IMG/VR virus record: IMGVR_UViG_3300021599_001487 | Strand: one strand, 5' to 3' | Length of the DNA: 64,000 bases | DNA from: an uncultured virus (IMG/VR IMGVR_UViG_3300021599_001487) | Taxonomy: Duplodnaviria; Heunggongvirae; Uroviricota; Caudoviricetes | Part shown: in pieces, positions 1-64,000 of the stretch | How the letters are laid out: every line of letters begins with the position of its first letter | How positions within the stretch are numbered: position 1 is the stretch's first letter | Position numbers and translations under genes: made by a program | The notes under the pieces: model-generated | Databases searched by the model: none | What the model was told of the DNA's origin: nothing | The model's input: only the letters and a program-made list of their open reading frames with translations

Positions 1-1066
1 AAGCAACTTCACAAGCACTACAGTGAGCGACTATGCCTGGAACGTAAACACGTCCACCGCTAATTTTAATATCACCGGCAACGCATACCTGCAATGCACC
101 GCCAACAACGCAATAAGCTTTAACGTACTAAACTCCTCAAACACCGGCTTGAGCATAAACCGATCGGCGGGCACCGGTAACGTATACATATCGGGAAACG
201 TTCGAGACTACGCCAACACGGCAGCGTCCCCGGTACCGTCTAATAGTTTTAGCTTATACGGCAACCTTACAATGCCCGTAAGCGGCCAATCAAATAGCGC
301 AATTACTATAACTTGTCTTGGCGGAGACACGCAGACGATAACAACCAACGGCGCAAACTGCAACTACCAAATAAACATCAGTAAGACGGTGGGCACGAAG
401 GTTATACTGGCACAGAACACGACCGTAGCCAGCTCCGGAAGGATTATATTGACCCAGGGCGAGCTGGACCTTAACAATTTTAACCTGACAATACAGACCA
501 CGAACGGAATACAAACCGCGGCGGGGGCGGCAAAGAGGATCTACCTCGGCAGCGGCACCATCACCGCGGCATACTTTGACGTGTCCGTTGACTCCGCCGA
601 TGTCACCGTGACCCCCGGCACCTCGACCATTATCATGTCCAACGGGGTATCTTCAAGCCAATTCCTTGGCGGGGGCAAGACCTACAATGTGCTTAGGAAG
701 GCGGGCTCCGGCATTTTAACAATTGCACAAAGCAACACCTTTGCCACGCTAGAAAACGACCAGACCGGCACCCAGGGCACGATCAGGCTTATAAACGCCA
801 CGACGCAGACCGTTACCGGCAGCGTTAACCTAAGCGGAAACTCCGCCAGCCGGCTCGTAATAGACAGCAACTCCGCTGGGGCCCAGGGCTCGCTGTACAT
901 CGCCCCCGACGCCACCGTAGACTCCGACTGGCTAAACATTCGCGACAGCAACGCCACCGGCACCAAGTACTGGTACGCCGGCAACAACAGCCTAAACACC
1001 AGCAACAACACGGGCTGGATATTCTGTGGCGCAAAAGATCAAAACTTTGTATCATTCTTTAGCTGA
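1..1066 (+). CDS. C-terminal part of a Ser/Thr/Gly/Asn-rich tail fibre/adhesin, open at the window start
   Basis: Frame is open from base 2. The C-terminus (LNIRDSNATG..WYAG.NS.N.SNNTGWIF) is paralogous to that of 2977..6744. Confidence 0.75.
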   Translation, partial: SNFTSTTVSDYAWNVNTSTANFNITGNAYLQCTANNAISFNVLNSSNTGLSINRSAGTGNVYISGNVRDYANTAASPVPSNSFSLYGNLTMPVSGQSNSAITITCLGGDTQTITTNGANCNYQINISKTVGTKVILAQNTTVASSGRIILTQGELDLNNFNLTIQTTNGIQTAAGAAKRIYLGSGTITAAYFDVSVDSADVTVTPGTSTIIMSNGVSSSQFLGGGKTYNVLRKAGSGILTIAQSNTFATLENDQTGTQGTIRLINATTQTVTGSVNLSGNSASRLVIDSNSAGAQGSLYIAPDATVDSDWLNIRDSNATGTKYWYAGNNSLNTSNNTGWIFCGAKDQNFVSFFS

Positions 1067-1067
1067 C

Positions 1068-2138
1068 ATGAAAATAGCCGTATACGCCATATCTAAAAAC
1101 GAGGAGCCCTTTGTCAAGAGGTTCTGCGAGTCCGCCAAAGACGCGGACTACATCGTCATCGCAGACACCGGGTCCACAGACGGCACCCCCGGCGCGGCCA
1201 TGGAGCACGGCGCCATCGTGCACCACATCAGCGTTCAGCCCTGGCGTTTTGATAAGGCAAGAGACACGGCCCTGGCCCTGGTCCCGCCGCACGTAGACGT
1301 ATGCGTCAGCCTGGACCTGGACGAGGTCTTAGAGCCCGGCTGGCGACAGGAGATCGAGCGTGTATGGGTGCCGGGGCACACGACCAGGCTGCGGTACATG
1401 TACGACTGGGGCAACGGCGCTAGGTTTATGTACGAGAAGATACACGCCAGGTCCGGCTACCACTGGCACCACCCCTGCCACGAGTACCCAAGGCCCGACA
1501 TGAGGATCGTTGAGAGGCGCGCGTTTACGGACAAGCTGCTCGTGACCCACCACCCCGACCCCAGCAAGAGCCGCGGCCAGTACCTGGACCTTTTAAAGAT
1601 GTCGGTGGCCGAGGACCCCAGCTGTCCGCGCAACTCGTTCTACTACGCCCGCGAGCTGACATTTTACAACCGCTGGAACGATGCCACGCAGGCGTTGCAT
1701 CGCTACCTAGAGAACCCAAACGCGACCTGGGACAGCGAGAGATCCTTTGCAATGCGTTTGCTTGGCAAGTCGTACCAGGCGCTGGGCGACAAAGACAAAG
1801 CACACGAGTGGTTCAAGAAGGCCGTAGACCAGGCGCCCAGGCTGCGCGAGCCGCTGGTCGACCTGGCAAAATTTTATTATGAGGCGCAGGACTGGGAGAA
1901 ATGCTACGCAACCGCCAGCATGGCGCTGCAGGTCTTGGACAGGGAGACGTCTTACATCAGCAACCCCGAGGCGTGGGCCGACCTACCGCACGATTTACTG
2001 GCGATATCGGCCCACTACACCGGCAGGGTAGAGGAGGCGATCAAGCACGGCCAAGAGGCCCTGAGACACAAACCACAAGACGAGCGCCTACGCAACAACC
2101 TGTCCTGGTACCAGGGCGCACAACAGAGGGCGGCATAA
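1068..2138 (+). CDS. GT2-like glycosyltransferase with C-terminal TPR repeats
   Basis: KIAVYAISKNEE, DTGSTDGT, F..ARD.AL and DLDE (DxD) motifs, followed by helical TPR-like repeats. ATG at 1068. Confidence 0.85.
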   Translation: MKIAVYAISKNEEPFVKRFCESAKDADYIVIADTGSTDGTPGAAMEHGAIVHHISVQPWRFDKARDTALALVPPHVDVCVSLDLDEVLEPGWRQEIERVWVPGHTTRLRYMYDWGNGARFMYEKIHARSGYHWHHPCHEYPRPDMRIVERRAFTDKLLVTHHPDPSKSRGQYLDLLKMSVAEDPSCPRNSFYYARELTFYNRWNDATQALHRYLENPNATWDSERSFAMRLLGKSYQALGDKDKAHEWFKKAVDQAPRLREPLVDLAKFYYEAQDWEKCYATASMALQVLDRETSYISNPEAWADLPHDLLAISAHYTGRVEEAIKHGQEALRHKPQDERLRNNLSWYQGAQQRAA

Positions 2139-2139
2139 C

Positions 2140-2973
2140 ATGGCAGCATCCGGAAAAACACCAATCTCACTTTACCACAGCACGACCCCCGCCGCCGTAC
2201 CCAGCGCGGCAAACCTGGTGCCGGGAGAGCTCGCGCTTAACACGGCAGACGGCAAGCTGTACTACGAGGACAACCTTGGCGCGGTTCAGCTGCTTGCATC
2301 GGTCGGTAATACAGGAGACGTCACAGGACCCGCGTCTGCCACAGACAACGCAATCGTTCGTTTTGACGGAACGACCGGTAAGATAGTCCAAAACTCTGTC
2401 GTAACAATCGCCGACGGCTCTGGCAACATGTCTGGCGTTGGCTCAATTACGTCCACTAGCGCGTCGGGCGTGCTAACACGCACGGCCGCAACGCAGGACG
2501 GGGTTGCCTTGGTCGGTGGAGCAAGCGGGACAAGCTCTTACATCTCAACGATCACACCAAACTCGCTAAGTGCCAACAGGACCATCATTCTGCCGGACGA
2601 AAACACGACAATGGCCGGCACCGATGCAGCGCAGACCATTACCAACAAAAGAATTAACCCGCGCGTGTCTAGCACGGCATCTACGTCTTCCATAACGCCA
2701 GACGTTGCCTCGTTCGACCAGTACAACATTACGGCCCTGGCGGTTACGCTTACAGTAAACGCCCCCACCGGGACACCGGTCGATGGCAGCAAGATAATTT
2801 TACGAATCCTTGACAACGGCGTAAGCCAATCAATTAACTGGAACCCAACCTTTACGGTGATAGGCGTGACGCTTCCCACGTCGACCACGGCAAACAAGAC
2901 AACTTACGTCGGGTGCGTGTACAACGCAAACAACACCCGCTGGGACGTGGTTGCAGTAACCACGCAGGTGTAG
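2140..2973 (+). CDS. Tail fibre-associated structural protein
   Basis: N-terminal GELALNTADGKLYY motif. The C-terminal NAPTGTP.DG.K domain is shared with 61711..63012. Confidence 0.6.
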   Translation: MAASGKTPISLYHSTTPAAVPSAANLVPGELALNTADGKLYYEDNLGAVQLLASVGNTGDVTGPASATDNAIVRFDGTTGKIVQNSVVTIADGSGNMSGVGSITSTSASGVLTRTAATQDGVALVGGASGTSSYISTITPNSLSANRTIILPDENTTMAGTDAAQTITNKRINPRVSSTASTSSITPDVASFDQYNITALAVTLTVNAPTGTPVDGSKIILRILDNGVSQSINWNPTFTVIGVTLPTSTTANKTTYVGCVYNANNTRWDVVAVTTQV

Positions 2974-2976
2974 CGC

Positions 2977-5900
2977 ATGGCAAACAGGTACTGGGTTGGC
3001 GGAGCAGCAAATTGGGACGGCACGGCCGGAACTAAGTGGTCCACAACGTCCGGCGGCGCCGGAGGGGCGGCCGTCCCAACATCATCCGACGACGTATTTT
3101 TTGACGCAAACTCTGGCGGGAGCACCGTTGCAATCCTTGGCACGGCCATTGCAAGGTCTGTTACGTGTACCGGATTTACCGGGCAACTAACATCTGGCAC
3201 GCTATTCTTATACGGCGGAAACCTTACATACAGCGCCACAATGTCTGGCAGCAACGCGGGCCCCGACTATACGTACATAAACGGCAACTGCGTCATAACC
3301 ACCGCAGGAAAAACTTTAGCCCCCAATTCATCTGGCATACTGTCCATTTCCGCATCAAGCGGGACCGTCTCCCTGGCCGACAACCTTACGCTGGGCAACA
3401 CCAGTACGTTAGAGGTATTATCTGGCACATTTACAACAACGGCAAGCAACTACAGCATCAGCGCCGGATATTTTAGCAGCGTCTCAAGTTTATCAAGAAC
3501 AATTTCATTAAATGGCAGCTTGGTCAATTTGTTTGCCGGCGGAAATACTACCTTAAATTTTACTAGTAACTCAGGGTTAACGTTTAACGCCGGAACGTCT
3601 AACATAACCCTCCAAGCAAACGGGCCCTACATGCTAACGGGCCCAAACAGCTTGACGTTTAACAACGTAACGTTCCAATTAACTGGCTCAAACGATTCAT
3701 ACATGTCAGGGCCCTTAGTTTTTAATAACCTGACCGTTGTTCCTTATTCTAGCTACTGCATTCCATTTTATGTCAAAAACAACATAACGGTAAACGGCAC
3801 GCTTAATGTTTCAAGTGCCAGCGTAACCACCAGAGTCTTTCTTTCTTCGGAAAACTGGCTAAACGGGAGTGTTGTCGACGTAACGGCCGCGGCCGTAAGC
3901 GCAACCAACTGCGACTTTAGGTGCATATCAATCACGGGGGCTGCCTCCCCAATCAGCCCAACGGGCGCAGGAAACTGCGGAAGCAACGCCGGCATAACCT
4001 TTCCGGTGTCTAAAACTGTCTACTGGAACCTTGCGGGGTCTAATCTTTGGACCGACAACGGGTGGGCCACAACCTCCGGGGGGTCCCCCGCAACCTCAAA
4101 CTTTCCCTTAGCACAAGACACGGCCGTCATTGATGACAACGGCGCCGCGACCGCTATAACGCTTTACTCAGGCCACAACATAGGGACCCTTAACTGTGGT
4201 TCACGAACAATTCCGGTATCACTCGATTTTTATGGTAAAAGATTTTGCGTGTACGGGTCCCTTACCATGGGCAGCGGAGTAACGCTTACGTCCAGCTCTC
4301 CCGCCGTAGACGCAACATTTTCTCCTCGCAGTGCCACGGTTAATATAACATCTGCCGGCAAGGTCTTCCCTTGGAATGTATGGATTGCGTCTGCAGGCAA
4401 CACCGTGCAATTGTCCGACAACTTTGAAACTACAGCCACAACTTACGTGGCGGCAGGAACGCTAGACCTAAACAACTTTAACTTTACTACCTCCAGCGCG
4501 TCCCTTGGAAATGTTTTTGCTGGAAATACTCTTATATCAAAGTTTGTTGCTTTTTCTACGTCTGGTCAGATGACGCTGACTGGAAACAGTAAGACTATTT
4601 TTAGTAATACGGGAAACGCCGTGTATTACACAGGAACGTCAAACGTCGTGTGTAACTACACCGGGTCCGTAGGATTTAGAACAATCTACAGCAGTTCAAC
4701 AGAATCAAACTCTTTCTCGTTTTATGTAACCGGCGGGTCTGACACTATTTCTCTTTCCACGTCAGCCAATTTTAAAAATTTAAATTTTACAGGTTTTAGT
4801 GGAACCCTCTCTCCTAATGTTGCGACCACAATATATGGGGACCTGACAATATCGTCTGGGATGTCCCTTAGCTCAACCTCCCTTTCAACATCTTTTGCGT
4901 CTTCTACCACGCAAAACGTAACATCAAACGGAAAAACGTTTAACTTTCCCGTTTCAAAGACTGGCGTTGGTACTTTAACAATGCTAGACAATTTGACACT
5001 TGGCACGTCACGAACGTTTACGTTATCTAGCGGAACCCTTAACCTTAACGGGTTTAACTTAAGCGTTGGAGTTTTTGACTCCTCTAATAGCACCGCCCGA
5101 TCCATTTCGTTTGGGTCTAACAACATTGCCCTTACAAGCACCACAGCATCAACAACGGTGCTGTCGATGGCAACTGCTACTAACTTTACTTTTACTGGAA
5201 CTGGAGCATTTACCAGAAACATGGCCGCAACGGCCACGGTAAGTTTTGGTATTAGCGGGGGCACAACATCAAACGCGCCCAACTTAACCGTAAGCGCCGG
5301 TTCTTCTCAGCTAGATATTGGCAGCGGGAGCTATTTTAAAAACGTAAATTTTACAGGGAGCACATGCGATGCGCAAGGCACATACTACGCCTGCGGAGAC
5401 CTTACGCTGGCATCGGGCGGTACATATTCAACGCTTCAGCCATACTTTATTACATCGGCAACGCTCACAGGCGCCGGAAAAACGCTTGCTAATACCGAGA
5501 TTAACGGAACAGGGATAACGGTTACTTTAAACGGCTCTTGCAATGTAGGTACGGGGAGTACATTTTTTCTGACCGAGGGAACGCTTGACCTAAACGGCAA
5601 CGCCCTAAGCGTGGGCTCTTTTAGTTCCGCGGGGTCCAGTGCCCGCTCAATTGCCTTTGGCTCGGCAAACATTGCACTTAGCAGCACTGTACCAGGGACA
5701 ATTATTTTGGGCATGAGCGTTGCCAACAACTTTACCTACACGGGCACGGGCGGGTTTACCAGAAACATGACAAATTCAGCCACCGTTCAGTTTGGGTCCG
5801 TTTCTGGTGGCACAACCTCAAACGCGCCCAACCTAACCGTAACCGGCGGCTCACTTACATTAACTATCACATCGGGCAGCTACTTAAAAAATTTAGTTTT

Positions 5901-6744
5901 TACTGGTGGCACCAGCACCGTCACGGCAAGTAATTTAAACGTCGCCGGAAACCTAACCCTAGCCTCTGGCGGCACCTACACGGCCGTTGTCCCGACTTTT
6001 GTCGCGTCTGGGACAATTACAAGCAACGGAAAAACCCTTGGCAATACTACAATTAACGGCTCAGGCATTACCATAACGCTGGCGGATGCGCTAACCTTGG
6101 GTTCGACCAGAACCCTGACTTTAACTCAGGGCACGTTTACCGCCAACAATCAAAACGTCTCCACGCCATATTTTAATTCATCCAACACAAACACAAGAAC
6201 CCTCAACATGGGCTCTGGCACGTGGACAATTTCTGGTTCTCCTACAATCTTTTTTCCTGCGTGGGAAACAACCACAACTACAAACTTAACTCTAAACGCC
6301 AACACCTCAACAATAAGCATGACAAACGCCTCAGCAAAAACTTTTGCCGGGGGCGGGTTAACATATTACAACCTTAACCAAGGCGGGTCCGGAACGTTAA
6401 CGATCAGTGGCTCTAACACCTTTAACGACATTACCAACAGCGTCCAACCTGCCACGGTCAGCTTTACATCTGGAACAACCCAGACCGTGTCCAACTTTAG
6501 CCTGCTGGGTACTGCGGGTAACTTAATCACCGTCAATAGCACCTCTGCCGGTTCGCAGGCCTCTCTATCAAAAGCGTCCGGTATTGTAAGCGTTAACTAC
6601 TTGTCAATTAGAGACAGCAACGCCACCGGCGGCGCACAGTGGTACGCCGGAACAAACTCAACCAACGTAAGCAACAACACGGGTTGGATTTTTACGGCCC
6701 CTCCGCCCTCAGGTTTTGGAAACTTCTTAGCATTTTTTACGTAA
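2977..6744 (+). CDS. Large tail fibre/adhesin-like protein (1255 aa)
   Basis: MANRYWVGG start, very S/T/G/N-rich beta-solenoid-like repeats, two long internal repeats containing FTRNM..GGTTSNAPNLTV. Confidence 0.75.
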   Translation: MANRYWVGGAANWDGTAGTKWSTTSGGAGGAAVPTSSDDVFFDANSGGSTVAILGTAIARSVTCTGFTGQLTSGTLFLYGGNLTYSATMSGSNAGPDYTYINGNCVITTAGKTLAPNSSGILSISASSGTVSLADNLTLGNTSTLEVLSGTFTTTASNYSISAGYFSSVSSLSRTISLNGSLVNLFAGGNTTLNFTSNSGLTFNAGTSNITLQANGPYMLTGPNSLTFNNVTFQLTGSNDSYMSGPLVFNNLTVVPYSSYCIPFYVKNNITVNGTLNVSSASVTTRVFLSSENWLNGSVVDVTAAAVSATNCDFRCISITGAASPISPTGAGNCGSNAGITFPVSKTVYWNLAGSNLWTDNGWATTSGGSPATSNFPLAQDTAVIDDNGAATAITLYSGHNIGTLNCGSRTIPVSLDFYGKRFCVYGSLTMGSGVTLTSSSPAVDATFSPRSATVNITSAGKVFPWNVWIASAGNTVQLSDNFETTATTYVAAGTLDLNNFNFTTSSASLGNVFAGNTLISKFVAFSTSGQMTLTGNSKTIFSNTGNAVYYTGTSNVVCNYTGSVGFRTIYSSSTESNSFSFYVTGGSDTISLSTSANFKNLNFTGFSGTLSPNVATTIYGDLTISSGMSLSSTSLSTSFASSTTQNVTSNGKTFNFPVSKTGVGTLTMLDNLTLGTSRTFTLSSGTLNLNGFNLSVGVFDSSNSTARSISFGSNNIALTSTTASTTVLSMATATNFTFTGTGAFTRNMAATATVSFGISGGTTSNAPNLTVSAGSSQLDIGSGSYFKNVNFTGSTCDAQGTYYACGDLTLASGGTYSTLQPYFITSATLTGAGKTLANTEINGTGITVTLNGSCNVGTGSTFFLTEGTLDLNGNALSVGSFSSAGSSARSIAFGSANIALSSTVPGTIILGMSVANNFTYTGTGGFTRNMTNSATVQFGSVSGGTTSNAPNLTVTGGSLTLTITSGSYLKNLVFTGGTSTVTASNLNVAGNLTLASGGTYTAVVPTFVASGTITSNGKTLGNTTINGSGITITLADALTLGSTRTLTLTQGTFTANNQNVSTPYFNSSNTNTRTLNMGSGTWTISGSPTIFFPAWETTTTTNLTLNANTSTISMTNASAKTFAGGGLTYYNLNQGGSGTLTISGSNTFNDITNSVQPATVSFTSGTTQTVSNFSLLGTAGNLITVNSTSAGSQASLSKASGIVSVNYLSIRDSNATGGAQWYAGTNSTNVSNNTGWIFTAPPPSGFGNFLAFFT

Positions 6745-6753
6745 GGTTTAAAA

Positions 6754-6951
6754 ATGGAAGACTCCGTAGAGACAAAGCTGGCCGTGCACGAGGCCGTGTG
6801 CGCGCAGCGATATGAAAACATAACCAAGCAATTAAACGACGGCGACAAGCGGATGAACAAGATCGAGTACCTGCTATATGCAACAATCTTGGCCGTATTG
6901 TTTGGCCCCGGCGTGGCCGCAGAGTTTATTAAAAGACTGTTCTTGGGGTAG
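6754..6951 (+). CDS. Small membrane protein of the lysis region
   Basis: HEAVCAQRY coiled segment followed by a C-terminal hydrophobic helix. Confidence 0.55.
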   Translation: MEDSVETKLAVHEAVCAQRYENITKQLNDGDKRMNKIEYLLYATILAVLFGPGVAAEFIKRLFLG

Positions 6952-6953
6952 CC

Positions 6954-7412
6954 TTGGCCCAGCTACCTGACCCCATCGACCCATCAAAGGTCGTACAGAC
7001 GGCCCTTGGCGGTATCAAGGAGGCCCTCAAGGCCGGCCGTGAGATCAAGGAAACGGCCAAGGAGGTAAACGCCTTCCTGGACGAAGAGGCACGCGCTCGC
7101 GTGGCCTTTAAGCGCCGCCAGCAAGAGGTACAGCGCCGCGGGGACATGATGTACATCGACGCCATCAACGAGTACCGCGTCCTGTTTAACATACGCCAGG
7201 CCAAGGAGCAGGCCTTTAAACAGATAGAAAAAGAGTTTGGAAAGAGGGCCGTGCAGGAGGTTACGGCGCTCGAGGAGAGGCTGCGCAAAGAGAGGAAGGA
7301 CCTCCAGCGAGAGTATGACTCAGACCGCCGCCAGACGCGTAACGAGTGGCTGATCATCGGCCTTCTCGGTCTTTTAATTTATGGAATCTTAAAAATGACA
7401 AAGGTGTGGTGA
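6954..7412 (+). CDS. Coiled-coil protein with C-terminal transmembrane helix
   Basis: Charged helical body and hydrophobic tail; lies in the lysis cluster. Confidence 0.55.
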   Translation: MAQLPDPIDPSKVVQTALGGIKEALKAGREIKETAKEVNAFLDEEARARVAFKRRQQEVQRRGDMMYIDAINEYRVLFNIRQAKEQAFKQIEKEFGKRAVQEVTALEERLRKERKDLQREYDSDRRQTRNEWLIIGLLGLLIYGILKMTKVW

Positions 7413-7870
7413 TGATAGGAATAGACGCAATACTTAAAATTGGCGAGAAAGTACTTGACCGGGTCCTGCCGGACCCGGCCGCAAAGGCGGAGGCGCAGGC
7501 CAAGCTGATGGAGCTGGCCCAGAAGGGCGACCTTGCAAATCTCCAAGCAGAAGTTGATTTTGCAAGGATCGACGCTGAGGACCGTGACTCTGCCAGAAGC
7601 CGTGAGTCTGAGATGGCAAAGGCAGACGTGTGGGACCTCACAAAAAACATCAACACCGTGCTGGCCATAGGCGTAATCGCGTTGTCCTTCATATTATTCG
7701 CGGCCCTCATGACGATCGAGGTCAAGAGCATGGCCAAGGACATTTTGATTTACATACTGGGCGTGTTGTCTGCGGCGGTGACCCAGATACTGTCTTTTTA
7801 CTTTGGGTCCAGCCAGGGCTCTAAAAACAAACAGGCAGAGATCGACAAACTGATGGGGGGTAACAAGTGA
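7412..7870 (+). CDS. Putative holin
   Basis: K.LDRVLPDP..KA.AQ..L start, two hydrophobic segments and FYFGSS; directly upstream of the endolysin. Confidence 0.65.
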   Translation: MIGIDAILKIGEKVLDRVLPDPAAKAEAQAKLMELAQKGDLANLQAEVDFARIDAEDRDSARSRESEMAKADVWDLTKNINTVLAIGVIALSFILFAALMTIEVKSMAKDILIYILGVLSAAVTQILSFYFGSSQGSKNKQAEIDKLMGGNK

Positions 7871-8331
7871 ACCTATCGCCAAACTTTACGCTTGTAGAGA
7901 TGACCAAGTCCGAGACCGGCCTGCGCCTTGGTATTAAGAACGAGCCTAACGAGGAACAGCTTAACAACCTGATGCAGCTCGCGCAAAAAGTGCTGCAGCC
8001 AGTGCGTGACGCTTTCAAGAAGGGGGTCAAGGTAAACTCCGGCTTGCGGGTTCCGGAGCTTAACAAGGCCGTGGGCGGGTCGCCAACGTCCGACCACTGC
8101 CGGGGACAGGCCGCGGACATCGAGATCCCTGGCGTCTCAAACTACGCCCTGGCCAAGTGGATACAGGACAACCTGGAGTTTACGCAGCTTATACTTGAAT
8201 TTTATACCCCCGGCGTGCCTGACTCTGGGTGGGTACACGTCAGCTACGACCCCAAAGACCTCAAGCGACAGTCAATGACGGCCGTTAAGCGGGACGGCAA
8301 GACCGTATATTTACCGGGCCTTGTGGCCTGA
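7867..8331 (+). CDS. Endolysin, peptidase M15 family
   Basis: LSPNFTL.E, NSG.R...LN.AVGG..TSDH..GQAADI and WVHVSY zinc-ligand motifs. Confidence 0.9.
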   Translation: MNLSPNFTLVEMTKSETGLRLGIKNEPNEEQLNNLMQLAQKVLQPVRDAFKKGVKVNSGLRVPELNKAVGGSPTSDHCRGQAADIEIPGVSNYALAKWIQDNLEFTQLILEFYTPGVPDSGWVHVSYDPKDLKRQSMTAVKRDGKTVYLPGLVA

Positions 8332-8337
8332 TTTTTG

Positions 8338-8348
8338 TGCATAAGTAG
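8338..8348 (+). promoter_or_regulatory. Phage promoter-like motif TGYATWAGTAG (representative copy)
   Basis: Exact or near copies at 14706, 48617, 51248, 55586 and 59536 (+) and 30702, 32351, 33295, 37221 and 40797 (-). Confidence 0.75.
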
Positions 8349-8378
8349 TAATAGATCCACCCACCTTAGGAGAGAAAC

Positions 8379-9206
8379 GTGGAAGGCTTTAAATCAAACC
8401 CCAAGATGAAATCAGACATCGCCTGCTTCAAAGAGGGCGGATCGGTGTACAGCTCACGGACACACAAGGAAGACCCCAAAGAGGCCGCCGAAGACAAGGC
8501 CATGGTCAAGAAGGGCATCCGCCAGCACGAGACGGCCAAGCATAAGGGCCAGGAAAAGACCGAGATCAAGCTCAAGCAGGGCGGTCGCAGCAAAAAAGAC
8601 GGCGCCAGCGTGCGTAAGTACAAGGCCGGCGGCGCTATCGACATGAAAAAAGACAAGGACGACAAAAAGTCCATCGCCCAGGTCAAGAAGACAAAGGCCG
8701 GCAAGGCAGACGCCCCCAGCGCAGCCGTTGGCAAGAAAAAAGAGTCTCCCAAGACCGACAACAAGCCAGCCAAGAAGACCATGACCGCGTCTATGGTCGG
8801 CCAGCTGCCTGCCGCCCCAGAGGCCCCCAGCGCCGCCATGTCGATGCCGGAAGGCCAACCAATTGAGATGATGGCAGACGGCGGATACTTAGACGGCGGG
8901 ATCATTGGCCAGGGCGTGACCTCGGACTACGATCGAGAGCTGCAGAAGCGCAGGATGATGCGGCCCAAGCAGGTCCCGGAGATGTACCCGCCCGGCATGC
9001 AGGTACCTCAGCCGATGCAGCCCAGCGCTATCCCTCCCATGGGACAGGGCATGTCAGCGCCCGCGTTGGGCGGTGGGATGGGTGCCGCGGCCGCAAGTGG
9101 CCCCATGGGCAACGCAGCACCGCGCGGCACGATCACCGACGAGGAGCGCAACCTGCTTCGAGGCCTGCAGGCCGTTGGTCGCTACTCAGGCGGCGGGAGC
9201 TGCTAA
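8379..9206 (+). CDS. Lys-rich low-complexity putative virion protein with repeated xxxGG motifs
   Basis: RBS AGGAG. Motifs FKEGG, LKQGG, YKAGG, MADGG and YSGGG. Confidence 0.6.
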
Positions 9207-9207
9207 G

Positions 9208-9387
9208 ATGCCGATTGAGTCAAAGGCCCAGCAGAGGGCCATGTACGCCGCCGCGGCCGGTAAGTCAAACATTGGCATCCCCAAGAAGGTCGGCAAAGAA
9301 TTTGTAGCGGCGGGGCCGGCCAAGAAAAACCTGCCGGAGAAAGTTAAATCTAGCGCACCAAAGCGGGCATCCGGCCGCGGGAGATAA
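9208..9387 (+). CDS. Small basic phage protein
   Basis: [26 protein letters not shown]; fits tightly between its neighbours. Confidence 0.6.
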
Positions 9388-9390
9388 GCT

Positions 9391-10446
9391 GTGGCCTACT
9401 CAGGCACCACAAACCAGACCAAGATAAACGTTGGGCAACTAATCGAGTACGCCTTCCGCGAGAGCGGAAAGTCGTCCGAGGAGCAGACCGCGCAGTACAT
9501 CGTCGCAGGCAAGCAGGCGCTGTTTTACATCCTGCAGAACCTCTCCAACCGCGGCGTAAACCTGTGGATGCTCGAAAATAAGCTGATAGGCACCGTCAAA
9601 GACCAGACCGTCATAACCTTGCCCGAGGGTACCGTCGACGTTCGAGAGGCTAACTGGCGCTACATCGTGACGCCAACCATCTCGGCCGCGTTGCCGGCCA
9701 GCAACCCAGACTCCGCAAACCTGTTCGACCAGGACCTCTCAACCTTTGCCACGTCCGACCCACTAGACAACTGGTTTGGGGCGGGGTTTACGGGCGGCGA
9801 GAGGATCTACCAGGTAGGATTTAACTCCTACGGCGTTCAAACGTTTAACTTTGTATTTGAGACAAGCTCAGACGGGATTACCTGGACGGTGCGTAAGACA
9901 CTGCCGGCCATTACGCTTCAGGACCGTGAGTGGTACTACTTCACCTTTGACCCGACCCCCGAGTACAACTTCTTCCGCGTGCGCGAGACCGTGGCCGGCA
10001 CGTTTTCACTTAGGCAGCTGTCCTTCTCATACACGCAGCAAGACATACCTTTATCAAGGCTAAACCGAGACGATTACTGGAACCTACCAAACAAACAGTT
10101 TGAGAGCCAGAGATCGCTGCAGTATTGGTTTGACCGTCAGATTACGCCGCAGATGTATCTGTGGCCCATACCAGACAACGACTTCCAGCTATTTCAGCTC
10201 ATCATTGAGAAACAGCTACAGGACGTCGGCAGCTTGTCTAATGAGCTGTACGTCCCTAACCGGTGGATAGCCGCAATTCAAAAAATGCTATCGCACCAGC
10301 TATCGCTGCAGATCCCCGGCGTTGACCAAAACAGGATCGTCTACCTGGAGGACCAGGCCAACAAGTGGCTGGCGCAGGCAGAAAACGAAGAGCGAGACAA
10401 GTCGCCCATCTACTACGCACCCAACATCAGCTACTACACGAGATAA
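9391..10446 (+). CDS. Putative head-tail adaptor/tail tubular protein
   Basis: NRGVNLW and LNRDDY.NLPNK...YWFDRQ.P..YLWP motifs, with a discoidin-like insert (TSSDGITWT). Confidence 0.55.
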   Translation: MAYSGTTNQTKINVGQLIEYAFRESGKSSEEQTAQYIVAGKQALFYILQNLSNRGVNLWMLENKLIGTVKDQTVITLPEGTVDVREANWRYIVTPTISAALPASNPDSANLFDQDLSTFATSDPLDNWFGAGFTGGERIYQVGFNSYGVQTFNFVFETSSDGITWTVRKTLPAITLQDREWYYFTFDPTPEYNFFRVRETVAGTFSLRQLSFSYTQQDIPLSRLNRDDYWNLPNKQFESQRSLQYWFDRQITPQMYLWPIPDNDFQLFQLIIEKQLQDVGSLSNELYVPNRWIAAIQKMLSHQLSLQIPGVDQNRIVYLEDQANKWLAQAENEERDKSPIYYAPNISYYTR

Positions 10447-10449
10447 CAG

Positions 10450-11067
10450 ATGCCAGCATACGTAATGACCTATGATTCGCTGGTCGAGGACGTGATACGC
10501 TACTCAGAGCGTGACGATACCTCATTCGTGCAGCAGATCCCTCGCCTTATTGCAATGGCGGAGCAGGAGATCGCGGCACAGATTAAGACGCTGTGGGAGC
10601 TGAACGTGGTCACGACCACGCTGGTGCCAGCGACTGGCACCCTATTGAAACCCACGCGTTGGCGAAAGACTGTCTCGATGAAAATTAACGGGGAGCCGGT
10701 ACTGCACAGATCGCAGGACTACGTTGCCCAGGTTCAGGTAGAATTTTCACAAGGAGAACCAAAGTATTATGCAGATTATGACTACAATAACTGGGCTCTT
10801 GGCCCAATTCCGGACAGCGGCTACACGGTTGAAATCATTTACTACAGCCTTGTACAACCGCTTGATTCAACAAATCAGCAAAACCTTATCACGCAAGTAG
10901 CGCCGCAGGCGTTGCTGTTTGGGACCTTGTTGCAGGCCCAGGGTTACCTAAAGTCTCCAGACAAGCTCCAGCTGTGGAAGGGGATGTACGACAATGCAAT
11001 GCAGGCCCTGAAGGCAGAAAACGCCAGCCGAAACATTGACCGCAACACCAACGTGATGGAGCCGTAA
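10450..11067 (+). CDS. Putative tail adaptor/tubular protein
   Basis: MTYDSL..., G.PKYYA, GPIPD..Y.VE..YY and AP.ALL.G.L motifs; position in the structural operon. Confidence 0.5.
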   Translation: MPAYVMTYDSLVEDVIRYSERDDTSFVQQIPRLIAMAEQEIAAQIKTLWELNVVTTTLVPATGTLLKPTRWRKTVSMKINGEPVLHRSQDYVAQVQVEFSQGEPKYYADYDYNNWALGPIPDSGYTVEIIYYSLVQPLDSTNQQNLITQVAPQALLFGTLLQAQGYLKSPDKLQLWKGMYDNAMQALKAENASRNIDRNTNVMEP

Positions 11068-12339
11068 ATGCCGACGTATGTATCGCCATTTACTGGGGAC
11101 GTTGTACAGCCTACCGACGTAAGCTACCAGTCCCTTACGTTTTCTACCAACCAAGAGCTGTCCTGGCCGGACAGCACAATACCTGGTGGCAGTACCGTGG
11201 TTGCGGCGAGGATCATAGACTGCATCGCAAACGCGCCAGGTCTATCAATTCGCCTGCCGCCGGCCAATCAGATATCTGTCGGAACCGATATTCTTTTTCG
11301 TAACCGAGGACTGGAAGACTTTGTAGTTGAGGACTACACCGGAAGCAACGACGTAACCATAGCCGCTGGAACCGCGCGGTACTTCTACCTGGTAGACAAC
11401 AGCACCGCCGCCGGGGTGTATCGCAACTTTACCTACGGCGCCGGCACCTCAATAGCAGACGCTGCGTCTTTGGTCGGCAGTGGCCTTACGACCATGGCAG
11501 GGAAGTTGGAAACCTCAACGGACGTGGTGGAGGTTTCCGTCGCGCCATCTCTTGATGAAACCAGTCGGGCCCTGGCCTACGTATGGACCAGCGGGGCCGG
11601 TACGTTTAACCTCCCGGACCCCGCAACGATTGAGCCGGGTTGGTTTATCATGGTGAGAAACGGAGGAACCGGCGCGCTTACGATTACGCCGTTTACCGGA
11701 TCTCTGATCGACAACACCAGCACCTCAACGTTTTACCCGTCAGACTCGGCAATCATTGTCTACGACTCCGACACGGATAACTTTTTTACGGTGGGCTTGT
11801 CCCGTCAGACAACCGTGGTCTACACATCGGCCACCTACGACGTAGACTCAATCGTAGGCAACACCATGAGCCTGGTAAGTTTTGCCCCCACAATTCAGAC
11901 CTACGTGGCGTTTACTGGGGCCAGGACTCAGACACTTACGGTGACGCTGCCCGCAATCACTCAGCTGTACGTTATATCGAACACCACAAACCAGCCGGGG
12001 TACAGCGTTGAGTTTCAGGTCTCTGGTAGCATACAGCCCCCAATTCAGTTTGGCGATGGCGTTACCGCCATTTTGTTAAGCGACGGGACAAACCTGACCA
12101 CCATCGCAACGACTACCGTGACCGGTTTATTCCTGGCAAATGACGGCACCGCGCTGGCGCCAACGTTTAGCTTTATCAGCGATACAAACACCGGCTTGTA
12201 CCGGTCGTCGTCTGACGTTCTAAACGTGACCGCCGGCGGCCAAGATATATTTGAGTTTAATGCGTCAAACTTAAGCAGCCTGCAGGTGTCTACGCCGGCA
12301 GAGTTTAACGCTGGCATTATTTCTGGTGGCACGTTCTAA
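11068..12339 (+). CDS. Virion structural protein
   Basis: Beta-rich; C-terminal DGTA.APTFSF.SDTNTGLYR motif typical of tail proteins. Confidence 0.55.
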   Translation: MPTYVSPFTGDVVQPTDVSYQSLTFSTNQELSWPDSTIPGGSTVVAARIIDCIANAPGLSIRLPPANQISVGTDILFRNRGLEDFVVEDYTGSNDVTIAAGTARYFYLVDNSTAAGVYRNFTYGAGTSIADAASLVGSGLTTMAGKLETSTDVVEVSVAPSLDETSRALAYVWTSGAGTFNLPDPATIEPGWFIMVRNGGTGALTITPFTGSLIDNTSTSTFYPSDSAIIVYDSDTDNFFTVGLSRQTTVVYTSATYDVDSIVGNTMSLVSFAPTIQTYVAFTGARTQTLTVTLPAITQLYVISNTTNQPGYSVEFQVSGSIQPPIQFGDGVTAILLSDGTNLTTIATTTVTGLFLANDGTALAPTFSFISDTNTGLYRSSSDVLNVTAGGQDIFEFNASNLSSLQVSTPAEFNAGIISGGTF

Positions 12340-14429
12340 TGGCGCAGCAGTTAGACCAAAACCTTGGAATGATCTACACCCTCGGCGTGCAGCCGGGGAT
12401 AAAACGCGACGGTACAAGCTTTGAGTCAAGAGAGTTTACCGACGGCGTGTGGGCAAGGTTCCAGCGAGGAACACCCCGTAAGACCGGCGGGTACCGTCAG
12501 ATGTTTAGGGATTCCAACGGTATCGCGAGGGGCATGATTGTAAACGCGTACAACGGCCTTAACTATTTGTTTGCCGGCAACGCCACAACGATCGACGCGT
12601 TTACGACCGGCACCACGCTCGGTGCCGGTAACGGTCCTTTCCCCTGTGTCATGAACGTCGGGTATGCTGAGGAGCCAGTTATTGCCACCGGCGTTAATGA
12701 CTTTGACGTAACCGGAGACCAGACCGCAAAGTATCCGATTGGCACAAAGGTAGTCTTTGACCAGACGCCTGGGGCCCAGATCTACACCGTAACCGGATCG
12801 GTATTTGTCGTTAATACAACCGTAACCGTAACGCCGGCCATGCCCGGCACGCCGCCAACCAGCGTATGGCTGGCCGATACGTACTACCAGCCAGATGTTG
12901 ATAACCTGTGGCAGTTTGACATTCAGTACAACCCGCAGGGTGGGGCCCTTGAGGTAATTGCCCACCCAGGTCAAAACTTACTTAACATCGACAGCGGCTT
13001 TCAGACGCAGGTATACGCTGGCGATATTTTACCTGGCCCTGGCAACGTCTGGAATTTCTACGGGCTCTCAGACTCAGAGGGCGGCAACCCCACCTTTGCG
13101 CCAATAACGACCGATGGCGGGGTGTGCGTCCTGTACCCCTTTATTTTTATCTACGGATCTAATGGGTTTATCGCAAACAACCACGTAGATGCCGTATACA
13201 CAGACCAAAACTTTAACGACTGGAACGGGCCACTTGCCAACCGGGTTAACATGACGGCCGGTAAGATCGTAAAGGGCATGCCGGTGCGTGGCGGCACCAA
13301 CTCCCCGTCCGGTCTGTTCTGGGCTACCGATAGCCTTATCCGGGTGTCTTTTACAGGCAACCCGGCGCAGTACTGGAAGTATGACATTGTTTCTAGCCAG
13401 ACCTCCATCATGTCATCGAATTGCGTCGTTGAAAGTGACGGAATTTTTTACTGGATGGGCGTTGACCGTTTCTACCTATACAACGGCTCGGTTCAGGTTC
13501 TCCCCAACGATAAAAACATAAACTGGGTGTACGACAACCTAAACTTTCAACAACGCCAGAAGGTGTGGGCCACTAAGGTGCCCAGATATAACGAGATCTG
13601 GTTTTTTTATCCGCGGGGCTCCGCAACCGAGTGCACCGACGCCATCATCTACAACGTCAAGGACAAGATCTGGTACGACGCGGGCCAGGCCCTTGGCGCT
13701 CGAAGATCGTGCGGGTACACGACGGAGGTCTTCCCCAGCCCGATATGGTTTGGGTGGGAGTACGTCGCGAGCTTCTCCAACCCGTACCAGGTGGCGGCAA
13801 CCCCTGGCGCATCTCCGCCGCCCGGCCCCAACGAGCTGTACCTGGAGGGAGACGTGACGCCAGGGCTCCCGCCAAGTCAAAACTTTCAATTTTCTACCGT
13901 CGTTGGCGCTGATTTTTATACCGTGGTGAGCGTGTTGTATGACCCCGTGTCAAACACGACGTTCCTGGTGGCTAATGAAAATTTTTCAACTTACCCGGCA
14001 ATTGGCGATAACGTATACCCCACCAACAACGGGTACACCATGTGGCAGCACGAGTACGGGGTCGATGAAATCAGCGACAACGGGACCCTGGCCATACAGT
14101 CCAGCATCACGACGTGTGACATCAGCTGGGTGGGCGGCGACCCGTCCCAGGACTCTGGTAAGGGCGTAAACCGCCGCATTCACCTGCGACGGGTCGAGCC
14201 AGACTTTGTACAGTCCGGCAACATGACGCTGCAGGTAATTGGCAGGAAGTTTGCTAGGGGCAACGAAGAGGAGTCCCCGGTCTTTACGTTCGGGCCAAAC
14301 GATGGCAAGGTAGACCTGCGGATTGAGAACCGGGAGAGCCGTATTAAGTTTGAGAGCAACGTCGCCGGTGGAGACTACCAGATGGGCCGCGTGCTGGTCA
14401 CGGCAGAGTACGGGGACGAGCGGCCATGA
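12339..14429 (+). CDS. Putative tail nozzle/DNA stabilisation protein (beta-propeller-like)
   Basis: 696 aa; RF..G.P.K.GG, FYWMG..RFY.YNG and EIWFFYP motifs; position before the internal virion genes. Confidence 0.55.
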   Translation: MAQQLDQNLGMIYTLGVQPGIKRDGTSFESREFTDGVWARFQRGTPRKTGGYRQMFRDSNGIARGMIVNAYNGLNYLFAGNATTIDAFTTGTTLGAGNGPFPCVMNVGYAEEPVIATGVNDFDVTGDQTAKYPIGTKVVFDQTPGAQIYTVTGSVFVVNTTVTVTPAMPGTPPTSVWLADTYYQPDVDNLWQFDIQYNPQGGALEVIAHPGQNLLNIDSGFQTQVYAGDILPGPGNVWNFYGLSDSEGGNPTFAPITTDGGVCVLYPFIFIYGSNGFIANNHVDAVYTDQNFNDWNGPLANRVNMTAGKIVKGMPVRGGTNSPSGLFWATDSLIRVSFTGNPAQYWKYDIVSSQTSIMSSNCVVESDGIFYWMGVDRFYLYNGSVQVLPNDKNINWVYDNLNFQQRQKVWATKVPRYNEIWFFYPRGSATECTDAIIYNVKDKIWYDAGQALGARRSCGYTTEVFPSPIWFGWEYVASFSNPYQVAATPGASPPPGPNELYLEGDVTPGLPPSQNFQFSTVVGADFYTVVSVLYDPVSNTTFLVANENFSTYPAIGDNVYPTNNGYTMWQHEYGVDEISDNGTLAIQSSITTCDISWVGGDPSQDSGKGVNRRIHLRRVEPDFVQSGNMTLQVIGRKFARGNEEESPVFTFGPNDGKVDLRIENRESRIKFESNVAGGDYQMGRVLVTAEYGDERP

Positions 14430-14683
14430 GCGCGCCCATCAACCAAAGCATTCCCTTTATCGCGACCGACAGCACGTGGGAGAGCTGGAACGGGAGCATG
14501 CTGCACTACTTTGGGCAGGAGCCCCTGCCGCGCGTTGATGAGGAGAACTGGCCGGACTTTGCGTTTCAAATGGCCGGGCTCCCGACGTTTATGTCGTACG
14601 GCATACCCAGCCCGGACAACTTCGATAAATGGCAGGACTGGGTCTCGATGGTCGTATCTTTGGTTAACGGGCCGACCGAGTAG
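14426..14683 (+). CDS. Hypothetical Trp-rich protein
   Basis: ATGA overlap with the upstream gene; 85 aa. Confidence 0.6.
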   Translation: MSAPINQSIPFIATDSTWESWNGSMLHYFGQEPLPRVDEENWPDFAFQMAGLPTFMSYGIPSPDNFDKWQDWVSMVVSLVNGPTE

Positions 14684-14732
14684 GGGGTATAATCTTCTCC
14701 GTTTCTGCATTAGTAGATATAGGAGAAGATGA

Positions 14733-15017
14733 ATGAATTTTCTGGATCTGTTTAACCGGCTGGCAAGGCTGGCCAAGCCGGCGGCGGCGAGTGAGCTGGT
14801 CGAGATAACCGACCCACAGGGGCCCCTGAAGGACACGGGAATTGACAGCCTGGACATGCTGATGATCACGGTCTACCTGTGCGAGATCTTTGGCATACCG
14901 GAAGAGGTCGGCAAAAACCTAAAGCCGGCCAGTGTGGCAGAGGTAGAGGCCTTCGTGCAACAGCACAAGACGAGGGACTTTGGTTCGGTAGAAGAGGCAC
15001 TGGCGGCGATAACGTGA
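14733..15017 (+). CDS. acpP: Acyl carrier protein
   Basis: L.DTGIDSLD phosphopantetheine attachment motif, then EIFGIP and SVAEV..FV; 94 aa; RBS AGGAG. Confidence 0.85.
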   Translation: MNFLDLFNRLARLAKPAAASELVEITDPQGPLKDTGIDSLDMLMITVYLCEIFGIPEEVGKNLKPASVAEVEAFVQQHKTRDFGSVEEALAAIT

Positions 15018-16108
15018 TTTGGCTGACCGACTACCGGACGGCCTGCACGGACCAGACGCAGGCGCTAGAGGACCTGCCGTACCCGCAGCGGGTGCACATG
15101 TTCCCCGAGACCTACCGCAGGTCGGAGACGGGCCTGGTCTACCCGCCGCACAAGCTGGCGGATAAGGTGTTGGACCCGCAGCTGGTGGCAGACGTAAGGT
15201 CACGGCCTGGCAAGACGGGGTTCATACTGGCATCGGGCAACAGCCACTTCGCCGGGATGAACGGCAAGGAAAAGAAGACGCAGCTCTGGTACGACTACAA
15301 GATGCTGCCGATGACCCTGACCCAGGTATACGCCGGCCGCATAGCGCAGCAGATGGGGGCACAGGACCTGGTAACGACGGACGCGTCTGCGTGCGCCTCG
15401 TCGTTAAAGGTGATGATGGACGTGTACATCATGATCAACTTCTACGGTTTTAAGCGCGTGGTTGTTTTAAGTTTAGAGGACGCGGTATCAAACAACGTCC
15501 TGCAGTTCTTTGGTGAGTCGGGTGCATGCCTGACGCTAAAGCAAGAAGAAGAGAGCAAAGTTATTCCATCCGCGTTTGACAGTAATAACTTTGGTTTCTA
15601 CGTGGCGCAGGGCGCGGTGCTTGCCGTGTTTGAAAGCGCAGACTCCGGCCACGCTAGATTGGTAAGCGCATACAGCGCGTCTGAGAGCAGCACCAACGCC
15701 ATAGGGCAGCGAGACGATGGCGAGGGTTTTGTGAAGGCCATGCACGGCGCCATGAAGTACGGCAACGTGTCGCCGGGCAACATATCCGTGGTCAAAACCC
15801 ACGGCACCGGCACCAGGTCCAACAACCTGGCAGAGGCCAGGGCGATCAAGAGCGTGCTGAACGATTTTGTAGCAACCTCATTAAAGCCAACAATTGGCCA
15901 CACGATGGGGGCCTCGGGTTTGTTAGAAACCTGTGTACTGCTTGACAGACTAAAACAAACCGGCAAGGTGCCGGCAATTAAAAATAGGACCGAGCACGAC
16001 CCAGTCTTCCTAAGTGAGGACACCCGGCCAAGGAGCGGAATGATCATGAGCTTAGCGGCGGGGATGGGCAACATATACAGTGCCGCAATTTTTGACCCGA
16101 GGGTTTAA
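15014..16108 (+). CDS. Beta-ketoacyl-ACP synthase (FabF/FabB-like)
   Basis: Cys-His-His triad motifs SACASS, KTHGTGT and K.TIGHTMGASG. The GTG start overlaps the ACP stop (GTGA). Confidence 0.9.
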   Translation: MIWLTDYRTACTDQTQALEDLPYPQRVHMFPETYRRSETGLVYPPHKLADKVLDPQLVADVRSRPGKTGFILASGNSHFAGMNGKEKKTQLWYDYKMLPMTLTQVYAGRIAQQMGAQDLVTTDASACASSLKVMMDVYIMINFYGFKRVVVLSLEDAVSNNVLQFFGESGACLTLKQEEESKVIPSAFDSNNFGFYVAQGAVLAVFESADSGHARLVSAYSASESSTNAIGQRDDGEGFVKAMHGAMKYGNVSPGNISVVKTHGTGTRSNNLAEARAIKSVLNDFVATSLKPTIGHTMGASGLLETCVLLDRLKQTGKVPAIKNRTEHDPVFLSEDTRPRSGMIMSLAAGMGNIYSAAIFDPRV

Positions 16109-16575
16109 TGGTTGACTCAAAAATGGAGCAGCTGAGCAACGAGGAGATTGTAGAGATCGCCGCTCAGAACACCGGCTCACAGTACTCACCGGAGCAGGTA
16201 CGCGCCGCCATCATGGCAGAGGTGCGCACCCCCGACACGCTTGCCCTCCAACAGGGCAACACGCTGTTTGTCGTCCACCGGTCCAAGAAGGACCCGTCCG
16301 TGGCCGTGTTTCGCGCGCTAAACGCAGACACCGCACCAAACTACCTAGAGAACAGCTTCGTCTTTACCGAGACCATGCGGTCCATGGGGTTTCGTGCCAT
16401 GGTGTCGACATTCTACGACTCCTCCATCCTGAACATATTCAAGTACATCTCACGCAACCCGCCATTCCCCGGCATGGGCTACCAGGTCAAGAGGACGCAG
16501 GACGGTGGGTTCTTTGTCACCGTAAACCTAGGCTCCGACCAGAACGGGCTGAGCGCCGTTAAGGGAAGTGCATAA
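16108..16575 (+). CDS. Hypothetical protein, possibly a GNAT-like acyltransferase
   Basis: 155 aa alpha/beta pattern, coupled to the KS stop, in the position just before the ejection genes. Confidence 0.4.
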   Translation: MVDSKMEQLSNEEIVEIAAQNTGSQYSPEQVRAAIMAEVRTPDTLALQQGNTLFVVHRSKKDPSVAVFRALNADTAPNYLENSFVFTETMRSMGFRAMVSTFYDSSILNIFKYISRNPPFPGMGYQVKRTQDGGFFVTVNLGSDQNGLSAVKGSA

Positions 16576-18488
16576 TGGCCGCGGTATTTGAAGCAGTCGG
16601 TGACGTAGTAGAGGCCGTCGGTGACGCCGTCGGTGACGTTGTAGAGGTCGCGGCCGATGTCGTTTCGGACGTAGGAGAGGCCGTTGGCAACGTAGTAGAG
16701 AACGCCCTTGAGAACCCGGTGGCGACGATCGCCACCATCGCCGCAATCGCGGCGGCGCCGGCCACGGGAGGGGCATCACTTAACTGGATACCCGCCATCA
16801 ACGCCGCAAACACGCTGGCACAGGGCGGTGACTTTGAGGACGCACTTAAATCGGCGGCGATATCATACGTCGCGCAGGGCGTTGGCAACTACGTCGGCAG
16901 CCAGTTTGGCACCGCTGCGCAGTACGGCACGGACATTGGGTCTCAGCAGACGGCGATGCTTGCCTTGCAGAGCGGGGACATGCTGGGCGGTACGTTCGGT
17001 GGCACGGTGGGCGGAGCCGCTGGTTCTGTTGCGGCCGGCGCAACGGCGGCCGCGCTGTCTGGCGGAGACATTGACCAGGCCATGATCAACGCGCTCGGCA
17101 ACTACGCCGTACGTACCGGTGTTAACTACGGCGTAAACGCCGCGGGCCGGATGGTGGACCAGTTTGGCAACGAGGCCCCGCCCGAAGTACAAAACGAGAT
17201 AGCCTCCAACGCCGAAGACATTCGCTACGAGCTGGACAACATGTACAACCGTAGCCCGGACAACATCCTAACCGACTACGCAGAGGCCCCAGCATTTGAC
17301 CCGTACGAGGTCGACAACGTCGGAAACGTAACGCAGGGCCAGGAGCTTGCCGGCATACCAGAGGTGCCATCAATTGACCCGTTTGAGGTCGACAACGTTG
17401 GCAACCGAAGCGAGGGCCAGGAGCTTACCGGTCAGGGACCCCAGACGGACGTTTCCGGCGCCGCGGGCAAGTACTTCAAAAACCAGTTCACCAACGCCCT
17501 GACGCGCCAAATCATGGGCGGCATGACGCCGGACAGGCCCAGCCCGATGGGTGCAAGGTTTAGAGATCGGCCGATGGCACTGGCCGGCGTACCTGGCGTC
17601 TCAGAGAGCTTGACGGGCCTTGGGTATACCAACATACCAGGTCCCGGCTTTACCATCCAAGACATCGAGCAGGAAGAAAACTTTACCCCGATCGGTCTGT
17701 GGGACCCGGGCATAAGCGAAGACTGGGACACAGACCAGAAGCTTGGCGGTCTGGGGTTTGCCGGAAAGTTTATCAACGAAGAGCAGCCGGACATAGACAT
17801 CGAGGGCGAGGCAGAGATCGACACCGTTCCCGTCTCCTCGCAGGAAACAGGACAGCCGGACATGTCAGACATGACAGACCGCACGGTCGTTGAGCTGTGG
17901 GACCCAGACATAGGACAGGACTGGGGCACCGACGACAAGCTGGGCGGGCTGGGGTTTGCCGGCAGCTTCATCAACCAGGACGATAACTACATCAACGCCC
18001 AGGCAGACGAGCGCCAGAGGATCATGGACGAGGTAAAGCAGCGCGGCTGGATGACGGAGGAGGAGCGCGCCACGCTTGAGCAGGGCTCAGGGTTCTTCAA
18101 CCCAGACGATAGCGACGCGCTGTCTGACGCATCTCCGTGGTACACAACAGAGTACGCGAAAGGTGGACACATTGACCACAACCCGGAGTTCTACTCAGAG
18201 GGAGGCGCCTCACTGGCTAACCGCTACGTCAAAGGTGACGGAGATGGCACCAGCGATAGCGTGCCTGCTATGCTGGCAAGCGGCGAGTTTGTCATCCCTG
18301 CTGATGTTGTGTCTGGCCTTGGAAACGGCGACAACGACGCTGGAGCTAAGGTACTGGATGAGTTTATGGCAGCAATAAGAAACCACAAGAGATCAACCAA
18401 ACCAAGCGAGTTACCACCAGACAGCGAGGGGCCCCTCTCGTATCTTGAGAAAGCAAAGAAGAAGGTAGGAAAAAATGGCCGGTCTTAA
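16575..18488 (+). CDS. Putative internal virion (ejection) protein
   Basis: Amphipathic acidic N-terminus, Gly/Ala-rich hydrophobic region, internal duplications and C-terminal GDGDGTSDSVPAML.SGEFVIPADVV. Confidence 0.6.
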   Translation: MAAVFEAVGDVVEAVGDAVGDVVEVAADVVSDVGEAVGNVVENALENPVATIATIAAIAAAPATGGASLNWIPAINAANTLAQGGDFEDALKSAAISYVAQGVGNYVGSQFGTAAQYGTDIGSQQTAMLALQSGDMLGGTFGGTVGGAAGSVAAGATAAALSGGDIDQAMINALGNYAVRTGVNYGVNAAGRMVDQFGNEAPPEVQNEIASNAEDIRYELDNMYNRSPDNILTDYAEAPAFDPYEVDNVGNVTQGQELAGIPEVPSIDPFEVDNVGNRSEGQELTGQGPQTDVSGAAGKYFKNQFTNALTRQIMGGMTPDRPSPMGARFRDRPMALAGVPGVSESLTGLGYTNIPGPGFTIQDIEQEENFTPIGLWDPGISEDWDTDQKLGGLGFAGKFINEEQPDIDIEGEAEIDTVPVSSQETGQPDMSDMTDRTVVELWDPDIGQDWGTDDKLGGLGFAGSFINQDDNYINAQADERQRIMDEVKQRGWMTEEERATLEQGSGFFNPDDSDALSDASPWYTTEYAKGGHIDHNPEFYSEGGASLANRYVKGDGDGTSDSVPAMLASGEFVIPADVVSGLGNGDNDAGAKVLDEFMAAIRNHKRSTKPSELPPDSEGPLSYLEKAKKKVGKNGRS

Positions 18489-19620
18489 CGATCTAGTCAC
18501 AAACAAAGAAACGTCATCGACGTCGATGCCTGGGTGGTACTCATCCGCCCAGCAGAACCTTGTCAACCAGGCCACTGGCGTAAACGCGCCCGCCCTGGCG
18601 GATACCGCGGCACAGTCCGCGGTCAGTGCGTTCGGCACCGGCAGCCCGTTTACCGCGGGCCAGAACATACTGCAGACCATTGGGAGCGGGGCCGCTAACC
18701 CGTGGCTGGTATCGACGGACGCCACCGGCGCACAGACCGTATCACCAGACGTGTCCACCCCGCTGGGTGGTTTGTTTGCGGCACAGTCCGACTACCTAAA
18801 GCAGATCCTGCCAGACATCCAGGCAGAGGAGACGGCGAAGGCAATCTCAGGCGGCGGCCTTGGGAGCCGCATGAACCTATCAGGCATTACGAGAGAAACC
18901 GGCAAGGCCTATTCAGACCTGGCACAGAAGCAGATGCAGGCCGCGCTGCAGGCACAGCAGTACGGCGTATCGGCAGGTGCCGGCCTTAGCGACATCGGCC
19001 AGGAAATGGTCAAGTCCGCGCTTGAGACTGGCAAGTACCAGCAGAACGAGCCGTACGCCGACTTAGTAAATCTTGTTAACATTCTGGGTGGGATAAAACC
19101 TGAACAAAACGTAACCAAGTCGGTACAGCTCGGCGGTCTAAACCAGGTTATGGGGCTGCTGTCTGGGTTGTCAGGCGGCATGAAATCACTCACCGGCGAC
19201 TACCTGCGAGACGCCAAGGGCAACGTCCTCACCGACCCCAGCGGCAAACCTATCAAAAGCCAGGGCCTACTTGAACAGCTCGGCATCAAGGGAGGGCTTA
19301 CAGCGTTAGGCATAAACAAGCCAAACCAGTCAGCGCTTCCGCCCGTGTCACACACCAGCCCAGAATCCGGCGCCGTCTTTGACTCTGAGTCCGGCCTGAC
19401 ATTTGTCACCGGGGCAGACGGCCAGCAGTACTCAATTGACATCAGCGGTAACTATTACGACTCCAGCGGGAACCTGGTATGGTCCCCCGCCAGCGCATAC
19501 CCAGACGAGTCATACGAGCAGGACAACCTGTACGGCGGTGACACCGGCTCGTTTGTTGACGAGTACCCTAACGATGGCTCAGGCAATTACCAGAGCCCTG
19601 ACTACTCGTTTTGGGAGTAA
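18475..19620 (+). CDS. Putative internal virion (ejection) protein
   Basis: Gln/Gly/Ala-rich helical protein in the ejection-gene position. Confidence 0.55.
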   Translation: MAGLNDLVTNKETSSTSMPGWYSSAQQNLVNQATGVNAPALADTAAQSAVSAFGTGSPFTAGQNILQTIGSGAANPWLVSTDATGAQTVSPDVSTPLGGLFAAQSDYLKQILPDIQAEETAKAISGGGLGSRMNLSGITRETGKAYSDLAQKQMQAALQAQQYGVSAGAGLSDIGQEMVKSALETGKYQQNEPYADLVNLVNILGGIKPEQNVTKSVQLGGLNQVMGLLSGLSGGMKSLTGDYLRDAKGNVLTDPSGKPIKSQGLLEQLGIKGGLTALGINKPNQSALPPVSHTSPESGAVFDSESGLTFVTGADGQQYSIDISGNYYDSSGNLVWSPASAYPDESYEQDNLYGGDTGSFVDEYPNDGSGNYQSPDYSFWE

Positions 19621-21813
19621 TGGCAATGAGCGGACTCTCGTACTTCGACAACGGCGGACAGACAGAAGAGCAAACACCTGTCACGGCACAGGTTAAACCA
19701 GTGCAGGGCAAGGGGCCTTACGCCGTTGGGTTGCCGACCGGTAACGTTCCGCTGAGCGAGGGCGTTCTGTCCTCCATGGAGCAGCTCTACGTAAACAAGA
19801 TGATCCAGCAACAGGGCTTTATGGAGGCCATGAAGGACGCCGCCGCCTGGTGGTCCGGTGGCATCGAGGGCCCGACCGCGGCACTATCGCGACGGGCAAA
19901 GGAGCGAGAGGAGCAGACCGCAAACTTGTTCCAGCTTCAGACACAGATCGCGCAAAGCAGAGCTGCGCAGGAGCAGGCAAAGAGACAAGCGGCGGAGCTT
20001 ACGTCGGCCGTTGGTGGGGCGGAGGGCCCCGGAGCCGCAGCTGCGTTTGGCGTTGAGCCAAGGGTTAGAAATGAGGTGCTTCGTTTAATTAAGTCTGGGG
20101 ATGTAGCTGGCGCTAAAGGCGTGTACGACAACTGGTTTAAAACTGACCTGAACGAAACTATTAAGTTCCTCAACAACGCCGCGTCTTACAAAGCAGACGT
20201 TGAAATAATTGATGAAAACGGAAAGTACAACATTGTAAGCGCAATCGACGCTAAAAGATTATTTAGCGAGGGCAAGGCCAGGCCGACAGGCAAGACACTG
20301 GGCGGCACGAACGCGCCGGCAGCAGCACCTCCGGCAGCAGCACCTCCGGCAGCAGCACCTCCGGCAGCAGCACCTCCGGCAGCAGCACCTCCGGCAGCAG
20401 CACCTCCGGCAGCAGCCGGCAGCAGCACCTCCGGCAGCGCCGCCGCCACCGCCACTACCACCGCCACTACCACCGCCGGAAGGCAGAATGCAGCCGGTCA
20501 GCGTGCGAAACAACAACCCCGGCAACTTGGTCGATCCAAGGACCGGACAGATACGCAAGTTTGATACGCCGGAGCAGGGACAGGCGGCGCTGGAGCAGGA
20601 CCTCGCGGGCAAGCTTAGTGGCACCAGCCCCGCGTACAAGTCTAAGTTTGGCGATGCCCCCGTGTCGCCGCTTACTTTGGCAGAGACCTGGGCCCCAGCA
20701 AACGCGCCCGGCAACTCGTTGGAGTCGACCACTAACTACGCCAAGCACATAGCAAACACGTTGGGCATCAGCGTCGGCGACACAATTCCAAACACGCCGG
20801 AGGCTTTGAATAAAGTCGCCAAAGCAATCACCGAGTTTGAGAGCGGACAGCGCGCACCCTCCGCGCCTGTTCAGTTAGCGGCCGCGCCCGGCGCCACCAT
20901 GACCGACGTGTCGGCGCCGACCACGGGACGAGTCCCTGCACCAGCCGCTCCAGCGCCAGTGCCTGCGCGGACGACACCCGTTACCAGGCCAACAATCCCC
21001 GAGGCTCGCGCTGCCGCGGAGATTGAAAAAACCACCGAAATAAAAAGAATAGAGGCCTTAAAAGAAGAGGATAGCAAGAGAATAATCAGCGCCGACACGG
21101 CGGCCAGAGATGCAGACGATCGTTTGGTTAAGATGAAACGCATGCAATCCCTTGTTGAGTCTGCTCCAAGCCTATACGGATTGTCCGATACTCCGGGTGC
21201 CGGTGGTGCCTTAATTGGCGCAGCCATGACTGGAATTAAAATTGGTGCCAACGGACAGCTTGCTATGCCCGGCGTTGAGGACATGGTCAGAAAAATGTCT
21301 CCACAGCTTCGACGTGAATTTCCGGACGAGAAACAATTTAAACAAAAACTTGCTGAGGTTAAAGAGGTTGCAAGTTACTTGCATGAGGTTGAACTGGCTG
21401 CGTCGCAAGCCTACAAGGGCCAGGGACAGGTGTCTGACTATGAGCGCAAGATCGTTGCCGCGATTGCCGGAAGCACGTCTGACCCCGCAAGCTTGATTGC
21501 GATGAAGTCAAAGTGGTACGCCATGAAGGCGCAGAACGACAAGGAACTTGGCGCGGTAATGGAGGCTATTAGAAATGAGAAGGGAGACTACGTTTCCTTT
21601 GCTGCAATAAGACGAGACCCCCGTTACCAAACCATGATTCAAAATCAGAAGCAGCGCGCTAACGACTTTTTTCCAAGTGACGTACTTAGACGCGCTGACA
21701 CAATCGACCTGAACAATTTGCCTGCAGGAGGTCCCGCTCCCGCTACGTCTGGTCGTCCTTCAACTCAAAGGTTTACCCCCAACACCAGCCTCAGAGACAA
21801 GTACACTAAATAG
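19620..21813 (+). CDS. Internal virion protein with RNNNPGN lysozyme-like domain, split by a frameshift in a tandem repeat
   Basis: ORFs 19611..20564 and 20488..21813 fuse if 5 nt are restored in the 15-mer repeat. RNNNPGNL...F.TPE.G..A and WAP...N....Y motifs. Confidence 0.65.
20316..20438 (+). repeat. 15-bp tandem repeat CCGGCAGCAGCACCT (PAAAP): 7 full units plus one 10-bp unit
   Basis: Units at 20316, 20331, 20346, 20361, 20376, 20391, truncated 20406, and 20416. Confidence 0.95.
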
Positions 21814-21821
21814 GGACCTAA

Positions 21822-23831
21822 ATGAATTCCGAACTTGAAAAATGGTACAAGGCCCTTGAGGAGGCAGACCGAAGGGCTCAGGGTGGCGATGAGCAGGCCA
21901 AAAAAGATGCCTTTGAGATTGCTGACACTATTAGACGTTTGGAGTCGCAGGGCCAAGGGGAAGAATATGAGGCAAGCCTAGCAACTCCGGCGTTGTTTGG
22001 TGCTGCTACGGCGGTGCCAGCAATTGGTGGCGCCGCGCTTCGTATGGCCAAGGCAGCTGTGACTCCCTTACCAGAGGCACCAAAGTCAAACCTGCCAGCT
22101 TCAGGGCTTGGTGGATTAACTGAAGCAGACATAGATCGACAAATGCAGGGTACCGGCGGCGTTGGTGGGTCTGGGTATGCAAGAGAGACAGTAAAAAATA
22201 TACGCACCGAGGAGAGGGCGGAACAAGAAAGAATTCAAAAGAACAAGCTTGAGGCATTACAACGTCGCGGAATAATTACGGATCCAAACATTCCAAACGT
22301 TGCTGGCTCAACTCCTGCGGGGGTAGTTGTCACAAACCGAGACGCTCTTATAGGATACGGTCAAACAACGCCACCTAAACTTACCGCAACACAGCGAGCG
22401 TCGGCCATGCTTAGCAGAACCCCAGCCGCAGCTGCACAGGGTCTTAAAAATCTACCTGGCGCTGCCGTTCGTGGCGCCGGAAACTTGCCCGGGGCAAGGA
22501 TTGCCAGCGGATATTCAGTTGGCGCGCTTGGGGCAGATACTTACAACTACAACGAGCTGGCCAAAGAAGCAGAGGCCAGGGGCGACACAGAAGCCGCAAA
22601 CTATTACAAATCCATGGCAATTGCCAGTGGAGTTGGCTCGGCTGGAGCTGGCGCAGCAACCGTATCTAAAACTCCTCGAGGAAGAGCCCTTGCCATTCCA
22701 GCGGCGGGTCTGACCCTCTACAACTACTTGCAATCTCAAAGGGGGTACCCCGCCCCCGGACAACCGAGCGGGGCCCCCGCCGTTCCTTCGGTGTCGGAGA
22801 CAATTGCCGGCCGAGCAGAGGGCGGTCTTGCGCATCTGTCAAAGGGCAAACAAGTAAAAGAAGCCTTTGAGTACGGAGGGAAACAGCTGGGAAAGTTATC
22901 TGACTGGGCTCAGGACTACATCAATAGTTACCTCGTCCCGACCCAGTCTGATCGCATGCGCTTTGTAGGCGGTCCAAGTTTTTCTGCAAATCAATTAGCG
23001 CGCCCTGAGTATAAAACAAATGTGTGGGGCTCTGGTAAATCTAATACAGCAACCGGGATTGCAAACCTTGCAAAAGATCCCAGGTTTGGCGGAGTAGAAA
23101 ATCAGATATTTGCACCGCTGCTAGGCGAGGCAAAGATGCACCAGTCAAATCAAATGATATTCGACCGCATGGTTGAAGACTTTTTTAAAAACCCACAAAA
23201 GCTTACGCCCGAATTACGACAAAAGATAAATGAATACATACAAGGCGGCGGGTTGACCGTAGGCGGCGCAAAGAAACAAAAAAGCTTTGACCCGATTGAA
23301 GGGTTTGACATTGCCGATCGTCAGATGGTTGAGTCACTTGGAAAAACATTTGACAACAGGAAGACCATAGCGCAACACGCATTTGGCGGACTTGGAATTG
23401 GCGGCCGTAAATCACAAATTATTCCATACGAGCAAATACTAAAAGAAACGACGGACCCTACCGTGTTAGGCGCGCCAACGTTTTCGGTGGGGCCGAGGGC
23501 TTTTAAATTATCTGGCGAAACGTTAGACGTGCCGCGGGCAGATTTAAATCCAGCGTTTCCATATATGTTAAAGGGTTCTGATTTAGGCGTGACCTATAAA
23601 CCAACGCCTAGCGAATTATCTTTGATGGACTTTCAACGCGAATGGCGCCAGAACACCGGCAAGACCATGCCACTAAAGTCTGGTGCGTTGCCGCAACCTG
23701 GCTACTACGAGCACACCGTGGGATACACACCGGCAGGAAGTTCTGAGCGTGTTTACCCACGCCAGAAAATTACAGAGGATTGGATTAAAGAGCTTCAACG
23801 AAGCGGGTACCGCGGTGGAGGGCTGGCATAG
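21822..23831 (+). CDS. Modular putative internal virion protein
   Basis: 669 aa; Ala/Gly-rich N-half, then a globular module bounded by RAEGG and YRGGG. Confidence 0.55.
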   Translation: MNSELEKWYKALEEADRRAQGGDEQAKKDAFEIADTIRRLESQGQGEEYEASLATPALFGAATAVPAIGGAALRMAKAAVTPLPEAPKSNLPASGLGGLTEADIDRQMQGTGGVGGSGYARETVKNIRTEERAEQERIQKNKLEALQRRGIITDPNIPNVAGSTPAGVVVTNRDALIGYGQTTPPKLTATQRASAMLSRTPAAAAQGLKNLPGAAVRGAGNLPGARIASGYSVGALGADTYNYNELAKEAEARGDTEAANYYKSMAIASGVGSAGAGAATVSKTPRGRALAIPAAGLTLYNYLQSQRGYPAPGQPSGAPAVPSVSETIAGRAEGGLAHLSKGKQVKEAFEYGGKQLGKLSDWAQDYINSYLVPTQSDRMRFVGGPSFSANQLARPEYKTNVWGSGKSNTATGIANLAKDPRFGGVENQIFAPLLGEAKMHQSNQMIFDRMVEDFFKNPQKLTPELRQKINEYIQGGGLTVGGAKKQKSFDPIEGFDIADRQMVESLGKTFDNRKTIAQHAFGGLGIGGRKSQIIPYEQILKETTDPTVLGAPTFSVGPRAFKLSGETLDVPRADLNPAFPYMLKGSDLGVTYKPTPSELSLMDFQREWRQNTGKTMPLKSGALPQPGYYEHTVGYTPAGSSERVYPRQKITEDWIKELQRSGYRGGGLA

Positions 23832-25762
23832 TGCCGGGTAAGATTCCGCCACACCTGCTAAAAAAGGCCCAGGAGGAGTTCCGGGCCAGGTTCACGCCTG
23901 GGTTCTACCATGGCACTGGTTCGCGCGACATAGAACAGTTTGCGCCAGGCCCAAGAGGTGCAACTTTTGTAACGAAAAAACCAAGGTTTGCAAATTCTTT
24001 TGCGCCTATTGATGAGGCGGCAATGGATTTACAAAAATCAAATGATATTTTATATCAACCCGGTGCTACTGTATATCCTCTTTCTGTAAACCTTGGCAAA
24101 CATTTTGATTACGAGACACCAGAAGGTCTTTCCTTAATTTCAGAATATGTAAAAACAAACAAAATACCGTCAAAGACGGAAGACGCGTTAAAAACCGGAG
24201 CTTGGGATGTTATTGAAGACCCTCGCTTTATGGATTTTTTAAAAAATCAAGGATTTGACACGTTTTCAGTTCGCGAAATGGGCACTAAAAACGTTGGAGT
24301 ATTCAACCCCAAAAACATACGCGGCAAGTTTGCCGAGTACAACCCCGAACACGCAGAGAGCGCAGACTTTATGAAGGCACGCGGCGGTTTAGTAAACATG
24401 TCTGACGGCGGAACGCCACCCAGAAACAAGGCCCAGGCCGCGATGGCCGTCGGCAAGGGAGCGCTTAATCTTTTGAGGCCACAAGTTAATCGAGTTGATA
24501 TGCACTATAAAGATGTAACAAAGCGCATACCTCAGCTTCAGGAAGCGGCAAAGAAATTACAATCCGGCGAGCCTATTACGCGGGAAGAGTATGAGATGCT
24601 GGTTAACGCATATAAACCAGTAAGGCCCTATGACTTTGTTCCTAAACCGGCAACAAGGGAAGAGGCTATAAGTGCATTGGAGGACAAGGAAATGTTTGGG
24701 CTGCCGTCCCAGATGCTGCAAAAGGGCCGCCCGGTCGGCTTAAGGCTTGATATTCCTGCGTACAGCCGGCACGGGGTGTGGGTCCCAACAATCCACGAAC
24801 AGGCTGCAGGATTTGGGGCAGGTAAAAAAATTGGACACGAAAGCTTTGCCGCCGTAACTGATCCAACGTTTGGTATGTCGGAGAAAGCCGCGCTAAGTAT
24901 TGCAGCCGGAAAGCCAAAGGGCACAATTGCAACCATCAAAGGCAATTGGAACCCGATGTCTGAAGAAGAAGCTCTTGATCGCGCACAAGATTATTTACGA
25001 AACCCAAACTGGCGGCAAGCCGGGATGGACCCCGAACGCCATTCTTACTTCTACGACAGAGCAAGCATGGAGCCCATTGTGGCCGGCGAAGAAGCTTTGC
25101 AAGTTGGTCCGCTGGTGCTGGTTAAAAAACCAAAGTACGCGTCAAAAGAAGGGTTTGCATACAGCCAAGGCGGGCTTGCGTACCTGGCATCGGGCGGCAA
25201 GACGCCGGCATGGCAGCGCGCAGAAGGTAAGAACCCCGAGGGCGGATTGAACGCCAAGGGCCGCGCATCCTACAAAGCTGAGACTGGCGGCACATTGAAA
25301 CGCCCGCAGCCAGAAGGTGGCGCCAGGCGCGACTCGTTCTGCGCCCGCATGAAAGGCATGAAGAAAAAGCTGACGTCTGCCGAGACCGCGAACGATCCCG
25401 ACAGCCGCATTAACAAATCACTTAGAGCTTGGAATTGTGCAGAAGGCGGCCTTATCGGATTGGCAGGGGGAGGAAAAACAACGCCTCTCCGCTACGCAGC
25501 ATCCTGGTTATTGAAGGAACGAGCTCCTGCAGATACGGGAAGTGTTTATCTGCGGAACCCATTGCATTTAGCCGATGAAGCTAGGCTTTCTGGATTTACA
25601 TCACCAGAGCAAAATGTGTTCTTCGGTCGTACAAAAACAGGACAGGAGTTTACTATCCCCAGGGAATACGTAGATCCAGAAACAATTCTGCGGTCCCGTG
25701 ATAAAAACAAGACCGCAGAATTTTTTAAAGATATGTTTAAGGAATACAAAAAGCCTGAGTAA
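23831..25762 (+). CDS. Polyvalent protein with N-terminal ADP-ribosyltransferase-like domain
   Basis: FYHGT...F....G.TFVT....A..FA, VYP..VN, GFD and VFNP.NIR pattern. Later PAWQR.EGKNP.GGLNAKGRASY...SFCARM domain (DUF6321-like). Confidence 0.6.
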   Translation: MPGKIPPHLLKKAQEEFRARFTPGFYHGTGSRDIEQFAPGPRGATFVTKKPRFANSFAPIDEAAMDLQKSNDILYQPGATVYPLSVNLGKHFDYETPEGLSLISEYVKTNKIPSKTEDALKTGAWDVIEDPRFMDFLKNQGFDTFSVREMGTKNVGVFNPKNIRGKFAEYNPEHAESADFMKARGGLVNMSDGGTPPRNKAQAAMAVGKGALNLLRPQVNRVDMHYKDVTKRIPQLQEAAKKLQSGEPITREEYEMLVNAYKPVRPYDFVPKPATREEAISALEDKEMFGLPSQMLQKGRPVGLRLDIPAYSRHGVWVPTIHEQAAGFGAGKKIGHESFAAVTDPTFGMSEKAALSIAAGKPKGTIATIKGNWNPMSEEEALDRAQDYLRNPNWRQAGMDPERHSYFYDRASMEPIVAGEEALQVGPLVLVKKPKYASKEGFAYSQGGLAYLASGGKTPAWQRAEGKNPEGGLNAKGRASYKAETGGTLKRPQPEGGARRDSFCARMKGMKKKLTSAETANDPDSRINKSLRAWNCAEGGLIGLAGGGKTTPLRYAASWLLKERAPADTGSVYLRNPLHLADEARLSGFTSPEQNVFFGRTKTGQEFTIPREYVDPETILRSRDKNKTAEFFKDMFKEYKKPE

Positions 25763-27546
25763 TCACTTCTGGTAGCGCCTCCCGAACCATCCCTCTGCGG
25801 CGAGAGGAAAATCCGGAGCCCAGTTAGGTGGTGTGGTCATGGCCGTGACCACACGATCTAACGAGGACTCACCCTGATCCTCGGGAACCAACAGGAGCAA
25901 CTCATCGTGAATGCTGTTGACCACTTCAAATCCGTCCTGATCAAGCCTAAGCATGGCCTCGGTAAGAAAATCACGCGCAGTACCCTGGACCACGCTCTGA
26001 AATATACTCGGACCAATAAGCTTGTTCCTGCCCCACTTCCGGGTGAAGGTGCTCTGGTTTCGGACGGTCAGGCCGTCCCTGATCTCTCCCCAGGGAGTCA
26101 GCTGCTCCTCCACTTTGGGGTCCTGCCAGCAGATGAACCTGCCGCTGGGGAGCTTGAGGAAGAGAGCGCCTTTAGAAAAATTAAACAGGACTTTGCCTGA
26201 CTTCACCGAGGTGCACGGTACCCTCACGGCCTCAATCGCGGCCTGCTCGTACTCGTACCAGCTCTCCTTAACGCGCAGGTACTCCTGTCGGTAGGCCCTG
26301 ACGGCGGCCTCTGCCTGTATCACGCTCAGTGTTACCCCCATCCCCTCGGCGTACTCCACCAGCCCCTTTGAGCCCTGGCCGAACATGGCGCCCAGGACGG
26401 CAGACTTTGCCACCTGCCGCATGTCCTTCGTGACCTCCTCGTACGGGACGTTGTAAAGGCTCTTTGAGGCGAATATCTTGTACTCGTCCAGCCCATCGCG
26501 GAACATCTCGACCTTGTCCTTTTGGCCCGANNNNNNNNNNNNNNNNNNNNNNNNNNNNNNNNNNNNNNNNNNNNNNNNNNNNNNNNNNNNNNNNNNNNNN
26601 NNNNNNNNNNNNNNNNNNNNNNNNNNNNNNNNNNNCGCCCGGTCGATGCGCCGTGGTAGACCAGCGTGTTGCGTATCCTGCCACCGACCTGGACCTCCAG
26701 CATCTTCTCGTACTTGGCGACGCTGGTCAGCGACCCCTGCCGGCGCAGCTCCAGCACGCGCCGTATCTTGTCCGGTATGTCCTTGCGCGCCAGTAGCTTG
26801 TTGACGGTCTCGGCCGTTAGGTCATCCACAACGATATTAGCGGAGCGCAGCCACTCCCCTATCTTGGCCGGCTGGTTGGCGGTTAACCCTCCCGTCAGTA
26901 GGGTTATTTCCGAGCGTATATTGGCCTTGTTGATCTCGACCGCGGCTATGGCATGGTTGAGCTCCGACGGGTCGACCGGCACCCCTCTGTCGTTGATCCT
27001 CTGCGTCAGCTCCCACACCCTCTGCTCCTGCGATGTCATGCGTCGCAGGTCCTTCACCACGGCCATCTCGGTCCGGACGTCCTGCTTGCAGTACTCGTAC
27101 ATCTGAGACAGCAGGTGCGGGTCCCGGTTGAAGGTCTTGCCGTCACGTCCTGGCTTGGACAGTCTCTGTATCAGCCGCTTGCCGGTGGCGTCTTTCTGCT
27201 GCGAGACGTCCAGGAATATCGCGGCGTCCTCCAGGCCCTGCGGTATGTTGGCCGCGGCGGCCATGGCCATGGAGTCGATAAACTGCTCCAAAAACACTGG
27301 CAGCTTGAGCACGTGCCGCATGATGTTGTACTCAAACGCGGCGTTCCAGGCCTGGAACTTGGTCGTCTCGTCCGACATAAAGTCCGGCATTGGCTGTTCT
27401 GCTGGCAGCCAAATAATGGGGTCAGACCCTCTGATTGAGTACGCCATGCAGATCACTTCCGTGCTTGGGTCCCGGGCGTAGCGGTCAAGGCCGTGGGTTG
27501 GGAGGTCTACAAGGCTGCGGGTCTCAAAGTCGATGCTTACGATCAT
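25763..27546 (-). CDS. polA: DNA polymerase family A (spans an N gap)
   Basis: DFETRS and WNAAFE exonuclease motifs, YHGASTG, motif B RQVAKSAVLGAMFG and motif C IHDE. Confidence 0.9.
26531..26635. other. Assembly gap (run of N)
   Basis: 105 N inside the polymerase gene. Confidence 1.
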
Positions 27547-27680
27547 GCGTGCTCCTGTGGCGGGCCGACGTATCGGCGGTTGAATTTGTAACAATTTTAA
27601 TGTTACATGACAAAAAACGTGTTAATAACGTAAACGTGTCCAAAAAACGTGTACACATTTCGGACATTTGTAAACATATC

Positions 27681-27782
27681 AAAAAAGCGGAGGGCCAGAT
27701 TTGGTGGCTACATCACGCGGTTATGAAGGCAGGAAAATACACCGCTTGCCACATCCTCTGGGGCCTGCCTGACGCCCTCCCC
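27681..27782 (-). ncRNA. Candidate pseudoknotted structured RNA between nrdJ and polA
   Basis: Nested stems GGAGGG/CCCUCC, CCAGA/UCUGG, GUGGC/GCCAC and GCGGU/ACCGC. The bulge AGGCAGG is complementary to the loop CCUGCCU. Followed by U6. Confidence 0.55.
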
Positions 27783-27812
27783 AAGCTACTTCACCATGCA
27801 ACAACCAACCAA

Positions 27813-29687
27813 CTATACCTCACACACCCCGGCGACGCAGGCGAGCATTTGAGCGCCCTCCACGTTGTCGGTCTGCTCCTTAAACAGACTCCAATCCAGC
27901 ACGGGCATCTTGGCCTTGAGCTCGTTGTACTGCTCCTCCGTGCACTCCTCGTAGGGCGCCTGTCGGTAGGTGCCGCCGTCGTACGGCAGAAACGAGACGC
28001 CCGAGATCTCATCGAAGTGCTCCCACACCCAGGCGCCGACCGATGGCCAATCCTTTTCCTCCACGGAGATGGTCACCGACGGCTTGTGCTCGCACCACTG
28101 GCGCTGGTACGCCAGCCACGTCTCGAGGTGGCTGACGGGCGTCACGTCCTCGCGCGTCAGGCCGTCGGGGGCTTTTTGCGGGAAGCTGAAGACAACGGTT
28201 TGAGATGGTTTGTAGACACAAGCCTCCGACGGAACTCCCTGGTTGATAAGGAAGGATGATAGTGGATCTTTAATATCCCCTCGGACTCGTCTGATGTAGA
28301 ACTTGGAGTGCCTGGGATGGATCCCTGAAGCGGAATCAACAAGCTGCGAGACCGTACCTGATGGTTTGACGCAAGTAATTGCAGCTGATTTCGCAATACC
28401 AAATTTTTCCGAATACTCATGATTTACCTTTCTGGCGTGCTCTCGCAGCTCGCCCAGTAAACGGTCAAGGTCCTGACCGAGTGTGACCATTCTCATGTTG
28501 TCGTAGATGCCTGTCAAGGACACTCCCAGCAGTCTCTCTTCCTCGGTGTTGCGCTGCCACACTTTTCGCAGATACGGAAACTTTGTAAAGGTGGACTGAA
28601 CTGTTCCCAGTATCGTCGCCACCTCAACCTTATCTTTAAGAGTCTCCAGCGTATCGTCATGTCTCACCACCACTTCAGTAAGGTTGCAAAACTGGTAGGG
28701 TCGCAGAATAATTTCGGAGCAAGGGTTTGTACCAAAATCAAAATTAGGATCGCGATGGCCATACTTGGCAACAGTTTTCTTAGCAGCTTCACGATTAAAT
28801 ATGCCACGCTCCCCAGAATGAGAGTTGTAAAGACTAAGCCATTCCTCCATAAACTTACCAACGGTTGGTGTCTCATTATAAACAGCGGAATTGTTAGCCA
28901 GCGCTCGATGCGGCGCGGTCTCCCACCAGGGTCCGGACTTGGCATGGCGAATCCTTTCATCGTCAAGGTCTGACAGCGAGATCATGGCAGAGCGGCGCAC
29001 GCCGCCCACTACCACTACCTCGCCTATTTTACACATCAGGTCGTGGCACTCCAGTGAGTTTAGTCTCCGACCTTTCGCATTCTTGAAAGTGTTGACGGTG
29101 AAGGAGAATAAATCGACGAGTGGCTCTGGTCCGCTGGCTCTTCCGCCAAAGGTCTTGAGTCTTGCCCCGGCGGGTCGAACTTTGCTGACGTCCCACTTTG
29201 GGATCTCGCCCGCGTAGAGGTGCGCAATGAGGAGGCGGAGGGCTTTGGCCCAGCCTTCTTTTGAGTCGTGGACTGCGATGACGTGGTCACTGTCAAATAG
29301 TTTTTCCGGCACTTCGGGCAGCTGTGATACGTACCGCCCCTCGACAGAAAACCCGACACCAGTGCCACAGAGCAGTATAAACATCGCCTCGTCGAACGAT
29401 TTGGGATCGTCAACCGGTAGGTAAGAACAGTTGTAAACACAGGTGTTGTCACGATCGGCGCTCTTTCCCGCGGTCATGACCGCGCGCATTGATGGCATAA
29501 CCTCCAGGTTGTAAATCGCCTTGTAGATACGGTCCTTCAGCTCCACGTTGTTGGTGATCTCCTGCGTGCGGCTGAAGATGTAGTCGACGTAGCGCCACAC
29601 CGTCTCGCTCCACTGCTCGCGCCTTCCCTTGTCGTCAAGGTAGCGTGCGTAGCGGCTGGCGGCGATGTATTCTTGGTATTGGTCCAT
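27813..29687 (-). CDS. nrdJ: Class II (adenosylcobalamin-dependent) ribonucleotide reductase
   Basis: PSMRA..TAG, YNCSY, GGVRRSA, TNPCSEI, CVKPSGT and C-terminal ACVAGVCEV; no small subunit gene seen. Confidence 0.92.
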   Translation of the reverse strand: MDQYQEYIAASRYARYLDDKGRREQWSETVWRYVDYIFSRTQEITNNVELKDRIYKAIYNLEVMPSMRAVMTAGKSADRDNTCVYNCSYLPVDDPKSFDEAMFILLCGTGVGFSVEGRYVSQLPEVPEKLFDSDHVIAVHDSKEGWAKALRLLIAHLYAGEIPKWDVSKVRPAGARLKTFGGRASGPEPLVDLFSFTVNTFKNAKGRRLNSLECHDLMCKIGEVVVVGGVRRSAMISLSDLDDERIRHAKSGPWWETAPHRALANNSAVYNETPTVGKFMEEWLSLYNSHSGERGIFNREAAKKTVAKYGHRDPNFDFGTNPCSEIILRPYQFCNLTEVVVRHDDTLETLKDKVEVATILGTVQSTFTKFPYLRKVWQRNTEEERLLGVSLTGIYDNMRMVTLGQDLDRLLGELREHARKVNHEYSEKFGIAKSAAITCVKPSGTVSQLVDSASGIHPRHSKFYIRRVRGDIKDPLSSFLINQGVPSEACVYKPSQTVVFSFPQKAPDGLTREDVTPVSHLETWLAYQRQWCEHKPSVTISVEEKDWPSVGAWVWEHFDEISGVSFLPYDGGTYRQAPYEECTEEQYNELKAKMPVLDWSLFKEQTDNVEGAQMLACVAGVCEV

Positions 29688-29775
29688 GGGTTGTTTTTAT
29701 CAGGTGAATGGTGAATGGGAGGCATAGCCCCCAGGCTTTCGCCCGGGGGTGCCCTAGTACACAACAGCAAGGAAA

Positions 29776-30117
29776 TTACTTCTTGGCGGCGGCCTTTTTC
29801 TTCTTGGGGGCTGCCTTCTTGGCCGGCTCGACGTTGAGGAATTTGTACTCCTTCAACATCTTTTCTGCCGGGGGTAGTGCGAACGCCTTCTCTAAAAATT
29901 CAGAGGTCTTGCCAAGCATGTCCATCATAAACTGTACCTGCTTGAGCGCCTCTCGGCTGTTGTACTCGTCGATGAAGTACGTGACCTTGTTATCCCCGTC
30001 GCCGAACGACATGTTGACGAAGAAGTCGTCACCGCTCGTTGCGCGTGCCTTGACGGCTACGAACGAGTGATCGACGGGGAAGAACTTTGAGAAGTCCAAC
30101 GTGATTGCTTTTGACAT
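29776..30117 (-). CDS. Hypothetical protein with Lys/Ala-rich tail
   Basis: MSKAITLDF start after an AGGAG RBS. Confidence 0.6.
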   Translation of the reverse strand: MSKAITLDFSKFFPVDHSFVAVKARATSGDDFFVNMSFGDGDNKVTYFIDEYNSREALKQVQFMMDMLGKTSEFLEKAFALPPAEKMLKEYKFLNVEPAKKAAPKKKKAAAKK

Positions 30118-30130
30118 ACATTTCTCCTGA

Positions 30131-30643
30131 TTAAACTGCGAAGTCCTCGGTGGCGGTAGTAACGCCGCCAAGACGATCGCCCTCTTCCAATTTCTGGACG
30201 TTGTTCAGCCCGCAACCGACGCCCTTGGATCCGTTGCTGTTGTAAGCGAAGAAGCTTACGGACGCACGGCCAAAGCAGCCCGAGTAAAACTCGGTCTTGT
30301 CAATGATCGGGTTGAGGTCTGCGTCGACCACGCCAGGCTTTTGTGCAGAGTTGGCGTTGATGAAGTACGAGTTTTTGTACGCTGGGTCGTCCTTCTCTGC
30401 ATCACCATCGCGGAGCCCACCCTTGAGTCCCTTGGGGATGCTGCCGCCCCAGACAGACTTGTTGTCCTCCTTGACCTGCTCGATTGCCTTGTTGATGCGG
30501 TCGATCGTTTCCTTGTCGTTCTTCGAGATGATGAGCGACACGGAGTACTTCAGTGCGCCACCCTCCTGAACCGCCTGCGGCTCAAAGACGTGGGCGTAAG
30601 AGAAACGTACCTTGCCTGTTACTACCTTTGCTGATTTTGCCAT
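30131..30643 (-). CDS. Single-stranded DNA-binding protein (DUF2815 / gp2.5-like)
   Basis: VRFSYAHVFEP, LRDGD, YSGC.GRAS, GLNNVQK and acidic EDF tail. Confidence 0.85.
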   Translation of the reverse strand: MAKSAKVVTGKVRFSYAHVFEPQAVQEGGALKYSVSLIISKNDKETIDRINKAIEQVKEDNKSVWGGSIPKGLKGGLRDGDAEKDDPAYKNSYFINANSAQKPGVVDADLNPIIDKTEFYSGCFGRASVSFFAYNSNGSKGVGCGLNNVQKLEEGDRLGGVTTATEDFAV

Positions 30644-30910
30644 CTTGGCTTCCTTTTTGACGTAAGAGCCGTTTTACCGGGCTGGCTCAATGCCCGTACA
30701 ACTACTAATACAAAAACGGGTGCCGTTTTTGTTTCGCATCCTGAAATCATTCTGACCTGTCACCGATCTCAAATGAGTCGATTATAAGCCCGACCTGGCC
30801 GATGGTGTAACCGATGAAGGCGATCATCATCCCTATACGTCGGACCTTGAGGTAGGACAGGGTGGTCATGATGTACATCAGCCCCACCAGGCTTAAAAAG
30901 ATGTGAGGGC

Positions 30911-31186
30911 TCACTCCAGCACCGTGTCGTCTATAAAGATTGGCGTGCTCTCGCCCATGAAAGACCCCAGTATGTTGAACTGGTACCACTCCATGGCCTC
31001 GTCCGGGTCCATCTTGTCGTGCTGCATCAGCAGCTTGATGATCTGCGGCTCGCTATATGCGACTGCGATGACGCCGCTGGCGCTGCTGGCGACGCCGATG
31101 ATTGCCTCGTCAAAATACTCCGGCTCCAGGAACATCAGTTCCTCGACCCCAACGTAGTTGTCAAATATCTGCTCTCGCTTGCTCAC
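30911..31186 (-). CDS. Hypothetical phage protein
   Basis: FDEAIIG...AY....I...M..DEA.EW..FNI.G.F.GE.TPIF, a conserved-looking small protein. Confidence 0.65.
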   Translation of the reverse strand: MSKREQIFDNYVGVEELMFLEPEYFDEAIIGVASSASGVIAVAYSEPQIIKLLMQHDKMDPDEAMEWYQFNILGSFMGESTPIFIDDTVLE

Positions 31187-32316
31187 TTAAAGTCCTCCTG
31201 TGCCGTGTTGTCGTCTTTGACCAGCTTTGGCGATCCCTCGGGCCTTACTATCAGGCTCGAGAGAACGTCGGCCACGTAGCCCTTCTTTGCCAGCTTCTCA
31301 AGCTTTGCGATCGACTTGAGAGACGCCGGCTCCATAATGTCCTCCGACTTGAACCCTTTGTCAAGCAGGACCTGCGTCGCCAGTAGCTCGTCGGATATTT
31401 TGCGGTGGGTCTTGGTTGCCACCAGTGAGTACCCGCGGGGGGTCTTGCCGGTGTTGATGGCGCGCTCGGTGAAGTACGACTCCAGGTCAGACACGTAGGA
31501 CCTGAGCTGGCTGGCGCGGGATAGTGCCAGCTCGAGCTCGTCGTCGGTGAGCAGGGCCGGCTCCCGAAACTCCAACGACGCGACGTCGTTTGCAAAGTCG
31601 GAACGTGCCCTGCAGGTGTGCTTGGCTCGGCAGAATTGGCAGTGGTCCCCGGCGACAAACTCGCCAGTCCCAGACCATGCCTTCTTTGCTTTCGGTTTTA
31701 CGAAGTAGTTTGCCCAGTCGACGAGGCGCGCGAGCGACGTGCCGTCGGTGGTGATGCTGTCGAGCCTTGGCTGGACGATGGTGTACTCGACCTCTTTGAT
31801 GTCTGGGTACTCTTCTTTAAATTTGCTCCAGGCCCCGAGCGCGTAGAGCCGGAGCTGCGAGTTGTCTTTGGCTTCGACGGGGATGCCTTTTCCAAACTTG
31901 AGGTCGATGACTCTGACCTTGTGCTTGGAAAGTATGACGACATCAGCAGTACCAAATCCGTCAGGAGCCCAGTCAGAGTAATCCACACGCTGCTCAAATA
32001 GCGGCCGGTCGCCCTCACCAATCTGGCTGCGGACGTATAGAACATAGTTTGTAACATAGTCTTCAAATTCCTCTGTGTAGTACTGGGACTGTCGGATGAT
32101 GGTGTACTCGCGCTGGTACTCCTCGGTGCCGATCTCGGCGTAGTGGTGGCGCAGCATGATCTCTGCCAGCAGGTGGGCCGTGGTCCCCTCCTGGCTGTAG
32201 TCGAAGTCGCCAGCGGCTCGCTTGAGCTCGGGGAGGCTGGCCTCCAGGCGTGCGCTTGGGGTGCATGTCAGCCATCGCTTGGATGCGCTGGCGGATAGGA
32301 CGGCGTGGGCGGTCAT
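31183..32316 (-). CDS. Cas4-like PD-(D/E)XK exonuclease (DUF2800)
   Basis: HAVLSAS.S.RWL.C, EGT.AH, FGTAD, IDLKFGKG, QL.LYA and HC.FC.AK..C motifs. Confidence 0.88.
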   Translation of the reverse strand: MTAHAVLSASASKRWLTCTPSARLEASLPELKRAAGDFDYSQEGTTAHLLAEIMLRHHYAEIGTEEYQREYTIIRQSQYYTEEFEDYVTNYVLYVRSQIGEGDRPLFEQRVDYSDWAPDGFGTADVVILSKHKVRVIDLKFGKGIPVEAKDNSQLRLYALGAWSKFKEEYPDIKEVEYTIVQPRLDSITTDGTSLARLVDWANYFVKPKAKKAWSGTGEFVAGDHCQFCRAKHTCRARSDFANDVASLEFREPALLTDDELELALSRASQLRSYVSDLESYFTERAINTGKTPRGYSLVATKTHRKISDELLATQVLLDKGFKSEDIMEPASLKSIAKLEKLAKKGYVADVLSSLIVRPEGSPKLVKDDNTAQEDFK

Positions 32317-32360
32317 GTCGTTTTTCCTGTTTCAACGGTTTGTCGTATATCTACTAATGC

Positions 32361-32390
32361 AAAAAGGGCACCGTTTTGGGTGCCCTTTTT
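32361..32390. terminator. Bidirectional intrinsic terminator-like hairpin
   Basis: AAAAAGGGCACC-GTTTTG-GGTGCCCTTTTT. Confidence 0.7.
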
Positions 32391-32424
32391 GGGTACGACC
32401 GTGCTATTTTTTGGTACGACCGTG

Positions 32425-32814
32425 CTAGTCTTTTGCCGCCTTTAGTTGCTTGATAAGGTCATCTACCGCGCCCTTGAAGTCGACCACGACGTCGGCCTTG
32501 ACGTCGATCTTCTGCTCACGGGTCTCTTTGTAGTCCTGGGGAAACTGGCCCCTAAGCGCGATCTCGGCGATGCGGGAGTTAAATGCCTTGTTGCCGACGT
32601 TGGCCAGCATCTCGCGCTCCCAAAAGGCCTGGCTGTGTACCAAGGCAACGCCTAGCGCGTCGGCAAACTCGGGGTGTTTCTTCTCCCAGTTTTTTGCCAC
32701 CTCTCGCGATATGCCCAGCTCGGACCACATCATCTTCTGTGACGCGCCCTGCTTGCCCATCTCGATAAGCTTGTCGCACATCTCGGGCTTAAATACGTGT
32801 TTCTTGGTTGCCAT
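32425..32814 (-). CDS. Putative terminase small subunit
   Basis: N-terminal HTH (PEMC..LIEMGKQGAS......LGIS.....W...HPEF..A) followed by SQAFWE. Confidence 0.6.
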   Translation of the reverse strand: MATKKHVFKPEMCDKLIEMGKQGASQKMMWSELGISREVAKNWEKKHPEFADALGVALVHSQAFWEREMLANVGNKAFNSRIAEIALRGQFPQDYKETREQKIDVKADVVVDFKGAVDDLIKQLKAAKD

Positions 32815-32999
32815 TACTTTGCCGTCTTGGCGGACTCCCTGAACGCTTTGGCCGTGGGGGCGCCCTCAGACCCTGGCTTGCGCATCTTCTCGCCAGATCC
32901 CTTGGCGATGCGCTCGCGCTTGGCGTGGATGTTGGCGTAGAGACCGGGCTTTGCCGATCCGCCTGCTGCCATCTTGGGCATGCACTTAAAGTCGTCCAT
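32814..32999 (-). CDS. Small basic phage protein
   Basis: MAAGG..KPGLYANIHAKRERI..GSGEKMRKPG..GAPT.KAF; RBS AAGGA. Confidence 0.65.
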   Translation of the reverse strand: MDDFKCMPKMAAGGSAKPGLYANIHAKRERIAKGSGEKMRKPGSEGAPTAKAFRESAKTAK

Positions 33000-33013
33000 G
33001 GTCTTCCTTTGTG

Positions 33014-33094
33014 TGGTGGAGTTGCTGGGAATCGCACCCAGGTCCGCGAGGTTGCCGCTTAGGCCTTGGCCCACGTCGAAGCTATTCCAACCCC
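33014..33094 (-). ncRNA. ssrA: Minimal tmRNA (tRNA-like domain only)
   Basis: 5' GGGGUUGGAAUAGCUUCGAC and 3' GGACCUGGGUGCGAUUCCCAGCAACUCCACCA. Acceptor stem with G3:U70, discriminator A, encoded CCA; no tag ORF. Confidence 0.8.
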
Positions 33095-33226
33095 TTATTT
33101 CTTCTTCTCTGCCTTCTTCTCGGCCTTTTTCTCTACCTTGGCATCGGCCTTTTTATCCGCGGCATGGGCCGGCAGGACGGCGATGGACAAGAGTGCCACT
33201 ACCGCGGCGCTGATAAACTTTTTCAT
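33095..33226 (-). CDS. Small secreted Lys/Ala/Glu-rich peptide
   Basis: MKKFISAAVVALLSIAVLPAHA signal peptide (A-H-A site) followed by ADKKADAKVEKKAEKKAEKKK; RBS AGGAG. Confidence 0.7.
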   Translation of the reverse strand: MKKFISAAVVALLSIAVLPAHAADKKADAKVEKKAEKKAEKKK

Positions 33227-33672
33227 GGTCTCTCCTGGTTTGTGTTTGTGCCGGGCTTTCACCGGCCTGCGGGCGTCTCCCGACGTGCCTACTACTACTT
33301 ATGCAGAACCGGGAGGCTTTTCGCCCTTGGCCTGTTGCTTGGCAAGCTCGGCCTTCTTGCGGTCCCTCAGGGCCTCGTTTAGCAGCGTCTTGGTCATGGC
33401 GCTGGCAAGTTCCTGGCGCTTGGCCTCGACGAAGGGGTTCTTAAATGGCTCCAGTAATTTTTTAGGTATTTTCATTTTCTGCCTGTTCCTTTATGAGTCG
33501 TTCAAATAATTCAAACGCCAGCTCTCCGCGCATTTGTATCATCTGCTTGATCCCAAGCAATGCGTTGGCCACGTCCTCGGGGTTTATACTGTCGTGGCGC
33601 TCGTAGTAGTACTGAAACAGTGTCTCCACGTCCTCGGCGGTGCCCCACAAACGCATCAGGGCATCCTCCAGC

Positions 33673-33939
33673 TTAAACCTTGTCATTCTTGGCTCGTTTT
33701 TTAGTCTCACGTTTATTTTCATCCTCTTCGTCTCGTATGGCGTTAAACAGTGTGTCAAACCTATCTCGCAGGCGCGAGCTGAGCTCCTCCAGCCGGTCCG
33801 TGACGTTGTGCATGGCGTACTCGACATCTTTCTTGTTCGCCTCTGGCATGCCGTACGTCAGGACACGGACAGTGCTCTGCAGGACGTCCAGGTCGATGCT
33901 TACGTTTTCGATCTCAATTAAATCATGGTAGTGCCTCAT
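33673..33939 (-). CDS. Hypothetical coiled-coil protein
   Basis: ATGA-coupled to the upstream gene. Confidence 0.5.
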   Translation of the reverse strand: MRHYHDLIEIENVSIDLDVLQSTVRVLTYGMPEANKKDVEYAMHNVTDRLEELSSRLRDRFDTLFNAIRDEEDENKRETKKRAKNDKV

Positions 33940-34244
33940 ACACCCATCTCCCTCTTAATAAACTCTACGGCTCGCTTAAAGTGGTACCGCCAATACTTCT
34001 CCGTCACGCCAAGGTCGGAGGCGTTGCTGCCCATCAGAAATGCCTCCATGACCTCGCGCTGCTTTTGAGGCATTCGGTCTTGAATGACGCGACGTATGTC
34101 GATCATGTCCTCATAGCTCCAGGGCAGCCACCCATCGGATTGCATGCCCGATATGCCCTCGATGTCCTCCTGCTCCATCAAATCCGGCTCCTCGTCAGAC
34201 AGACGAGGAGCGGCGCAGTTCTTTTTATATTTTAGAATTATCAT
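33936..34244 (-). CDS. Sigma-70 region 4-like small protein
   Basis: MPQKQREVME.FL.G....LGVTEK..RYHFKRA...IK resembles sigma region 4. Confidence 0.45.
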   Translation of the reverse strand: MIILKYKKNCAAPRLSDEEPDLMEQEDIEGISGMQSDGWLPWSYEDMIDIRRVIQDRMPQKQREVMEAFLMGSNASDLGVTEKYWRYHFKRAVEFIKREMGV

Positions 34245-35572
34245 GCCTTCAGTGCGTCAAGTACCGCGTCCTGTGCGTCGATCTTTCCATCCAGGACACG
34301 AACCACCTGCCAGTCAATCGTGTTGCTCGCGACGAGGTGGTGGATGATTACAGGCTTTGTCTGGCCCTGCCGGTAGACGCGCGCGTTTGCCTGGATGTAA
34401 TTCTCCGAGCTCCACGGCAGGTCGTACCATACCATCTGCGCCACGTCTCCGACGTTGCACTGCAGGTTCAGCCCAATGCCACCAGACTGCGGGTGTGCTA
34501 GTAGTATCTTGATCTTTCCGTTTCTCCAGTCCTCCATGTTGTTAGCGTTCAGCTCTTGCGCCTCGGGGAAGGCTTCCTTTAGCTTTTGTAGCGCCGTTTT
34601 ATAATGATAGAAAACCAGGGTAGGGTGTTGGTTCTCTTCAACAAGAGACTCAAGGTATTCAATTTTAGCTTTATGAGCCTCGGCTTCACCATCTTCGGAG
34701 TAAAGGGTGCCACTGGTAAACTGTAAAAGCTTGTTGGCCAGCGCGGCCGCAGTAACCGCCGTAATAGTCTTACCTTCGATTTCACTGACCATCTCCTTTT
34801 TAAGTTGTTTGTACTTTTTCATTGTCGAATCATCCAGCTCAATGTTGTGGTAGAGCTTGGTCAACGCCGGCAGCTGCAGGTAGTCCTCCGCGCGCAAGCT
34901 AAAGCAGATGTCAGATATCTTGTCCAGTATCTGGCGGTCCATGCCAGGGCGCGGCGCCCACTTGTAGACGACGTTGGTGTGCCGGTTGCGCTCGGCGGCG
35001 TACATGTAGACGTCTCTAAACTTTGTCAGCGTTGGCTCCAGTCGCTGCCCAAGGTCGAGCATGCCAACCTGGGACCACAGGTCGCCAACGCCTTGGGGCG
35101 TGGGCGTGCCGGTGCAGATGATGCGTCGCTTAAACGTCTTTAGCACTCTCTTTATCGCCTTGAACCGTTTCGTGCTGGGGTCCTTGAACCGGCTGCTTTC
35201 GTCGATTATTAAATAATCGAACAGCCCAGCGGGCCAATGTTCCACCAGCCAGGGGACGTTCTCCACGTTGATCACGTAAATGTCTGACTGACTGTAGAGA
35301 GCTTTCAAACGTTGCTCTGGCGTCCCCATCACTAGCGCCACTCGGAGGTCTTGCAGATGCTGCCATTTTTGACACTCCTGCGCCCATACTGACTCCGCGA
35401 CTCTCTTGGGAGCTATCACCAGGGTCCGCCCCAAAGAGCTCTCCCTGACGATCGTCAGCGCGGTTGCTGTTTTTCCCAGGCCCGGCTCCAGGAAAAGGCC
35501 AACGTGCGGAAGGCTTTTTGCCTGGTGTATCAGGCGGCGCTGGTAGTGGTGTAGGTCTGTCTTTGAAAGCAT
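34241..35572 (-). CDS. SNF2-family helicase
   Basis: PGLGKT, IIDESS.FK, TGTP, SGG.GLNLQ and QANAR..RQGQ. Confidence 0.92.
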   Translation of the reverse strand: MLSKTDLHHYQRRLIHQAKSLPHVGLFLEPGLGKTATALTIVRESSLGRTLVIAPKRVAESVWAQECQKWQHLQDLRVALVMGTPEQRLKALYSQSDIYVINVENVPWLVEHWPAGLFDYLIIDESSRFKDPSTKRFKAIKRVLKTFKRRIICTGTPTPQGVGDLWSQVGMLDLGQRLEPTLTKFRDVYMYAAERNRHTNVVYKWAPRPGMDRQILDKISDICFSLRAEDYLQLPALTKLYHNIELDDSTMKKYKQLKKEMVSEIEGKTITAVTAAALANKLLQFTSGTLYSEDGEAEAHKAKIEYLESLVEENQHPTLVFYHYKTALQKLKEAFPEAQELNANNMEDWRNGKIKILLAHPQSGGIGLNLQCNVGDVAQMVWYDLPWSSENYIQANARVYRQGQTKPVIIHHLVASNTIDWQVVRVLDGKIDAQDAVLDALKA

Positions 35573-35957
35573 TTAGTACCTCTTTTCGTTTGTCGTGCAG
35601 CCAGTCGGCCACGGCGTACAGCTCTTTTTCCGTGGCGTTTGACTTTATCGTGTTTGCAAGGCGAGAAATAAATACCACGTTTCCAATTATGTAGCCAAGC
35701 TCTGGTATCACTCGGTCCAGGGATGGCGAGTTGGGGCTTTTTGATCTGCCGCTGCCGAGGCCGGAGCAGCCCCACTCAAACTCAACGCCAAATACAGGGC
35801 ACGGCTTGTTGGCGATCGACATGAGGTATTCCTTGGTCAAATCGAATGGCACCTTTCGTTTTCTTGCCCTCGCTTTTGCGGCAAACAAAAGGTTAGTTAT
35901 CTGTCCACTTTTGGAGGACCTATACTGGCGCTGTTTTTGATTTTGTAAGGAAGTCAT
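35130..35957 (-). CDS. HNH-like homing endonuclease
   Basis: AKARA....PFDLT.E.L, CPVFG and SPSLDR..PELGY..GNV..IS..AN.IK; the C-terminal tail overlaps the helicase. Confidence 0.7.
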   Translation of the reverse strand: MTSLQNQKQRQYRSSKSGQITNLLFAAKARARKRKVPFDLTKEYLMSIANKPCPVFGVEFEWGCSGLGSGRSKSPNSPSLDRVIPELGYIIGNVVFISRLANTIKSNATEKELYAVADWLHDKRKEVLNAFKDRPTPLPAPPDTPGKKPSARWPFPGAGPGKNSNRADDRQGELFGADPGDSSQESRGVSMGAGVSKMAASARPPSGASDGDARATFESSLQSVRHLRDQRGERPLAGGTLARWAVRLFNNRRKQPVQGPQHETVQGDKESAKDV

Positions 35958-36201
35958 CGACGTCTGTTTTAGACCTCAATACGGTCACCGGAAATCCCTG
36001 CAGCTCTAACTCTTGAAACATTAAGAGTTGCCTTGCAGACAGCGCGCCGGTTTTTGTTTTTAGCTCGATCAGGTGCGCCCTTTTGTTTAGGAAGATTATC
36101 CGGTCCGGGACCCCCGTCACCGTGCTGATCCACTTTAGGCTCAGTCCCCCCATCTCTTTTACTTTTTTGCTTAGATAGCTTTCGATCTGCTTTTCTAGCA
36201 T
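35920..36201 (-). CDS. VRR-NUC domain nuclease
   Basis: EKQIE..L, GVPDRI and IELK...G.LS..Q. Confidence 0.88.
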   Translation of the reverse strand: MLEKQIESYLSKKVKEMGGLSLKWISTVTGVPDRIIFLNKRAHLIELKTKTGALSARQLLMFQELELQGFPVTVLRSKTDVDDFLTKSKTAPV

Positions 36202-36595
36202 TTTTGTCCATCTCCATCCGTATCCCGGTCGTGATCTGCTTGACGATGTGCTCCGTTAGGTAGGCGCGTGACTCCTCGCCGATCTCCTCCGCGGGCTCGC
36301 CGATGTGCTCAAACACGCGGCATACGCAGTGCGTTGCCTCGTGCGCTATCACGCCGGCCAGGTACGCCGGGTCCTCGTCGACACACTCCTTCAAGTCGAA
36401 CGCTAAGACGATGATGCCCTCCTTGCCGTCCGTCAGGTAGTGCGTCTCCGCGATCCCTTCGTCAAGTGCGGACGCTTTCTGCGTAATCCCGTGGTCGAGC
36501 AAAATTCTCTGGAACATCTCGTTAGAAAAACAAAGCTTGATCTGGGCCGGGAAGTGGCCGCAGTCGACGTGGTAGTAGCCATAGTTTTTAGGCAT
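35969..36595 (-). CDS. HExxH-containing hypothetical protein (metallopeptidase-like)
   Basis: IAHEATH...EE..AY motif. Confidence 0.55.
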   Translation of the reverse strand: MPKNYGYYHVDCGHFPAQIKLCFSNEMFQRILLDHGITQKASALDEGIAETHYLTDGKEGIIVLAFDLKECVDEDPAYLAGVIAHEATHCVCRVFEHIGEPAEEIGEESRAYLTEHIVKQITTGIRMEMDKNARKADRKLSKQKSKRDGGTEPKVDQHGDGGPGPDNLPKQKGAPDRAKNKNRRAVCKATLNVSRVRAAGISGDRIEV

Positions 36596-36788
36596 CTGCG
36601 ATGACCCCGGTTATTTGCTTGTTGTGCTTGGGGTGGATGATCAGCATCCCGTCCTCCCTGGTGAACCTGAAGTAGCACACGCCGTGCTCCCTCACCAGCT
36701 CACGCGCGCGGTCGAAGATTGCCTCGGCAAAGTCTTGGGCCATCGACTCCTGGTCCTCGTCTGAGTTAATTATTAAGACTTTTTTCAT
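36588..36788 (-). CDS. Hypothetical protein
   Basis: Overlaps both neighbours in the operon. Confidence 0.5.
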   Translation of the reverse strand: MKKVLIINSDEDQESMAQDFAEAIFDRARELVREHGVCYFRFTREDGMLIIHPKHNKQITGVIADA

Positions 36789-37029
36789 CCCACCCGCGCT
36801 CCTTTGCCTTTTTAAGTATCGTTCGCTTTTCGTCGTTGCTCTTGTAGGCCCAGTCCGCGATCTCCTCCAGCGTGCGGTGACAACCGCGGCACTGCTGCCT
36901 TAAGTAGTCCAGGACGCATATCTCAACGCATGGGGACTCGACCCGGCCGAAGATCTGGTCCCAGTTTTTGTCAAACTGTTCCCTGTCCTCGACCGGTCTC
37001 TGGCGGGATCCCTTACCTGCCCCGGCCAT
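36766..37029 (-). CDS. DUF1289-like Cys-rich protein
   Basis: SPC..IC.LD.....C.GC.RT.EEI..W. Confidence 0.75.
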   Translation of the reverse strand: MAGAGKGSRQRPVEDREQFDKNWDQIFGRVESPCVEICVLDYLRQQCRGCHRTLEEIADWAYKSNDEKRTILKKAKERGWDEKSLNN

Positions 37030-37665
37030 GCCTGTCCTCCCTGATGCCCACGACGATGGCCAGCGTTACGACCAGCATCATCCACAGCCAGAAATCTAGC
37101 AGGTTGCTCATATACGTCTCCCGCAGTTAAATGATTGCGTCCCGATACGAAACGAGGAGCTGTACTTGCAGTCGTCCAGGATCCGGCCCTCGGTCAGGAA
37201 GTTTCCCATGACCGCTCCCACTACTAATGCAAAAATCGGGGCAAGTGCCTTGGACCAGTACCTGCGGACGAATTTTTTGAATACCGCGATCTCTTGGTGC
37301 ATCACAGGCTCCCGAACATTATGTCCGACTTGACGTTGTCCACCATCCAATTGACCTGCATGTTGGTCGCGTTGGCGGACCAGTATTTCATCATCTGGTC
37401 CTCCTTGGTAATGGCCACGATCAAAAGCGTGTCCTCGTCCTTGAGCTCCTCCCTCGCGGCCTCAAGCGCGGAGATGGTGGTCCACCTGCCGATGCGTCTG
37501 ATCTCTGCCGTCATAGCAGCGCCTCCTCAAAGTTGTGAATTTGCTCTTTCTTCTCTTTTCGTTCTTGGCGCTTGAGCTTCTCGTAGTACTTCACGACCAG
37601 CTTGCGCTCCTCTGGCGTCTTGAACGGCCAGTCCCAGCGTTCCTGGGTCATTCCGGATGGGTGCA

Positions 37666-37878
37666 TCATGTTTGGCTCTCCAGTTGGTTGATGTATCGGT
37701 CCAGGTACCACCGTGCCTTCTTCAGGTCCTCGATGGGGCAGTGCGACTTGATCCCCGCACGTGATATGTACTTTACCACGTTACCGAGGTGGTACCCGAG
37801 GTCTTTGGCCTCGATGAAGTCGATGGTCTCGATCCCGCCGGACTTGTAGTGCGGTGGGTGGTTCACGATGTCTGTCAT
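37666..37878 (-). CDS. DUF3310 protein (T7 gp1.7 nucleotide kinase-like)
   Basis: VNHP.HY..GGIE.IDFI, GNVVKY..RAG.K and EDLKKA.WYL. Confidence 0.85.
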   Translation of the reverse strand: MTDIVNHPPHYKSGGIETIDFIEAKDLGYHLGNVVKYISRAGIKSHCPIEDLKKARWYLDRYINQLESQT

Positions 37879-38091
37879 TGCTTCTCCCAGTACTTTTTAT
37901 TCTGCTGCCCGATCCAGAGCCCGGCGCACACTAGCTCTAATTCTTCGCTTGGTGGGTTGGTCTTTAGCGCCATGCCGCGGCCTTCCGCAAACCCGCGGTT
38001 GTACTGGCGGTCCATGGCGTTGTCGAATAGAAAGTAGGCCAGGCCAACGATCATGCCGATAAGAATGATTCTCATGCGTTTCCTTTCAATT

Positions 38092-38475
38092 TTAGCCGCG
38101 GTCTTCGCAGATCACGGTCGCGACTACGTAGCTGTCGCTGTCGGATATAGTTACGTGGTGGGCCCAATCCATCGAGCCCATTTGAAGTGATGCCCTGCCG
38201 GAGAGCGCAACGTACGGCGCGCCGTTGTCGTGGTTTAGGACCTCGACCTGGCGCACGTCGAGCCCGTCGATGCCGCTGGCCTTGACGAATGCCTCCTTGG
38301 CCGCGAACCTCCTGGCCAGGTAATTCACGGCCAGCCGCCTGTCGTCCGTGAGCTCTGCGTACACCTGCAGCTCTCGCGGGCCCAGGACCTGGTGCGCCAG
38401 TGCCCACCCCATCTTCTTCGACATGTCGGAGATGCGTTTGATCTCGAGTATGTCCGTTCCGATTCCCCTGATCAA
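38092..38475 (-). CDS. acpS: Holo-ACP synthase (4'-phosphopantetheinyl transferase)
   Basis: GIGTDI.EI.RI, YLA.RFAAKEA..KA, G.P and VTISD...YVVATVI. Confidence 0.92.
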   Translation of the reverse strand: MIRGIGTDILEIKRISDMSKKMGWALAHQVLGPRELQVYAELTDDRRLAVNYLARRFAAKEAFVKASGIDGLDVRQVEVLNHDNGAPYVALSGRASLQMGSMDWAHHVTISDSDSYVVATVICEDRG

Positions 38476-40778
38476 AATATCTCTCCCTCTAGCTCGCCCA
38501 GCGAGTTGACGTACTGCTGGGCCTTGTCCGTCAATCGTATCCCGACGTATACACGTTTGCGCTCTCCGTTGGTCCTGATCTCCGTGTTCTCGATCGGCCT
38601 GTCCTGCACCGACGCCAAAAACTTCTTCTTGAACGAGAGGTCGTTGCCTGGGTGGATGCTCTTCTTGTGCGCCCAGTGCTTGTAGACCGCGAACAGCTCG
38701 TCCTTGTCGACCATGCCGCCCGGCTCGAATATCAGGACGTCCTCAATGAACGGCTTGAGCGGGTTGGACAGCTCCTCCATCACCTCCAGCAGCTCCAGGC
38801 CGCTCTTGGGTTGCAGGAAGTGCCCGCCGCGCGCAACGCGCCGGTGCTCGCCGACCATGGCCCAGTTGAAGATGCCAGAGAGCTCGCGCATGAGCTTGCT
38901 CGCGAGGTCCGTGTCCTCCTTGCCATAGAACGACTTAGTCATGCGCAGCACGACCATCCGCCCGGTGAGCGCGTTTGAGTTTTCTGTCAGCTGCAGTACC
39001 TCGTTGGAGTAGATCACGATCCTGGTCGGCAGGTAACCGTTCCACGACTCCTTGTTCTTGCGGTTTACAGTAACAGTGTCACCGCCAACAATACGCAGCA
39101 GCTGAGAAACAACAGCATTGCGATTTCGATCGGGCGCACGCGCGTCCGTAAACGATGCAAGTAATTTTCCAAGCCACGGCTGTAGGCCGAACGTGTCACA
39201 GAGCTCTCCCAGTTCCGGTGCCACGGTGTTGTGCTGCCCAAGCAGCGCCACCAGCACCTTGTTGATGGTCCCCTTGCCCGAGCGTCGGGGTCCGATTAGA
39301 TTAAAAAACTTCTGCTGCCGAGTGTCGCCGGAGAGTATGTAGCCAAAGATCTCCTGCAGGCACTGCACGGACTCCTCGTCTCCCTCCCACAGCTGCGACA
39401 GGAACGACTCCCACACAGGGCAGCTGGCCTCGGGCGAGTAGGCAAAGGGCAGGCTGTTCTGCGTAAAAAACCCCAGCGAGTGCGGCAAGAGCACGCCCTC
39501 CTCGAGGTGGAACAGCCCGTTCTCGAGCGATATCAGCTTGCCGGCCTCGGGCCTGCCGTTCTCATACCCCGACAGCCACACCGGTGGTTTGGTGTTGGGC
39601 GTGTTGCGCAGGTGGACGAGCGCCTTCGTGGCGTCCATCGCGGCCGATACCGTTGGCGGTGTCGGTGCGAACGGTATGACGTTGTTGCGGCGGTCTGTCT
39701 TCTTGCACTGGTCAAGAAACTTGTACGCCGCGGACCGGATCGTTGAGTCCTCGATCTGCTCGTAGTGCGTGCCCTTGTACACGTACCAGTCGTCGGCGTA
39801 GTGCACCAGACGGTATCCCTCCTCGGTGGTGTAGAGCGAGTCAAGAAACTGCCGTGCGTGGCTCATCGGCGCCGGGTCGAGGATGATCTCCCCGCGCTCC
39901 AGCGCCTCCAGCTTTTTTGCGGTGTTGACCTTGTAGATCAGCGACCGCAGGGTGGCGCCGCCGCCCTTGCTGAAGGTGTCCCACTTACGGTCGCACAGGC
40001 CGGGCGAGTACGATCCGCACTTGCCGTCGTTGTCAGACCAGCGGTCCCACAGCTCGAGCGCCTCGACGTCGCCGTTAAACTGATGGTGCAGGGCCATCCC
40101 GACCGTGATCCAGTCGCTGTATCCGCACTCGGGGTCGAAGTGTGGCAGGACCTCCGACTCTACCCTGGCCAGGTCGTACTCCTCTAGCGGGGCCCGGTAG
40201 TCTGCGAAGTCGTCGCCGGATCGTTTGACGGTCCTCTCGGGAACTAGTCCGGACAAGTCCTGTAGGTCGTTTGGTATGTCGCCGGAGACCTTGCGTCCGG
40301 TGACGGTGAAGTAGCGGCCCTTTGGGTAGACCTCGAGGCCCTTCTCGTGGTCGACGTGTGCGTAGCCCAGGTCCGCGCGGGTGAATATCTTGACGCCGGT
40401 CCCGGACGGGCTGACCTCCATGTAGCCCTCCAAAGAGCGCGCTATGGCCTCAGAATCGGGCCGTGTGAAGTCTCCCGTGTCGGGGTCTATGCAGTCGTCT
40501 AGGTCGATCCCCACCAGCCCGTCTGAGCCGTCGAATACGAACCCCACCCCGTCGAACCTGCCGCTCTGGTACGCGTTCTGGGCCGTTAAAAAGTCGGTCC
40601 AGGTCTTGGGGTCGTTGCTCTTGGCCGCGCGCCCGTCTGGCTGGACCGGAAGCTTCTTCCACTTCTTGCCGTCGTTGTCGACGATCTCGACGTAGTCCCA
40701 CAGGACCCACCTCGGGACCATCTTGAGCGCCATGGGTATCTCCTCGAAGGATACCGGCATTGCCTTTGGTTTGTTCAT
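38472..40778 (-). CDS. Primase-polymerase / PriCT-2 / D5-like SF3 helicase
   Basis: GIDLDDC, EVSPSGTG, RYFTVTG, W..VGMALH and Walker A GPRRSGKGT. Confidence 0.9.
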   Translation of the reverse strand: MNKPKAMPVSFEEIPMALKMVPRWVLWDYVEIVDNDGKKWKKLPVQPDGRAAKSNDPKTWTDFLTAQNAYQSGRFDGVGFVFDGSDGLVGIDLDDCIDPDTGDFTRPDSEAIARSLEGYMEVSPSGTGVKIFTRADLGYAHVDHEKGLEVYPKGRYFTVTGRKVSGDIPNDLQDLSGLVPERTVKRSGDDFADYRAPLEEYDLARVESEVLPHFDPECGYSDWITVGMALHHQFNGDVEALELWDRWSDNDGKCGSYSPGLCDRKWDTFSKGGGATLRSLIYKVNTAKKLEALERGEIILDPAPMSHARQFLDSLYTTEEGYRLVHYADDWYVYKGTHYEQIEDSTIRSAAYKFLDQCKKTDRRNNVIPFAPTPPTVSAAMDATKALVHLRNTPNTKPPVWLSGYENGRPEAGKLISLENGLFHLEEGVLLPHSLGFFTQNSLPFAYSPEASCPVWESFLSQLWEGDEESVQCLQEIFGYILSGDTRQQKFFNLIGPRRSGKGTINKVLVALLGQHNTVAPELGELCDTFGLQPWLGKLLASFTDARAPDRNRNAVVSQLLRIVGGDTVTVNRKNKESWNGYLPTRIVIYSNEVLQLTENSNALTGRMVVLRMTKSFYGKEDTDLASKLMRELSGIFNWAMVGEHRRVARGGHFLQPKSGLELLEVMEELSNPLKPFIEDVLIFEPGGMVDKDELFAVYKHWAHKKSIHPGNDLSFKKKFLASVQDRPIENTEIRTNGERKRVYVGIRLTDKAQQYVNSLGELEGEIF

Positions 40779-40857
40779 GATTCCTCTCTGTCTGCCGTAC
40801 TAATACAAAATTCCAGGGTCAATAACTTACACCGCAAAGTTAAAGTAAAGTCTTAGA

Positions 40858-40980
40858 TGCCGCAGGTAGCGCAGGTAGCGCGGGTCTATTCCATGTTAGT
40901 TGTACTTTTTTCATTTTCAAAAATCAAAAATAAATCAATTAACTGTGTTTAGACCTGCGCTACCCGCGCTACCCGCGGCA
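40858..40980. repeat. Inverted triplets of 9-bp iterons around an AT-rich spacer (candidate origin)
   Basis: TGCCGCAGGTAGCGCAGGTAGCGCGGGTC ... GACCTGCGCTACCCGCGCTACCCGCGGCA. Confidence 0.75.
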
Positions 40981-41046
40981 TTTGTCCGGACAAGTTACCG
41001 ATTGATCTGTCCCTTGTCCGTACAGGCTCACTGCATTGATATGTAC

Positions 41047-41636
41047 TCATCCGCCAGCCTGGCCGCGCGGAGGTAGATCTCGGTCGCTGCCAGTCCATGC
41101 TCGTGCTTCTCGAACAGCTTTTGCGCGGCGTCGGCGGCAGAAATTGCCTTCATAAACTCCAGTATCAGCTCTTGTCTTGTCTGCATAATTGACTCCTTGG
41201 TCAGTTAGTTGATGGGGGCGCAGCCCTTGCGCTTGAGTGAGACGATGGCCCACTGCCGAAACTCGTCCCGGCTGGATTGGTCCTGCTCCTCGTGTGGGTC
41301 CCACAGCACGTCCAGGACGTGCCGGCCGGTCTCTGCCTCTTCGGCGACGATCTTTACCATCTTGCCCTTGTCGTCGAATACCTCGGTCAGGCGGACCGGG
41401 CGCCAGTGTTGGTCATTCATAGACGCCCCCGCGTGCCGTGATGGCGTTGGCGGCGTACATGACCCCGTTCTTGGTGTCCCAGTTCTCGGACTTGGATAGC
41501 GCGCCCATAACGGCCGAGTGGCACTCCCTGCGCTCCAGGGTCGCGACCAAGGTGGCAAACGCGACCAGTGTCTCGGGGTCGGTGTCGCCTGGCATGCTGG
41601 CCCTCTCGGCCAGGTAGAGTATTTCCTTCCTGTTCA
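41047..41636 (-). other. Cluster of three small hypothetical genes
   Basis: MNRKEILY (from 41636), MNDQHW (from 41420) and MQTRQEL (from 41187), each with an RBS or overlap. Confidence 0.5.
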
Positions 41637-41674
41637 TTGAGTATTTCTCCTCACTTGGTTGAGTAAATTGTTTC

Positions 41675-42274
41675 TCACTCCTCGCTCTCCTCCTGAAACT
41701 TCTCCTGGTTGAACGACTCGAGCGATGTCGGCTCCCTGGCGATAAACCCACGCAGGTCCGCCAGTCGGGTGACGTGCACCTGCAGGCGGTCGGCGAGCTC
41801 TGCGTCGGTGGGGTCCCGGCCCATCTGCTGCGTCATGACCCGCTCGGTGTACTTCATGCGCCTGATCTCCTCGGCGATGTTGACCGGGACGCGGATCATG
41901 GACCACTCGTTGTCCAGGGCCCTGCGCACTCCCCTGACAATGAACGGCCTGGCGTAGGTCGCGAAGCGGGCCCCGTTCCTGGGGACCCACTTCCTGGCGG
42001 CCTTGAGCAGCGCCTCGTTGCCGATGGCCAGCAGGTCCTCGAACGGGACGTTGCCGTGGTGCCACTCCGGGGTCTCCTTGACGACGGAGACCACGAACCG
42101 CAGGTTGTGCCTTACCAGCTTCTCCAGGGCCCTGCCGTCGCCGGCCTGGACCATGCCGGCCAGCCTCTCCTCCTCCTCGAGCGGGAGGGGCTGCGATGAG
42201 TGCAGCCCGGACAGGTAGCCCGATATGCTGGACCTAGCCCCGCTCAAGTTTATACCCCGCCCACAAGATGCCAA
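41675..42274 (-). CDS. Sigma-70 family factor, regions 1.2-3 only
   Basis: YL.......L..EEE..LA, LV.HNLRFVVSV, GNE.L.KAA.K, RFATYA..., IRVP, R.PT..ELA and SL; stops before region 4. The real start may be the TTG at 42247. Confidence 0.85.
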   Translation of the reverse strand: MASCGRGINLSGARSSISGYLSGLHSSQPLPLEEEERLAGMVQAGDGRALEKLVRHNLRFVVSVVKETPEWHHGNVPFEDLLAIGNEALLKAARKWVPRNGARFATYARPFIVRGVRRALDNEWSMIRVPVNIAEEIRRMKYTERVMTQQMGRDPTDAELADRLQVHVTRLADLRGFIAREPTSLESFNQEKFQEESEE

Positions 42275-44000
42275 GACCGACCAGCATCATCAAATAGTTT
42301 TCCCAGTGCTCGCCGGTCGCCTGCAGCATTAGCCCGAAAATGAGCACCATGAGGCCGATGGCTTTCATAGCGACTCCATTCTCTTGGCGTACTCGACGCC
42401 GTTGATCCGGGCCACGTACTCAAAAGATCCGAGCGTGCCGGGCTTGACCTCGGTGCGTGCCGGTATGCGGTTGCCCCAGTAGTCGCGCGTGTGCTGCGTC
42501 CCGAGCAAACAGAAACCGTCGGTGAGTGCGTCCATCATGGTGCGGCCGTAGTGGCCCTGCAGCTGCCACGCGGTGAGGCTGTTGATGGCGCGCTGTAGCG
42601 CCTCATAGTGCTGTTGCTGGTCGTCGGCAAAGTTTTCGATTGCCTCGATGTCTGAGATGTTTAGCATGTCAATGTCCTTTCTGTTATGAGCCGAGGGCTA
42701 GGTGAATGATGCGCACCGGTAAATGGTTGGGGTGCACGCCCATGTCGTCCTTGCCCGAGTCGTAGTATCCCTCGAAAAAGTCGTGGTGTAAATCCCCCGT
42801 CGTTTGCTGCTGTTTTTTGGCGATGGCAAACAGCTGGCGCCATGTCGGGTTCAGTAACACCTTGGATCGGTATGGACGGCTCTGCTGGCCGCCGAAGAAT
42901 TCGCTGCGCTCTGACCTTACTTGGCACAGGCCCGTGAATGCGACGATGTTCTGCCGCATCCACCAGCACCCGATCTGTGGGTCGAAGACGCCGCGCTCGA
43001 AGTCGTGTGTGGAGACTGAGTACCTCATGGTGTTGCTCCTGTCGTGGTTGGTTAGATTATTTCGTATGAGCCGCGCACTGCCTTGGCCCATCGCCTGCCG
43101 TAGTCCTTGGCCTCCTGCTCGTACTGTGCCCCGCCGTACATCACCGCGGGCCACCATTTCTCGCCAAAGTCCTCGTGCTCTGCGTTGTCGTCGCCGTAGA
43201 CTACCCAGCTCCCGCCGTCGTAGGTTACGGTGATGATGGGCTCGGGCGGCTCCTCGATCTGCCACAGCTCGCTCTCGTCGTCGACGATGGTGAACGTGAT
43301 GGGTCCGATTGTTTTCTTGGTGATCATGTTGCGCTCCTGTTTAGTGTAGGTCCCACGGTCTCATGATGATCACGGCGGCCGCGAGTGCTGATAAGAGTAG
43401 TAGTTCGCCTAGCATGGTGTTGCTCCTGTTTGGTTGTTGGTGGGGGCGGGTGGGCAGTGGATCCCAATCAGCTCCGGCCGGGGTTTCAGTGCAGGGTTTG
43501 CTGCCTGCGCCGCTGTCCGGACCGTCATAGGCCACACTTTCCCGCCCCCGTTGGTCATGCCTCGATGCCCTGCTCACGTGCCGCGGCCATCACGATATTG
43601 CGCATGATGGGCTCGACGACTGGCATGATCCGGTCGAAGTCGATGTCGCGGTACCGGCCGCGCAGGCCGTAGCTGTACTTGTAGAAGTCGCTCACGCGGA
43701 CCTTGAACAGCCGCCTAAACTCAGGCCCGCGGTTGCATAGGCCGTTGTTGTATAGGTCGTAGTAGCAGTTCGAGGCTCGGCGGAAGCGCTCGAGTGCCTT
43801 GTTCTTGCGCGGCTGCTCCACCGGGCCCATGTCCGGCACCATCAGCACCAGCTGGTCCGCGATGTCCTGAAGGTCGCTGTCGTTGTTCCAAAATGATTGC
43901 ATGGTCATTCTCCTGTTGTGGTTATGGTGTTGGTGGGGCCATTCTCGCACGCGAGGCCCCTGGCGCGTAATGGTCCCGGGCTAGCCTCCCGGGAAGCGAA

Positions 44001-44267
44001 TTAGACGCCCTTGACCTCGAGTATTGTCTCGCGGTTCACGGCGCGGTAGGCGCCCTTTGAGACGTCGAAGACGGTGACGTAGCGCTCGTTGTCGAGCGTT
44101 GACTCGCCGCCCTTCAAGTGCTTCGTGACTTTCATGCGGCAGTTCATCTTGCGTATGGTGCCGTCCTTCTTGAGGAAGGTCACGGTGGCGAACCCTTTGG
44201 CCTGCTCAAGTTTTTTGGCCAGCGCGCGTGACTGGACGGGGTCGATCTTGATTCCGAAGTTTTGCAT
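44001..44267 (-). CDS. Small SH3/WYL-like beta-barrel protein
   Basis: F.TVTF.KKDG..R.M and V.VFD.....YR......I. Confidence 0.6.
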   Translation of the reverse strand: MQNFGIKIDPVQSRALAKKLEQAKGFATVTFLKKDGTIRKMNCRMKVTKHLKGGESTLDNERYVTVFDVSKGAYRAVNRETILEVKGV

Positions 44268-45833
44268 GGTAGTGCTCCTTGGTTGTGGTTGGTATCTTAC
44301 TGGTCTTTCGTGGGTACTTTCAAATGAATTTGTCGTCGTCCAGCCCCAGCCGGCGCAGGATCTCGTAGAGGTTTATCTTGGCCTTGATCTTGATGCCCAT
44401 CATCTGAACCTTGGGCTGTTGTTGTGTCGTTGTCATGGTGTTGCTCCTGTTATCGTCCAAAAAGTTTGGCCATTGTGCGCTCGAGAGTGGGAAGGCGCAA
44501 GCTGTCAGACTCTCGCCGGGCCTCTGCCACCTTGCGCTTGGCCCACTGGAACCCATGCCTGAGGGCCTCGTCGTACGACTCGTGGCTGTAGTAGCGCACG
44601 CTGCCGTTGCCGTAGCCCCTGCTCTTGGCCGTGACCTTGCCGTCGGCCCATAGCGTGATGTGGTAGTACATGCCCGTTGGCAGGCCATCGGCCCGCACGC
44701 GTGCCCTCATGCCGCCCATCGGCAGGACTGTCTCGATGAATTCAATCATGTTGCTGCTCCTATTTAAAATCCCAGCCGGAGGCCTCTAGTTCAATGGCCG
44801 AGGCCCTCGCGGCGCGGTTTAACTCGGACTGTGTCTGCCAGCCGAGGGTTGAGTGAAAGTAGATCTGTCGCATGTACTGCTCCACCATGCGGATCTTGTC
44901 GATGTCTGTGAGGCCGGTGGCCTTGGCGATGAGTCGCTGGTAGAGGTTCATGGCTGGGTCTCCTCTAGGATCTCGCGGCGCAGTGCCTCGAGGTCGTACT
45001 CGCCGTTCAGGACCTCGGCCAGCATGGCCATGGTCGAGTAGCTGGTGGCGTTGTGCTCGCCAAGGTACTGGCTGAGCATGCTGACGGTGATGGGTGTGGT
45101 GGGTGTGCTCATGGTGTGCTCCTGTCTTGGTTAGTCGGTGCTGCGGCCGGCGGCATAGTCGGCCTCGTACTGCTCGCTGCTGTACCAGCCCGAGATGATG
45201 GTGGGCTGGGGGCTGGTCGTGCCCTCGGCGGGCCGTGTCGATGCCAGCCGGGCGCGTCGCGCGTCGTACTCGGCCCTGATGGCCTCCTGCTGCTCGAAGT
45301 ACTCCTCGAAGATTTGGTCGATGGTCTTGGTCATGGTGGTTTCCCTTACTGTTCGATGGTCGTGATTTGGTACATCTCGTGGCCGATGGTGACGACGTTG
45401 GTGCCCTGCTGCAGCATCCAGTCGATCCAGTCCCTGTCGTCCTTGTCCCAGGCCTTGCTGTCGATGGGTGCGCTCTTAAACTGGCCCCAGCCCTCGGGGC
45501 CCTTGTAGTGGTAGGTAACGATTTGCATGGTCTGCTCCTGTGGTTGGTATCTTACTGGTTTTTCGTGGGTACTTTGAACAGGGCAAATACGTGGCTCCCT
45601 GCCAGACCCCCTGCAGTGTCAGTCCGGCCTCGAGGTAGGCCTTGTAGTAGTTTCCGAAGTAGGCCCCGCGCTTGAACCTGCGGCCGTGTTTGGAGAGCAG
45701 GGCGTGTGCCTCGGCGTAGGCCATGCCGGTGGCGTTGGCTAGCGCGCGTACGGTGCAGTCGTTGCGCTCGCGCTCGGACGATTGGCCGCTGCATGCGGGC
45801 AGGATGTAGTGAATCATGGTGTGCTCCTGTTGT

Positions 45834-45878
45834 GAAAGTGTACTGGCCGGGGAATTGAACCCCGGCCGCTGCACTCTC
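45834..45878 (-). ncRNA. Conserved intergenic hairpin, copy 1
   Basis: GAGAGUG-CAGC-GGCCGGGG-UUCAAUU-CCCCGGCC-AGUA-CACUUUC. Confidence 0.6.
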
Positions 45879-46274
45879 ATGCCTCCCGGCGGGATAGCAT
45901 AATGTCGCGAATGCTTTCGCGATCGACTGAGTCGCCGCACCACTCCAGGCTTGCGTCGGGGCGGGACGTCAGCTTGATGGCGATTGCCTCGAGTATTTCC
46001 TGTCTTGTGGCGCTCAAGTCGTACAGGCCCCCGGGCCCGTAGAACTCCAGCACGTAATCTACAAATTGCAGTGTGTCCGGCATGGTGTTGCTCCTGTTGT
46101 GGTTGGTGTCTTACTGGTTTTTCGTGGGTACTTTTACCTGCCAAACGAAAAACGTGCCACAAAAAACTAGGCGCGCGTACTCGATCGCCTCTCGTTTGGT
46201 CCTAAACTTTGGGCCTGTCGTTGTCTTGGTGTTGGTCCCTGCCAGCCAGTATGCCATGGTGATTCTCCTGTTGT

Positions 46275-46318
46275 GAAAGTGTACTGGACAGCCCCGTAGG
46301 GCTGGCCGCTGCACTCTC
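46275..46318 (-). ncRNA. Conserved intergenic hairpin, copy 2
   Basis: Same base stem and CAGC/AGUA internal loop as copy 1, with a different apical stem closed by UACG. Confidence 0.6.
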
Positions 46319-46320
46319 GA

Positions 46321-46927
46321 TTACGCCACGAGTTTGATCGGGATCACGCGATCGACGACGAAGCCCGAGACGTCGCGCTTGGCCTTGCCCTTGGCGTAGA
46401 GGGCCACGACGACTCCCTGCGGGTGTGCCACGGTCACGGAATACCACGGCCACGCGCATGCCGGCGCTGATGGCGCGCTTCGCGTACTCCGGGAAGGCAC
46501 CGACGCCGGACCACGAGAACGTCAGGTCATAATTGGCCGGGATGTCGCGGCGGTTGGCGATCTTGGTGTAGTCGTAGAACTGCACGCCGGGGAAGCGATC
46601 AAAAATGGTGCGCCCGTCGTCTGTCTTGATCGTCTCCCAGCGGATGTCTGTCGTGCCGTTCAGGCGCACGAGCGGGGTCATGCCCTTGCGTTTGGCGCTG
46701 CGGACCAGCCGCTCGATGTCGGCCACGAGCACGCGCATGAACGCGGCGCGCTGCTCGATAAAAAACCGGGCCTTGGACAGTCGTGCGCGCTGGACGTTGG
46801 ACATGGCGCCACGGCCGGCGCTGTTCAGGCAGGCCGCCTTGCACCCGGCCATGTCGGCCATGGGGCAGAGGTTGACGCCGGAGAGGTCCGCCGGGGCCAT
46901 GTACAGAATGCCTGTCATGAACCCGTA
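46321..46927 (-). pseudogene. Gp88-like gene, frameshifted
   Basis: TGILY.AP, CP.A..AGC..ACLN.AGRG, RLNGTTD and FYDYTK. The C-terminal VVVALYAKGKAKRD.SGFVV is in another frame. Confidence 0.65.
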
Positions 46928-46950
46928 TGGTGTGCTCCTGTTGTGGTTAT

Positions 46951-47002
46951 GCATCAGACCATCTCGCGATGGTTTCGGCCAATCAGGCCTCGTCAGTGAT
47001 GC
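46951..47002 (-). ncRNA. Type I hammerhead ribozyme
   Basis: GCAUCA CUGACGA GGCC-UGAUU-GGCC GAAA CCAUC-GCGA-GAUGG UC UGAUGC: complete core and GUC cleavage triplet. Confidence 0.93.
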
Positions 47003-47206
47003 TCAGTCGTTCCAAAATTCTACCGTGGGCTCGCCGCGCAGCACGCCCAGCACTGATATGCCGTCGCTGTCGTCCCAGCCCCAGTCCTCGGCGCACTGCT
47101 CTTTGCCCTTCTCTGCCGCCTCGTATGGGTCTGCTGCCTGTACGTGATCAATCCATGTGGTGCCAAAGCTGCCGGCCTCTCTGCAGAATACTGTGTACGT
47201 TGCCAT
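47003..47206 (-). CDS. Small acidic hypothetical protein flanked by hammerheads
   Basis: MATYTVFCREAG..GTTWI..V.A...; RBS CAGGAG; 67 aa. Confidence 0.7.
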   Translation of the reverse strand: MATYTVFCREAGSFGTTWIDHVQAADPYEAAEKGKEQCAEDWGWDDSDGISVLGVLRGEPTVEFWND

Positions 47207-47229
47207 GGTGTTGCTCCTGTTGTGGTTAT

Positions 47230-47281
47230 GCATCAGACCCGCCGCAGCGGGTTTCGGCCAATCAGGCCTCGTCAGTGATGC
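47230..47281 (-). ncRNA. Type I hammerhead ribozyme
   Basis: GCAUCA CUGACGA GGCC-UGAUU-GGCC GAAA CCCGC-UGCG-GCGGG UC UGAUGC. Confidence 0.93.
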
Positions 47282-47962
47282 TGGCGCTGTTATACGCAGT
47301 AGCCCTCGCCGCGCAAAAATTTCGCAAGGGTTTCCGGTTCGATGTCCACCTCGTCGCAGAGGATGTCGAGGGGACAGCCTTTGTCCCATAGCTCGATGAT
47401 TCGTGCCTGAATGATGCTGGTCATTCTACTTCAGAGACGCCCACGCCGTTGGCGCGAAGCCATGCCAAACACGGCGCCGGCACTTCGTACATGCCCTCAT
47501 AGTCGAAGGCCTGTTTGGTGGCCGGGTCCACGTCCACCCGGACGGCGCGCTCGTCGCCGAATTGCTCGTGCTCGAAGTAGTAGCCCTCGCCGTCGTCGCA
47601 CTGGTAGACGGTGTACTTTCCTGCCATTCCAAGACTGTCTCTGCTCATGTCGTGCTCCTGTTGGTTGTGGTTGGTGTTTCCATCTTACTGGTTTTTCGTG
47701 GGTACTTTTGGGGCGCGGGCCGCTCTCTGATGGCCGATCAATGCGCTACCCCAGCGCCGAGGCCTCGCACGCGCGTTTTTAGCCCCGCTGGCGGGCTGGC
47801 GCGCTGCCGGGTACCCCTGCCCTTGGCTGGCTGTGGATATCCCCGTGGTGGCCGTTTTCCTGCATGGTGAAATGCTGGCGCCCGCCCCGCCACTTTGGCA
47901 CGATACTTGCTAGGGCAAGATGCGTGCCTGCGCAACATGGCACGATTCTTGCATGCCGGCAT

Positions 47963-48167
47963 GTTAGTGAGCGCACACTGACATATTGCGCGGCACCAAA
48001 TAGGTTAGTGTGCGCACACTGGGGGTGCTGCGGTGCGGCATATAGGTTAGTGAGCGCTCGCTGGGGCTGGTGCGTTGCGACATTGCTGCGCTGCACAATG
48101 TTAGTGGGCGCTTACTAACATGGTGCGGTGCAACATCGGCAGGGCGGGCTTTTGCTGCGGTGCGTCA
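47963..48167. promoter_or_regulatory. Array of palindromic operator-like repeats
   Basis: GTTAGTGRGCGCNYACT-like sites at 47963, 48004, 48046 and 48100, interleaved with TGNTGCGNTGCRNCA repeats. Confidence 0.65.
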
Positions 48168-48284
48168 CCCCTTTAGGGTCCTGTCCGGACAGGCCGGGGC
48201 GGGGCCCACACAAATCGCTAGCCCGGCAATTTTTGCCGTATTTTTTGCTGTACGTGTAGAAGTATAGAGAAATGCATGAAACCT

Positions 48285-48584
48285 AAATGAGAATCGTTCT
48301 CATTTGCCGCGGGTAGCGCAGGTTGCCGCAGGTACGAGCAAGGATCTTTTTCTCTATACCGAAATTTTGCGTCAGAGCTAAGTCATTGATTTTATTAGGG
48401 CCCAAATGAGAATTATTCTCATTTGCCGCAGGTAGCGCAGGTAGCGCAGGTCTATGTAGACTTGATTAGCTTTTTTAAAAAATAAAAAATAAAATATCTG
48501 TATGGACCTGGAATTGACCCGCGCTACCCGCGCTACCTGCGGCATTTGACACTCTGCCTTAAGAAACAGCGCTAAGTCATTGAT
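48285..48584. promoter_or_regulatory. Control region with Fur-box-like palindromes, IHF-like sites and iterons
   Basis: AAATGAGAATNRTTCTCATTT at 48285 and 48404; TAAGTCATTGATT at about 48379 and 48573; iterons at 48305-48544. Confidence 0.6.
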
Positions 48585-48634
48585 TGTTCGTGGAGGGGCC
48601 TTATTTTTGTGGAAGGTGCATAAGTGGTATAGAG

Positions 48635-48859
48635 ATGAAACGAAAAAACCCAGACACCGGCGACGTGTTCCACCGGGGCGATACGCGCCTGGATGGGTAC
48701 GTGTTCTTCGCCTACACCAAGAGGCGGAGATCGGACGGACACTTCGTCGAGATATGGCTGCACCCCCTGGCATCGGAGAGGGCCACCGTAAACGACCGGC
48801 AAAGAAAGCGGCAAAAGGCACATGGCGATACCGTCAGACACGCCACTACCGACGCCTAG
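48635..48859 (+). CDS. Hypothetical protein
   Basis: MKRKNPDTG..F.RGD.R.DGY.F..Y; follows the promoter motif at 48617. Confidence 0.6.
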   Translation: MKRKNPDTGDVFHRGDTRLDGYVFFAYTKRRRSDGHFVEIWLHPLASERATVNDRQRKRQKAHGDTVRHATTDA

Positions 48860-49796
48860 CGGGTGGGTGCTGGCCTCAGACCTTCGACCTGGAGACGTCC
48901 TGTTCAACCCCCGCGGCGGTACCCAGGCCGTTGGCTCTGTCCAGAGCTACATACCAACCGAGTGCTACCGGGTGCACATGTCGGACGGTACCAGCATCGT
49001 CGGCGACCGACACGCGGGCATGATGCTGCAGGACCAGCGGTGGCGCGAGAGGCAGCAGTCCTGGTTCAACAACCAGGGCAACAAGTTTGCACAGAAAAGA
49101 TTTCGCCGCCCGCTAAAGAGGCAGACCTTCCTGGATCTTTACAAGGGACCGCTTTTGGACGCGAGGGGCCGCAAGAACTGGTCCCTGCAGGCCGTGAGCC
49201 CCCTGCAGTACCCGCAGGTCGACCTGCCGGTGCCTCCATACGTCGTGGGCCTGTGGCTGGCGACGGTCACCCCAACCAACCGCCACTGGCTACTGAACCG
49301 AGACTACAACCAGATGCAGAGACGGGTGCGAGAGGTGGGGTTCAGCCTGGCAAGAAAGAAGAAGGGCAAGTGGATGTTCTCCTTTAGGCCCGGCGTAAGG
49401 GAGTCGTTTATACACTCCGGGGCCCCGGTGCCGGACGTGATACCGCAATCATACCTTGAGAGCGACGTAGACAGCCGACAGGCGCTGCTGGACGGGCTAT
49501 TTGACGCAAAAAGCATCAAAAAAGCGGAAAGCTCACGCGATGGTCTGGTGATACACGACAACTGGCGCTCAATACGGCGCAAGCAGCAGCTCCTGGAGGG
49601 CCTTGGGTACGTCACGAGGCTGCTACAGAACGGAAAGAACACCTTTTTCTCGCTCTACTTTACGAAAATGTATGACAATGTCGCTAAGTGCAGACGTTTT
49701 GTTACAAAAGTTGAAAAAATTGTCCCAAAACAGTGCGTACACATCGCCACAGACGGGGAGTTTGTCGCGGGAGAGGGATTTTTAGGTATATGCTGA
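48822..49796 (+). CDS. Free-standing intein-like (Hint + degenerate LAGLIDADG) protein
   Basis: AI..DTP.PTP.GW....DL..GD, CY.V..SDG..I, LPVPPY..GLWL, IP..YL and R..LL.GL.D; lacks the terminal His-Asn. Confidence 0.75.
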   Translation: MAIPSDTPLPTPSGWVLASDLRPGDVLFNPRGGTQAVGSVQSYIPTECYRVHMSDGTSIVGDRHAGMMLQDQRWRERQQSWFNNQGNKFAQKRFRRPLKRQTFLDLYKGPLLDARGRKNWSLQAVSPLQYPQVDLPVPPYVVGLWLATVTPTNRHWLLNRDYNQMQRRVREVGFSLARKKKGKWMFSFRPGVRESFIHSGAPVPDVIPQSYLESDVDSRQALLDGLFDAKSIKKAESSRDGLVIHDNWRSIRRKQQLLEGLGYVTRLLQNGKNTFFSLYFTKMYDNVAKCRRFVTKVEKIVPKQCVHIATDGEFVAGEGFLGIC

Positions 49797-51226
49797 CCAA
49801 AAAACAGGAAACGGTACTCGCAAACTTCGCAAAAAACAACAAGCACTGGCCAAAGGCGCAGCTAGAGGCCGCGCTGTGGCAGGTCAGGTGGGAGCTGGAG
49901 GCGTTGGCGCACCAACGAGAGCCAGAGGACGGCGAGTACGACACGTTTCTGATGCTGGCAGGGCGAGGGTCGGGCAAGACGCACACCGCGAGCCACTGGA
50001 TTGGGATACGGGCATGGAAATACGCCGGCACGAGGTGGCTCGTCACGGCACCGACGTCGAACGACATACGCGCGACGTGCTTTGAGGGTGACTCGGGCCT
50101 GATGAACATCATACCGTCTTCGCTGATACAGGACTACAACAAATCGCTCTTTGAGATCACGCTAACCAACGGCTCGATCATACAGGGCATACCCGGCTCA
50201 GAGCCAGAGCGCTACCGGGGCAAGCAGTACCACGGGGCCTGGTTCGACGAGCTGTGCGCGTTTGAGTACATCGACGACGCATACGACCAGGTACAGTTCA
50301 CGCTGCGACTGAGGCACCCAGACATCGCGCGGGTGCAGCAGATCATCACCACCACCCCAAAACCTAAAGAGCTCATCGTAGACCTCAACGATGGCAAGGT
50401 CGGCGGGGACGTGTACGTCGTAAACGCCAGCTCCTACGACAACCGACAAAACCTCTCGGCGACGTTTTTCAAGCAGCTCGAGACGTACGAGGGCACCGAC
50501 CTCGGCAAGCAGGAGATCTACGGCGAGATCCTGGACCCAGAAGATGCCGGTATCGTAAAACGGAAGTGGTTCAGGATGTGGCCCTCCAAGAAGGAGACGC
50601 CTACCCTGGAGTATGTCATCGCAAGCTACGACCCGGCCACGAGCGAGAAGACGCACAACGACCCAACGGCCTGCACGGTGTGGGGCGTCTTCGAGCAACA
50701 GGACGCGGGCACGTCGCTCATACTGCTAGACGCGTGGGACGGTCACCTGGCCTACCCAGAGCTGCGCAAAAAAGTAATCAACGACTTCAAGGAGGTGGTG
50801 TACGGGGCGGACAACACGTTTGCCAAGGGCAGGAAGGCCGACCTGATACTGATGGAGGACAAATCGGCCGGTATATCCCTGATACAAGAGCTTCAGATGG
50901 CCGGCGTCCCGGTCCGGGCCTACAACCCAGGCCGCGCGGACAAGGTACAGCGCGTCAACATCGTGGCGCCCCTGATCGCCAAGGGCAAGGTGTTTGTGCC
51001 GGAGGATGCCAAGAAGGACGGGGAGTACGCCGAGTGGACCAAGAGATTTATGCGCCAGGTCTGTGCCTTCCCGGAATCTGGCGGCCACGACGACTACGTC
51101 GACAGCCTGTCGCAGGCGCTGCGCGTACTGCGAGACTCTGGGTGGGTACAGCTAGACCCCCTGCCGCCGCGGGACTACTCCTACGCCGACGACAAAAAGA
51201 CCCGAGCCAACCCATACGCGCAGTGA
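49790..51226 (+). CDS. terL: Terminase large subunit
   Basis: AGRGSGKT Walker A, WFDE Walker B, TTTP, nuclease DPA and HDD.VD. Confidence 0.93.
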   Translation: MLTKKQETVLANFAKNNKHWPKAQLEAALWQVRWELEALAHQREPEDGEYDTFLMLAGRGSGKTHTASHWIGIRAWKYAGTRWLVTAPTSNDIRATCFEGDSGLMNIIPSSLIQDYNKSLFEITLTNGSIIQGIPGSEPERYRGKQYHGAWFDELCAFEYIDDAYDQVQFTLRLRHPDIARVQQIITTTPKPKELIVDLNDGKVGGDVYVVNASSYDNRQNLSATFFKQLETYEGTDLGKQEIYGEILDPEDAGIVKRKWFRMWPSKKETPTLEYVIASYDPATSEKTHNDPTACTVWGVFEQQDAGTSLILLDAWDGHLAYPELRKKVINDFKEVVYGADNTFAKGRKADLILMEDKSAGISLIQELQMAGVPVRAYNPGRADKVQRVNIVAPLIAKGKVFVPEDAKKDGEYAEWTKRFMRQVCAFPESGGHDDYVDSLSQALRVLRDSGWVQLDPLPPRDYSYADDKKTRANPYAQ

Positions 51227-51282
51227 GGCACTTTCCTTTGCTTTTTGTGCATAAGTTGGGTTAGGGAGATAACCACACAAAC

Positions 51283-52632
51283 ATGAACCCAATCAAGTCA
51301 CCGCGAGAGATGCTGTTCGAGATGGCGGGCATTCCATCCTTTTCCAAGGGCAAGGCCGTGGGAGAGTTTGGCGCAGACATGTACAAGCTCATCACCGGCG
51401 CCATCGAGAAGTACACCAAAAAGTTTGGGCGCCCTCCCAGCCCGGAGGACGTAGCCGCGCTTAAGGAGCACGCCAGGAGCATCTCGGCAAAGAGCGAGAT
51501 CAAGACAGACCCCGTGACGCAGGCACGCGCACGCCACCAGCTCGCGACCGACCCAGGCCTTATCAACCCAGAGGGCCCGGACCCGTTCCTATCAAAGGCA
51601 ATGACCGGCCGCACCGTCAAGGGCACCTACATCAAACCAAAACCGCAGGACATCAACGACCCGAACGTACAGGCCAACATCGAGAAGAAGCAAGTATCTG
51701 GCGAGCTCGAGGAGGTCATGCCCGAGTCAATCACGCCAAGCGCGGACTACATGGCACGCACAAGCTCGGCGATGGAGAACCAGGCACTCGCCGCGGGCAA
51801 GACACCGCTGATTGACATGCTAAAGGCCGCGTTCTTTAAAAAGAACAACCGCTACCCCACCGACGAGGAGCTTGAGGTAATCATCGCCGAGTACAACCCG
51901 CTGCGCCACCAGTACGGCGAGAGGGGCGCCTCGATCGTGACAGACAGGCCACCATCATCTCGCGGGATGCAGGACTGGAGGCAGCGGGCAAGGTCGGAGG
52001 GGATACCCGAGGCATTTCTCAACAAGCCGCCCGCGGACTACCCCAAGTATTTGCAGGACGAGCTGGCCATCGGCCGCGGCGAGCAGCCCGGCATGCGGCC
52101 CATGCCCACGACTCGCATCAACCCCGACAGGTCATACGCAGACGGAAGATCCGTGCCGGCCATGAGCCCAAGCGAGATGCGGGCCATGATGACTGCCTAC
52201 GGCAAGACGCCCAGCAAGTTTATGCCGGAGACGCGACTAGAAAAAATTGCTCGCGGCGCAAGTTTGCCGTTTGCGGCAATGTCGGCACAGATGGCCGGAC
52301 AAAAACTTGCCGAGGGCAACCCATACGAGGCCGCACTGCTCGGCACGTCTGCGCTTGGCAGCGGCATGGCGTCGACTCGCAAGTACATGAAGCCGGGCCT
52401 TGGGATTGCAGGCGGTGCCGCGGTGCCTCTCTCAATTGAGGACGCAATGCGACGCTACAACAAGGGCGACAGAACTGGCGCCGTAATATCTGCCATTGAG
52501 GCCGCCGGCAACGCGGCCGCGATGTTCCCGCCCACCGCGGTCCCTGGGTCCCTGGTAAGCATGGGCGCGGGTATTGCCAACGCCATACGAGGCGAACCAG
52601 AAACTATGTCCGTAATGGAAGATTACAAATAA
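51283..52632 (+). CDS. Hypothetical virion-associated protein
   Basis: 449 aa between terL and portal; Gly/Ala-rich hydrophobic C-terminus. Confidence 0.6.
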   Translation: MNPIKSPREMLFEMAGIPSFSKGKAVGEFGADMYKLITGAIEKYTKKFGRPPSPEDVAALKEHARSISAKSEIKTDPVTQARARHQLATDPGLINPEGPDPFLSKAMTGRTVKGTYIKPKPQDINDPNVQANIEKKQVSGELEEVMPESITPSADYMARTSSAMENQALAAGKTPLIDMLKAAFFKKNNRYPTDEELEVIIAEYNPLRHQYGERGASIVTDRPPSSRGMQDWRQRARSEGIPEAFLNKPPADYPKYLQDELAIGRGEQPGMRPMPTTRINPDRSYADGRSVPAMSPSEMRAMMTAYGKTPSKFMPETRLEKIARGASLPFAAMSAQMAGQKLAEGNPYEAALLGTSALGSGMASTRKYMKPGLGIAGGAAVPLSIEDAMRRYNKGDRTGAVISAIEAAGNAAAMFPPTAVPGSLVSMGAGIANAIRGEPETMSVMEDYK

Positions 52633-55325
52633 TGCCACCACAGCTTCCCAAGATGCCAATCCAGCAGGGCGCAAACCTTGCATCGCTAGACCTCGAGTCA
52701 AACGAGACCTTCGAGGAGAAGGAGGAGGTCATCGAGCTAGACGATGGCTCGGTCGTCATCAACTACAGACCCAAAGAGGGCCCGCTCAAGAACCCAGAGT
52801 TTTACGAGAACCTGGCCGAGAGCTTAGACGAGGGCGTGCTGTCTAATTTATCGACGGAATACTCAGAGTACATCGAGGTCGACCGCGAGGCGAGAAAAGA
52901 AAGAGACAAGCAGTATGAAGAAGGACTACGAAGGACAGGACTTGGAAAGGACGCGCCAGGTGGCGCAACTTTTGACGGAGCTTCCAAGGTTGTTCACCCT
53001 GTCATGGCAGAGGCTTGCGTCGACTTTGCGGCGTCTAGCTCGCGCGAGCTTTTGCCGCCAGAGGGGATTGTAAAATCTGAGATCAAGGGCGAGGCGGACC
53101 GTCAACGTGTTGAAACAGCAGACAGAAAGGCAAACTTCCTTAACTGGCAGCTCACCGAGCAAATCGAGGAGTACCGAGATGAGATGGAGCAGACCCTCAC
53201 CCAGCTGCCTCTTGGTGGGTCGCAATACTTTAAGTGGCGCTGGGACAGCGAACAGAAACGGCCCTGCTGCGAGTGGATCCCCATCGACAACATCTTCCTC
53301 CCCTACGCAACGACAAATTTCTATACTTCTCCGCGAGTAACCGAGCAGCAGGACATCACGGAGGACACCTTCCTGCAGCGCGTAGACCAGGGCATCTACC
53401 GCGACATTGGCCAGATTGTAAGCTCAGAGATCGAGCTGGACAAGCAGACACAGTCCGAAAAAGCCAACGACAAGATCGAGGGCAAGCAGATCCCGACCAA
53501 GAACATCGACGGCGTACGGCGCGTGTACGAGATCACGTGCTTCTTGCGCCTCAAGGACGACCCGTACACAGACGGCGCACGGGCGCCATACATCTTAACG
53601 ATTGATGAGAGCACGGACAAGGTCCTCTCGCTGTACCGTAACTGGGAGTCTGGCGATGAGAAGCTTACGAAGCTGGATTGGATCGTGGAGTACAAGTTTA
53701 TCCCGTGGCGTGGCGCTTACGCTATCGGCCTACCTCATCTTATTGGTGGTCTATCTGCTGCCCTCACTGGCTCGCTTCGCGCGCTTTTGGACGCGGCTCA
53801 CATCAACAACAGCCAGACCATGCTCAAGCTCAAGGGAGGAAGAATCTCCGGACAGAGCGACAGGATTGAACCGACGCAGGTTCTAGAGATCGAAGGTGCC
53901 CCCGGCGTGGACGACGTCCGCAAGTTGGCTATGCCGTTGCCGTTTAACCCCCCATCTAGCGTATTGTACAACCTCCTTGGTTGGCTGACCGATGCCGCAA
54001 AGGGTGTGGTCACGACGGCCGAGGAGAAGATTGGCGACGCAAACGCTAACACACCGGTGGGCACCACCCAGGCACTCATCGAGCAGGGCGCGAAGGTATT
54101 CTCCAGCATCCACGCACGGCTGCACCGATCCCAGGCCAAGTCGTTAAAGATCCTCTCCAGGATCAACCACTGGTACCTGGAGGAGATGGACAACGAGTCT
54201 GGCACCGAGATCGAGGTCCGTGACTTTGCGTCCAACAACGACATCCGTCCGGTATCGGACCCCAACATTTTCTCTGAGACGCAGCGTCTTGCGCAGGCAC
54301 AGGCAGTTCTGCAGATGGCAAACGCCGCGCCTCAGTTGTACGACCTTCGGGCTGCGCACCGGAGGGTTCTGAAGCAGCTGAAAGTTCCTGCAATTAGTGA
54401 GATATTGCCAGATCCGGATGGTATCAAGGAGGCAAATCCTGCCCTGGAGAACGTAGCAATGTCCATGGGCCGCCCCGCGGCTGCCTACCCGGACCAGGAC
54501 CACTTGGCGCACATCAAGGTTCACCTGACGTATGCACAGGACCCCAACTACGGTGGCAGCCCACTCATTGGGCCCACGTTCGCACCGCACGCGCTTGAGC
54601 ACATCAAGCAGCACCTGACGCTGCACTACCTGCAGTCGATGCGTGCATACGTAGCGGAGGCAACTGGGGGCCAGGACACGCTGGGGCTGCACGAGGAGAA
54701 GCCTCTCAAGCTGGAGGACCAGCAGGCGCTGTCTCTCGCGGCCGAGATGGTCTCGATGGACGCACAGGCCACGTTCCAGTCCGCGCAGCCACAGATCCAG
54801 CAGCTGGCTCAAAAGGTCCAGGAGGCACAAAAGGCCAAGCTGGAGCAGATGGCGGCCAACGACCCAACGGCCCAGGCACTGCTCAAGACACAGATGGCCG
54901 AGACCCAGCGCAAGTCGCAGGAGTCGCAGGCACGCCTGCAGCAGGAGATGGCCAAGCACCAGCAAGACTACCAGCTCAAGGTGGCCGAGCTGGAGCAGAA
55001 GGTGCAGGAGCTCATCGCCAAGTACCAGACACAGAGCCAGATCGACAGCCAGAAAAACGCTACCAACATCGCCACGGCAAACATCAACAACGCATCGCGC
55101 GAGCGCGTCGCGGCCATGCAGGCAGGCGCACAGATGGACGCGCTGCAGGCACAGCTGGCGCAGGAGCAGGCCATGTCGGCCATCGAGGCCATCAACACCG
55201 CCGACGAGGACATCCGGCAGCACGGGATCGCCATCGAGCAGGCGGCGTTTAACCAGCAGGCGCAGGCGGTGCAGCAGGCCATCGACGCGCAGCAACCACC
55301 ACAACCACCACAAGGAGCAGTTTAA
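52632..55325 (+). CDS. Portal protein
   Basis: 897 aa after terL; F.GAS.VVHP...EA, PVGTT.ALIEQG..VFS.IH.RLH and a long Gln-rich coiled tail. Confidence 0.85.
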   Translation: MPPQLPKMPIQQGANLASLDLESNETFEEKEEVIELDDGSVVINYRPKEGPLKNPEFYENLAESLDEGVLSNLSTEYSEYIEVDREARKERDKQYEEGLRRTGLGKDAPGGATFDGASKVVHPVMAEACVDFAASSSRELLPPEGIVKSEIKGEADRQRVETADRKANFLNWQLTEQIEEYRDEMEQTLTQLPLGGSQYFKWRWDSEQKRPCCEWIPIDNIFLPYATTNFYTSPRVTEQQDITEDTFLQRVDQGIYRDIGQIVSSEIELDKQTQSEKANDKIEGKQIPTKNIDGVRRVYEITCFLRLKDDPYTDGARAPYILTIDESTDKVLSLYRNWESGDEKLTKLDWIVEYKFIPWRGAYAIGLPHLIGGLSAALTGSLRALLDAAHINNSQTMLKLKGGRISGQSDRIEPTQVLEIEGAPGVDDVRKLAMPLPFNPPSSVLYNLLGWLTDAAKGVVTTAEEKIGDANANTPVGTTQALIEQGAKVFSSIHARLHRSQAKSLKILSRINHWYLEEMDNESGTEIEVRDFASNNDIRPVSDPNIFSETQRLAQAQAVLQMANAAPQLYDLRAAHRRVLKQLKVPAISEILPDPDGIKEANPALENVAMSMGRPAAAYPDQDHLAHIKVHLTYAQDPNYGGSPLIGPTFAPHALEHIKQHLTLHYLQSMRAYVAEATGGQDTLGLHEEKPLKLEDQQALSLAAEMVSMDAQATFQSAQPQIQQLAQKVQEAQKAKLEQMAANDPTAQALLKTQMAETQRKSQESQARLQQEMAKHQQDYQLKVAELEQKVQELIAKYQTQSQIDSQKNATNIATANINNASRERVAAMQAGAQMDALQAQLAQEQAMSAIEAINTADEDIRQHGIAIEQAAFNQQAQAVQQAIDAQQPPQPPQGAV

Positions 55326-55546
55326 TGGCAAGCGACAACCAACTCAAAGGCTTTCGCCAGACCTACCAGGAGACTGGCAAGCCGGGATACGGCGGCGGCA
55401 ACGGCGTCACCGACATCGACCCGGGCCCGTCCGGCTCACACCGCGACAACAACTGGAAGAAGGGCGCGGCCCAGGCCAAGATGAAGAACGCCGGCAAGGT
55501 AGGCCCCTACAGCAACGTCAAGGACCAGTTTGGGCCGAAGTATTAA
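55325..55546 (+). CDS. Hypothetical small protein
   Basis: TAATG coupling and RBS AGGAG. Confidence 0.6.
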   Translation: MASDNQLKGFRQTYQETGKPGYGGGNGVTDIDPGPSGSHRDNNWKKGAAQAKMKNAGKVGPYSNVKDQFGPKY

Positions 55547-55600
55547 AGCAATACTTAAGGTGTAGGGCGTAAATTAAAAAAGTCTTGCATAGGTTGTTAC

Positions 55601-55792
55601 ATGCGAGACTTTACGTCTGAAATAATGCGTCGCGTAGGCGACGAGATACGGCTAGTAGACTCATCCCTTACCACTGGCAAGGGCATCACCAGCCTCGAGC
55701 ACTACAAAAAGCTGCTGGGGGAGCGTGAGGGTCTGCAGAAGTGCCTAAACATCATAGACGAGATTTTGACAGAGAACGACCAGGCTGAATAG
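55601..55792 (+). CDS. Hypothetical small protein
   Basis: Helical 63 aa protein directly before the GroES-like gene. Confidence 0.6.
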   Translation: MRDFTSEIMRRVGDEIRLVDSSLTTGKGITSLEHYKKLLGEREGLQKCLNIIDEILTENDQAE

Positions 55793-55812
55793 CCTACAGA
55801 AAGGAGTGCCGG

Positions 55813-56253
55813 ATGGCATTTGATGTAATGCAAAAGGAGGAGCCCGACCTCCGAACGGAAGAGGAGTGTTTTCCGCAGATCGACCCGGGCATTGACGTAG
55901 TAGGCGACCGTGTACTGGTCCAGCTGCGTCGGGAGAAGGCAAAGAGCAAGGGCGGCATTATCCTGGTCGACGAGACCCGGGCAACTCTCAGGTTTAACGA
56001 GACCGTTGCCAAGGTCATACAGATCGGGCAGCTTGCGTATAAAAGCCCAGACTCACTGGAGCCGTGGCCCGAGGGCCCCTGGTGCAAGGTGGGCGACCTG
56101 GTAAGGACGATCAAGTACGGCGGAGACCGTTTTGTTGTCCAGCCCGGGGATGACGGATCGCCGGTGGTGTTTATCACCATCCAGGCCCGTGAAATTATAT
56201 CCGTCATCAGAAGCTTCGAGCACGCCCAGCGCATGCGCGCCTTCGTAGATTAA
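55813..56253 (+). CDS. GroES-like co-chaperonin
   Basis: GDRVLV.....K.KGGIIL, KV..IG..AY and WCKVGD.V...KYGG. Confidence 0.85.
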   Translation: MAFDVMQKEEPDLRTEEECFPQIDPGIDVVGDRVLVQLRREKAKSKGGIILVDETRATLRFNETVAKVIQIGQLAYKSPDSLEPWPEGPWCKVGDLVRTIKYGGDRFVVQPGDDGSPVVFITIQAREIISVIRSFEHAQRMRAFVD

Positions 56254-56273
56254 AACTTTGTAGAAAGTGAAAA

Positions 56274-57290
56274 ATGGCAGAGAAAGAAGAAAAACTTCTC
56301 CCAATCCGGGAGCAAGACGATGGCACGGTCCTGGTCGCCGTGGACGAGGAGAAAGATCCCTTTGAAGACCAGAAAAAAGATGAGGCTTCGGCCGAAGAAG
56401 GAGCTGACGGTGACGGTCCTGCTGATGGTGGAGACGGTAATACCGAACCAGCGATGGGTCCTGACGGCGACGCCGGGGACGAAGATGGCGAAACTGACGA
56501 AGACCGCGAAAAAATTCGTGAAGCTCGCCGCGAAGAGCGCAAACTTAAAAAAGAGCTCTCTAAGCAGCGAGAAATTTCCGCGAAGCATAAAATCAGCTCC
56601 CTTGAAAGACGCAATGAAGAGCTGGCTAGGAGACTCGCGGCTGTAGAATCCGCCGCGGCATCGTTCCAATTTGCTCAGGTAGACAAGGCGATTGAGGACG
56701 AGGCGACTCGCGTAGAGTACGCCAAGATGAAGCTGCTGCAGGCGTCGCAGGCTGGCAACGCCGAGGAGCAAGTTGAGTACCTCGAGCAGCTGCAGGAGGC
56801 AAAGCTACGGCTTGGCCAGATGCAGGCCTACAAGAAGCAGCAGGTAGAGCAGATCCGCAGGCCCAAGCAAAACGTGCCAAACGAGGTATCTCGCGCGGTG
56901 CAGGAAAATGCGGAGAGCTGGCTCTCCAAGAATAAATGGTATGACCCGCAGGCTCGCGACACAGACAGTCGGATTGCGAAGGTCATAGACAATGAAATGG
57001 CGTCAGAGGGCTGGGACCCGTCGGACCCGGAGTATTGGGACGAATTGGACAACCGTCTGTCGGCACGTTTGCCACATCGTTACGCGGCAAAGACTGGTGG
57101 TACAGTGAAGAGGGCCAACCCAACGGCATCTTCCAGGACGGCAAACCCGTCATCGACACCGGCAAACACGATCAGGCTATCGCCGGAGCGTGTGAAGGCA
57201 ATCAAGGATGCAGGGGCCTGGGACGACCTGGCGGCACGCAACCGAATGATCAAGGCCTACGTAGCGTACGATAAACAGAACAGGACATAA
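56274..57290 (+). CDS. Putative capsid scaffolding protein
   Basis: Acidic N-terminus, long coiled coil and W...N.WY; upstream of the capsid genes. Confidence 0.65.
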   Translation: MAEKEEKLLPIREQDDGTVLVAVDEEKDPFEDQKKDEASAEEGADGDGPADGGDGNTEPAMGPDGDAGDEDGETDEDREKIREARREERKLKKELSKQREISAKHKISSLERRNEELARRLAAVESAAASFQFAQVDKAIEDEATRVEYAKMKLLQASQAGNAEEQVEYLEQLQEAKLRLGQMQAYKKQQVEQIRRPKQNVPNEVSRAVQENAESWLSKNKWYDPQARDTDSRIAKVIDNEMASEGWDPSDPEYWDELDNRLSARLPHRYAAKTGGTVKRANPTASSRTANPSSTPANTIRLSPERVKAIKDAGAWDDLAARNRMIKAYVAYDKQNRT

Positions 57291-57292
57291 TC

Positions 57293-57844
57293 ATGGCAAA
57301 CGCAAGAATTAAACGCGACTTAGACGACCGCTTAGAGGAGAGAGTCGCAGAGGTAAAACAGCGGAGCACCGCTAACGAGGAAGATGTCAAGCGCCGGGAA
57401 CGTATAGATGCGTTCCGTGATAAGTGGCAGAATAGCGCACTGCCCACGATACCTAAGGACTCAATCCCTGGGTTTCACTTGTGCTGGTTGAGCACCACAA
57501 ACCAGTACGACAGTATCGACAAACGTTTAGCACTAGGCTATGAGCCCGTGAAAGCCAGCGAGTTAGGTAAAGGCTTTGAATCACTTGGCAAGATGAGTTC
57601 AGGCAAGTTTGAAGGCTGTGTTAGTTGTAACGAGATGGTACTCTTTAAGTTACCAGAAGAAATCTACCAGGAAGTAATGCGAATGCTGCACCTTGAGGAC
57701 CCCCTCGAGCACCAGCGGAACATTACGGCCTCCGTCCGTAGCAACTCGCAAGAGGGCAAGGGCGGGCGTTCAATCCTGGAGGGTGGAATTTTGGAAATGG
57801 AGAAAGAGGCCGCCAAGGCGAACAAGCACGTTCGCTTTGAATAA
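57293..57844 (+). CDS. Hypothetical head-region protein
   Basis: P....PGFH..W and GYEPV motifs. Confidence 0.6.
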   Translation: MANARIKRDLDDRLEERVAEVKQRSTANEEDVKRRERIDAFRDKWQNSALPTIPKDSIPGFHLCWLSTTNQYDSIDKRLALGYEPVKASELGKGFESLGKMSSGKFEGCVSCNEMVLFKLPEEIYQEVMRMLHLEDPLEHQRNITASVRSNSQEGKGGRSILEGGILEMEKEAAKANKHVRFE

Positions 57845-57871
57845 CATTCTTCAACAAACAAAGGAAATTAA

Positions 57872-58534
57872 ATGGCAACCACATTAAAGCCCTTTGGTCT
57901 GAAGCCCGTGTACCACCCAAGTGGTCTTGATCGTGCAACTCCTTTTGTTGGCACGAACTCATACACCACCGGTAGTACATACACGGCGCCTTACTCGTTG
58001 TCTGGTGGACAAGCTTTCTACCAGTACCAGCCGGTATCGCTGACCGCGTCGGGTGAACTGACCATCGCCGCATCGGCCGCCGCCTCTGGCACCGTATATG
58101 GCGTATTTGACGGCGTCGAGTTTACCGACTCGCAAGGCCGTCGCTCCGTAGCCAAGTGGGCATCCAAGCTTACGCTTGACGCCTCCTCGGACATCGTCTT
58201 TTGGGTCTTTACCGATCCTGAGGTCGTGTATGAGGCACAGGTAAATGGCTCCGCCACTACCGCCTCCATCGGACAGCAGTACAACTTTGAGACCGCATCG
58301 GGCATGACGCCCGCGAGTGGCACGGCTATCGGCAACGGTGGCGCTGGCTTCTCGACCTGCGCGCTGAATGACACCGCCGTCGGCAGTGGCAACCAGGGCC
58401 AGGTTCGTGTTGTTGGTCTGGGCCGTGAGGCTGCTTACCCCTCTGGCGAAACAAACGCCTGGGGTGATGCCTACACGATTTTACAAGTAAAGATCGCAAA
58501 CAACTCGTTTGTGTATCCGAAGGTTTCGGTCTAA
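57872..58534 (+). CDS. Putative capsid decoration/cement protein
   Basis: PFGLKPV, GVF.GVEFTD and DP..VYE.Q; immediately before the major capsid gene. Confidence 0.6.
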   Translation: MATTLKPFGLKPVYHPSGLDRATPFVGTNSYTTGSTYTAPYSLSGGQAFYQYQPVSLTASGELTIAASAAASGTVYGVFDGVEFTDSQGRRSVAKWASKLTLDASSDIVFWVFTDPEVVYEAQVNGSATTASIGQQYNFETASGMTPASGTAIGNGGAGFSTCALNDTAVGSGNQGQVRVVGLGREAAYPSGETNAWGDAYTILQVKIANNSFVYPKVSV

Positions 58535-58557
58535 TTAACGAAAGAAAGGATTAAGCA

Positions 58558-59475
58558 ATGGCAGCCCCAATGCGTAGTACGGACTTTCGTGCGGTAGTCG
58601 AGCCGATTATCAACGAAGTCTTTGACGGTGTTTACGATCAACGTGATGATGAGTGGAAAGGGTTTGTGACCCAGATCCAGGGTATCCCCCGCAATTATCA
58701 CGAAGAAGTCATGCTGTTCGGTATGAACGCAGCGCCCGCAATGCCAGACGGAACCCCGGTTTCGTATGACCAAGGCGGTACGCTGTACATCACCCGATTC
58801 ATTTATCAGATCTATGGCCTGGCATACGCCCTGACCAAGGTACTGATGGAAGACGGCGATCATATCCGCATCGGCAGCACCTTCGCCAAGCACCTGGCTC
58901 AGTCGATGATTGAGACCAAGGAGACCCTGTGCGCCAACCTGCTGAACTTCGCGTTCACCGGTGGATACACCGGCGGTGACGGCGTGACGTTGAACAACAA
59001 CGCACACCCCGTCGCTAACGGCTTGACCTACAGCAACGTCTTGGCAACCCCCGCCAACCTGTCCCAGACATCGGTTGAGCAGATGCTCATCCAGATCCGC
59101 GGCGCTATTGACAACAATGGCAAGCGTATCCGTCTGAAGGCAGAGCAGCTGATTGTTCCGCCGGCTCTCGAGTTTCAGGCTGAGGTTATCCTCAAGTCTG
59201 TCCTCCGCTCCGGTACGGCCGACAACGATCTGAACCCGATCAAGTCGACTGGTATGCTCCCGAAGGGCGCCCACGTGGTGACCCGTCTGAGCTCTACCAA
59301 GGCATGGTGGGTACAGACCGACGCCGAGAACGGTCTGATGCTGGTAATGCGTCGCCCCATGGAGAAATCTATGGAAGGCGATTTTGAGACCGACTCCATG
59401 CGCTACAAGGCTACGGAGCGTTACGCCACTGGCTGGCACGACGCACGTAACATCTACGGCACGCCTGGCGTCTAA
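58558..59475 (+). CDS. Major capsid protein
   Basis: 305 aa; EP.IN.VF, ETKE...AN.LN, GGDGV.L...HP, L.VPP.L, DFETD..RYKATERY..GW; followed by a terminator. Confidence 0.88.
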   Translation: MAAPMRSTDFRAVVEPIINEVFDGVYDQRDDEWKGFVTQIQGIPRNYHEEVMLFGMNAAPAMPDGTPVSYDQGGTLYITRFIYQIYGLAYALTKVLMEDGDHIRIGSTFAKHLAQSMIETKETLCANLLNFAFTGGYTGGDGVTLNNNAHPVANGLTYSNVLATPANLSQTSVEQMLIQIRGAIDNNGKRIRLKAEQLIVPPALEFQAEVILKSVLRSGTADNDLNPIKSTGMLPKGAHVVTRLSSTKAWWVQTDAENGLMLVMRRPMEKSMEGDFETDSMRYKATERYATGWHDARNIYGTPGV

Positions 59476-59493
59476 TCAAGGCCAAGCAGTAAG

Positions 59494-59524
59494 AGCCCCG
59501 AAGAGAAATCTTCGGGGCTTTTTT
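59494..59524 (+). terminator. Intrinsic terminator after the capsid gene
   Basis: AGCCCCGAAGA-GAAA-TCTTCGGGGCT followed by a T run. Confidence 0.9.
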
Positions 59525-59640
59525 ATTGGCAATTCTGCATAAGTAGAGATAGGAAGATTTAGCCCCTCACAGACAGCCGACACTTCCCGGCTGACGGCTT
59601 AGAGACTGCTTGGGGCACCCACTAAGCAAGGAACAGAACA

Positions 59641-60132
59641 ATGTCACGCACGACTTTTTCGGGACCAGTCGCGTCCCAAAACGGCTTTATCAGCATCGCA
59701 GCAACCTCTGAGAAGACCCTCACCATCCTGGCACCTGCCGCGCTGTCGGCCGATACCACCCTGACCTTCCCCAACGGGGCGGGATCAAACGGGCAGGTAC
59801 TCACGACCAACGGAACCGGCACCCTGACCTGGACCACCAACGGCGCCGGCACCGTAACCTCCGTCGCCACGGCGGGCACCGTCAACGGACTTACGCTGAC
59901 CGGCGGCCCGATCACCTCCACCGGCACGATCACGCTCGGTGGCCAGTTTGCCCTCCCGACATCGACCGCGGCAGCCGTTGCCGACATCACTAATGCAATC
60001 AACACCACCGGCAAGTACACCGGGAAGATGGTCGTTGACTACTCAAGCGGAATCATCTACACCGCCGTCGGTGCAACCGCAGGCTCTGACTGGGCCCCGT
60101 CTGACGCCAGCGGCCTCGTGACTCCCGTTTAA
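59641..60132 (+). CDS. Virion structural protein
   Basis: MSRTTFSGPV.S.NGF start and GQVLTTNG.G.L.W fibre motif. Confidence 0.65.
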   Translation: MSRTTFSGPVASQNGFISIAATSEKTLTILAPAALSADTTLTFPNGAGSNGQVLTTNGTGTLTWTTNGAGTVTSVATAGTVNGLTLTGGPITSTGTITLGGQFALPTSTAAAVADITNAINTTGKYTGKMVVDYSSGIIYTAVGATAGSDWAPSDASGLVTPV

Positions 60133-60208
60133 TTAGGAGCGGACCATGCGTCAAACGACCGTTTAAGATGGCGGGGCAACCCGCCTCTTTCACCGTTCAG
60201 GAGAAATT

Positions 60209-60520
60209 ATGAGACAGCAAGTCGTATCACAAACTGGAGTTGGTTCCAGCGCCACCATCCCAATGAATTTGGATTCAACCCCATTTAATGTTGGCTTTGG
60301 TGTTGTCGCAACCGGCACGGTAACTTATACCGTTCAACATTCATTTGACAACCCTTGGACCACAGCAAGTCCGACTTGGTTTGATCACCCAACAGTTCAG
60401 GGCATCATATCAACAGACGCCGACGGCAACTATGCGTTCCCGGTGGCTGCAATTAAGGTTGCGGTTGTATCTGGCGCAGGTACTGCCACACTTACAGTAA
60501 TCCAAGCCGGTATCGCTTAA
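60209..60520 (+). CDS. Hypothetical structural protein
   Basis: Beta-rich, YTVQHSFD motif, RBS AGGAG. Confidence 0.6.
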   Translation: MRQQVVSQTGVGSSATIPMNLDSTPFNVGFGVVATGTVTYTVQHSFDNPWTTASPTWFDHPTVQGIISTDADGNYAFPVAAIKVAVVSGAGTATLTVIQAGIA

Positions 60521-60521
60521 T

Positions 60522-60761
60522 ATGCCATACGTTGGTTTTAGCGGGGTAGCAAATCAAGCAAACACTAGCGACGGGTTCGCTCTTGGTGTTGGTGCTCGTA
60601 ATGACCCTGCAGAGCCAACATACGGCGATAATGTAGGTAATGGTGGTGTTGTGGATCTTTACAGCAACGGAACACCAGTTGTTGACAGTTTTATACTAAT
60701 GGAAAACTCGGGCTATGTGCTCGAGCAAAATGACTTCAAAATTCAATTAGAGGTAGGCTAA
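60522..60761 (+). CDS. Hypothetical protein
   Basis: C-terminal ILME.SGY.L.Q....I.LE fibre-anchor-like motif. Confidence 0.55.
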   Translation: MPYVGFSGVANQANTSDGFALGVGARNDPAEPTYGDNVGNGGVVDLYSNGTPVVDSFILMENSGYVLEQNDFKIQLEVG

Positions 60762-60762
60762 C

Positions 60763-61362
60763 ATGGCTGACACAAAAATATCGGCAATGCCGAACGCAAC
60801 AACGCCTTTAACTGGTGCGGAGTTAGTTCCGTTAGTACAATCTGGCGTTAATGTAAAATCAACAATTTCTGCATACAACGACTTTGTCCGTGATAGTTAT
60901 TTTAACCACGGCGCGTTTAGTAGTAACGCAGACCAAACTGGCAGCATCACCGCCGGAACCGCGATGACATTTACATCCACGGATATTACTGGCGGGGTTA
61001 CATTAGCAAGCGGTAGTCGATTAACTGTGCCCGTAACTGGAGATTATAACGTTCAGTTTAGCGCGCAATTTGAAAACATAGAAAATACGCAAGAGATAGT
61101 AACCGTTTGGTTCCGTGTTAACGGCGTAGACGTACCAAAATCTGCAACTAACGTAACAATTCCGGCCCGTAAAAACGCTTTTACTAACGGCTATGGTGTA
61201 GCCTCTTGGAATATTTTTATTAGTATGACAGCGGGTCAGTACGTTGAAATTGTTTGGTTGCCGGCGGTTGCCACAGTCACTCTTCAACAGCTTCCTGCTA
61301 GCGTGACACCTGCGTATCCCGCAATTCCTTCAGTAATTGCGACAGTTAACCAAATAAGCTAA
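60763..61362 (+). CDS. Fibre/spike protein with C1q/BclA-like C-terminal domain
   Basis: MADTKISAMP.A..PL.G.E.VP.VQ.G start; TGDYN.QFSAQ and W.RVNG.D. Confidence 0.6.
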   Translation: MADTKISAMPNATTPLTGAELVPLVQSGVNVKSTISAYNDFVRDSYFNHGAFSSNADQTGSITAGTAMTFTSTDITGGVTLASGSRLTVPVTGDYNVQFSAQFENIENTQEIVTVWFRVNGVDVPKSATNVTIPARKNAFTNGYGVASWNIFISMTAGQYVEIVWLPAVATVTLQQLPASVTPAYPAIPSVIATVNQIS

Positions 61363-61365
61363 CAA

Positions 61366-61707
61366 ATGCCGGTATACCTTGACACCCGAGGTAACAGTGT
61401 ATTGTCTGTGGCGATCTGTGATCGCTGCAACAGGAAGTTTCCGTACGTCGATTTAATGCCAGACCCAAACTTCCCTGGCATGCGCGTGTGCATGGACGAC
61501 AAGGATCAGTACGATCCTTGGCGCCTGCCGGCGCGTCAGACTGAAAACATTGCGCTTCGCCACCCACGGCCCGACCAGAACATTGCGATTGATAATAAGC
61601 ACATCATCACGCAGGGCGCGCCCAACGCCGCAGGCGATTCCATCTTCAACGACCAGGTACCGCCCGAGTCTACGACAGCGGGCACGTCTGGTGACCTAGA
61701 GTACTAA
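61366..61707 (+). CDS. Small zinc-finger-like protein
   Basis: AICDRC...F and RVC...D..DP.....LR.PRPD. Confidence 0.6.
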
Positions 61708-61710
61708 ACC

Positions 61711-63012
61711 ATGGCCGATCGTTCCATAACCCAACTGCCAGTATCAAACCCGCTGTCTGGTACCGAGGTCACCGTCATCGTACAGAACGGCATCTCAAAG
61801 CAGACGCAGCTGTCAGACATTGCCGCCCTTGGCGGCGCCGTTGGTCCAACCGGGCCGGTCGGCCCCGCGGGACCCACCGGACCCGTTGGCGGTCCAGGAC
61901 CCACCGGGCCACTCGGGCCTACCGGGCCGCTTGGGCCCACGGGCCCAACTGGTCCCACCGGACCCACGGGGGACCCATCCACCGTGCCCGGACCTACCGG
62001 AGACACCGGCCCCACGGGACCATCGGGGCCCCTTGGACCGCCCGGGCCCATTGGGCCTACGGGACCCACCGGACCCACGGGGGACCCATCCACCGTGCCC
62101 GGACCCACCGGACCCACCGGAGACACAGGACCCACCGGACCCACGGGGGACCCATCCACCGTGCCCGGACCCACCGGACCCACCGGCCCACAGGGGGACT
62201 CCACGACGTTCTTCCCGTACAAGACAAAGACCACGTCGCTAAGCGGGGACCCTGGCCATACGTACCTTCTTTGGAACGACGCGACGCAAATAAACGCGAC
62301 GCAGGTAAACGTCAGCCACATCGACAAGGACAACGTCGACGTTGACATATTTTTGGCGCTGCTACAGCAGGGCCAGAAGTTTACGATACAGGACGCGACG
62401 GTAAGCGCCAACTACCAGACCTGGCTCATAAGCGGGCCGCCGGTGAACGTGAACCCGGGGCTATCGACCAGCTACTGGGAGTACCCCGTGACGCTGGTCT
62501 CATCGGGCGGCACCGGCACGACCAACTTCCCCAACGACCACAACGTCATCTTTGCCGTCGTGTCCGGCATCGTCGGGCCCACGGGACCCACCGGAGACCC
62601 TTCGACAGTTCCAGGCCCCACGGGACCCACCGGCGACACCGGCCCCACGGGACCCAGCGTCACGGGGCCCACGGGACCAAACTACGGCTCCCGCGTCGTG
62701 GCCGTCGCAGACGCGACGTCCATCACAATGGACGCCGACACGACCGACATGGCGACGCAGGCAAACACCCAGGCCGCCGGCACCTTGACCATCAACGCCC
62801 CCACCGGAACGCCAACAAACGGACAGAAGATAATGCTAAGGCTGACGTCTACCAACGTTCAGACCTTCTCATGGAACGCCATATTCCAGGGGTCGACGCA
62901 GCTGCCGCTGCCTACGGTATCATCCGGGTCATCCCGGGTAGACTACCTGGGCTTTATCTACAACTCAACCGCCACCAAGTGGCAGATCATTACACGAATC
63001 TTTGGGTTCTAA
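61711..63012 (+). CDS. Collagen-like tail fibre protein
   Basis: Long (GPT)n Gly-X-Y repeats interrupted by DPSTVP. Confidence 0.88.
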
Positions 63013-63014
63013 TC

Positions 63015-63269
63015 ATGCTGCAGATAACGTTTGAGAAGACGCTGGACAGCCACGGCATAGTATTCCGTGACGCGATAGTTTTGCCAGACGACCACGGCCT
63101 GACACAGGACGAGATTGAGGCCATCAAGGACCAAAGGTTCCAGGCATGGGCCGATGCCGTTTTAAACCCCCCAGAGCCCGAGGAGAGCCCGCACCCGTTG
63201 CTTCCGCCACCGGCGGAGCCCCCGCCCGAACCTTCGGAGCCCCCGCAACTTCCCCCATTGGAGGCCTAG
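63015..63269 (+). CDS. Small hypothetical protein with Pro-rich tail
   Basis: F.DAI.LPDDH.LT..EI..IK..RF..W. Confidence 0.6.
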   Translation: MLQITFEKTLDSHGIVFRDAIVLPDDHGLTQDEIEAIKDQRFQAWADAVLNPPEPEESPHPLLPPPAEPPPEPSEPPQLPPLEA

Positions 63270-64000
63270 ATGGCGGACAGGTACTGGGTGGGCGGGACGG
63301 GGAGCTGGACCAACTCATCTACAACCAACTGGTCGACCAGCTCTGGCGGCGCCAGCGGCGCCTCGGCCCCCACAACCTCGGACGATGTATACTTTGACGC
63401 CAACTCAAACGTAGGCACCGGCTCGTTCACGGTAACGACAAGCTCGACCCCAAACTGCCGAAATTTGACAATACAGAGCCTAGATGGGGCCATGACCCTG
63501 GCCGGAACCACCAACTTGACCGTGGCGGGTTCGATATTTTTCTCTGGCTCAAACCTCACCTACACCAGGACCGGGGACCTGGTACTGGCCCCCACAAGTA
63601 ACTCTTTTGTGACCACAAACGGCGTCTCGCTGGCCTCCGGAGGGGTGGTTATAAACACAACCGGCGCGTCTACCACTACCCTTGGCAGCAGCTTGACTTG
63701 TGCTGGGTTTACAGTAACGGACGGGGCGTTTATTACCAACAACTGGAATTTAACGTGCACCTTTTTTTCGTCAACCGGCTCCGCCACGCGGTCCATAACG
63801 CTCGGCACTTCGACCATAGCCTGCAGCAGTAGTTTTGCTTTAAGCAGCACCAACCTTACGTTCTCTGGCGCAAGCTCAGACATTGTACTGTCCGGCGGCA
63901 GTGTTTTCTTTACCGGTGCTGGCCAGACCTTTGGAACGGTAAGGTTTACAAACAACTCCGCCTCGATTCCAGCGCTTACAATAAGTGGCGCCAACACGTT
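63270..64000 (+). CDS. N-terminal part of a tail fibre/adhesin (runs off the window)
   Basis: MADRYWVGG.G.W......WST.SGGA.GA..PT.SDDV.FDANS, paralogous to 2977..6744; no stop before the window end. Confidence 0.8.
   Translation, partial: MADRYWVGGTGSWTNSSTTNWSTSSGGASGASAPTTSDDVYFDANSNVGTGSFTVTTSSTPNCRNLTIQSLDGAMTLAGTTNLTVAGSIFFSGSNLTYTRTGDLVLAPTSNSFVTTNGVSLASGGVVINTTGASTTTLGSSLTCAGFTVTDGAFITNNWNLTCTFFSSTGSATRSITLGTSTIACSSSFALSSTNLTFSGASSDIVLSGGSVFFTGAGQTFGTVRFTNNSASIPALTISGANT

Follow-up and report, generated by a model that had tools for sequence, protein, structure and literature searches.

A tag-less tmRNA gene in an uncultured phage genome and its relatives in other phages

The closest described system is the RNA of Mycobacterium phage DS6A. 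Passages of PMC4131195 list it as 'Mycobacterium phage DS6A (TLD only)' and describe its sequence as 'little more than the TLD', that is, the tRNA-like domain of tmRNA. According to the same passages, which cite Mao et al. 2009, a DS6A-like molecule strongly inhibits tmRNA in E. coli whether or not it can be charged, perhaps via SmpB titration. The relevant section of PMC11915505 (2025) repeats this account of DS6A and adds message-less plastid and mitochondrial forms. In our literature search, DS6A is the only phage for which a tag-less tmRNA is in print, and we found no paper that describes a broad phage family of TLD-only tmRNAs.

Other described RNAs are related either by lacking the message or by being carried by phages. 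The mitochondrial RNAs of jakobids and oomycetes (RF02544) and the plastid forms of about 65 bp in Mallomonadaceae share with the RNA analyzed here a TLD without a tag frame, and are thought to act with SmpB, as the section of PMC11915505 on these forms has it. These organellar forms are however the sole tmRNA of their cell and presumably serve to rescue ribosomes, while the phage RNA would be an extra viral copy beside a full tmRNA. The full-length tmRNAs of the mycobacteriophage Bxz1 group, Bacillus phage G and the OM43 phage Melnitz are phage-borne ssrA homologs too (passages of PMC4131195 and PMC9004378), but they keep the tag frame, in one or two pieces, and ARAGORN finds them; neither holds for the RNA described here. 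Finally, passages of PMC4131195 describe an overlap of smpB and ssrA in Carsonella, in which the coding sequence reaches the tmRNA 5′ end and maturation trims the upstream message, and state that it is reported 'nowhere else but in Carsonella'.

Here we analyze a window of 64,000 nucleotides (the whole stretch of DNA under study), which is nearly a whole phage genome. We find that positions 33014–33094 are a real and well-defined phage gene encoding a tmRNA of the tag-less (CDS-less, TLD-only) type. The RNA is not of a new kind, its kind being already published for DS6A; the new aspects of the window RNA are its apparent mimicry of the host and its tight packing between ORFs. A covariance model built from relatives of the window RNA (R1, see below) finds the DS6A RNA at JN698994 28478–28560 with 59.2 bits, a locus that the Rfam tmRNA model misses at its gathering score. 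The two RNAs have in common the 7-bp acceptor stem with G3:U70, the D-loop analog, the P2a helix, an A-rich bulge (GACGAAAACC in DS6A), a small capped hairpin, the T-arm, and the lack of a tag frame. DS6A is a temperate actinophage and its RNA has no encoded CCA. In contrast, the window RNA has an encoded CCA and an alphaproteobacterial signature (AG/UGCGAUU), is the only tRNA-like gene in the window, and is wedged between ORFs in a genome where no integrase was found.

The mini-tmRNA gene and its fold

The initial annotation, made from the letters of the window, had proposed that this stretch encodes a tmRNA reduced to its tRNA-like domain, and both the Rfam tmRNA model and the family model R1 bear this out (Table 1). 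The Rfam model, RF00023, scores 50 bits, above its gathering threshold of 47 (E-value 9.7 × 10⁻¹⁷), and is the sole Rfam match in the window at E ≤ 0.1. Its alignment spans model positions 1–374 and skips 312 of them, with 19 nt in their place. Within the Rfam clan, tmRNA outscores tRNA for the window RNA. The other program named for checking, ARAGORN, gives no call at the gene, and reports no tRNA or tmRNA genes in the whole window.

Table 1. Features of the mini-tmRNA gene and of the adjacent ORFs, in window coordinates.
Feature	Positions	Strand	Basis or remark
Mini-tmRNA gene, 81 nt, tRNA-like domain without pseudoknots or tag reading frame	33014..33094	-	RF00023 50 bits; model R1 85.2 bits
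Acceptor stem 5′ strand GGGGUUG, RNA 1–7, including G3 of G3:U70	33088..33094	-	Covariation at pairs 4–7
D-loop analog GAAUAGCUUCGA, no D-stem, 'AG' variant of the usual 'GG'	33076..33087	-	AG/T-loop association
Central arm: P2a CGUGGG/CUCGCG (RNA 20–25 with 45–50) enclosing bulge CCAAG, hairpin GCC-UAAGC-GGC, bulge AAC	33045..33075	-	Covariation and family-wide layout
T-arm CUGGG-UGCGAUU-CCCAG	33025..33041	-	Covariation; T-loop also in Caulobacter tmRNA
Acceptor stem 3′ strand CAACUCC, discriminator A, encoded CCA	33014..33024	-	Sequence, Rfam alignment
Upstream ORF, 43 aa, signal-peptide-like, Lys-rich (MKKF...AEKKAEKKK; tail …ADKKADAKVEKKAEKKAEKKK)	33095..33226	-	TAA 33097–33095 abuts G1
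Downstream ORF, 61 aa, phrog_16028; ATG 14 nt past CCA, AAGGAAG before it	32814..32999	-	
Next gene, 129 aa, weak match to terminase small subunit family phrog_309	32425..32814	-	

Read along the minus strand, the RNA is GGGGUUG-GAAUAGCUUCGA-CGUGGG-(19 nt)-CUCGCG-GAC-CUGGG-UGCGAUU-CCCAG-CAACUCC-ACCA. The proposed tmRNA-type ends, GGGG...UUCGAC on the 5′ side and GGAC with the T-arm on the 3′ side, are both present, and so is the 7-bp acceptor stem with G3:U70, which together with discriminator A73 and the CCA end makes up the alanine identity set. The rest of the tRNA-like domain is also in place, with a T-arm of 5 bp and a 7-nt loop, a D-loop analog that ends in UUCGAC and indeed lacks a D-stem, and a P2a helix of 6 pairs leaving the domain. 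The RNA is not a full tmRNA, since just 19 nt separate the strands of P2a; a tag frame with resume codon and stop, the pseudoknots, and any conserved frame are absent, as had been proposed. Instead, the ends of the TLD are joined by a short capped P2 arm, which together with the homology to the DS6A RNA assigns the gene to the CDS-less, TLD-only type. Nor does it score as an ordinary tRNA with an anticodon arm: it has neither a D-arm nor a 7-nt anticodon loop, ARAGORN does not call it, and the central arms of the family are hairpins of tetraloop type.

On the central arm, the initial annotation was right about the helix, and what lies inside it can be described in more detail. The 19 nt are not a plain cap; by homology they consist of an A-rich bulge of 5 nt, a hairpin of three base pairs (GCC/GGC) closing a loop of 5 nt, and a second bulge of 3 nt. 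Across the family, the same layout appears as a P2a of 5–8 bp, an A-rich 5′ bulge of the UAAAG or GAAAG type, a hairpin of 3–4 bp closed mostly by a tetraloop (GAAA, GUAA, GCAA, CUUG, CACG, and others), and a 3′ bulge of 1–3 nt. We also considered 'GCC UAA' in this region as a one-codon tag frame, and rejected it: the letters sit in the hairpin, and stops and frames are unconserved across the family.

The fold has strong comparative support. In an alignment of 71 distinct sequences, 97.9% of the cells are standard-paired and 13 of the 18 base pairs have changes on both sides; none of 500 shuffles reaches the observed pairing or the observed covariation score, and controls in which the pairing partners are slid are 40–58% paired. 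A smaller alignment of 23 sequences is 99.0% paired. All three helices (acceptor stem, P2a, and T-stem) covary. In P2a, 5 of the 6 pairs show double changes and the pairs are 95–98% paired, and the T-stem is 100% paired with covariation at 4 of its 5 pairs. Because UUCGAC, GGAC, C66, A73, and the greater part of the T-arm were set in the patterns used to collect the sequences, conservation at those positions is by construction. On the other hand, the relaxed pattern left acceptor positions 1–7 and 67–72 free, so that the conservation of G3:U70 is not built in.

This acceptor stem is conserved in a very uneven way. G1:C72 and G2:C71 are found in 71 of the 71 distinct sequences and G3:U70 in 70 of 71, while pairs 4–6 vary freely. 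The alanine mark thus appears to be under selection, and because G3:U70 is nearly invariant and a pure sponge for SmpB would need no charging, we think that charging probably matters.

Thermodynamic stability does not add to this. The family-consistent fold (-26.9 kcal/mol) and the minimum free energy fold (-27.6 kcal/mol) are of similar stability, and the latter is no better than that of shuffled sequence (z-score 0.01), so the support for the structure comes from homology and covariation, and not from stability. An encoded CCA occurs in 24 of the 69 distinct sequences that could be parsed, as with tRNA genes. At position 33017, a single RNA-library contig of low depth (X19, depth 3) has an A in place of the T, which would change the discriminator from A to U; this could reflect either strain variation or an error.

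A family of tag-less tmRNAs

We searched for relatives with sequence patterns of two degrees of stringency. The strict pattern, consisting of the exact ends of the window RNA separated by a gap of 15–45 nt, occurs in 44 contigs of IMG/VR, which give 23 distinct sequences of 77–82 nt, and has no matches in a collection in which 185,579 species of bacteria and archaea are represented by one genome each. R1 is the covariance model built from these 23 sequences. The relaxed pattern, in which the acceptor stem is left free, occurs in at least 120 IMG/VR contigs with at least 71 distinct sequences. Taking 80 loci from those at least 120 matches, R1 scores at least 50 bits in 75 of them; in the genome collection it does so in 7 of 80 loci, among the matches listed, and the other matches that we looked at there include genuine host two-piece tmRNAs. 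Loci from a further variant of the pattern score 47–65 bits with R1 in three cases (L049–L051), with no match in a fourth (L048). By the matches of the strict pattern, the family is mainly phage-borne.

Standard annotation misses such tag-less tmRNAs, with no ARAGORN calls and Rfam scores that are borderline. None of 23 related loci gives an ARAGORN call for the RNA, so that with the window 24 sequences are without one. As an example, an 81-nt copy lies unannotated inside a tRNA array of LuckySocke, a cultured Streptomyces phage (L045 1488–1568, which is OR725497 17977–18057), with 60.6 bits for R1 and 57.1 bits for Rfam. In phage GiJojo, the stretch that matches the LuckySocke copy lies under a 'hypothetical protein' CDS. 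Copies within large phage tRNA arrays are found at L001, L023, and L032 as well as at L045.

Two further loci are unusual in their composition. A contig from a Prochlorococcus single-cell assembly (L249), which may be phage DNA, has a Pistol ribozyme (54.8 bits, 150–245) that is followed, about 2.2 kb downstream, by a mini-tmRNA (2485–2565, 65.5 bits with the Rfam tmRNA model). A viral contig (L111) has two different mini-tmRNAs 1.2 kb apart, at 174–253 and 1486–1564, one of them with the alphaproteobacterial-type T-loop GGCAGUA and the other standard.

Could the gene be a relic without function, either a piece of a host tmRNA gene of the attP type or simply a tRNA, ordinary or degenerate? Integration at tmRNA genes is common, and the 3′ ends of these genes are often found in phages (PMC10865867, PMC9004378). 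Such a fragment would hold the 3′ part only and would come with an integrase and with prophage junctions in genomes, none of which is what we find. Both halves of the RNA are present and their pairing covaries in full, the host-type gene is permuted while the phage gene is not, and no integrase was found among the 109 window ORF translations scanned; DS6A itself integrates at tRNA-Lys, not at tmRNA (PMC10865867). The strict pattern is absent from the species genomes, and ARAGORN calls no tRNA. Moreover, two close relatives of the window phage, G002 (64,078 bp) and G003 (64,758 bp), are complete genomes bounded by direct terminal repeats, and each has one copy of the RNA. We regard a relic as highly improbable.

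Host-type signature and proposed function

The window RNA differs from most of its family in two loops. Its T-loop, UGCGAUU, has a G where tRNAs have U55. A G at this second T-loop position is found in 6 of 79 parsed sequences, and the D-loop analog reads AG in all 6 of these and in none of the other 73. Such a co-occurrence is the pattern expected if the two loops form a tertiary pair.

The same signature is found in host genes. The two-piece tmRNAs of Caulobacter sp. 17J65-9 (L192) and of a Caulobacterales MAG (L236), which match RF01849 with 243.6 and 214.5 bits, have the T-loop UGCGAUU, the D-analog AG, and ...CAGCAUCGAC. The last 33 nt of the window RNA agree with the Caulobacter sp. tmRNA at 29 positions, and the four differences are two compensatory pair swaps; the RNA of a related clade (L006) agrees with the Caulobacter tmRNA 3′ half at 32 of 33 positions and has the same acceptor stem. 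By terminase large subunit (TerL), the nearest cultured relatives of the window phage are Caulobacter phages, at 43% identity; R1 finds nothing in the cultured TerL relatives RW, a Caulobacter phage, and MW202545, a record from Manatee Spring. The phage RNA looks tuned to an alphaproteobacterial host, and we infer the host itself as well. It is not a simple captured segment, because the RF01849 host gene is circularly permuted, producing two RNA pieces with tag frame and pseudoknots, whereas the phage gene is in standard order and yields one piece in which a hairpin replaces the message. If the RNA tracks host-specific features of tmRNA in this way, it could serve as a signal for host prediction.

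The phage RNA probably interferes with the rescue-and-tag system of the host. The best explanation, in which we place about even confidence, is that it acts as an alanine-charged mimic of the host TLD that would compete with the host tmRNA and suppress ssrA tagging. In the proposed mechanism, the mini-tmRNA would be transcribed within the minus-strand replication-module operon and excised as tRNAs are, with RNase P cutting at G1 and the 3′ end being trimmed back to the encoded CCA. Host AlaRS would then charge it with alanine through G3:U70 and A73. By mimicking the host TLD, apparently that of a Caulobacter-like alphaproteobacterial two-piece tmRNA, it would engage host SmpB and EF-Tu, and compete with the host tmRNA for SmpB and for stalled ribosomes. 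As it has no message, no degradation tag would be added, and the predicted net effect is that ssrA tagging is suppressed during infection. The identity of the RNA, its place in the family, its fold, the kept alanine mark, the host-type signature, and the close fit between ORFs are seen in the data; that it is expressed, processed, charged, and bound by SmpB, and that it affects trans-translation, we infer. Read in this way, the case would be one more sign that the ribosome-rescue and tagging pathway of the host is a target of many uncultured phages.

The initial annotation had offered three possible functions, an SmpB decoy, a rescue RNA without a tag, or a substitute for tmRNA cut by host defenses. 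Of these, the decoy agrees with what the cited passages of PMC4131195 and PMC11915505 report for the DS6A-like molecule. A simpler form of it is a pure SmpB sponge, in which the RNA only titrates SmpB and needs neither charging nor entry into the ribosome. This is in line with the parts that face SmpB (the D-analog, the T-loop, and the top of P2a), which are conserved and host-like. But the inhibition described in the cited work needed no alanine charging, and for that reason the conserved G3:U70 does not follow from a sponge effect alone. A wobble pair without a role in SmpB binding should drift to G:C or A:U, and here it is kept in all but one of the distinct sequences while the adjacent pairs covary; the discriminator A and tRNA-type 3′ ends, either CCA or CCA-less, are kept as well. 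Given the conservation of G3:U70, we favor a charged RNA over a pure sponge, which we consider rather unlikely.

Genome setting and stop-codon junctions

The gene sits in a minus-strand replication module with DNA polymerase, ribonucleotide reductase, a Gp2.5-like SSB, exonuclease, helicase, primase, and a sigma factor; the plus strand carries the genes for structure, lysis, and packaging. No integrase, repressor, or SmpB-like protein is found among the 109 window ORF translations that were scanned. The nearest record compared, G001 (36 kb, 50% shared words), does not cover the RNA region. All sampled words of the region are contained in 16 DNA runs, which are labeled freshwater, lake water, or fungus metagenome. 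In RNA libraries from three studies, two contigs bridge the gene (X17 32611–33162, X18 32520–33255) and two cover part of it (X19 32901–33081, X20 32908–33051), with the proviso that such libraries can hold DNA. The 43-aa ORF upstream (Table 1) has relatives upstream of the RNA in L006/L013 and in L040, and has no PHROG or Pfam match.

Across the family, the neighborhood of the RNA is not conserved. We clustered 535 flanking ORFs from 95 loci, and no neighboring protein family is common to more than 4 of the approximately 50 RNA clades. By eye, one of the two largest multi-clade clusters resembles a head protein. We noticed no translation factor among the shared families in this clustering, although one may be among them.

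The neighborhood bears on the possibility that the RNA is a decoy or shield against host defenses or nucleases, either ones that act on tmRNA or tRNA-like RNAs or ones that sense trans-translation, for instance by drawing RNase R, RtcB-type repair, or SmpB-like sensors. There are indirect leads for this: passages of PMC11662646 describe AcrIIIA1 as binding tRNA and tmRNA fragments, passages of PMC11090510 describe SmpB-like domains in CoCoNuT systems, and an RtcB-like ligase is also encoded by DS6A. In the window, no defense or counter-defense gene is linked to the RNA, and no protein neighbor is conserved across clades; we give this explanation a low probability.

What does recur is a particular arrangement at the 5′ end of the RNA. 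We define a junction as an upstream open frame on the same strand, of at least 40 codons, that ends at -1 to +1 of the RNA 5′ end. Of 98 distinct loci, 24 have a junction, and in 19 of these the stop codon is a TAG whose G is G1. If we group the RNAs into clades at 80% identity, a junction occurs in 9 of 51 clades (8 of 50 without one probable tRNA), to be compared with 12 clades whose upstream frames end somewhere within the 29 positions between -30 and -2. Five clades have the TAG/G1 overlap (L067/L010-type loci, L077, L127, L129, and L051), and in three more, the window's included, the stop codon abuts the RNA or falls 1 nt short. In the clade of the L067/L010-type loci, whose RNA has 77 nt, a terminase-small-subunit-like gene (phrog_309) is directly upstream and the next ORF starts 12 nt past the CCA.

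That such junctions recur suggests that maturation of the RNA is connected with non-stop translation. A cut by RNase P at G1 would leave the upstream message in the window ending exactly at its stop codon, and in the five TAG/G1 clades excision of the RNA would strip the last base from the upstream stop codon. The initial annotation had also proposed unusual mRNA ends, attributing them to ribozyme-cut transcripts, and we find no support for this attribution, a search of the window against Rfam at E ≤ 0.1 having given no ribozyme family. With the upstream stop codon abutting G1, such ends would arise from the excision of the mini-tmRNA instead. The arrangement is similar to that of Carsonella, where a coding sequence also reaches the tmRNA 5′ end and its message is trimmed in maturation; the phage junctions, unlike that of Carsonella, recur across clades and have upstream genes that are unrelated to smpB.

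Two further explanations start from the junctions. The first is that the RNA acts in cis as punctuation, a signal for RNase P and tRNA processing by which the polycistronic mRNA would be cut, setting the 3′ end of the upstream message and a short 5′ leader for the downstream one. The window fits this well, with its TAA abutting G1 and the next ATG a few nucleotides past the CCA; in the region 32300–35700 we found no sigma-70-like promoter and no minus-strand terminator-like site, and the excess of clades at -1 to +1, five of them with TAG/G1, points the same way. Yet about 40 of 50 clades have no junction, several copies are in tRNA arrays, and in the window's own clade the abutting ORF is missing in 3 of 5 loci. 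Moreover, any tRNA-like fold would serve as a cutting signal, which would make the tmRNA motifs, G3:U70, and the host-type T-loop superfluous. These tmRNA-specific and host-specific motifs argue against mere punctuation, and we judge it unlikely.

The second is that the mini-tmRNA is a charged, working ribosome factor and not a passive sponge. Matched to the tRNA-like domain of the host, it would accept the nascent chain of a stalled ribosome and add alanine to it without a degron. Its excision would create its own substrates, the upstream messages that end at the stop codon or lack its last base, and the RNA and the upstream gene would form a 'non-stop expression' module. If true, such a module would be a phage counterpart of arfA and of the Carsonella smpB feedback loops, and it strikes us as an improbable one. 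We continue to prefer an alanine-charged mimic that competes with the host tmRNA.

Two other features of the replication module in the window are worth recording. A run of 105 Ns at 26531–26635 lies inside the DNA polymerase region, where the polymerase matches are split between two minus-strand ORFs, 25763–26506 and 26332–27594. In addition, the first 125 residues of the minus-strand ORF at 35130–35957 match HNH and endonuclease VII families, and this ORF overlaps the start of the helicase gene (34241–35572, minus strand) by about 440 nt in another frame.

Follow-up and report, generated by a model that had tools for sequence, protein, structure and literature searches.

Two type I hammerhead motifs as probable punctuation between early genes of an uncultured freshwater phage

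The early region of the phage genome

The window, by which we mean the whole 64-kb stretch of DNA analysed, was identified as phage by a PHROG scan of its 75 ORFs. Genes for terminase, portal, head and tail proteins are found on the plus strand from 48.8 kb, while further structural genes and the lysis genes occupy the same strand at 1-25.7 kb. A minus-strand block, running from ~48.1 kb down to 25.8 kb, opens with many small unknown ORFs and subsequently encodes a sigma factor, primase, helicase, exonuclease, gp2.5-type SSB, ribonucleotide reductase and DNA polymerase. Two hammerhead motifs, HH1 and HH2 (Table 1), are located among the first small ORFs of this block, on the same strand, beside operator-like repeats and upstream of the sigma factor, primase, helicase and polymerase genes, and a leftward "early operon" is a fair inference from this position. 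DNA of the phage is present in freshwater and lake metagenome runs from 11 studies. Megablast comparison of positions 45000-49000 against cultured phages returned no match and the primase shares at most 27% identity with its counterparts in cultured phages, suggesting that there is no close cultured relative. We regard it as an uncultured freshwater phage, virulent-looking and not a prophage.

Both the large terminase subunit and the DNA polymerase are represented by two overlapping ORFs which match different parts of the same PHROG families. These splits could reflect frameshifts, introns or inteins, or assembly indels, and together with the broken GP88-family gene described below they bring the quality of the assembly into question. 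ARAGORN detected no tRNA or tmRNA in the window. An Rfam tmRNA match of 81 nt (RF00023; 50.0 bits against a threshold of 47) covers only both ends of the model, which form its tRNA-like part, and has 19 nt where the model has 312 positions.

Table 1. Positions of the hammerhead motifs, neighbouring genes and other features of the window
Feature	Position	Strand	Remarks
HH1, type I hammerhead	47281-47230	minus	52 nt; predicted cut 47236/47235
HH2, type I hammerhead	47002-46951	minus	52 nt; predicted cut 46957/46956
75-aa ORF	47648-47421	minus	upstream of HH1; overlaps 44-aa ORF
44-aa ORF	47424-47290	minus	upstream of HH1; stop 8 nt before stem I
CAGGAG Shine-Dalgarno of 67-aa ORF	47219-47214	minus	16 nt after HH1 cut, 7 nt before ATG
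67-aa ORF	47206-47003	minus	between HH1 and HH2; orphan
CAGGAG of HH2 module	46940-46935	minus	16 nt after cut; expected start 46928-46926 reads ATA
GP88-family gene, damaged	46202-46954	minus	Pfam PF17338, 124.6 bits; PHROG 1617
Repeat D1 (44 nt, 4 copies)	44277-44320, 45532-45575, 46091-46134, 47665-47708	minus	in hammerhead-slot position
Element C, intergenic module	46275-46318, 45833-45879	minus	terminates in shared leader
Inverted repeat	40855-40983		A/T-rich centre
Inverted repeat	48416-48552		A/T-rich centre
Palindromic boxes D16 and D18	47961-48135		divergent region between early and terminase operons
Large terminase subunit	48822-51226	plus	two overlapping ORFs
DNA polymerase	25763-27594	minus	two overlapping ORFs
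tmRNA match (RF00023)	33014-33094	minus	81 nt

The ORF enclosed by the two motifs matches no Pfam or PHROG family, and three homologues were found. One of these, in the relative G003, shares 44% identity and is the first early gene of that relative, lying behind a copy of repeat D1, with a hammerhead after it and none before. In the window, HH2 begins directly after the TGA of the 67-aa ORF. The gene beyond HH2 belongs to the GP88 family and is damaged at two places. The first 23 codons of its relatives are absent, with homology starting at 46928/46929, right after the HH2 module. Furthermore, the homology changes frame at about 46425-46431 and residues 189-211 of the relatives are missing, while two DNA runs contain 65 extra letters exactly at 46424/46425. 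One RNA-library contig continues past the HH2 module into the coding sequence of a full-length GP88 form. The gene is thus either truncated and frameshifted, a pseudogene, or the product of an assembly fault at that place. As it is broken, in the genome or in the assembly, a cut at HH2 would not free an intact cistron downstream in this case.

The leader with which the hammerhead modules terminate is also found at the end of two further repeat types of the operon. Copies of the first, D1, have the leader and CAGGAG at their end and a -10-like TAAGAT inside; they are unstructured as RNA (z 0.25 and 0.42), and one copy scores as a sigma-70-like site. D1 is also present in the related contigs L028, L037 and L038, while in G003 it lies immediately between the first early gene and operator-like repeats, and in one case a hammerhead immediately precedes it. 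D1 is probably an early promoter, and its copy at 47665-47708 is a candidate promoter which would drive a transcript containing HH1 and HH2. The second type, element C, is a hairpin of which the lower stem and an internal loop (CAGC/AGUA) are conserved and the upper stem differs by compensated changes (fold z-scores: -3.69 and -6.01). A third copy is found in the related contig G005. A permissive Rfam scan of positions 40800-48900 gave no match to element C, and a loose pattern applied to viral contigs recovered the hairpin in one of 120 loci, a known relative, the others being chance matches. It could be a processing hairpin of the RNase III type.

Two long near-perfect inverted repeats (D4 and D9) composed of GCGCTACC-type units bracket the block of small early genes. 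Matches to miRNA precursors on both of them, obtained in the same permissive scan, were discarded as spurious, and the remaining hits were noise. The palindromic boxes D16 and D18 have similar counterparts upstream of the first early gene in G003 and are likely operator sites.

The hammerhead motifs and their viral subfamily

Both motifs read, in order, GCAUCA / CUGACGA / GGCC-UGAUU-GGCC / GAAA / stem III hairpin / UC / UGAUGC, and the core, read directly, is complete in each (C3-A9, G12-A14, A15.1-U16.1 and C17). They carry every core nucleotide (C3 U4 G5 A6 N7 G8 A9, G12 A13 A14, A15.1-U16.1 and H17) by which hammerheads are recognized in the Methods of Perreault et al. 2011 (PMC3088659; cited throughout from the portions of its text available), and stem I is open, which makes them type I. 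Stem I (GCAUCA/UGAUGC), stem II (GGCC/GGCC) and loop II (UGAUU) are the same in HH1 and HH2. Stem III is ACCCGC/GCGGGU with a UGCG loop in HH1 and ACCAUC/GAUGGU with a GCGA loop in HH2, so that two pairs are compensated (C-G,G-C versus A-U,U-A; CCCGC/GCGGG versus CCAUC/GAUGG) and the loops are not alike. The stems are of minimal length (I: 6 bp; II: 4 bp; III: 6 bp), and including the leader the two copies share 89% identity over 71 nt. Cleavage is predicted after C17, between GUC and U, which lies at 47236 in HH1 and 46957 in HH2; the two predicted cuts are 279 nt apart. The original prediction, made from the letters of the window, had described two minus-strand type I hammerheads with full cores, the same stems I and II and a covarying stem III, and this proved correct to the base. 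Re-reading of the coordinates likewise gave the same cuts, as predicted positions, and the same 279-nt unit with the whole 67-aa ORF inside.

A pattern combining the core with stem I matches the window twice, at HH1 and HH2, against an expectation of 0.00 from 100 shuffles. For both copies the three-way junction is the minimum-energy as well as the centroid fold (-26.0 and -22.0 kcal/mol; z-scores: -3.14 and -3.53), and none of 200 shuffles folds as well. Stems II and III are capped by loops, stem I is open, and the core-adjacent pairs A2.1-U1.1, G10.1-C11.1 and A15.1-U16.1 are intact.

Curated models recognize these motifs poorly. The scan with Rfam hammerhead models that the original prediction had proposed as a check returned no hammerhead or other ribozyme at gathering scores across the whole 64-kb window. 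Under permissive settings the only match was to RAGATH-1-hammerhead (RF03152; HH1: 19.8 bits; HH2: 18.6 bits; gathering score: 56.3), in an alignment spanning model positions 26-77 of 77, so that the 3' 52 positions match both copies. RF00163 (Hammerhead_1) did not match HH1 or HH2 at E<=10. The catalytic core, three-helix junction and open stem I are held in common with RF00163 and RF03152, while the first 25 positions of the latter are without counterpart in HH1 and HH2. Since the gathering scores are not reached, membership of the hammerhead class rests on the core, the structure and comparative evidence. A custom covariance model (R1), built from 21 motifs which by construction include HH1 and HH2, scored 81.1 bits for HH2 and 74.2 bits for HH1 with filters off; it located no third hammerhead in the window, the next best score being 10.6 bits.

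The comparative evidence comes from a wider phage subfamily. The stem II core pattern occurs at no fewer than 128 viral-contig loci and, among the loci listed, 90 of 155 core matches pass a simple test for type I stems on their flanks. Sixty distinct full motifs, HH1 and HH2 included, were recovered among the matches listed, and the 21 motifs of R1 were taken from these. R1 yielded 105 matches at E<=0.001, distributed over 100 of the 128 loci, again among the loci listed. The seed alignment (A2) came from a script in which pairing was a condition of selection, and is biased towards structure. In the large alignment (A3) of 92 distinct rows among the matches listed, which was fitted to R1 and so leans towards structure as well, 99.4% of 1419 cells are paired (shuffles: 66.1%), double-sided changes occur in 14 of 16 pairs and in all three stems, and the covariation score is 0.736 (shuffles: 0.141; slid controls: <=0.102). 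The invariant pairs among these 92 rows are G10.1-C11.1 and A15.1-U16.1. Among the matches listed, no change occurs in the 11 nucleotides of the core, whereas covariation is seen in each of the three stems, and as judged from these alignments the helices are backed by covariation among homologues.

Within the close subfamily, the sequences of which are closely related, conservation reaches 90% or above at the flanking A residues, at the distal G-C/C-G pairs of stem I and, in loop II, at the first U and the A. A search for the narrower loop-II variant across 185,579 species, each represented by one genome, gave two stretches only, both on one MAG contig, and on this basis the subfamily looks essentially viral.

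Module layout, arrays and gene starts

The hammerheads are part of a module of fixed layout, consisting of the stop codon of the upstream gene, the hammerhead, a short A/C-rich spacer, a Shine-Dalgarno motif and ATG, such that the whole intergenic gap is filled. This layout is drawn from the distances of stops, Shine-Dalgarno motifs and starts at 95 distinct sites (93 from the loci listed, together with HH1 and HH2), which were counted with a crude script. Among the matches listed, 78 of the 95 sites have a Shine-Dalgarno-like motif and an ORF start at most 90 nt from the cut; 50 of these 78 starts lie at 14-29 nt, HH1 falling at 29 nt. An upstream ORF stops between -6 and +8 nt of stem I at 64 of the 95 sites, likewise among the matches listed, the distances in the window being 8 nt for HH1 and 0 nt for HH2. 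The geometry of the HH1 cut, CAGGAG and ATG is the same in relatives. It had been predicted that a CAGGAG ribosome-binding site follows each cut, and it does so at equal distance in both modules; the start position beyond HH2, however, reads ATA and not ATG, since this module abuts the inside of a truncated gene.

Arrays of two to five copies are common among the relatives, with 3, 5, 4, 4 and 5 copies in whole related records, and neighbouring copies are spaced 257-1180 nt apart (39 pairs in 19 arrays, among the matches listed). The locus in the window is itself such an array, with two coding-strand, intergenic hammerheads flanking a single gene of a phage operon, and different genes are carried between homologous hammerheads in relatives. 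As arrays of this kind are common in the relatives, the pair around the 67-aa ORF represents two neighbours of an array and no special unit.

A 128-aa frame (47389-47003) runs through HH1 and was rejected as coding, as a Shine-Dalgarno motif and ATG are found at the distance usual for the family. Furthermore, the homologue in G003 has its start at the equivalent ATG although another kind of element precedes it, and the stems covary as RNA, not as codons. The public call for the 67-aa ORF (P0001; stretch concerned: 47206-47233) is 76 aa long and begins at an in-frame AUG inside the 3' strand of HH1 stem I. The use of this AUG as a near-leaderless start after cleavage was set aside, other stem I variants of the family being without AUG. 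As the reading frame stays open across HH1 and HH2, gene-calling programs can include a portion of the ribozyme in the coding region.

Processing of the early transcript and alternative readings

We consider it likely that HH1 and HH2 are functional type I ribozymes which serve as intercistronic punctuation in the leftward early operon, converting its message into single-gene mRNAs. From the motif, its covariation, its position and the arrays we infer cleavage, co-transcription from one promoter and an effect on stability or translation. In the proposed sequence of events, the host polymerase would transcribe the operon and each hammerhead would fold once the 3' strand of its stem I emerges, cutting itself after C17 during transcription. 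The upstream piece would be left with a 2',3'-cyclic phosphate end and would retain nearly all of the ribozyme, including stems II and III, which would cap its 3' end with structure, while the downstream piece would begin with a 5'-OH, followed by six nucleotides of stem I, the short unpaired A/C-rich spacer, CAGGAG and the start codon. In this manner the polycistronic RNA would be converted into single-gene mRNAs with defined ends, and the stability and translation of each cistron may be uncoupled from those of its neighbours. The four runs compared, two of DNA and two of RNA, consist of contigs; those from RNA cover the locus too thinly to reveal ends at the predicted cuts, and DNA may have been carried over into these libraries.

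The role has a precedent in phages. Perreault et al. (2011; PMC3088659) described hammerheads of prophages and phages which flank single genes or short gene blocks, and proposed that long phage transcripts are processed into mRNAs of operons or single genes. According to the available text, cleavage of polycistronic constructs of ~2 kb was observed in vitro; three tandem arrangements were cut in vitro and one array was also cleaved in E. coli. In a halovirus, an early polycistronic transcript contains a hammerhead 13 nt ahead of a start codon. As far as its available text goes, a 2019 review (PMC6765202) treats the processing role of phage hammerheads as suggested and still unproven, and calls for more work. 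Of the two interpretations offered in the original prediction, the self-processing of an early polycistronic mRNA is the best supported, by the perfect core, the covarying phage family, the position between a stop and a Shine-Dalgarno motif with ATG across the 95 sites, and this 2011 precedent as available (PMC3088659); the circular RNA, considered below, is not supported.

An alternative role at the level of DNA is unlikely. The modules would here act as near-identical linkers of 60-70 nt, through which recombination shuffles, gains or loses early genes as cassettes, with RNA cleavage being secondary. The 89% identity of HH1 and HH2 over 71 nt, the leader shared with two other repeat types of the operon and the different genes found between homologous hammerheads in relatives are consistent with it, and promoter or stem-loop cassettes of T4-type phages provide a precedent in the available portions of PMC2839356 and PMC4122927. 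DNA contigs of two runs (X1 and X3) are furthermore rearranged exactly at hammerhead modules: one joint places a hammerhead-like module with six differences from HH1, and 25 letters, between the 75-aa and 44-aa ORFs (stretch concerned: 47204-47412), while another skips 46929-47203. As hints only, these joints suggest that strains differ in their number of hammerhead modules and fit the use of near-identical modules as recombination points; they come from metagenome contigs, their sides are short (30 letters), and the assembler may have produced them by passing through repeats. Recombination alone, however, leaves the invariant 11-nt core and the three covarying stems unexplained, and the exchange of genes is better taken as a consequence of the repeated modules than as their function.

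Processing of the early transcript thus remains the preferred reading, and a circular message, which the original prediction had also raised, is very improbable. As the stems I of HH1 and HH2 are identical, the excised 279-nt piece could rebuild a complete hammerhead around its own ends, its 5' UGAUGC pairing with the GCAUCA of HH2. Hammerhead cleavage leaves 5'-OH and 2',3'-cyclic phosphate ends, which are substrates of RtcB. We doubt strongly that a 279-nt circle containing a Shine-Dalgarno motif, the 67-codon ORF and its stop is sealed here, whether by the reverse ribozyme reaction or by a host RtcB-type ligase that such ends would suit. The observation most in its favour is an RNA-library contig (X19; 200 nt; depth ~4) which goes back 279 nt, entering a hammerhead from the 3' portion of the ORF and continuing towards the start of the ORF, a permuted join present in neither of the two DNA runs compared. 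The joint, however, falls inside 33 letters common to HH1 and HH2, and the word length of Logan is 31. The stem III following it is that of HH1, whereas ligation at the GUC sites would carry that of HH2, and only ~9 letters beyond the generic leader link the contig to the 67-aa ORF, a near-identical leader and start being present before another gene of the window at about 44445. Both alternative paths have coverage gaps, so that a path through the repeat is the simplest reading of this contig. Apart from this join, which carries the wrong stem III, no other joint was found in the contigs of the two RNA runs (X19 and X20), which are sparse and give this absence little weight; 47258-47479 and 46929-46970 are stretches without RNA-library cover, from which nothing follows.

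The relatives also argue against a circle. The same stem I is shared by only 16 of the 39 neighbouring pairs (19 arrays, among the matches listed), one relative alternates two stems I, and the homologous ORF of G003 has a hammerhead downstream only. Furthermore, none of the 75 ORFs matches an RNA ligase family at E<=1e-5, and a pair around one gene is simply two neighbours of the ordinary array layout. In the available text of Perreault et al. 2011 (PMC3088659), circular or spliced products are deemed conceivable but none were detected, and the literature searched, as available, yielded no report of a phage hammerhead circle. If a circle were formed, this DNA phage would express one of its early proteins from a translatable circular RNA that exonucleases cannot attack, and the strain behind the X19 contig would have the same stem III in both hammerheads. 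The hammerhead pairs of viroids, satellites and retrozymes (PMC7229834 and PMC6765202, in the portions available) are alike in lying on the same strand, in their matching stem I, and in bracketing a short unit with potentially ligatable ends. They differ in that the unit here codes for a protein and belongs to an operon of a DNA phage, without a rolling-circle or retroelement context, and that matching stems are found in only part of the neighbouring pairs of relatives.

Coupling of cleavage to translation is a further and highly improbable refinement, in which a ribosome terminating on the upstream gene would shield some of the core together with the 5' side of stem I, as the abutting stop codon would entail, so that the cut follows its release. 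Cleavage would be immediate if the upstream gene were untranslated, tying the fate of the downstream mRNA to upstream translation. The stop position between -6 and +8 nt of stem I at 64 of the 95 sites (among the matches listed), including the 0 nt of HH2 and 8 nt of HH1, is compatible with such coupling, and regulated cleavage was raised as a possibility by Perreault et al. 2011 in the text available (PMC3088659). Tight spacing is, however, to be expected in any compact phage genome, which suffices to account for the geometry, and the sequence shows no element that might sense a ligand or state. That the motifs arose by chance or are decayed, inactive remnants is scarcely credible: the unreached Rfam hammerhead thresholds and the broken GP88 gene after HH2 would be accommodated, but two perfect cores, the compensated changes in stem III, a chance expectation of 0.00 and a large covarying family at the same intergenic position would not.

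With processing of the early transcript as the favoured function, no new principle is involved, as the layout, the processing idea and the idea of a circle were all published in 2011 (PMC3088659), and members of the subfamily may already be included in Dataset S1, the all-hammerhead alignment, of that paper. The arrays described there, as far as available, are alike in having several intergenic hammerheads on the coding strand which flank small genes of varying identity, but they belong to prophages, whereas the present ones are found in a virulent-looking, uncultured freshwater phage. The geometry of stop, hammerhead, spacer, Shine-Dalgarno motif and ATG was quantified in the present analysis and not taken from Perreault et al. 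2011, and no report of this hammerhead/Shine-Dalgarno geometry in phages was found in the portions of the literature searched. The 52-nt ribozyme here occupies the whole gap from the stop codon to the ribosome site, and arrays of it are found in many uncultured phages. The locus and its relatives represent a compact and well-defined test case for the role of bacterial and phage hammerheads.

In phage T7, early mRNA is cut between genes at host RNase III hairpins, which uncouples the cistrons. RiboJ is a synthetic ribozyme insulator (PMC6206723, as available). The proposed function of HH1 and HH2 resembles both, in that mRNA is cut between cistrons or before the ribosome site, with a structured 3' end on the upstream piece and a clean, context-free leader on the downstream piece. 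It differs from T7 in that the predicted cut is made by the RNA itself and leaves 5'-OH and 2',3'-cyclic phosphate ends, and from RiboJ in that the hammerheads are natural and not engineered and their effect on expression is a prediction only. If the processing role is true, the hammerheads of this phage subfamily would be natural counterparts of the ribozyme insulators of synthetic biology.
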